A DNA stretch of 64,000 nt from Octopus vulgaris. Taxonomy: Eukaryota. The stretch covers positions 96,596,001-96,660,000 of the forward strand of contig OX597824.1 of NCBI GenBank assembly GCA_951406725.2, given 5' to 3'. Positions 1 through 64,000 of this stretch are shown here, piece after piece. The stretch's first letter is position 1, and every line of letters starts with the position of its first letter. The translations under genes and the position numbers were made by a program. The notes under the pieces are model-generated. The model was not told the DNA's origin, did no database searches, and saw nothing but the letters and a program-made list of their open reading frames with translations.

Positions 1-1703
1 TGCATTTTCATCAGAAGAAGCGATTCCAAATTAGGATCTCATCGCAGTACCTCGTGCGTTCTACGCGTGCGCATAGAGGCTGCTCTTCCACATCCTTTAC
101 CTGCACACGGTGCAAAACCTGTGCCCGGCATCCAAACACATATCTAAAATGTAAGGACTGCAACGAGTCCGAGGATTCGATTCAGTTTCGATAGCGTGAC
201 CGAGAGTACAACACTCTTCTTGAATGGGACACCAGTCCGTCACAGGGTTGGGGCCCATTTACAGCAGAATGGACGGGAGCAACTCAGTGGAATGAAGGGT
301 TTTGCTCAAGAAGACAACGCACCGCCCGGTCTGAGAATCGAAACCTTGATGTTGCGATCGTTAGTACAACACTCTGCCCACTAGGCTAGCTGCCTTAGAT
401 ATCTAAAGCAGATTCAATATTTCGCAATTTCCCTAAAGAAAACGAGACAGAAGGAGGGGAGGAGGGAAGGAGGGAAAGAAGAAAGGAAGAGGGGGGAAGG
501 AAGAAATGGAATCCAGGAAAGACTAAAGGCCTTTTTGACGACAAAGGGAAGGATTTCGACTCCCGGAGATAACACCCGAAAAATTATGTTTCTAATAAAG
601 GATTACACAGAAAAGGGGACACCAAATCATAATGGCTAGTATATTTAAGATTGTAATATCACTTTCAAATTTCTGCAAAATAGGAACAAGTTCGGGCGAT
701 GCGGTGAGTTGATTACATCAACTCCAGTGCATAACTGGTACTTATTTTATCCATTCCGAAACAATAAAAGACAGAGTCGACCTCGGTGGAATTTGAACTC
801 AGAACGTAAAGACAAACGAAATAACAGTAAGCACTTTGTCCGGCGCGCTAACGATTCTGCCAACTCGCCGCCTTAATAGAAACCTACAATAGGAAATGTA
901 TTTACGACTATTAACACTGTTGATCCCTTCTTTTCTAAGGTTATACACGGACTGATTTAAGATGCATTTAGCAGTTATGTCTAGCAGGTCGAGCCCACTG
1001 ATGGTGGTAGTTTTGATAATGATGGCGATGATGGTTACTGAAAGTGGTGGCGCTGATGTTGTTAATAAATAGAGGTTGTGCATGGAGATATTAGGAGTCA
1101 TTGTGAAGGTGGTGGTGATGATGGTGATAATGGTATTGTTGTTTGTGATGGGGTTTGGGGAATGGGGCTTATTAATGATAATAGTATCTGAGTGAGGAGA
1201 TGAAAAACGGATGTGGATGGGCGCTGTGCTATTAAACTACAAATCTCAAGTCCTTCAGGACCTCATCAAAACCCGGAATCAACGTTTTCACAGAGCGAAA
1301 TTTGCCAATTCCGTTTAAACACTAAGTTGATGAGAAAAGCAGGACGCAGACTCTTCTCGCGTTTCAAAATAGTTGTTATGTTGGTATTTTTATATTTAAA
1401 GACACAGACACAGTCCTCACGGACACACACAAGGACACACACACGCACACACACAAATATTAATATAAACACAGCCATACGCAATGTGTTACCGAAAAGG
1501 AAAACTATAAATGTCACTAAATGCGACTAGGGTGTTAGGACACCTTCATTGCTAGAAATAAGAGCTAAAATGGTCTACTTGCTGTAGTGAAGGCACATAA
1601 ATTGTATCCATATATGCTGAGAGGGATGTAATCGGGCAAACACCGATCGAGAATTCGATAGGTACAAATATATATATGTATATATATGTATATGAATATA
1701 ACA

Positions 1704-1745
<42 letters not shown>

Positions 1746-1772
1746 GATGCATATGATTCCAAATATACATAC

Positions 1773-1832
<60 letters not shown>

Positions 1833-2019
1833 TTGTACACGAACAAGGGAATAAGAATGGTGCAAACAATTTAAGGTAAAGAACAATACAAGAATAATTA
1901 CAAGACTACACACACATACACAGACACATATGCGCACATACACAAGAGATATTGGCGGAACATTCCCATCAAAACTTCTAGCAAGTGCGAACTTAATCGG
2001 CTTAATATGGCTGTTTGAG

Positions 2020-2436
2020 GCAGACAAAATCAAAATATGCACCTTATAGAAATCAGCTGCCCTGCTGATGTGAATATCTCTTTGAAAATCAAAGAGAAAG
2101 AAGATAATTATGGACAACTGCTTCGAAAGTTTCAGCTTCTATATCGGGATTCTAAATCCACATGTGATGCCAATAATAATTGGTGCATTTGGCATTATCA
2201 ATAAATGCCGAAGTGACAATCTGTATAACCTAAGGTTTTCAGAGAAAGTAATTAGCTAAACACGCGCATAACATATACAATCTTTAAGTGGAAAAATAAA
2301 AATCTGTAAGACTTTTCTCAAGTTTAAATTGTGACATTGTTTTGTTATCTGCATTCCAGCGATGGAGCTTTGTATCTTTGTTAGAAACCGGCCTCTTCTT
2401 CAGAGGACGGATTTAATTAATATCAGAAGAGAAAAT
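2020..2436 (+). mobile_element. 3' end of an RLE-type (R4/Dong-like) non-LTR retrotransposon
   Basis: Frameshifted IEISCPADVNISLKIKEKEDNYGQLL and VMPIIIGAFG; 3' region repeated at ~17470-17640; followed by (CATA)n. Confidence 0.7.
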
Positions 2437-2559
2437 GCATACATACATACATACATACATACATACATACATACATACATACATACATACATACATACAT
2501 ACATACATACATACATACATAATGATGGCTGTCCACTGGTGACTCAGGAAGACCATCAC

Positions 2560-2760
2560 TGACAATCAAAAACATTGTGCACTTAGTTTTATATTTAGAC
2601 TTGTGACTCCGCTGGTGACTCATGAGTCCAGCTGTTGACAAATAAACATGTCCACAAATATATATATTACTGACCAGTCTTCTCCCATTCACTACACTGC
2701 GGTGCATTTCGGAGCAGCTCGCTTAAACGATGCATGGAAAATGTATTTCTTTTCTAAATA
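2560..2760 (-). mobile_element. RTE-like LINE 3' remnant
   Basis: ORF 2423..2707(-) contains YICGHVYLSTAGLMSHQRSH, resembling the C-terminal C2H2-like motif of RTE ORFs. Confidence 0.5.
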
Positions 2761-3099
2761 CCAATTCCTTCTTTTACTCGATTCATCCAATGGTCACGAT
2801 GGCCATCATTGCTTTCCCAGTCAACGTTCCATATCTCACACGTCTTCGGCGGGAATTTTACACACCCCTTAAATCATATCCAGTGTAGTACCTTGAAATT
2901 AAGTGCATACCCTTAGTTTCATGGTGTAAATTATGTAACATACGAATGTTATCGCCTTGGATAACAAGTCAATCTACCATAGATAGTTTTGCCAGGATAT
3001 CTGTTTGTTATTCACAATAAATTGCCAACTGAAATAAAGCGATATAAAAGGTAACACCGCTGGACTTCCGCCAAGGGGCTGGGAGATACATCTCATCTA

Positions 3100-3650
3100 G
3101 GACAAAATACCAATCCATTGTATATAAAGTTTATAATATAATCCGGAAATTCTAACTTTTAACATCTCCGTTTCTAATCTCAACCAAAAAAGGCAACAAA
3201 ACGATAAATTTGAGGAATGAGTAAAATTCTGTGAAGTTGAAACAGATAAAGAGTTAGAAAATATTAGACCGGACATAACAATTATAAATAAGTAAAAGCG
3301 AAGTTGCTTTCTATTCGATCCGTTTGATTCCAGGATCATAAAGAAAAAGGACGAAAAACAAAAAAGAATAGATTTCCTTGAAATTTGAAATAGGAAGAAT
3401 TTAGAGCATGAAAACAGTAAAGGTCGTGCTTATAATAATTGGGAACAGTAATAAGGATAGATATAGACAAATGGTTGAAGGAAATTAGAATAGAATGCTC
3501 GGTAGAGCTCTTGCAAAACGTTTGTCTCTTAGGGACAGAAAAGATTATCAGGAGGGTTCTAAGCTCTTGAAAGACTGCGGGACTGGTCTTCAAGTGTAAA
3601 GTCACCAGACCGGAATTTCTCCAATTATCGACGTACAGTGCGCTCATTCA
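3100..3650 (-). pseudogene. highly decayed Penelope-like RT fragment (tentative)
   Basis: ORF 3336..3647(-) has ILISFN..SI..TVP and ALNSSYFKFQGNLF, resembling PLE RT LVSFDV.SLFT.VP and L.N.YF.F.G..Y. Confidence 0.4.
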
Positions 3651-3932
3651 CCACATCTTCCCCAAACACCTCATTGGTGTTTTGAGCTGTCTGGGATGCA
3701 TTGGTTCCACGATGGAACTCATATTCATAAACAACATAAGTTTTTTTTATCTATCCATGGGTTCACAAAAATTAATTTACAAGAGAAAACGTACAATATA
3801 ATCAGACACCAGGAATTGCATTTCGATAAAATGATGATGTAACTCTTCAATGTTGTAAAACAAAGAATTGTCAGGACAAAACATTAAAGTTAACGACTGT
3901 CAAAAATCGGACATTTCCTTTTTAATGACCTG

Positions 3933-4001
<69 letters not shown>

Positions 4002-4192
4002 CATGCGAGGTATAGGGGCAGACATGGTGTGCAGTTAAGAATTTTGCTTTGCAGCTAAATGGTTTCAGGTTGAGTTCCATGGAGCGGTGCCTTGGGCAAG
4101 TGTTTTCACAAGGCACTGGCCAGTCCAGGGTCGACCAGTGCCTTGTGAGTGATTTTGGTACGCGGAAACTGTGGGAACCTATTGTGTATGTG

Positions 4193-4244
<52 letters not shown>

Positions 4245-4249
<5 letters not shown>

Positions 4250-4640
4250 AAAATAAGAAAATAGAGATAAAACAATTAATAATTATATTTATTAATTACA
4301 AAAATAGACATAATCTCTGACAGTTGTTTCGATTCAAACTTTAAAATTAATTAAAATCATTAAATCTTTATAAAGTTGATTCAACTTTATAATGATTTTA
4401 TAATGATTTAATTATCTTAATTAATTTTTAAAGTTTGAATCGAAACAATTGTCAGAGATTAAGTCAATTTTTGTAATTAATAAATGTAATTATTAATTGA
4501 TTTATCTCTATTTTCTTATTTTTCTTAAATAAATATATACCTCGGTTTATTTAATTACCTATTTTTGAATATTAAATCTAAAATTTAAAATAAATAATAG
4601 TTAATAAACCAGTAAATTAATTGGATATTATTATCCCTTA
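4245..4640. mobile_element. fold-back (inverted arms 4245-4527) plus tail; probable Penelope-like inverted pLTR remnant
   Basis: ~140-bp arms; both contain the HHR 3' half GAATC-GAAACAA(T/C)TGTC-AGAG (4442-4453 and mirror); flanked by microsatellites. Confidence 0.6.
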
Positions 4641-4663
4641 ATGAGGCTTATTTAACCTCCAAT

Positions 4664-4714
<51 letters not shown>

Positions 4715-4991
4715 GTGTGCGTGTGTGTGTGTGTAAGTGTGTACATGTGGAAGTGTATCTGACCCCCTCCACACAGTTGAGCAAAAGAAATAAAAAACAA
4801 AATGCTGAAGTCGACATGTTTGTCTGTATGTATGTGTGTATGTGCATGTGTGTGTGCGTGTGTGTGTGTGGATATATACCATCCACACACATACATTGAA
4901 CTGCATTAAGAGTCGTGAAATGTAAATAGTTTCCATAAGGATCCTTATTCATCCGGTCATCATAAGCATTACTCACACGCACAGACACACA

Positions 4992-5042
<51 letters not shown>

Positions 5043-5536
5043 ACACACAGACACACACACACACGCAGAAATAGGTAGGGAACACTATTGAACATGTCCA
5101 AGTGCTAAAGAGTCGGTCGTCACCTTCAAGTGGTCATTTCGATAAGTATAACCCCAGTAGAACATGACTGTAATGGAGTTAAGGACCTGGCTTAAGAGCG
5201 ACGTGCTGAATACTTCAGAAATTTCCTACAAAAGCTAAAAATATCTCACACGCCTTCTTTTTTTTCTTCTTTCGTTTTCTTCTTTCTGTTTCATTTTCGC
5301 TTTCATCACAAAACTTCTTCCCTTTTTACGTAAACGCATTTACTAATGTTCTAACGCACACACACACACACACGCACACGTGTGTAGTCCGTGTATGTTT
5401 GTGTGTCTGCGTGTGTATTTTTGTGTGTGTGTCTGTGCGTTTCATATCCATGTGAATGTACGAATATATATGTATATACATTTTCCATATCATATATATA
5501 TATATATGCATAAACACGGTGTGTGTATGTATGAAT

Positions 5537-5578
<42 letters not shown>

Positions 5579-5636
5579 GTATGTATATGTATGTATACAT
5601 ATATATATATGTATGTATGTATATATATATATATAT

Positions 5637-5668
<32 letters not shown>

Positions 5669-5936
5669 GTATCAATCTGTTGATTCACTATGGGCAATAA
5701 ATTATAGGACTCAATACAAATGTTGAATACTCTTATAACTGAAAGGTTCCAATTTCCTGTACTCAGTTACTCGTTCCGATCATCAACCGGGTTCTCATTC
5801 CTAAAGTATTTTTCGCTGATATTATTATTATTATTATTGATATTATTATTTATTTATTTATTCAAGGCACTGCCTAGAATTGAACTCGCAATCTTGGGGT
5901 TAGTAGCACGCGCTCTTAACCATTACGCTAATGCCC

Positions 5937-5996
<60 letters not shown>

Positions 5997-6007
5997 GCAA
6001 TAATAAC

Positions 6008-6062
<55 letters not shown>

Positions 6063-6169
6063 GCAATAATAACAATAATAATAATAATAATAGTAATGAT
6101 AATGATGATGATGACAGCAAAAAATCCGATAGGAATGAGAATCCAGGGTTGGGTTCAAAATCCTAGCAG

Positions 6170-6215
6170 GACACCTGATGAAGGCTGGAGAGTATATCAG
6201 CCGAAATGTTATGGT
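6170..6215 (+). ncRNA. hammerhead ribozyme motif, same family as 54766, degenerate 3' part
   Basis: GACAC-CTGATGA-A-GGCTG gagagtatat CAGCC-GAAATGTT; perfect 5-bp stem II; stems III and I mutated. Confidence 0.65.
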
Positions 6216-7269
6216 AACAACAAACAAGATGAGGACAGATATCCATCAAATGTAAATAATGTAAATAAGGGGCTGGTGATGTTCTGAAACATCATCATCA
6301 TCATCATTGTTATAATGATTATTTTTGATATCTCTATCCTCGCCGTCATCCTTGTAGTAGTAGTAGTAGTATTTGCAGCTCTCTCTCCCTTGCATACACA
6401 CTCACACCAATACTCACACACACACACACACAGACACACACACACAGACACAGACACACACGCACACATACACACACGTAGACACGGACAATTTCGATCG
6501 GCTTCCGTTATTCGGACAAAGGTGAGAAGGAGGAGAGGGAAAGGGAGTAGAAGGGTTTTGGTGGCGGGGAGGGGGGCATGGCTGTATCCACCCATCCGCC
6601 ACCCCGAATCGCTACCCTAGCCAAAACTAAAACTAAAACTAAACATAAAAAACCTCCAAAACAAAACAAAAAAATATCTGAAGCCATCCGCCCTCCCCAA
6701 TCCACATCAGCACCCATAACCACCCCTTAACCACCCGACAACAAACGAATGGAATTTGGTCAATCATTACCGACCCACCCGCCACCCCGAGATATATTTG
6801 TTATCAAACTGCAACCCTCTCCATGCAACATCACTAAATCCTCCTCCGCCTCTTCCTTCATCTCCGCCTTTTCTGAGACCCTCACCCTCACCCCTCCCGT
6901 CTCCACCCCACCACCTCTCCCCATCAACACGCCCTCTGCCACCTCCCCCCACCCCGCTTCTCTCTCCCTCTCCGTTAATCCAGCCGTAATTACGTAGATT
7001 AGTCCATCGTCCTGTCACCCGACACTCTTAATCATCTCCCTCTTTATTAACACAACTCTCACACTAAATAGATTTGTACAACAAAAAAACCTTTTTTCGC
7101 CAAAAAAAAAAACTCACCACCGCCACCGCCACCACCGATGACACAAACACTACCGCCGCCGCCTCCATCATTAACCGCCGTCACCACCATCATTGCTCCC
7201 TGTCTTTCGCTTGTTCACTCTGCTTTTCTCTCTTATTATTCTTCCGCCTATCTATCTATCTATCTATCG

Positions 7270-7347
<78 letters not shown>

Positions 7348-7366
7348 ATCTATATACATGTATGTA

Positions 7367-7418
<52 letters not shown>

Positions 7419-7534
7419 AATTAAGAAATAATCTCAAATTAGGCAATCATACTCATATTTATGTATTCTACTTAAAATGCGTATACATATATTAATACAC
7501 ATCGACACATGAATATTGAAAAAATTATTTATAG

Positions 7535-7570
<36 letters not shown>

Positions 7571-7581
7571 AAACCTCCATA

Positions 7582-7622
<41 letters not shown>

Positions 7623-7695
7623 TCTCACCTCTGTTACTATCTGGCATATACAGGTGCTTATACTTATCAAGTATTCACCCTAAATTTACAGTACC

Positions 7696-7744
<49 letters not shown>

Positions 7745-8251
7745 AATACATGCATGCATATATAGATATGAAACCGTACATATGGATACACACATACAAG
7801 GTTCTATTCTTCCTGATATCGTCTAAATTTTCATATTTTTATGTTATTCTATGTATTCTTATATATTCCACCATGATTTATCTTTAATTCTACATAACAG
7901 CATTCCTTCCAAATTCACCAACTTCGATAAATTCCTCAGAATTCTGTAGAAACTTGGTATGAATTATAAAAGTCATAATAACTGCTAGCATGCATCTATT
8001 GGAAATATTTTTTAGAAAAAGTCTTTCTTCCTACCTTCCTTCCTTCCTTCCTTTCTTTATCCCCATCACTACATTTTTTACTTGTCTCAAGTCAGCAAAC
8101 TGCGGCCACCCTGGGGGCACCGCCTTAAAGAATATTAGTCGAAGGAATCGACCACCCCAGTAATTATTATATATTTGTAAAGCATCTTTTGCCGAAGCGC
8201 AGAGTTACAGGGACGTAAACACACCAACACCGATTTTCAAGCAGTGGTGGG

Positions 8252-8296
<45 letters not shown>

Positions 8297-8560
8297 CTAC
8301 GTACAATTCCCGGTTGAAATGTACCTTAGTTCTATTAATTTTTTGTTTTGAAACTTAATATTTTTTTTTGCATTTATATATACATGCATGCATACATAAC
8401 ACACATATATGCTCACATACATATATACACACACATATATATATATATACATCCCCCCCACATACACACACGCATATATACGCACATTCATACTTGAATA
8501 CAAGTAAAGATATACATATAAACACATGTGCATACATATTTACACATACATATATGCATA

Positions 8561-8678
<118 letters not shown>

Positions 8679-8719
8679 TTGTATATATTCATATTATATA
8701 TATATTTATATATATATTG

Positions 8720-8897
8720 TTTTGTTGTGTCTGGGGAGAGTCATTCTGTTTTAGTGCCTTATTAACACACACGGGTTCAATTTCCACTCTTTTTTTCCTC
8801 TTCAATAGTTGTTAATTAATAAGGCATTAAAATAGAATGGCTCTCCCCAGACACAACAAAATATGCTTCAACACACGAATTCACATAAAGAACCAAA

Positions 8898-8900
<3 letters not shown>
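8720..8900. mobile_element. fold-back element, family shared with 16306-16580
   Basis: Arms TTTTGTTGTGTCTGGGGAGAG..GTGCCTTATTAA / TTAATAAGGCA..CTCTCCCCAGACACAACAAAA plus tail TATGCTTCAACACACGAA; related tails near 21715-21780(+) and 39395-39460(-). Confidence 0.75.
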
Positions 8901-8972
<72 letters not shown>

Positions 8973-9087
8973 TATATAAAATAATTTTTATAATTTGGCT
9001 TTTACAATAGAAACCGAAAAATGAAACATATAATAAATATTAATATATATATATATTCACATACATACATATATAAATATATAAATG

Positions 9088-9131
<44 letters not shown>

Positions 9132-9971
9132 TAATATATATAGATACGTATGCCAACATACATATATGCATACTTAACCATCCATCCATCCATCTATCCA
9201 TCCATCCATCCATTCATACATGCACATTCACTCATACACACACATAGGGTCAATTCGATTGGTATGGACCCTCCCTCCATCGCAATGGCTTTCAGTTTGG
9301 GCCCACATGATTCTTGGGGTTCCACATAAGATTTTGCTGTTAAAATGTATGTCCAATAAACTGGGTGTACTTCTGCAATACACAAAATATTTTAATAATC
9401 TTCTTAAAATAATTACACACAATTCCTCTTGATTATAAAAACATAACGGGACTCTTTTAAGCAACGAATGTTTATTAGGGTCCAGTAAAATAAAATAGGA
9501 ATCATAAAGGTCCATAGACAAAAAAAAAAAAAAAAATGGTTGAGACCCAATACTCTATCGATTCTGATATTTTTTTTAACCAACCGTAAATATACACGGA
9601 TTATTCAGGGCGTAAAACTCGACTTGACTAACAAATAGATAATATTGTTATTTTACCAAGAAAGATATACAATGGTAAATATTCAGTCATGTTATATTGT
9701 AATATAACGTCAAGTACTTAGCATAAATATATTGGAAATATAGAGGGTGGGCCAAAAGTCACGCGGAAAATAAGTTCAATACATTCCCAGAACAAAGATA
9801 ATTTTTTTTTGGTAATATTTGAATGAAATAAATTGAATAAAATAGATTTATGATGAAGAATACGCACATATTTGTACATGTTGAATAAAATAATTAATAA
9901 ATGATGAAGTAATATATATATAAATTGTTGGCAAGTTCGAAGAAATAATAATTTCCACCATATGTTTGTGC

Positions 9972-10004
<33 letters not shown>

Positions 10005-10291
10005 GCTTTATTTAATCCTTGATCTGCGGTCAAACTGGAGCACTGACCGGAAAGGTGAAATTCAACAAATCGACCCCAGCACCGTCAACGGGTTTCAGTA
10101 CAGTTTCTGTCAAAGAAATTACACCCATAAAATCTTGATTGGCCCAAGTTAATGATAGCATTTTCATTGCTTCATATGACTTTCGGTTGTGTGTTTTTTA
10201 AAAAATTAATGTGTGTGTGTTTTCATATATATATATATACTCATACATACATACATATATACAACATACATACATACATACATACATACAT

Positions 10292-10360
<69 letters not shown>

Positions 10361-10678
10361 TATATATATATATATATATATATAAATTAGAAAAATAACA
10401 CCTTTTTGTCAATTCAATTATGAAAAATTAAATTATACCATCTAGAAAATTACATATAAAACGATTAAATATATTCATATGTTGCATTAACATATATTTT
10501 CGAAGGTATTATTATTAATTTTAAAACAATATTGTAGTATTGTCTATGTGCCTGTATGTATGTGGTATGTGTGTGTGTGTCTGTGTATGTGTGTACGTGT
10601 TTGTGTGAGTGTTAAGGTGAGATCTAAAATAAAGATATAAATTTCTTCGTACATATTTGTTGTTATATATATATATGT

Positions 10679-10738
<60 letters not shown>

Positions 10739-10747
10739 TTCATGCAT

Positions 10748-10867
<120 letters not shown>

Positions 10868-10887
10868 CATATATATATATATACATA

Positions 10888-11002
<115 letters not shown>

Positions 11003-11163
11003 TATAAAATATAAATTTGAGATAAAACCACTCTTATGCATCTCAAACAGTGATAGACATAAACCAATACAGAAATAACCAATATATATATATATAATTT
11101 TTGTAAAAAATATATAACTTATAACTAGATCTCAAAAAATATAAAATGAATGATAAAATATAA

Positions 11164-11306
<143 letters not shown>

Positions 11307-11361
11307 CATGAAAAGGGATATTAATAAAACTTCCAAGAATTCAGAAGTAATAGCTGGAAAG

Positions 11362-11401
11362 CCTTTATATATTTCGAGCAAAAAGGCCCATCTTCAGAAG
11401 A
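11362..11401 (-). ncRNA. minimal type-I hammerhead ribozyme motif
   Basis: Minus strand TCTT-CTGAAGA-T-GGGC cttttt GCTC-GAA-ATATAT-A-AAGG: all three stems present, palindromic stem III, AUA triplet. Confidence 0.75.
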
Positions 11402-11477
11402 GTACAATCAAGGAAATGTGTATCTATGTAGATCCTGGCATTTCGATACCCGTATTAGCAGTGTCTACGTTTTACTC

Positions 11478-11528
<51 letters not shown>

Positions 11529-12328
11529 TATATATGGAGCAGGGATGTATTTAATCTCCCTTCAATTTTTCGAGGTATAACGGTTTTATAACGATTTCCC
11601 ATTCGTTTACACAAAACTTTGTCTTTTTATTAAACACTGCAAAGCCTCTTGAGATACAGGTTTTGGATAGTAGAGGGCAGACAAGGCAGCAACTCAAATT
11701 ATGGTCTGCTTCTGCCCAAATGCACCTGGTTGGCTTGATGCTTCGGCCTCATCTAACCAAATCACCTTTTACTCGATCTGTTCTCCTTCTCAGGTTGTTA
11801 CTTTATATTGCTGAGAACCCCTTCGGTCATAACTGGCCGTGGCATTGCACCTAGGAAGTTACCCTCCCAGGCACAAGTCCGGGCAAGGTTGTTTATGGAA
11901 GACCAGCAGTCGCCCATGTACACCAGCCTTCGCTCTCCACGCCACCAGTGTAATCCAAGGGAAAGGCAAAGGGGCCAATACAGCTTGGCACCAGTGACAT
12001 CACAATTCAATTCTATAGCTGAGTGAACTGGAGGAACACGAAATAAAGTGTCTTGCTCAAGAACACAACACATAGCCCGGTCCGGCATTCGAACTCACAA
12101 TCTCACAACTTTACTTTATATACATAACAAAAATTTATATTTGTGGCCTCAGGCGTGTCTATGTGGTAAGAAACTTGCTTTCCAACTACATGCTTCCGGG
12201 TTTAGTTCTATTGCATGACATCATGGGCGAGTGTCTTATACTATGGTCTCGGGCTGACCACAATTTGGGAGTCGATTCGGTATACTAAAATCGAAAGAAG
12301 CACGTCGTATAATATATATGTACACCCA

Positions 12329-12376
<48 letters not shown>

Positions 12377-12525
12377 TAAGTGTGTATGTCTTTGTGTTTG
12401 TCCCCACGTCTACCGATGGATAACAGTCTTGGTGTGTTTACGTTCACCGCAACATAGCAGTTCCACGAAGAGACCGATAGAATAAGTACCAGGATTTAAA
12501 AAAAGATTGGAGTTGATTCGTTCGA

Positions 12526-12584
<59 letters not shown>

Positions 12585-12700
12585 TGTATATATACACACA
12601 CATATGTATATATAGAGAGAAGGAGAGTAAGAGAGACAGATAAATAAATAGAACATATATACATACATACAAACATAGATACAAATATACACACAGATAC

Positions 12701-12746
<46 letters not shown>

Positions 12747-13018
12747 TTTACTGTCCACGGGGTGGGGGCTAAGCATAGAAGGGACAAAGAAGGACAGATA
12801 AAGGGAATAAGTCGATTACATCAACCCCAGTGTGTAACTGGTACTGATTTAATCGGCCCCGAAAGGATGAAAGGCAAAGTCGACCTCGTCAGAATTTGAA
12901 CTCAGAACGTAGTGAGGAGCGAAAAACTGCTAAACATTTTGTTCGACGCGCTAACGATTCTGCCAGCCCGCCGCCTTTTTTGAGTATGTATAATGTTCAT
13001 ATTATATTGTTGTTTTGG

Positions 13019-13387
13019 TGTGGAGGCGCAATGGCACAGTGGTTAGGGCAGCGGACTCGCGGTTTCGATTCCCATTCCGGGCGTTGTGAGTGTTTATTGA
13101 GCGAAGACACCAAAAGCTGCACGAGGCTCCAGCAGGGGTGGTAGCGAACCCTGCTCTACTCTTTCACCACAACATTCTCTCACTATTTCTTTCTGTTTCT
13201 GTTGCACCTGTATTTCAAAGGGGCCAGCCTTGTCACTCTCTGTGTCACGCTGAATCTCCCCGAGAACTACGTTAAGGGCACATGTGTCTGTGGAGTGCTC
13301 AGCCACTTGCACGTTAATTTCACGATCAAGCTTTTCCGTTGATTGGATCAACCGGAACCCTCGTCGTCGCAACCGACGGAGTGCCAT
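13019..13387 (+). mobile_element. SINE family C, representative copy
   Basis: GGAGGCGCAATGGCACAGTGGTTAG..TTCGATTCCC..GTTGTGAGTGTTTATTGAGC. Body shared with 51593-51822; related heads on the minus strand at 129-395, 11811-12108, 28590-28870 and 61378-61600. Confidence 0.8.
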
Positions 13388-13742
13388 GATTATTGTGGTG
13401 TATATGATAATACTAATACTGTATTACCGTTGTGATGTATGTAACATATATGTAGGAAAAAAAAAAAGAAGTATGGATTTGTTGTATGATGGTTCGAGTG
13501 TATATAATGGGTTTGTTGTATAACTGGTGTGGTGAGTGTATATAATAAAGTTATCCTTATATGATTAATGTTATCTTTTTAGATTGAGTTCAAACTCAAC
13601 CGTGGTCAACTTTATCTTTCATTCATCCGGGGTCGATAATTTGAATTGCACTGCCATGGCAATTGACTGACATCATTCCTGAAATATGCGTCAGTCAGTC
13701 CATGTTTGAATTAAATCCGGATCTTTAGCAGCAGCAGCAGCA

Positions 13743-14015
<273 letters not shown>

Positions 14016-15138
14016 CACAGGAGTGGCTGTGTGGTAAGAAGCTTGATTCCCAGCCACATGGTTCCGAGTTCAGTCCCACTGCGTGGCACCTTGGGCAAGT
14101 GCCTTCTACTATAACCACGGACCGACCAAAGTCTTTTGAGTGGAATTGGTGAACGGAAACTGAAAGAAGCCCGTCGTATATATATGCATGTACATCTATG
14201 TGTGAATGTGCCTTTGTCTGTGTTTGTTCAACTCTTTACGCTCTGTGTTCAAATTCTGCCGAAGTCGACTTTGTATTTCATTTCTTGGAGTCGCTAAAAA
14301 ATGTACCAGATGGGCACTGGGGTCGATTTAATCCCTTTATCCTCTCCTTCAAAATTGCTGGTCTCGTGCTAAAATTTGAAATCATTATTAAGGCGACGAG
14401 CTGGCAGAATCGTTAGCACACCAGACAAAATTCTTACCAGCATTTCGTCTGTCTTTACGCTCGAAGTTCAAACTCCACCGAGGTTCACTTTGTCTTTCAT
14501 TCCGTCGGGGTCGATAAAATAAGTAGCATTTTGGAACAGGGTTCAATGTAATCGACACGCTCCTTCCCCACAAATCTTAGGTCTTGTGCATGTAATAGAA
14601 AGCATTATTATTCCTGGCAGGAATTTTCTTAATTTTATGAAAAGAAGATATATTTTGGAAAACACGGATGTGAATAGTTATCATGAGAGAATCTCTTCAG
14701 AATATTTACTGATGGCTGTGTAAAATATAACGAACACGATTAGCCATCGTCAAGATGACAGAATAAATCTGTTGGTGATAAAGATAATCATAACTTGACG
14801 ATTGTATAACGTTTCGTATTTAGTCTTTTAACAAAAGGTGAAGAATTTTTCGGGGCGGGGGAGCGGTATCTTTGGGCTGCAGGATAATCCCACGATGGAT
14901 ATTTTATGGAACTTACATATAACTATTTTTCTAAGCTAATTTATAACGTATCAAGGCAGCGAACTGTCAGAATTGTAAATATGTCGGACAGAAATGCTGC
15001 GAAGTATTTCTTCCGGCACTTTGCGATCCGTGCTCAAATTCCTCCGAGATAGACCTTACCTTCCATTTCCCCTCTCAGAAGAGATAGCCTTCTGCTATAA
15101 TTTGAAACAATTCTACAGGTAGTCGTTATTGATGTATT

Positions 15139-15478
15139 GTTATGGAGGTATTGTTTTCAGTCGTGTTTGTTTGTCCATGGACAAGATATCTCAAGAACTG
15201 CTGGATGGATTCGGATGAAACTTTCAGGAATGTTTGGCCTCGTGACTGGCACGAACTGATTAGATTTTGGGATCGATCCCGTACCGGACAAGGATTCTAG
15301 ATTATTTTTCCGTTTTTTTTCTTAATTTTTGAGAGCAGTCGGGTTCATTTTTAATATTCTCATTTGTGAGAGCAGTCGAATTTATTTCAGATATTCTCAT
15401 TTTTAAAATCATCTCTGCCTAATCGTTGAGAGGACATTGGTGTTGCTTTGGCAGAGGTTTGCACTCTCTGAGTGCTCT
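15139..15478 (+). mobile_element. Helentron/HINE-like non-autonomous element
   Basis: GGAGGTATTGTTTTCAGTCGTGTTTGTTTGT start and GGCAGAGGTTTGCACTCTCTGAGTGC terminal hairpin. Confidence 0.5.
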
Positions 15479-15681
15479 TATTATTATTGTTATTATAAAT
15501 ACATATATATTTAACCAGATGACTTCCTTGGAATAACAGCTGTTTCTATGTATATATATCTGTATATATATATATATGTTTGCATGTGTGTGTATGTTCG
15601 TATTTATGTATATATATGCACATTTATATGAATATATGTAATTCATATATATATACATATATAAATACACACAGATACAGG

Positions 15682-15713
<32 letters not shown>

Positions 15714-15769
15714 GCTTAAACAAGATTAGAAAAGTTTTCAGTATTATTTATGGCGAATAAATAACTTCT

Positions 15770-45730: not shown

Positions 45731-46653
45731 TTTTGTTGTTGTTGTTGTGGTTGCTGTTATTTAACTAAAGAAACAAAATGAGGCTCTGCAAACAAGTGTG
45801 AAAGTCATTTTTCTTACAAAGCTTTGACCTGAACGAAAACATAGCTTCCGGTGTCTGCTCCGATCTTTTGCAGCCCTTATGATAAGACGGGTGCCAAACC
45901 CTAAAGCAGCCATCGTTCTCTTGGACGACACCGGTAGTGTGGAGAGGAGAGACCTAACAATGCGGGTGATGGCCTGTCTTCCACAAAAACACCATACAAG
46001 GGCCTTCACATACAGGGGTAGAACCATAATCAGACCTGACCGATGAAAGTTGTACAGGGGTTTATTTACTGTTCGTAATCAGGCGGGGAAGGGTACAACA
46101 CCCAATGATCCAGTAAATGCATTCTCTGATTAGTGAGAGAAGGGACGAGAGAAATAATCCTCGGACGGAACGTAGATGATGTCAGAATGCTTGAAACAAG
46201 ATGGAATCTTCTGAAGGCCTATTAGAATTCAGTATGATTATCGTCCATCCTTCACCTGTTTTGTTTCAAAGCCTGATAATTATTCTCTTGGTTTCTTTTG
46301 CCGAACCGCTAAGTTACGGTGAGCCAAATTTAATCTATAAATCTTTGGTTGACTCGAGGCCCTGCTAGAAGACACTGGCCCCGAACGAGGAAAAGTAAAA
46401 CTAGAAGTCGGTGTCATTTGAACCCAACGCCTAAACAGATGGGGGCTTCTGCTTTCAAATCTCACCGAAGTCAACTTCCTTAAAATACAATACCAGTCAT
46501 GTATTGAGAATCATTTCATTTATTTACTCTTCCCCCCGCCCCGTTCCTCCTCCTCTCCCTTCAAATTTTGCCGTATACCTATATCGAATTCATTATTATT
46601 TGGAGCAAACTGCCGTGAACTCAGGATATAAAGGAATATTACACACACACACA

Positions 46654-46748
<95 letters not shown>

Positions 46749-46770
46749 CGCTCTCGTGTATATTTATTTA

Positions 46771-47370
46771 TACGAGAGTGGTTTCCGAAAGTAATGCAAA
46801 ACAGGGCATAAAATCTGTTTCATTAATTGACAAAAATAGTTCAAATTGCAAAATGTGGGTAGATTAAACTCTTCCTGTATAACAAAAGTCACATTCAAGA
46901 TAATCCTCGTCACACTCGATGCATTTGCGCAATTGTTGAAACCAATCTTCAAATCCCGATGGAAAAAAAAATACAAAGTTCAGCCATGCGCAGTTCTATT
47001 CACAGCCGCCTTCACCTCGTCCGTATGAACAAATCGTTGTCAATAGCAACTGTCCTTCATTGGACAGTTTGAAATCGGAATTGTCCGAACCTGGGCTGTA
47101 CAGTAGATGGACTACGTTGCCCAACCGAATTTACCAATTGCTTGATTTGTTGTCAAAGACTTGTGTGGTTGCACATTGTCATGGTGAATGGGGGTCGTTT
47201 TCAGGTCCTTCATCCTGATCGCTTCTCTAAGCTTTTTTTTTTTTTTTGAGTTCTTCAACGTACCCCTCGCTGTGCAATCAGAAAACTATGTTCCCGCAAA
47301 TTAAGTAGATTCACGCCTTTGTCATCACCAAAGCAGTAACCGTGGCTTTCTATGGTGATCGCTGGCTTTC
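46771..47370. mobile_element. decayed mariner-like fragment
   Basis: TA-CGAGAGTGGTTTCCGAAAGTAATGCA terminus typical of mariner TIRs; no second TIR seen. Confidence 0.4.
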
Positions 47371-48051
47371 AACTTCTGTGTCTTCAAACATGTATGCGCA
47401 AACACAGACACAAATAACAAACACACACATACATATATATATACATATATAACGGGCTTCTTTCAGTTTCCATCTACCAAATCCGCTCACAAGACTTTAG
47501 TCGGCCCGAGGCTATAGCAGAAGACACTTGCCCCAGGTGACACGCAACGGGACTGAACCCGGAACCATGTGGTTGGGAAGCAAGCTTCTTACCACATATA
47601 TACAAAATACATACACGCATACATATAAATACATACATACATACATACATACATACATACATGCATACATACATACATCATACACACACACCATATGTCC
47701 ATAAATAAATTATAATTATAACTTCGACAGTTTGTTGTATCATTGGTAGCGTTCCACCAATGGCGCCCACCGGGAACTGTTCTTATGCTTCTTCTAATCA
47801 AACTTTATTTCTTTGTCCTTTTCCTAATAAACTCTGCTGAGTTTTCTTCATTTTTCATTTTCTTCGGAAATGTTTCAAATTGTAAAGTTTATTTTTGGAC
47901 ACCCTGCATGTATGTATGTATGTATGTATGTATGTATGTATGTATGTATGTATGTATGTATGTATGTATGTATGTATGTATGTATGTACGTACGTATTTA
48001 TGTATGTGTGTATGTATATATAGATATGTATGTATGTGTTCATTCCCCTAT

Positions 48052-48078
48052 CCGACGAAGCTGTACGCTCGAAACGTC
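48052..48078 (+). ncRNA. degenerate hammerhead motif
   Basis: CCGACGAAGCTGTACGCTC-GAAACGTC; resembles 49842 (..GCTCGAAACGTA) with a damaged stem II. Confidence 0.45.
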
Positions 48079-48223
48079 AAATTTTTACTTTTGATTTGTG
48101 TCAAAAAACATTCACTGTGAACGTCATTCTGGCTTTTGTTTGTTTTTGTTTTTGAAGAAGTCATTTGACATCGATTTGTATAAACAAGTACGCGCTCGCA
48201 GTGCATATACAAAAATATCTCTA

Positions 48224-48308
<85 letters not shown>

Positions 48309-48732
48309 TCAAATGCCTTAATGTCCTGGTAGGGAAGGAAGAGTGCCCGATACCGAAAGTAGAGCAGCTGACCGAATTAAATAATGTATATGCATATATT
48401 TATGTACGTGTGTATGTATATATGTATGTATTAATCAATCTATATATTTCCCACACACAACACACACACACACACACAGACACAAACAAGTATTCTGATC
48501 GAAGCGCACTGCTGCATTCATACACAGACAGACTCATACAGACAAACCCAAGTAACGTCCCTCCCCCCCCCCACATACATACATATATACCTTACAAGTA
48601 ATTTATCCACCTGGGTGTGTGCAGATATAATATACATAAGAAGTTTTTTTTTTATATTTTGTAAATTATGACGTATTTATCTGTATGAAAGTGTCAGTTT
48701 CACATGGCTGGTTGCGTGTGTATATGTATGTA

Positions 48733-48854
<122 letters not shown>

Positions 48855-48903
48855 CACATTAATAAATACAATATCTTTGCTTTAATGCACATATGGGTAT
48901 CTA

Positions 48904-48941
<38 letters not shown>

Positions 48942-49239
48942 GTGTATGTGTATGTGTGTGTGTGTGTGTGTTGTGTATGTGTATGTGTGTGTGTGTGTTG
49001 TGTATGTGTGTGTGTATGTGTGTGTGTGTGTTGTGTATGTGTATGTGTGTGTGTGTGTTGTGTATGTGTATGTGTGTGTGTGTGTGTTGTGTATGTGTGT
49101 GTGTATGTGTGTGTGTGTGTTGTGTATGTGTATGTGTGTGTGTGTTGTGTATGTGTATGTGTGCTCCTGATGTTACTGGCATAAAAAACATGAATAAAAT
49201 TAATCAGTAAAATTTTACTATGTGCGCGCGCGTATATAT

Positions 49240-49293
<54 letters not shown>

Positions 49294-49386
49294 GCGCGCA
49301 CTATATACATACGCCCTACGTTATATATGAGTTTGATTGTCAATGTTGTGCGTTGGTCTGTCAAAACATATATATATCCTGGTTCG

Positions 49387-49475
<89 letters not shown>

Positions 49476-49499
49476 TGCGTGTGTGTTTGTGTGTGTATA

Positions 49500-49720
49500 A
49501 ATATTATTCTAAAACAAAACTATTGTTGACAGTGAGGTCAACGTTTCGGCCAGTTAACCCCTTATCAAACTGCCCGATGTCTTGGCATGCCAGATCTTCG
49601 AAGTCACTGTCAACAAAATTGTTGTACAAGAGTGATAAATTAGTACCCGAGAAAAGTATAGGGTAACCAATCATATTAATGAAAATCGTTTTTATTACAA
49701 CTGCATATAAAGCAAATATT
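49500..49720. mobile_element. short fold-back with an HHR-like loop
   Basis: Arms TTGTTGACAGTGA/TCACTGTCAACAA; minus strand TTGATAA-GGGGTTAACTGGCC-GAAACGTT; related copy at 36946-37000 (CCGATGA-TAGCTTAACTGATC-GAAGC..GTCACTGTCAA). Confidence 0.5.
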
Positions 49721-49721
49721 A

Positions 49722-49770
<49 letters not shown>

Positions 49771-49841
49771 TGTATATATATATAAATATATTTATAAATA
49801 AATAAATATGATTTTTTCTCTCCTTGTTTTTTTCTGTGTCC

Positions 49842-49877
49842 CTTTCTGAAGAAGAGCGTAGGCTCGAAACGTAAAAG
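49842..49877 (+). ncRNA. minimal type-I hammerhead ribozyme motif, apparently intact
   Basis: CTTT-CTGAAGA-A-GAGC gtag GCTC-GAA-ACGT-A-AAAG; perfect stems I and II, palindromic stem III, GUA triplet (cleavage after 49873). Confidence 0.85.
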
Positions 49878-49992
49878 ACTTTTTCTATTCCTGAGTGTTA
49901 TACTAATACATTTGTTTGTTTTGTACACCACCTGTCTTCGTCTTTTGTTTTTTTTCGTAAACTCTCCCTATATATATTTATTTTATAGAAGG

Positions 49993-50104
49993 AGCTTCTA
50001 CAGGACTAGAACTGTTTCATTTAAATGAAATCATCAGGAAGCTTCCTGATGATTTCATTTGAATGATTTCATTTGAATGAAACAGTTCTAGTCCTGTAGA
50101 AGCT
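49993..50104. ncRNA. two divergent hammerhead motifs sharing the palindromic centre GAAGCTTC
   Basis: Plus: AGCTTC-CTGATGA(50046-50052)..GAA-ACAG ttctagtc CTGT-A-GAAGCT. The mirror image lies on the minus strand from 50043 to 49993. Stem II is weak and AT-rich. Confidence 0.65.
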
Positions 50105-50186
50105 CCTTCTATAAAATAAATTAATTTACTCTGCTATGTATTGAGTACCTTATTTACTGTGGTTAACCCCGACTCAACCCGGGACC

Positions 50187-50242
<56 letters not shown>

Positions 50243-50914
50243 AAGTATGGGGGATTAGTTTACGGGTGATCTAAACGATTAGGTACGTTAGGTAAGTGCT
50301 GTAATGGATTACTAGGGCTCCAAGATTATAGCTGAGACGGTAGTTATGGAGCCATTGCAGATTTCCGATGCAGCGGATATATAATTGTTAAAGAGGACAG
50401 CAAACATTAAGGCAAAGCAAACATCTCAAGTCGTATACTTCATTATTATTGGAAAAAATTCAAAGTCTTACAGCTGTTTCTGGGATATCCCCGAGTATGT
50501 GATATTCCATCAGCAGAGACAAATAAGGAAAAATAGGGAAAATGAGAATGGTATATATTCATGAGATGACGCCATAGAGGAAGGAAGTAAAGGAATAAGG
50601 AGATGAAGAGAGAAGAAGCATGAAAGTTCATAGTTCAATTTTCCGATGTTGTAGAAATATGTCCATAAGTCTTAGGTGCAATCCTGCGTAGATCCATGTG
50701 GGTTAAAATTCTGATATTGTAAACATCCAGAGAGAAAAAAAATGCGAATATATCAACGTTCAATAACAGAATAGTAGCAGAGGTGGCTATTAAATGGTAA
50801 AAGGAAAGACAAGTAAATAAATAGATGAAAGTAGAGTGAGGGGGTGGTTTAAGGATTGGCTTTAGGATAAAGCAAGGTGTATAAGGATATAGTGTCTAAG
50901 ACTATTCTTATATA

Positions 50915-51409
50915 CAAGGCTGAGTCAAAAGGTAATGCCAATTTGTTTAGGACAGGTATAGTTACCAGCACAGGAACTTGTATCATACATCAAAACGAAG
51001 CTGGTCCTCTGCGGATCACATCCTTACTTCTCAACACAGTCACCGTTTCTCTCAAAAGCAATGTTCCACCTTCGAATGAAAGCATGTATCCCTGCCCTGT
51101 AAAATTCTGTTGGCTGTTCTTTGAGCCATTTCTTCACAACAGTTTTCACTTCCTTGTCACTGGACTATTATCTCTTCGGCCCCATGAAAGAGGGTTTGAG
51201 AGGCAAACATTATTCCAGTGAGGGAGGAAGTGAAAACTGTAGTGAAGAAATGGATCAAAGATCAGTCAGAATTTTATGGGGCAGGGATCCATGCTCTCAT
51301 TCAAAGGTGGAACATTAGACCAGTTTAATTTTGATTTATGATACATGTTCCTGTGTTGGTAATTATACATGTCCTAAACAAAATGGCATTACCTTTTGAA
51401 TCAGCCCTG
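50915..51409 (+). mobile_element. mariner deletion derivative with TIRs and transposase C-terminus
   Basis: TIRs CAAGGCTGAGTCAAAAGGTAATGCCAATTTGTTTAGGAC / GTCCTAAACAAAATGGCATTACCTTTTGAATCAGCCCTG, TA-flanked; internal LDYYLFGPMKEGLRGKHY..EVKTVVKKW. Confidence 0.85.
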
Positions 51410-51542
<133 letters not shown>

Positions 51543-51822
51543 TATATAAACATATATGTGTGTGTGTGTGTGTGTGTGTGAGTGTGTGTATAGTGAAGGT
51601 GCATGGCTTAGTGGTTAGTCCACTCAGCTGGCAAAAATGAGCAGTACCCGTATTTCAAAGGGTCAGCCTTGTCACACTCTGTATCCCGTTGAATCTCCCT
51701 GAAAACTACGTTAAGGGTACATGTGTCTGAGGAGTGCTCAGCCACTTACACGTAAATTTCCCGAGCAAGTTGTTTCGTTGGTTGTATCAGCTGGGACCCT
51801 CGTCGTCGTAACCGTCGGACTG

Positions 51823-51858
<36 letters not shown>

Positions 51859-52003
51859 ATTCAAATAATCCTATCAGGTGGTGCTATTAAGTTAGACATG
51901 GCCTGGACCAATCTTTGGTCGAAACATATCTAAGTTTATCTAAGTTTATGCATATATATAAATATATATATATATACATATGTATATATATGTAAATATA
52001 TAC

Positions 52004-52107
<104 letters not shown>

Positions 52108-52716
52108 GCATCCTTTTTGTCTCGAGAAACAATGGAGTTGCGCATAGAATAATCTAGTCCGGTTTTTACATTTCATGTCCTAATACATTTCCTGCTGTGG
52201 CTGTGTAGTCCTATCCTGGACAAACACTCCCTCTGGCAGGTGCCGCAAATGTAGCGAAGACTTTGCCTGGCTGGTTGTAATGTCACATATATACACATCA
52301 ACGTATATATACATATGTATATCCATATATAATGAGAGTAGGTGGTGAGCGTATTTGTGAGCGCGTGTGTATGTGTGTATGTGAGTATATTTGTTTCTAG
52401 TTGTCGAGTTGTTGATTGTTTCGGTACAATGACCTCTTCAGGACTGATGACGAGAAACCATTGAAGCGAAACAATCTGGATTTTGTCAACTCTGACTGAA
52501 TAAACAGAAAATACTCAGCAGTGAAACTGCATTTGGTGGGGAGGTTCGGCTACCGTTGTTTGACTATTGGATCGAAAACGCATGTGTGTCTGCTTGTCTG
52601 TCTGTCTATATATAATCAATATGTACACACACACACACACACACATACCTACATACATATATACATAATACATACATACACACATACATACATACACACA
52701 CATATATAACATACAT

Positions 52717-52766
<50 letters not shown>

Positions 52767-52774
52767 ATGTATAT

Positions 52775-53272
<498 letters not shown>

Positions 53273-53281
53273 ATATATATA

Positions 53282-53341
<60 letters not shown>

Positions 53342-53879
53342 ATATATGTATTTATTTATATATGCACATATATACACATATTACATACACACACACACAC
53401 ACGCACGCACACACACTCACACTTATATTTAAATGCGTGTCTTGATTTATTCATGGTTTATTGTTCGCATGTTTGCAGCCGGAAGCAGTTAATAAAAACC
53501 CAAACATATTTCATGTCTTACTAATATCCACCAGGTTATATATCCGGCAGAGTAACTTTTCCTATTTTCTTTGTTTTCTAATACAAAGTGCATTCCTCTG
53601 CCAAGGTCGACACAACTTTCGTAGCTTAATAACATCGAAGAGGTTATATGCGCGACACGTCTCTATAGCCATCGTATCTATATTTAGTTTATTTTGTGTA
53701 TCGCACCGTGACACCCCTATTCACCTCCACACCTACCCAGGTGATCTAGTTACTTTTGATTAAATTCCAGCTTGGGACCAGGTAGCATCATCTTTTACTG
53801 TTTATATTTTGTACTGTCTTTACTGTCTTGTTTTTGTTACCATTTTTACCCCTTCGCAAAAAAATCGCCAATTTTATTT

Positions 53880-54182
53880 AATCTGCTTTTGCGGGAAGGA
53901 CTGTTTCAACGAAGTCGTGTCTCGCCTTTACCTTCAAAACGAGGAGTAGATGAAACAGAGGCGACTGAAAAAGGGGGATTTTCCTTGTGTTGTATGTCTT
54001 GTACTCTATTGTTTCGTTGTTTAAGGAAAATGTCCATTTCCTTGGTTTTGTGTTTATGTTTTCGTTTCTCATTGTGTTCGACGTTTTTTTGGTGTCCTGT
54101 ACCCATATATGCATGTATATATACATATAGATGTAGGTACGTACATATATGTATGTATATATGCATATGTTTTATTTATTAA
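53880..54182 (+). repeat. interspersed repeat, 3 copies (also 31780-32022 and 60640-60875, opposite orientation)
   Basis: Shared GAGTAGATGAAAC..GGCGACTGAA..GTTTTCGTTTCTCATTGTGTTCGACG..GTAGGTACGTACATAT. Confidence 0.85.
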
Positions 54183-54604
54183 TTTGTATATATATATACG
54201 ACGGGCTTATTTCAGTTTCAGTCTACCAAATCCACTCACAAGGTCTTAGTTGGCCCAAGCTATAGTAGAAGACACTTGCCCAAGGTGTCTCGTAGTGAGG
54301 CTGAACCCGGAACCATGTGGTTGGTAAGCAAGCTTCTTATCACACAGCCACGCTGCACCTATATATAAGACATTACTCACAATGTCTTACTCCTTTATTT
54401 AAATGATAGCTTTTTACGCCAACAACTTTTTTTGTATGTAGCAACTCTAAGATTGTTGAAATTTTAAATAATTTTATGTTGTAACATACTTTAATCATAT
54501 TTTTGCAGCTCTGTTTTTCCTTGCAGTTGAAGATCAGAACTACAAATCCTCCAGAAAACGCTACTAAATCTCTGAAATTTTAATATATTTTATGTCTTAT
54601 TTAC

Positions 54605-54676
54605 GGGCATATGGCGTAGAGGTTAAGAGCGCGGGCTACTAATCCCAAGATTCCGAGTTCGATTCTAGGCAGTGAT

Positions 54677-54680
<4 letters not shown>
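54605..54680 (+). mobile_element. tRNA-derived SINE head with (AAT)n tail; copies at 5866-5937(-) and 59887-59962(-)
   Basis: A-box TGGCGTAG(A/T)GG, B-box GAGTTCGATTC, anticodon-like arm GGG ctactaa CCC; acceptor stem does not pair. Confidence 0.8.
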
Positions 54681-54738
<58 letters not shown>

Positions 54739-54765
54739 CAACAGCAGGTTCGAAATTCCCCACAA

Positions 54766-54811
54766 GACACCTGATGAAGGCTGGAGGGTATATCAACCGA
54801 AACGTTGTGTT
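54766..54811 (+). ncRNA. minimal type-I hammerhead ribozyme motif (tRNA-head-linked family)
   Basis: GACAC-CTGATGA-A-GGCTG..CAACC-GAA-ACGT-T-GTGTT: stem I GACAC/GTGTT, stem II with one mismatch, palindromic stem III, GUU triplet. Confidence 0.8.
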
Positions 54812-55478
54812 AACAACAAACAAGATGAGGACAAACAAATATGTCAAATGCAAATAATGTAAATAATGTAAATAATGTTGATAATTCCACATGTCTTAAA
54901 TATAGAACTGTATTTTATGTCTTTGCAGACACACGGCGATGGCGTGCGAAGAAGACGGCGGAGGAGGGGTGGGAAGAAAGACGAACGAACTTATCTGACA
55001 GCGCAACACAAAGCCTCTGCTGCAGAAGGACATATATATATGTATATATATATATACATACACATACACGCAAATACACACACACACACAAACACACGTA
55101 TATATATGAACAGACACACACCACACACACGCACACATATATATATATATATATATATGCATATATGTATATATTTATGAGATAAACGGAATAAAAGATG
55201 ATAGACAGATACATATATACATGTGTGTGTGTGTGTGTGTGTGTGAATAGATACAACTGAATAGGGAGAGAAAAAGAGGGAAGGAAAAAAGGGTGCGTTG
55301 TGGGGGTGGGGGTGGGTGTTAAACAGCGATTCCTGTTTTGTCTGTTTTCCACCTAAAAATATTACACACCACCATTTTGCTTTCAGTAACCGACTGATCA
55401 ACACAATTATTACCACCGCCGCCGCCATGACTACTACTACTACTACTACTACCATCACCACCACCACCACCACCACCA

Positions 55479-55523
<45 letters not shown>

Positions 55524-56907
55524 GCAGTACCATCGTAGCCAACTGATAGATCAGCTCTCACCACTGCAGCCGTAACTACTACAGTCTCTATTTTTATAAA
55601 CACTACAACCATCACCAATACTACCGCTGCCATCACAACCACCGTCATCATCATCTTCATTACCATCATTGCCACCACCACCACCAGCATCGCTGTCATC
55701 ACTCGTATCACAACCGCCGTCATCACTGCCACCAAGTACCATCACCACCACCACCACCACCACCACCACCACCTCCTCACCATCTTCGTCGTCACCACTA
55801 CCCCCCACCACTACCATCCACCATCCACCATCCACCACCACTTCTTGTAATCGCCCAACCATCCATTCCTCCTCAGTCCTCCGTCTGCCTCATTGCCCGC
55901 CCACTAGCCTTCCTGTCTGTCTGTCTGTCTGCCACGCCCACTGACACGCCCACAAAAGACTCCGGTGAATGAGGATTTACGGAGAGGCTGGCTGTTATGG
56001 GATTAGACGGGAATGCCAACAGCAATATCATCGCCACCACCACCACCACCACCACCACCACCTTCATCGTCATCATCATCATCATCATCACTACCATCAG
56101 GATCATTATCATCACTGTTGCCATCATCATCATCATCATCATACACAATAACAGCAGTAGTAATAACAAACGTGAGGAACAAGGGAAGGTGGTAGGGTAG
56201 CTGGAGGTTTGATCTCGGAACCCCGCTGTTTGCCTCAAATAGAGTGGAGGGTGGCAACGTGTACACACACGTAAACCAAAGAATTCTTCAACTCCTCCAT
56301 ATCTTTCTCCACTCGAAACTTACAATGAAGGACCGAAGTGGACGGTGTCTGTTCTCAATCCTTCCATCTTTGTCCAGCACACAACATCTTTCGCCACCGG
56401 ACCGCCCTGCTTTGCTAAAGGTGGTGGCGGGTTGACCCGCACGATAGACTCGACTCTTACATAACTCCACAAGTACTAGAACAATGCATGGACGGGTGCA
56501 ATGCGGCTTTAGCACTCTGCGCGCATCTGGCGTGCTTGTAGGGGTTGTCTCGAAGCGGCGCTGCCCCTCGGCATCGCTACCAGATCAGGGATTTCCCTAT
56601 CCTCGCAACAGAGTCGGAATTCTACAAAAGCCATCCATGGCCGGTGCTTTTCGATCTCTGACATTTTCATTATACATATGATAAAAAGAAAATGATTTAA
56701 AATTTTGGTACAAACAGGCGGTAACTCGATCACATCGACCCCAATACTCAACTGGTACTTGTTTAATCGACCCCGAAAGGATGAAAGGTAAAGCTGACCT
56801 CAGCGGAATTTGAACTCAGAACGTATCGGCAGACGAAGTACCGCTAAGCATTTCACCCAGCGTGCTAACGTTTCTGCCAGCACGCCATCTTTAATAATAG
56901 ATAGATA

Positions 56908-57290
56908 GAAATTAGCCAAATGTGGAACCTGAAGACTAAAACAATACCTGTTGTCATAGGTGCCCTGGGAATGATAGCAAAAGGGGATGATTGCTACTTA
57001 GCTCAGATGCCAGGAAACTCCAAAATGGTAGATATTCAAAAGATAGTGCTCATGGGAACTATCCATATCCTACGCAAAATACTTTCTATGTAATCTCAAA
57101 TTTCAAAAACAAACACATAATTTTCTTATGGTTTCTTAAACATTCTCTAGAACAACACTATGTACAAAACCAAATATATGGCATCCTAGTCATAACACCA
57201 ACATGAACTTCTAACTTGTTGTCTCTTAAGGTCTCTGGGTGAGATTTGGAGCCAACTTATACAAATGTAAAGCAACAATCAAACATAAAA
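56908..57290 (+). mobile_element. 3' end of an R4/Dong-like LINE
   Basis: 56908-57093 translates EISQMWNLKTKTIPVVIGALG...IQKIVLMGTIHILRKILSM*; the 3' UTR runs into (AAC/AAT)n, consistent with TAA-repeat targeting by Dong elements. Confidence 0.8.
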
Positions 57291-57312
57291 TAACAACAAC
57301 AACAACAACAAC

Positions 57313-57344
<32 letters not shown>

Positions 57345-58022
57345 TAATAATAATAATAATGATAATACTACTAATAATAAGGCAATGTTGCTTGTGCAAC
57401 TGTCCATATTTTGTGCAGTAGGGACACGTGTAGGTCGTAATAACCATAAAATATGAAATTGTCAAATAAATTTTGAGGATGAAAATGTCTTCATATTCCA
57501 TATCGTTATAACTATTACTAACACCCCCCCACACACACATATAGGGTTTGTTCAAAGCACTCTAGCTACAGTTTTTTTTTTATTGATAATTCTTGTTTGA
57601 CAGAATAGCGGAATTACGGATTACATATTTTTAGCATTCACTTGTGGCTTCTGATTGCAAATCCCTTCCGGATTAATTCCACATTTCACCTGTCAGCTTC
57701 CATTCTGTGATGTCCGATACACAGGACGGTTCTTGGGACTGGTCCAGTAAGATTATAGTTTCAATGTCCGAAGCGGTTGCTAGCTCCCGTCTGGTGAAGA
57801 CAGTGGCCAATTATTGGTGGGTCGTTGGAGACAGTAGCAGAAGGTATCAAGGGGAACATAAAGAAAATCGGAATAAAGTGTCCAGAAGAACTGTTACAAA
57901 AGGCTTGCCTCGTTGGCACGGGCAGAATCATCAGGGGAGTATTAGATAGATGGATAGAACGGATACCGTAGGCTGAAGGTAGCAAGCCCTTTACGCATGC
58001 AAGACTCCAGGAGTTTCAGCAT

Positions 58023-58090
<68 letters not shown>

Positions 58091-58511
58091 TTAGAGTAAT
58101 ATTAGAAGTGGTATATATTTATTTGTCGACCCAGGAAGGTTAAAAGACAAAACTGAGTTGGACGGGATTTGAACTTAGTACGTGGAGTAGTGGAATAAAT
58201 ACTATAAGGGATCCCATTCGACCAGGGTGGTCAAATTTTCTCGACTATTTGCCACGATTTTCTTTGAATTTCGCATAATTTTCTACTTTAGAATTCTTAA
58301 TCTTCAACGATAAGCATTTTATATCTTATTCAATTTTAAAGCTACATTTTATACATAATCTGTGTCTTAAAGGGTAAAAAATAATTAGTCTTTGTGAGAG
58401 ATTTTCCATCAGAAGATTTACAAAACAAACAAAGACAAATAAACAAACAAACAAAAAACAAAGCAAAGACAAAAAACAAAAGCGTTCTTTATATATGTAT
58501 ATATATGTATA

Positions 58512-58624
<113 letters not shown>

Positions 58625-58799
58625 ATTAGTTTAAAGATAGGAACAGCGTGGCTGTGTGGTAAGTAGCTTGCTTTCCAACTACATGGTTCTGGGTTCAGTC
58701 CCACCGCGTGGCACCTTGAACAAGTGTCTTTCACTGTAGCCTCGGGCCGACCAAAGCCTTGAATGTGAATTTGGTAGAAGGAAACTGAAAGAAGCCCGT

Positions 58800-58836
<37 letters not shown>

Positions 58837-58908
58837 ACAATTGATAAAATTAATTAATTATTAATCAATTTCACCAAGTGTTCACTAAGTATTTTACTAA
58901 GCCCTTTT

Positions 58909-58957
<49 letters not shown>

Positions 58958-59199
58958 CTATTAGAGTCTGTCCTCCCACGATCGCTTGACAGCTGATATT
59001 GGTGTGTTTACGTTCCCATGACTTAGCAGTTCGGCAAAGAGACCGATAGAATAAGGACTAGGCTGACAAAGAATAAGTCTTGACGTCGATTGTTCGACTA
59101 AAGGCGGTGCTCCAGCATGACCGCAGTAAAATGACTGAAACAAATAAAAGAATAAAAGAATAAAAGAATTTAACTTCCAGAATTTTCTTGGGTCAATCA

Positions 59200-59625
59200 A
59201 TTGTATTTTGCTTTGGAGAAAGAAAAATGTCCGAAGGAAATTGAAAGCATGGACTTGTTGCAATGTACGAGGGAACGGAATACAGAAGTGGTCAGCGTTG
59301 TTCCTCGCACGGAAATGGTTCTACCAAATCGTATGGCTTCAGGGGCCGACGGGAATCCTACCTCCGAGAAGTATGATGACTAGTTGTCGGATGACCACTG
59401 GTCAGATTTGGGACGCTTCCTGTTACTTGTATGACTCGGGAGCACCAGCTCAGACCGTTTGACCACGTTGCTCCATTTCCCGAGTTAGTCCTTGCTTACT
59501 CTTCATTGAGGATCCCTCTGGATTGACGGCTCGTGTCAATGGTTACAGCAGATGAAGAATTATCTCGCTGAGATGGGGGCTGACAGAGGCTTTGCTTGAC
59601 GGGTCAACCGACAAATGATGAATCT
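59200..59625 (+). mobile_element. RTE-like LINE 3' remnant
   Basis: Broken frames give LRPFDHVAPFP...IEDPSG, resembling the RTE LRxFGHVARxP motif. Confidence 0.5.
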
Positions 59626-59806
59626 TATCCATCGCCACATATTCTGCAGTTACTTGTTATGATTATTTTCATTATATGTTTTTGGTAATTTCTGGTGGGG
59701 AGGCTTTGGTCTTGTGCTGCAATTAAAAATCCTTCAGTCTCTGCTTTGAGTCCTAAGCTTCTCAACCATTGCTGGGATTTTTTCTGTCTATTTCTTTTGC
59801 ATTTAG

Positions 59807-59891
<85 letters not shown>

Positions 59892-60011
59892 TTACTGCTT
59901 GGAATCGAACTCGGAAACTTGGGGTTAGTAGCCCGCGCTCTTAACCACTACGCCATATGCCCGAAAAAAAAGTGCCTTATGAATAAGAACCCAGGTTCGA
60001 CATTTCTTCAA

Positions 60012-64000: not shown

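What the first reader, a model, noticed from the sequence alone, without database searches (positions are those of the whole stretch)
54605..54910. Composite module of tRNA-like head, (AAT)n and hammerhead, in three copies with a flipping head
Seen: the same tRNA-derived head lies next to the same HHR three times. It is co-oriented at 54605-54811 (head, AAT, HHR), but inverted relative to the HHR at 5866-6215 and 59887-60047. Each HHR is preceded by a B-box-like GGTTC(G/A)A motif, and two are followed by the same AACAAACAAGATGAGGACA..AAATGTAAATAATGTAAATAA tail. Inference: a SINE/retrozyme chimera combining an internal Pol III promoter with a self-cleaving Penelope-type terminus. The flips would match PLE-style inverted 5' structures. 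This is the best candidate here for an undescribed system.
Basis: partly seen in the sequence, partly recalled or inferred. Interest (0 to 1): 0.85.

Follow-up and report, generated by a model that had tools for sequence, protein, structure and literature searches.

The report
Penelope retrotransposon with tRNA-derived promoter
The three repeats are worn-down ends of one Penelope-type jumping gene whose terminal repeat carries a tRNA-like piece, and that piece likely lets RNA polymerase III, the enzyme for short non-coding RNAs, copy the whole protein-coding element as well as thousands of short SINE-like offspring.

Summary
The composite is real and genome-wide, but it is not a free-standing SINE/retrozyme chimera. 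It is the pseudo-LTR of an autonomous Penelope/Poseidon-type retrotransposon. The tRNA-like head follows the ORF stop by about 30 nt (27 of 30 endonuclease-picked loci). The hammerhead, body and tail encode the ORF's first ~55 codons. The 'flipping head' belongs to the inverted second arm typical of Penelope insertions: 48 of 54 head-to-head pairs carry the ~34-nt tail on exactly one arm, and target duplications flank them. What is unusual: the terminal repeat holds an A/B-box, tRNA-Arg-like head; 44 of 55 copies have their 5' end at the head start; a full-length copy starts exactly there; and no TTTT (Pol III terminator) site is shared along the 2.7-kb sense strand (codon-shuffle P(0) 0.004-0.013; 1 of 72 related ORFs has none). 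Best reading: a protein-coding retrotransposon likely transcribed by Pol III, whose 3' repeat spawns SINE-like copies. This is inferred only. RNA reads were uninformative, and 4 of 7 long copies extend upstream of the head. Copy 5' ends do not pile up at the hammerhead cut site. Precedents exist for the parts (Sm-alpha, Cassandra/Helenus); ten literature searches found none for the whole.

The parts
54587..54598 (+). left target-site duplication (12 bp) of copy 1
   Evidence: same 12 letters at 54912-54923; shared flank word of 8 or more letters in 32 of 52 genomic pairs vs 90 of 2648 mismatched controls
54603..54679 (+). tRNA-Arg-like head; A box 54612-54622, B box 54657-54665; likely Pol III internal promoter
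   Evidence: best of 40 ARAGORN-predicted genomic tRNAs is tRNA-Arg(TCG), 51 identities over ~76 columns; lies ~31 nt behind the PLE stop codon in ORF-bearing copies
54680..54744 (+). (AAT)n leader; the 32-nt linker with the ORF's ATG is deleted in this copy
   Evidence: against the linker in other copies
   Evidence: open frame from the linker ATG through HHR and tail in L169/L152
54766..54811 (+). minimal type I hammerhead inside the ORF: stem I 54766-54770/54807-54811, core CUGAUGA 54771-54777, stem II 54779-54783/54794-54798 (one mismatch here), GAAA 54799-54802, no loop 3 (palindromic AACGUU), predicted cut after 54806
   Evidence: column counts over 103 arms: the one strongly variable non-CpG position in the core and stem II is core N7, T 71 / A 30; motif type as in PMC4209133
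54812..54878 (+). body with in-frame 9-nt AATGTAAAT repeats; tail-less arms end here
54879..54911 (+). ~33-nt Penelope 'tail' extension; continues into the ORF in long copies
   Evidence: tail on exactly one arm in 48 of 54 pairs; contiguous with the ORF N-terminus in most of 30 loci
54912..54923 (+). right target-site duplication of copy 1
5784..5938 (-). copy 2, inverted arm: head (5938-5866), AAT tract, linker (5818-5784)
5939..6268 (+). copy 2, direct arm: AAT tract, linker with ATG (6135), degenerate HHR (6170-6215), body without tail
59813..59963 (-). copy 3, inverted arm: head (59963-59887) and AAT tract
59964..60047 (+). copy 3, direct arm: linker and HHR, cut off before the cleavage site

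Best explanation
[quoted passage not shown] Shown: the unit is head - (AAT)n - ATG - hammerhead/body/tail (first ~55 codons) - RT - GIY-YIG endonuclease - stop - ~31 nt - head again, about 2.7 kb, found singly, in partial tandems and with inverted arms. Inferred: Pol III starts a few bases before the head and, finding no TTTT, reads through the ORF into the next repeat, giving the mRNA and template. Every 3' or solo repeat also has its own promoter plus the RT-binding region, so it would make a ~330-nt RNA that the element's protein inserts like a SINE; this would explain why most copies begin at the head. Inferred from PAc biochemistry (PMC11167929): the endonuclease nicks both strands of AT-rich DNA ~10-13 bp apart; two cDNAs start at the two internal sites (tail / no tail) and join head-to-head, helped by the GCCC-AC-GGGC palindrome at the head start. 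The minimal hammerhead would need two copies to fold, and cleaved RNA is not the main template. The head probably entered once as a small tRNA-Arg retroposon with an (AAT)n tail (inference).
For: Head behind the ORF stop: BLAST hit in 27 of 30 EN-picked loci, first 12 nt visible in 2 more, absent in 1. Full-length and tandem copies L372, L373, L376 and L385; L372 begins exactly at the head's AC. The ORF N-terminus encoded by HHR/body aligns with an independently called 847-aa protein P0003 (26/77 identical, E 7e-6). Tail on one arm only in 48 of 54 pairs (P about 2e-9); arms share the N7 variant in 47 of 53 pairs vs 35.6 expected. 5' ends: 44 of 55 at-risk copies end in a 20-nt window round the head start (4%/nt) vs 0.7%/nt inside the head and 0.25%/nt in the ORF (coordinates there are 1 nt off). 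Exact 20-mers: head 5148 vs ORF end 1038, with equal retention 21/59 vs 17/46. TTTT on the sense strand: 43 seen vs 183 by composition in 148 segments (85 kb), no site in more than 3 of 20-53 covering copies. Codon shuffles expect 3.5-4.7 per ORF; zero has P 0.004 for L152 and 0.005-0.013 for three more copies; TTT is not depleted. Controls: 72 related ORFs 644 seen vs 576, only 1 with none; other PLE families of this genome 6/6.6, 5/4.6, 16/12.5, 7/7.0.
Against: No transcript evidence: three RNA-seq runs of one study, apparently unstranded, show depth rising smoothly to the 3' end, only ~1.4-fold up at the head, and no pile of starts or ends at the head or cut site. Of 7 N-terminus-picked loci with a complete upstream head, 4 continue into a preceding ORF end and 3 start at the head, so long templates often began further upstream (tandem read-through or a Pol II promoter). 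The TTTT test rests on one family (n=1). The closest metagenomic relative, L291, also has no TTTT in its ORF yet has no head and a T-rich 3' UTR. Decayed single copies carry 0-2 private TTTT (P 0.004-0.22 each). Near-terminators (TTTNT, TTNTT, TNTTT) are not consistently depleted. G4 is also low against composition (23 vs 87), though not against the codon null. The palindrome at the head start could itself concentrate junctions. How an uncapped Pol III RNA would be translated is unexplained, and PMC10886601 argues that Pol III processivity forbids autonomous elements. All ORFs seen are broken, so the family may be inactive.
Confidence: 0.6

Rival explanations
1. Same Penelope/Poseidon element, but its mRNA is made by Pol II. 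The head is a tRNA-SINE that landed in the pseudo-LTR, and its Pol III promoter drives only the short, SINE-like solo repeats. The lack of TTTT in the ORF is chance.
For: 4 of 7 long copies extend upstream of the head; D. virilis Penelope uses a Pol II-type internal promoter (PMC2377424); 1 of 72 relatives has zero TTTT without any head; it avoids the translation problem.
Against: Zero shared TTTT over 2.7 kb including the non-coding part, with normal TTT; 3 ORF-bearing copies start at the head.
Confidence: 0.26
2. The head is an inert passenger. All short copies are ordinary 5'-truncated products of long RNA, and their ends pile up at the head start only because the hairpin/palindrome there stalls RT or lets two cDNAs anneal.
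For: The native junction is an imperfect hairpin; 18 of 63 heads show a fold-back of the head's first bases; short and ORF-linked copies show no diagnostic non-CpG differences in five motifs; RNA depth shows no strong step.
Against: Ends also cluster there in copies without an inverted arm, and where the inverted arm breaks at unrelated body positions; A and B boxes are intact in most copies; it does not explain the TTTT gap.
Confidence: 0.09
3. One reading: an independent SINE/retrozyme chimera with a self-cleaving terminus and a head that flips, spreading through circular RNA.
For: tRNA head plus HHR in ~330 bp recalls schistosome Sm-alpha (PMC6765202, PMC2770079); thousands of short copies.
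Against: The same head sits in the autonomous element; the HHR is internal and protein-coding; no 5'-end peak at the cut site; inversions involve whole arms; no separate short-copy subfamily.
Confidence: 0.04
4. Head and HHR are unrelated repeats that meet because both target (AAT)n.
For: 12 of 30 HHR hits have no head within 800 nt; some sit behind (AAT)n-tailed LINE ends.
Against: Fixed order and spacing in 50 of 63 heads and in the autonomous element; no head was seen with another conserved body among 12 body-less cases read. Head-less copies fit truncation or LINE insertion into the tract (L115).
Confidence: 0.01

Closest known systems
Penelope/Poseidon PLEs, e.g. PAc of Anolis (PMC11167929) and D. 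virilis Penelope (PMC2377424)
   Same: Single RT + C-terminal GIY-YIG ORF, pseudo-LTR partial tandems, inverted 5'-truncated arm, 30-40-nt tail at one end, minimal HHR overlapping the ORF start, AT-rich targets.
   Different: The pseudo-LTR holds a tRNA-derived A/B-box head and an (AAT)n leader; 5' ends cluster at the head; no shared TTTT in the unit. Penelope's mapped promoter is Pol II-like with an intron. The ATG here lies upstream of the HHR core, not at stem II.
Schistosome Sm-alpha / Sj-alpha SINE-like elements (via PMC6765202, PMC2770079; original papers not read)
   Same: tRNA-derived Pol III promoter followed by a hammerhead in a short, high-copy repeat.
   Different: Described as non-coding SINE-like tandem repeats with canonical HHRs and no identified autonomous partner that shares the head. 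Here the HHR is minimal, protein-coding and part of the autonomous element. No sequence comparison was made.
TRIMp3: Cassandra, Helenus, Ajax (PMC10886601)
   Same: Small-RNA-derived Pol III promoter inside a terminal repeat, proposed to arise from a SINE insertion.
   Different: Those are short non-autonomous LTR elements; the paper states that their autonomous partners must use Pol II. Here the carrier encodes its own RT/EN and is a PLE.
Metazoan non-LTR retrozymes (PMC7761336)
   Same: Type I HHR in short repeats, suspected PLE mobilisation.
   Different: Retrozymes lack promoters and ORFs and run from cut site to cut site in tandem. Not so here.
Octopus tRNA-SINEs OK, OR1, OR2 (Ohshima & Okada 1994; seen only as citations)
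   Same: tRNA-derived octopus repeats.
   Different: Sequences not available here; the short form could be one of them or sit in Repbase/Dfam under a SINE or Penelope label. Not tested.

Membership tests
Penelope/Poseidon PLE | single ORF with RT and C-terminal GIY-YIG endonuclease | tested here: met
   569-aa open piece hits RVT_1 (E 2.7e-6, 27.7 bits, below the 29.6 cut-off); the family profile hits telomerase RT and group II-like RTs weakly; GIY-YIG-type motif read by eye (motif recalled; Pfam gave no GIY-YIG hit on this piece, some homologues carry PF01541)
Penelope/Poseidon PLE | CCHH motif in the EN; no CX2-5CxxC linker finger (which marks Neptune/Nematis) | tested here: met
   CxC inside the EN core plus two His, no linker finger, unlike the other family; criterion from PMC8557442
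Penelope/Poseidon PLE | pseudo-LTRs / partial tandems | tested here: met
   L372, L373, L376; 4 of 30 N-terminus-picked loci have ORF end + head + body upstream
Penelope/Poseidon PLE | inverted 5'-truncated copy and 30-40-nt tail at one end | tested here: met
   37 of 63 heads have an inverted arm upstream; tail on one arm in 48 of 54 pairs
Penelope/Poseidon PLE | minimal HHR in the pseudo-LTR near the ORF start | tested here: met
   Rfam gave no hammerhead hit; cleavage itself untested
Penelope/Poseidon PLE | phylogenetic placement with named reference elements | not tested
   no reference Poseidon sequence was at hand; nearest named homologues are uncharacterised barnacle and beetle proteins
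Penelope/Poseidon PLE | Pol II internal promoter with 5'-UTR intron, as in D. virilis Penelope | not testable with these tools
   RNA lay uninformative; no intron-like joint in the repeat among the joints shown
tRNA-derived SINE (SINE2) | tRNA-related head with A and B boxes | tested here: met
   boxes at tRNA positions; best match tRNA-Arg(TCG), 51 identities, among 40 predictions from 30 loci, not the full tRNA set; ARAGORN and Rfam do not call it
tRNA-derived SINE (SINE2) | transcribed by Pol III | not testable with these tools
   indirect only: 5'-end clustering, TTTT gap
tRNA-derived SINE (SINE2) | non-autonomous lineage distinct from its partner, sharing only a 3' tail | tested here: not met
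   the whole short form is identical in structure to the partner's repeat; no diagnostic non-CpG variant above 20% separates short from ORF-linked copies in five motifs
non-LTR retrozyme | unit delimited by HHR cut sites, tandem, no promoter or ORF | tested here: not met
   6 of 172 arms end within about 5 nt of the cut site, no peak; head and ORF present
non-LTR retrozyme | abundant circular RNA | not testable with these tools
   no RNase R data; one search shows no back-joint at the cut site among the rows listed
Sm-alpha-like SINE | tRNA-derived promoter followed by an HHR | tested here: met
   arrangement only; Sm-alpha description from PMC6765202 and PMC2770079
Sm-alpha-like SINE | sequence relationship to Sm-alpha | not tested
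   no Sm-alpha sequence available
TRIMp3 (Cassandra/Helenus/Ajax) | short non-coding LTR element with PBS/PPT | tested here: not met
   the internal part is a 2.4-kb RT-EN ORF and the ends follow PLE rules
Octopus OK/OR1/OR2 SINEs | identity to the published consensus | not testable with these tools
   paper and SINEBase sequences not held

The most novel reading that the evidence does not exclude
An autonomous, protein-coding retrotransposon that replaced its Pol II promoter with a captured tRNA gene, purged every Pol III terminator from a 2.7-kb RT-endonuclease unit, and thereby became its own SINE factory: the first Pol III-driven Penelope element and a direct route from autonomous element to SINE, possibly the way Sm-alpha-type hammerhead SINEs arose.
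Probability: 0.55. Interest if true: 0.87.

Novelty: new variant of a known kind. Interest (0 to 1): 0.7.

Why it matters
The standing rule is that autonomous retrotransposons use Pol II (or co-transcription) while SINEs use Pol III; PMC10886601 states both points explicitly. A Pol III-read 2.7-kb ORF would break that rule and raise a testable question, how an uncapped RNA makes RT. It would also show one element acting as LINE-like driver and SINE at once, and offer an origin for tRNA-plus-hammerhead SINEs. Practically, an estimated ~14,000 heads and tens of thousands of hammerhead arms in this genome belong to one PLE family and are easily mis-filed as SINEs. Even if Pol II makes the mRNA, a PLE pseudo-LTR that amplifies as a tRNA-headed SINE was not found in the papers searched.

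Tried and rejected
Rfam over the window and over the feature, and ARAGORN on the window: no hammerhead or tRNA call. The repeat finder was swamped by microsatellites. First partner candidate, the abundant PLE family next to L003 (11,859 candidates): HHR/body found in only 1 of 30 loci, the source locus itself; rejected and reused as a control. Monomer folding of HHR, head and tail: z-scores 1.08, 0.43, 0.18, no support, as expected for a minimal HHR. Viral contigs: no relatives. Metagenomic relatives: none of 72 showed my A/B-box pattern near the ORF ends (strict pattern, many contigs too short), so the head is not general in the clade. Sequencing-run search: no RNA holder on record listed; the lay of three raw RNA runs and one contig set gave no start or end signal. 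5'-end peak at the cut site: none. Separate short-copy subfamily: none in five motifs. The junction-type count had an offset error and was redone. Earlier scan notes: nothing. Albertin 2015 and Lunse 2017 are not held.

Full report
Observation. The window lies in G000, 2.8 Gb in 227 contigs. That it is an octopus is my inference from its repeat content, not a tool result. The feature is a dispersed family: exact 24-mer of the HHR 4043 hits, exact 20-mer of the head 5148, reversed controls 0. I fetched 63 of the first 69 listed head hits (60 loci on C1; 6 left out because already held in HHR-picked loci). 50 of 63 have the body co-oriented within 700 nt, 37 of 63 an inverted arm upstream, 57 of 63 either. 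Of 30 position-ordered HHR hits (some are two arms of one insertion), 14 have a direct head and 4 only an inverted one within 800 nt, against 0 of 206 background windows. Copy 1 runs 54603-54911 between 12-bp target duplications and has lost the 32-nt linker. None of the three window hammerheads is intact.

What it is. Several copies had a conserved stretch directly before the head that translates as the end of a GIY-YIG endonuclease. A search with that piece gave 4952 candidates. In 27 of 30 loci the head follows the stop codon by BLAST, mostly at +31; two more show its first 12 bases and one lacks it. Longer stretches gave near-complete and complete elements. The ORF opens at an ATG in the linker and runs through hammerhead, body, 9-nt in-frame repeats and tail into an N-terminal domain, RT and endonuclease, about 2.4 kb; every copy seen has stops or frameshifts. 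The frame encoded by the hammerhead aligns with the N-terminus of an independently predicted 847-aa protein, P0003 (26/77, E 7e-6). Thousands of homologues exist (2923 of 7999 scored at E<=1e-20). The endonuclease lacks the Neptune/Nematis linker finger, so by the criteria in PMC8557442 it is Penelope/Poseidon type; no tree with named references was built. The composite is therefore this element's pseudo-LTR. Rough sizes from exact-match retention in loci picked by other parts: heads 5148/(21/59), about 14,000; ORF ends 1038/(17/46), about 2,800; hammerhead arms 4043/(6/108), about 70,000 with a several-fold margin; ORF 5' ends 365 candidates.

The flip. In 54 head-to-head pairs the ~34-nt tail is on exactly one arm in 48, on none in 5 and on both in 1 (P about 2e-9). 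32 of 52 pairs share a flank word of 8 or more letters, against 90 of 2648 mismatched flanks. Arms agree at the variable hammerhead position in 47 of 53 pairs vs 35.6 expected. This is the inverted-copy-plus-tail signature of PLEs (PMC8557442). It fits the PAc result that both strands are nicked and reverse transcription starts at two internal sites that bound the tail (PMC11167929). Window copies 2 and 3 are such pairs, partly eroded; copy 2 keeps the inverted linker at 5784-5818.

What is unusual. The head has A and B boxes at tRNA positions and is closest to a genomic tRNA-Arg(TCG) (51 identities) among 40 predictions from 30 tRNA loci; it no longer scores as a tRNA. 5' ends cluster there: 8 of 63 copies end in the 18 nt inside the head, 44 of the remaining 55 in the 20 nt round its start, 5 of 11 in the next 20 nt, then about 0.25% per nt (coordinates 1 nt off). 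The cluster holds with or without an inverted arm. Upstream of the head 18 of 63 show a short fold-back, 6 the native spacer, 6 only the shared GCCCAC and 33 other sequence. L372 is a full-length copy that starts at the head's first bases. Before testing, I predicted that a Pol III-read element should lack TTTT on the sense strand. In 148 aligned segments (85 kb) there are 43 runs vs 183 by composition, spread over 30 bins, none in more than 3 of the 20-53 copies covering it (a first pass gave 18 vs 125). Synonymous shuffles expect 3.5-4.7 runs per ORF. L152 has 0 (P 0.004), L169 has 1, and P(0) is 0.005-0.013 for three further copies that carry 1-2 private runs; TTT is normal. Of 79 related loci from metagenome contigs, 72 had at least 1 kb aligned: 644 runs vs 576 expected, one with none. 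Two other PLE families of this genome are not depleted (6/6.6, 5/4.6; 16/12.5 in two near-identical copies, 7/7.0).

Against. The one relative with no TTTT is the closest one, L291, which has no head and a T-rich 3' UTR, so chance zeros occur. Near-terminator 5-mers are not consistently low. Among 30 loci picked by the ORF N-terminus, 7 have a complete direct head upstream: 3 start there and 4 continue into a previous ORF end. Tandem read-through would explain this, but so would a Pol II start further up. Three RNA-seq runs (one study, about 6% of each read, apparently unstranded) show depth climbing from about 10 at the ORF start to about 1,160 at the head and 3,700 at the body in the deepest run, with no pile of starts or ends at the head or cut site. 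That looks like host transcripts that embed old copies and decides nothing. Short and ORF-linked copies share their variants in five motifs, so the short form is not shown to be its own SINE lineage. The palindrome at the head start may add to the clustering. Translation of an uncapped RNA is unexplained.

Hammerhead. It is a minimal type I motif with no loop 3 and a palindromic AACGUU, the PLE type predicted to work as a dimer (PMC4209133). Over 103 arms the one strongly variable non-CpG position in the core and stem II is N7, the free one; the 3' columns vary more, partly from ungapped matching. Only 6 of 172 arms end within about 5 nt of the cut site, with no peak, so cleaved RNA is not the main template, as found for PAc. 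Activity is untested.

Comparison and literature. Same as Penelope/Poseidon in ORF, repeats, tail and HHR; different in the tRNA-derived head and the TTTT gap. tRNA promoter plus hammerhead is known from schistosome Sm-alpha, and Pol III promoters inside terminal repeats from Cassandra, Helenus and Ajax, all non-coding. Ten searches of the open-licence library found no PLE with a tRNA head and no Pol III-driven autonomous element. Subscription papers, Repbase, Dfam, SINEBase sequences and deposited libraries were not visible, so the family may well be catalogued under a SINE or Penelope label. What I saw: PMC11167929 parts 1-2 of 4; PMC4209133 parts 1-2 of 4; PMC13282606 parts 1-2 of 3 and a term search of its supplement; passages only of PMC8557442, PMC7761336, PMC6765202, PMC4758252, PMC8967140, PMC2377424, PMC10886601, PMC2770079; reference lines only in PMC3531059. 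Ferbeyre 1998, Ohshima & Okada 1994, Albertin 2015 and Lunse 2017 were not read. Recalled, from no call: A/B-box consensus, TTTT as Pol III terminator, hammerhead numbering, GIY-YIG motif wording, and the R4/Dong label for the (AAT)n-tailed LINE ends.

Verdict. Identity as a Penelope/Poseidon pseudo-LTR with inverted arms: about 0.95. Pol III making at least the short copies: about 0.85. Pol III making the full-length RNA as well: about 0.6. New variant of a known kind; interest 0.7.

Noticed in passing
window 31574-31773 (+): U2 snRNA match at 117 bits with a degenerate 3' end running into (TA)n; probably a pseudogene.
   Followed up: no
window 49842-49877 (+): A second, different minimal hammerhead (CTTT CTGAAGA A GAGC-GTAG-GCTC GAAA CGTA AAAG), likely the end of another PLE family.
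   Followed up: no
window 52419-52441 (-) and 52444-52471 (+): Two hammerhead-like cores back to back on opposite strands.
   Followed up: no
window 49976-50121: Near-perfect inverted repeat of about 60 bp per arm with CTGATGA..GAAAC cores on both strands; MITE-like or another head-to-head PLE remnant.
   Followed up: no
window 60400-60470 (+): Stem pair GGCTG..CAGCC followed by GAAA and flanked by TCATCG/CGATGA, like a hammerhead that lost its CUGA box.
   Followed up: no
L100, L101, L115, L200, L205: 3' ends or fragments of (AAT)n-tailed LINEs (R4/Dong-like by recalled motif) sit in the element's AAT tract and separate head from body.
   Followed up: partly
L061-L090; L382-L384: Two other very abundant PLE families with long open frames (11,859 and 12,420 candidates; many near-identical 727-aa frames), apparently much younger than the family studied.
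   Followed up: partly
window 54200-54350 (-): A different tRNA-SINE-like repeat just upstream of copy 1; the same repeat recurs in many fetched loci.
   Followed up: no
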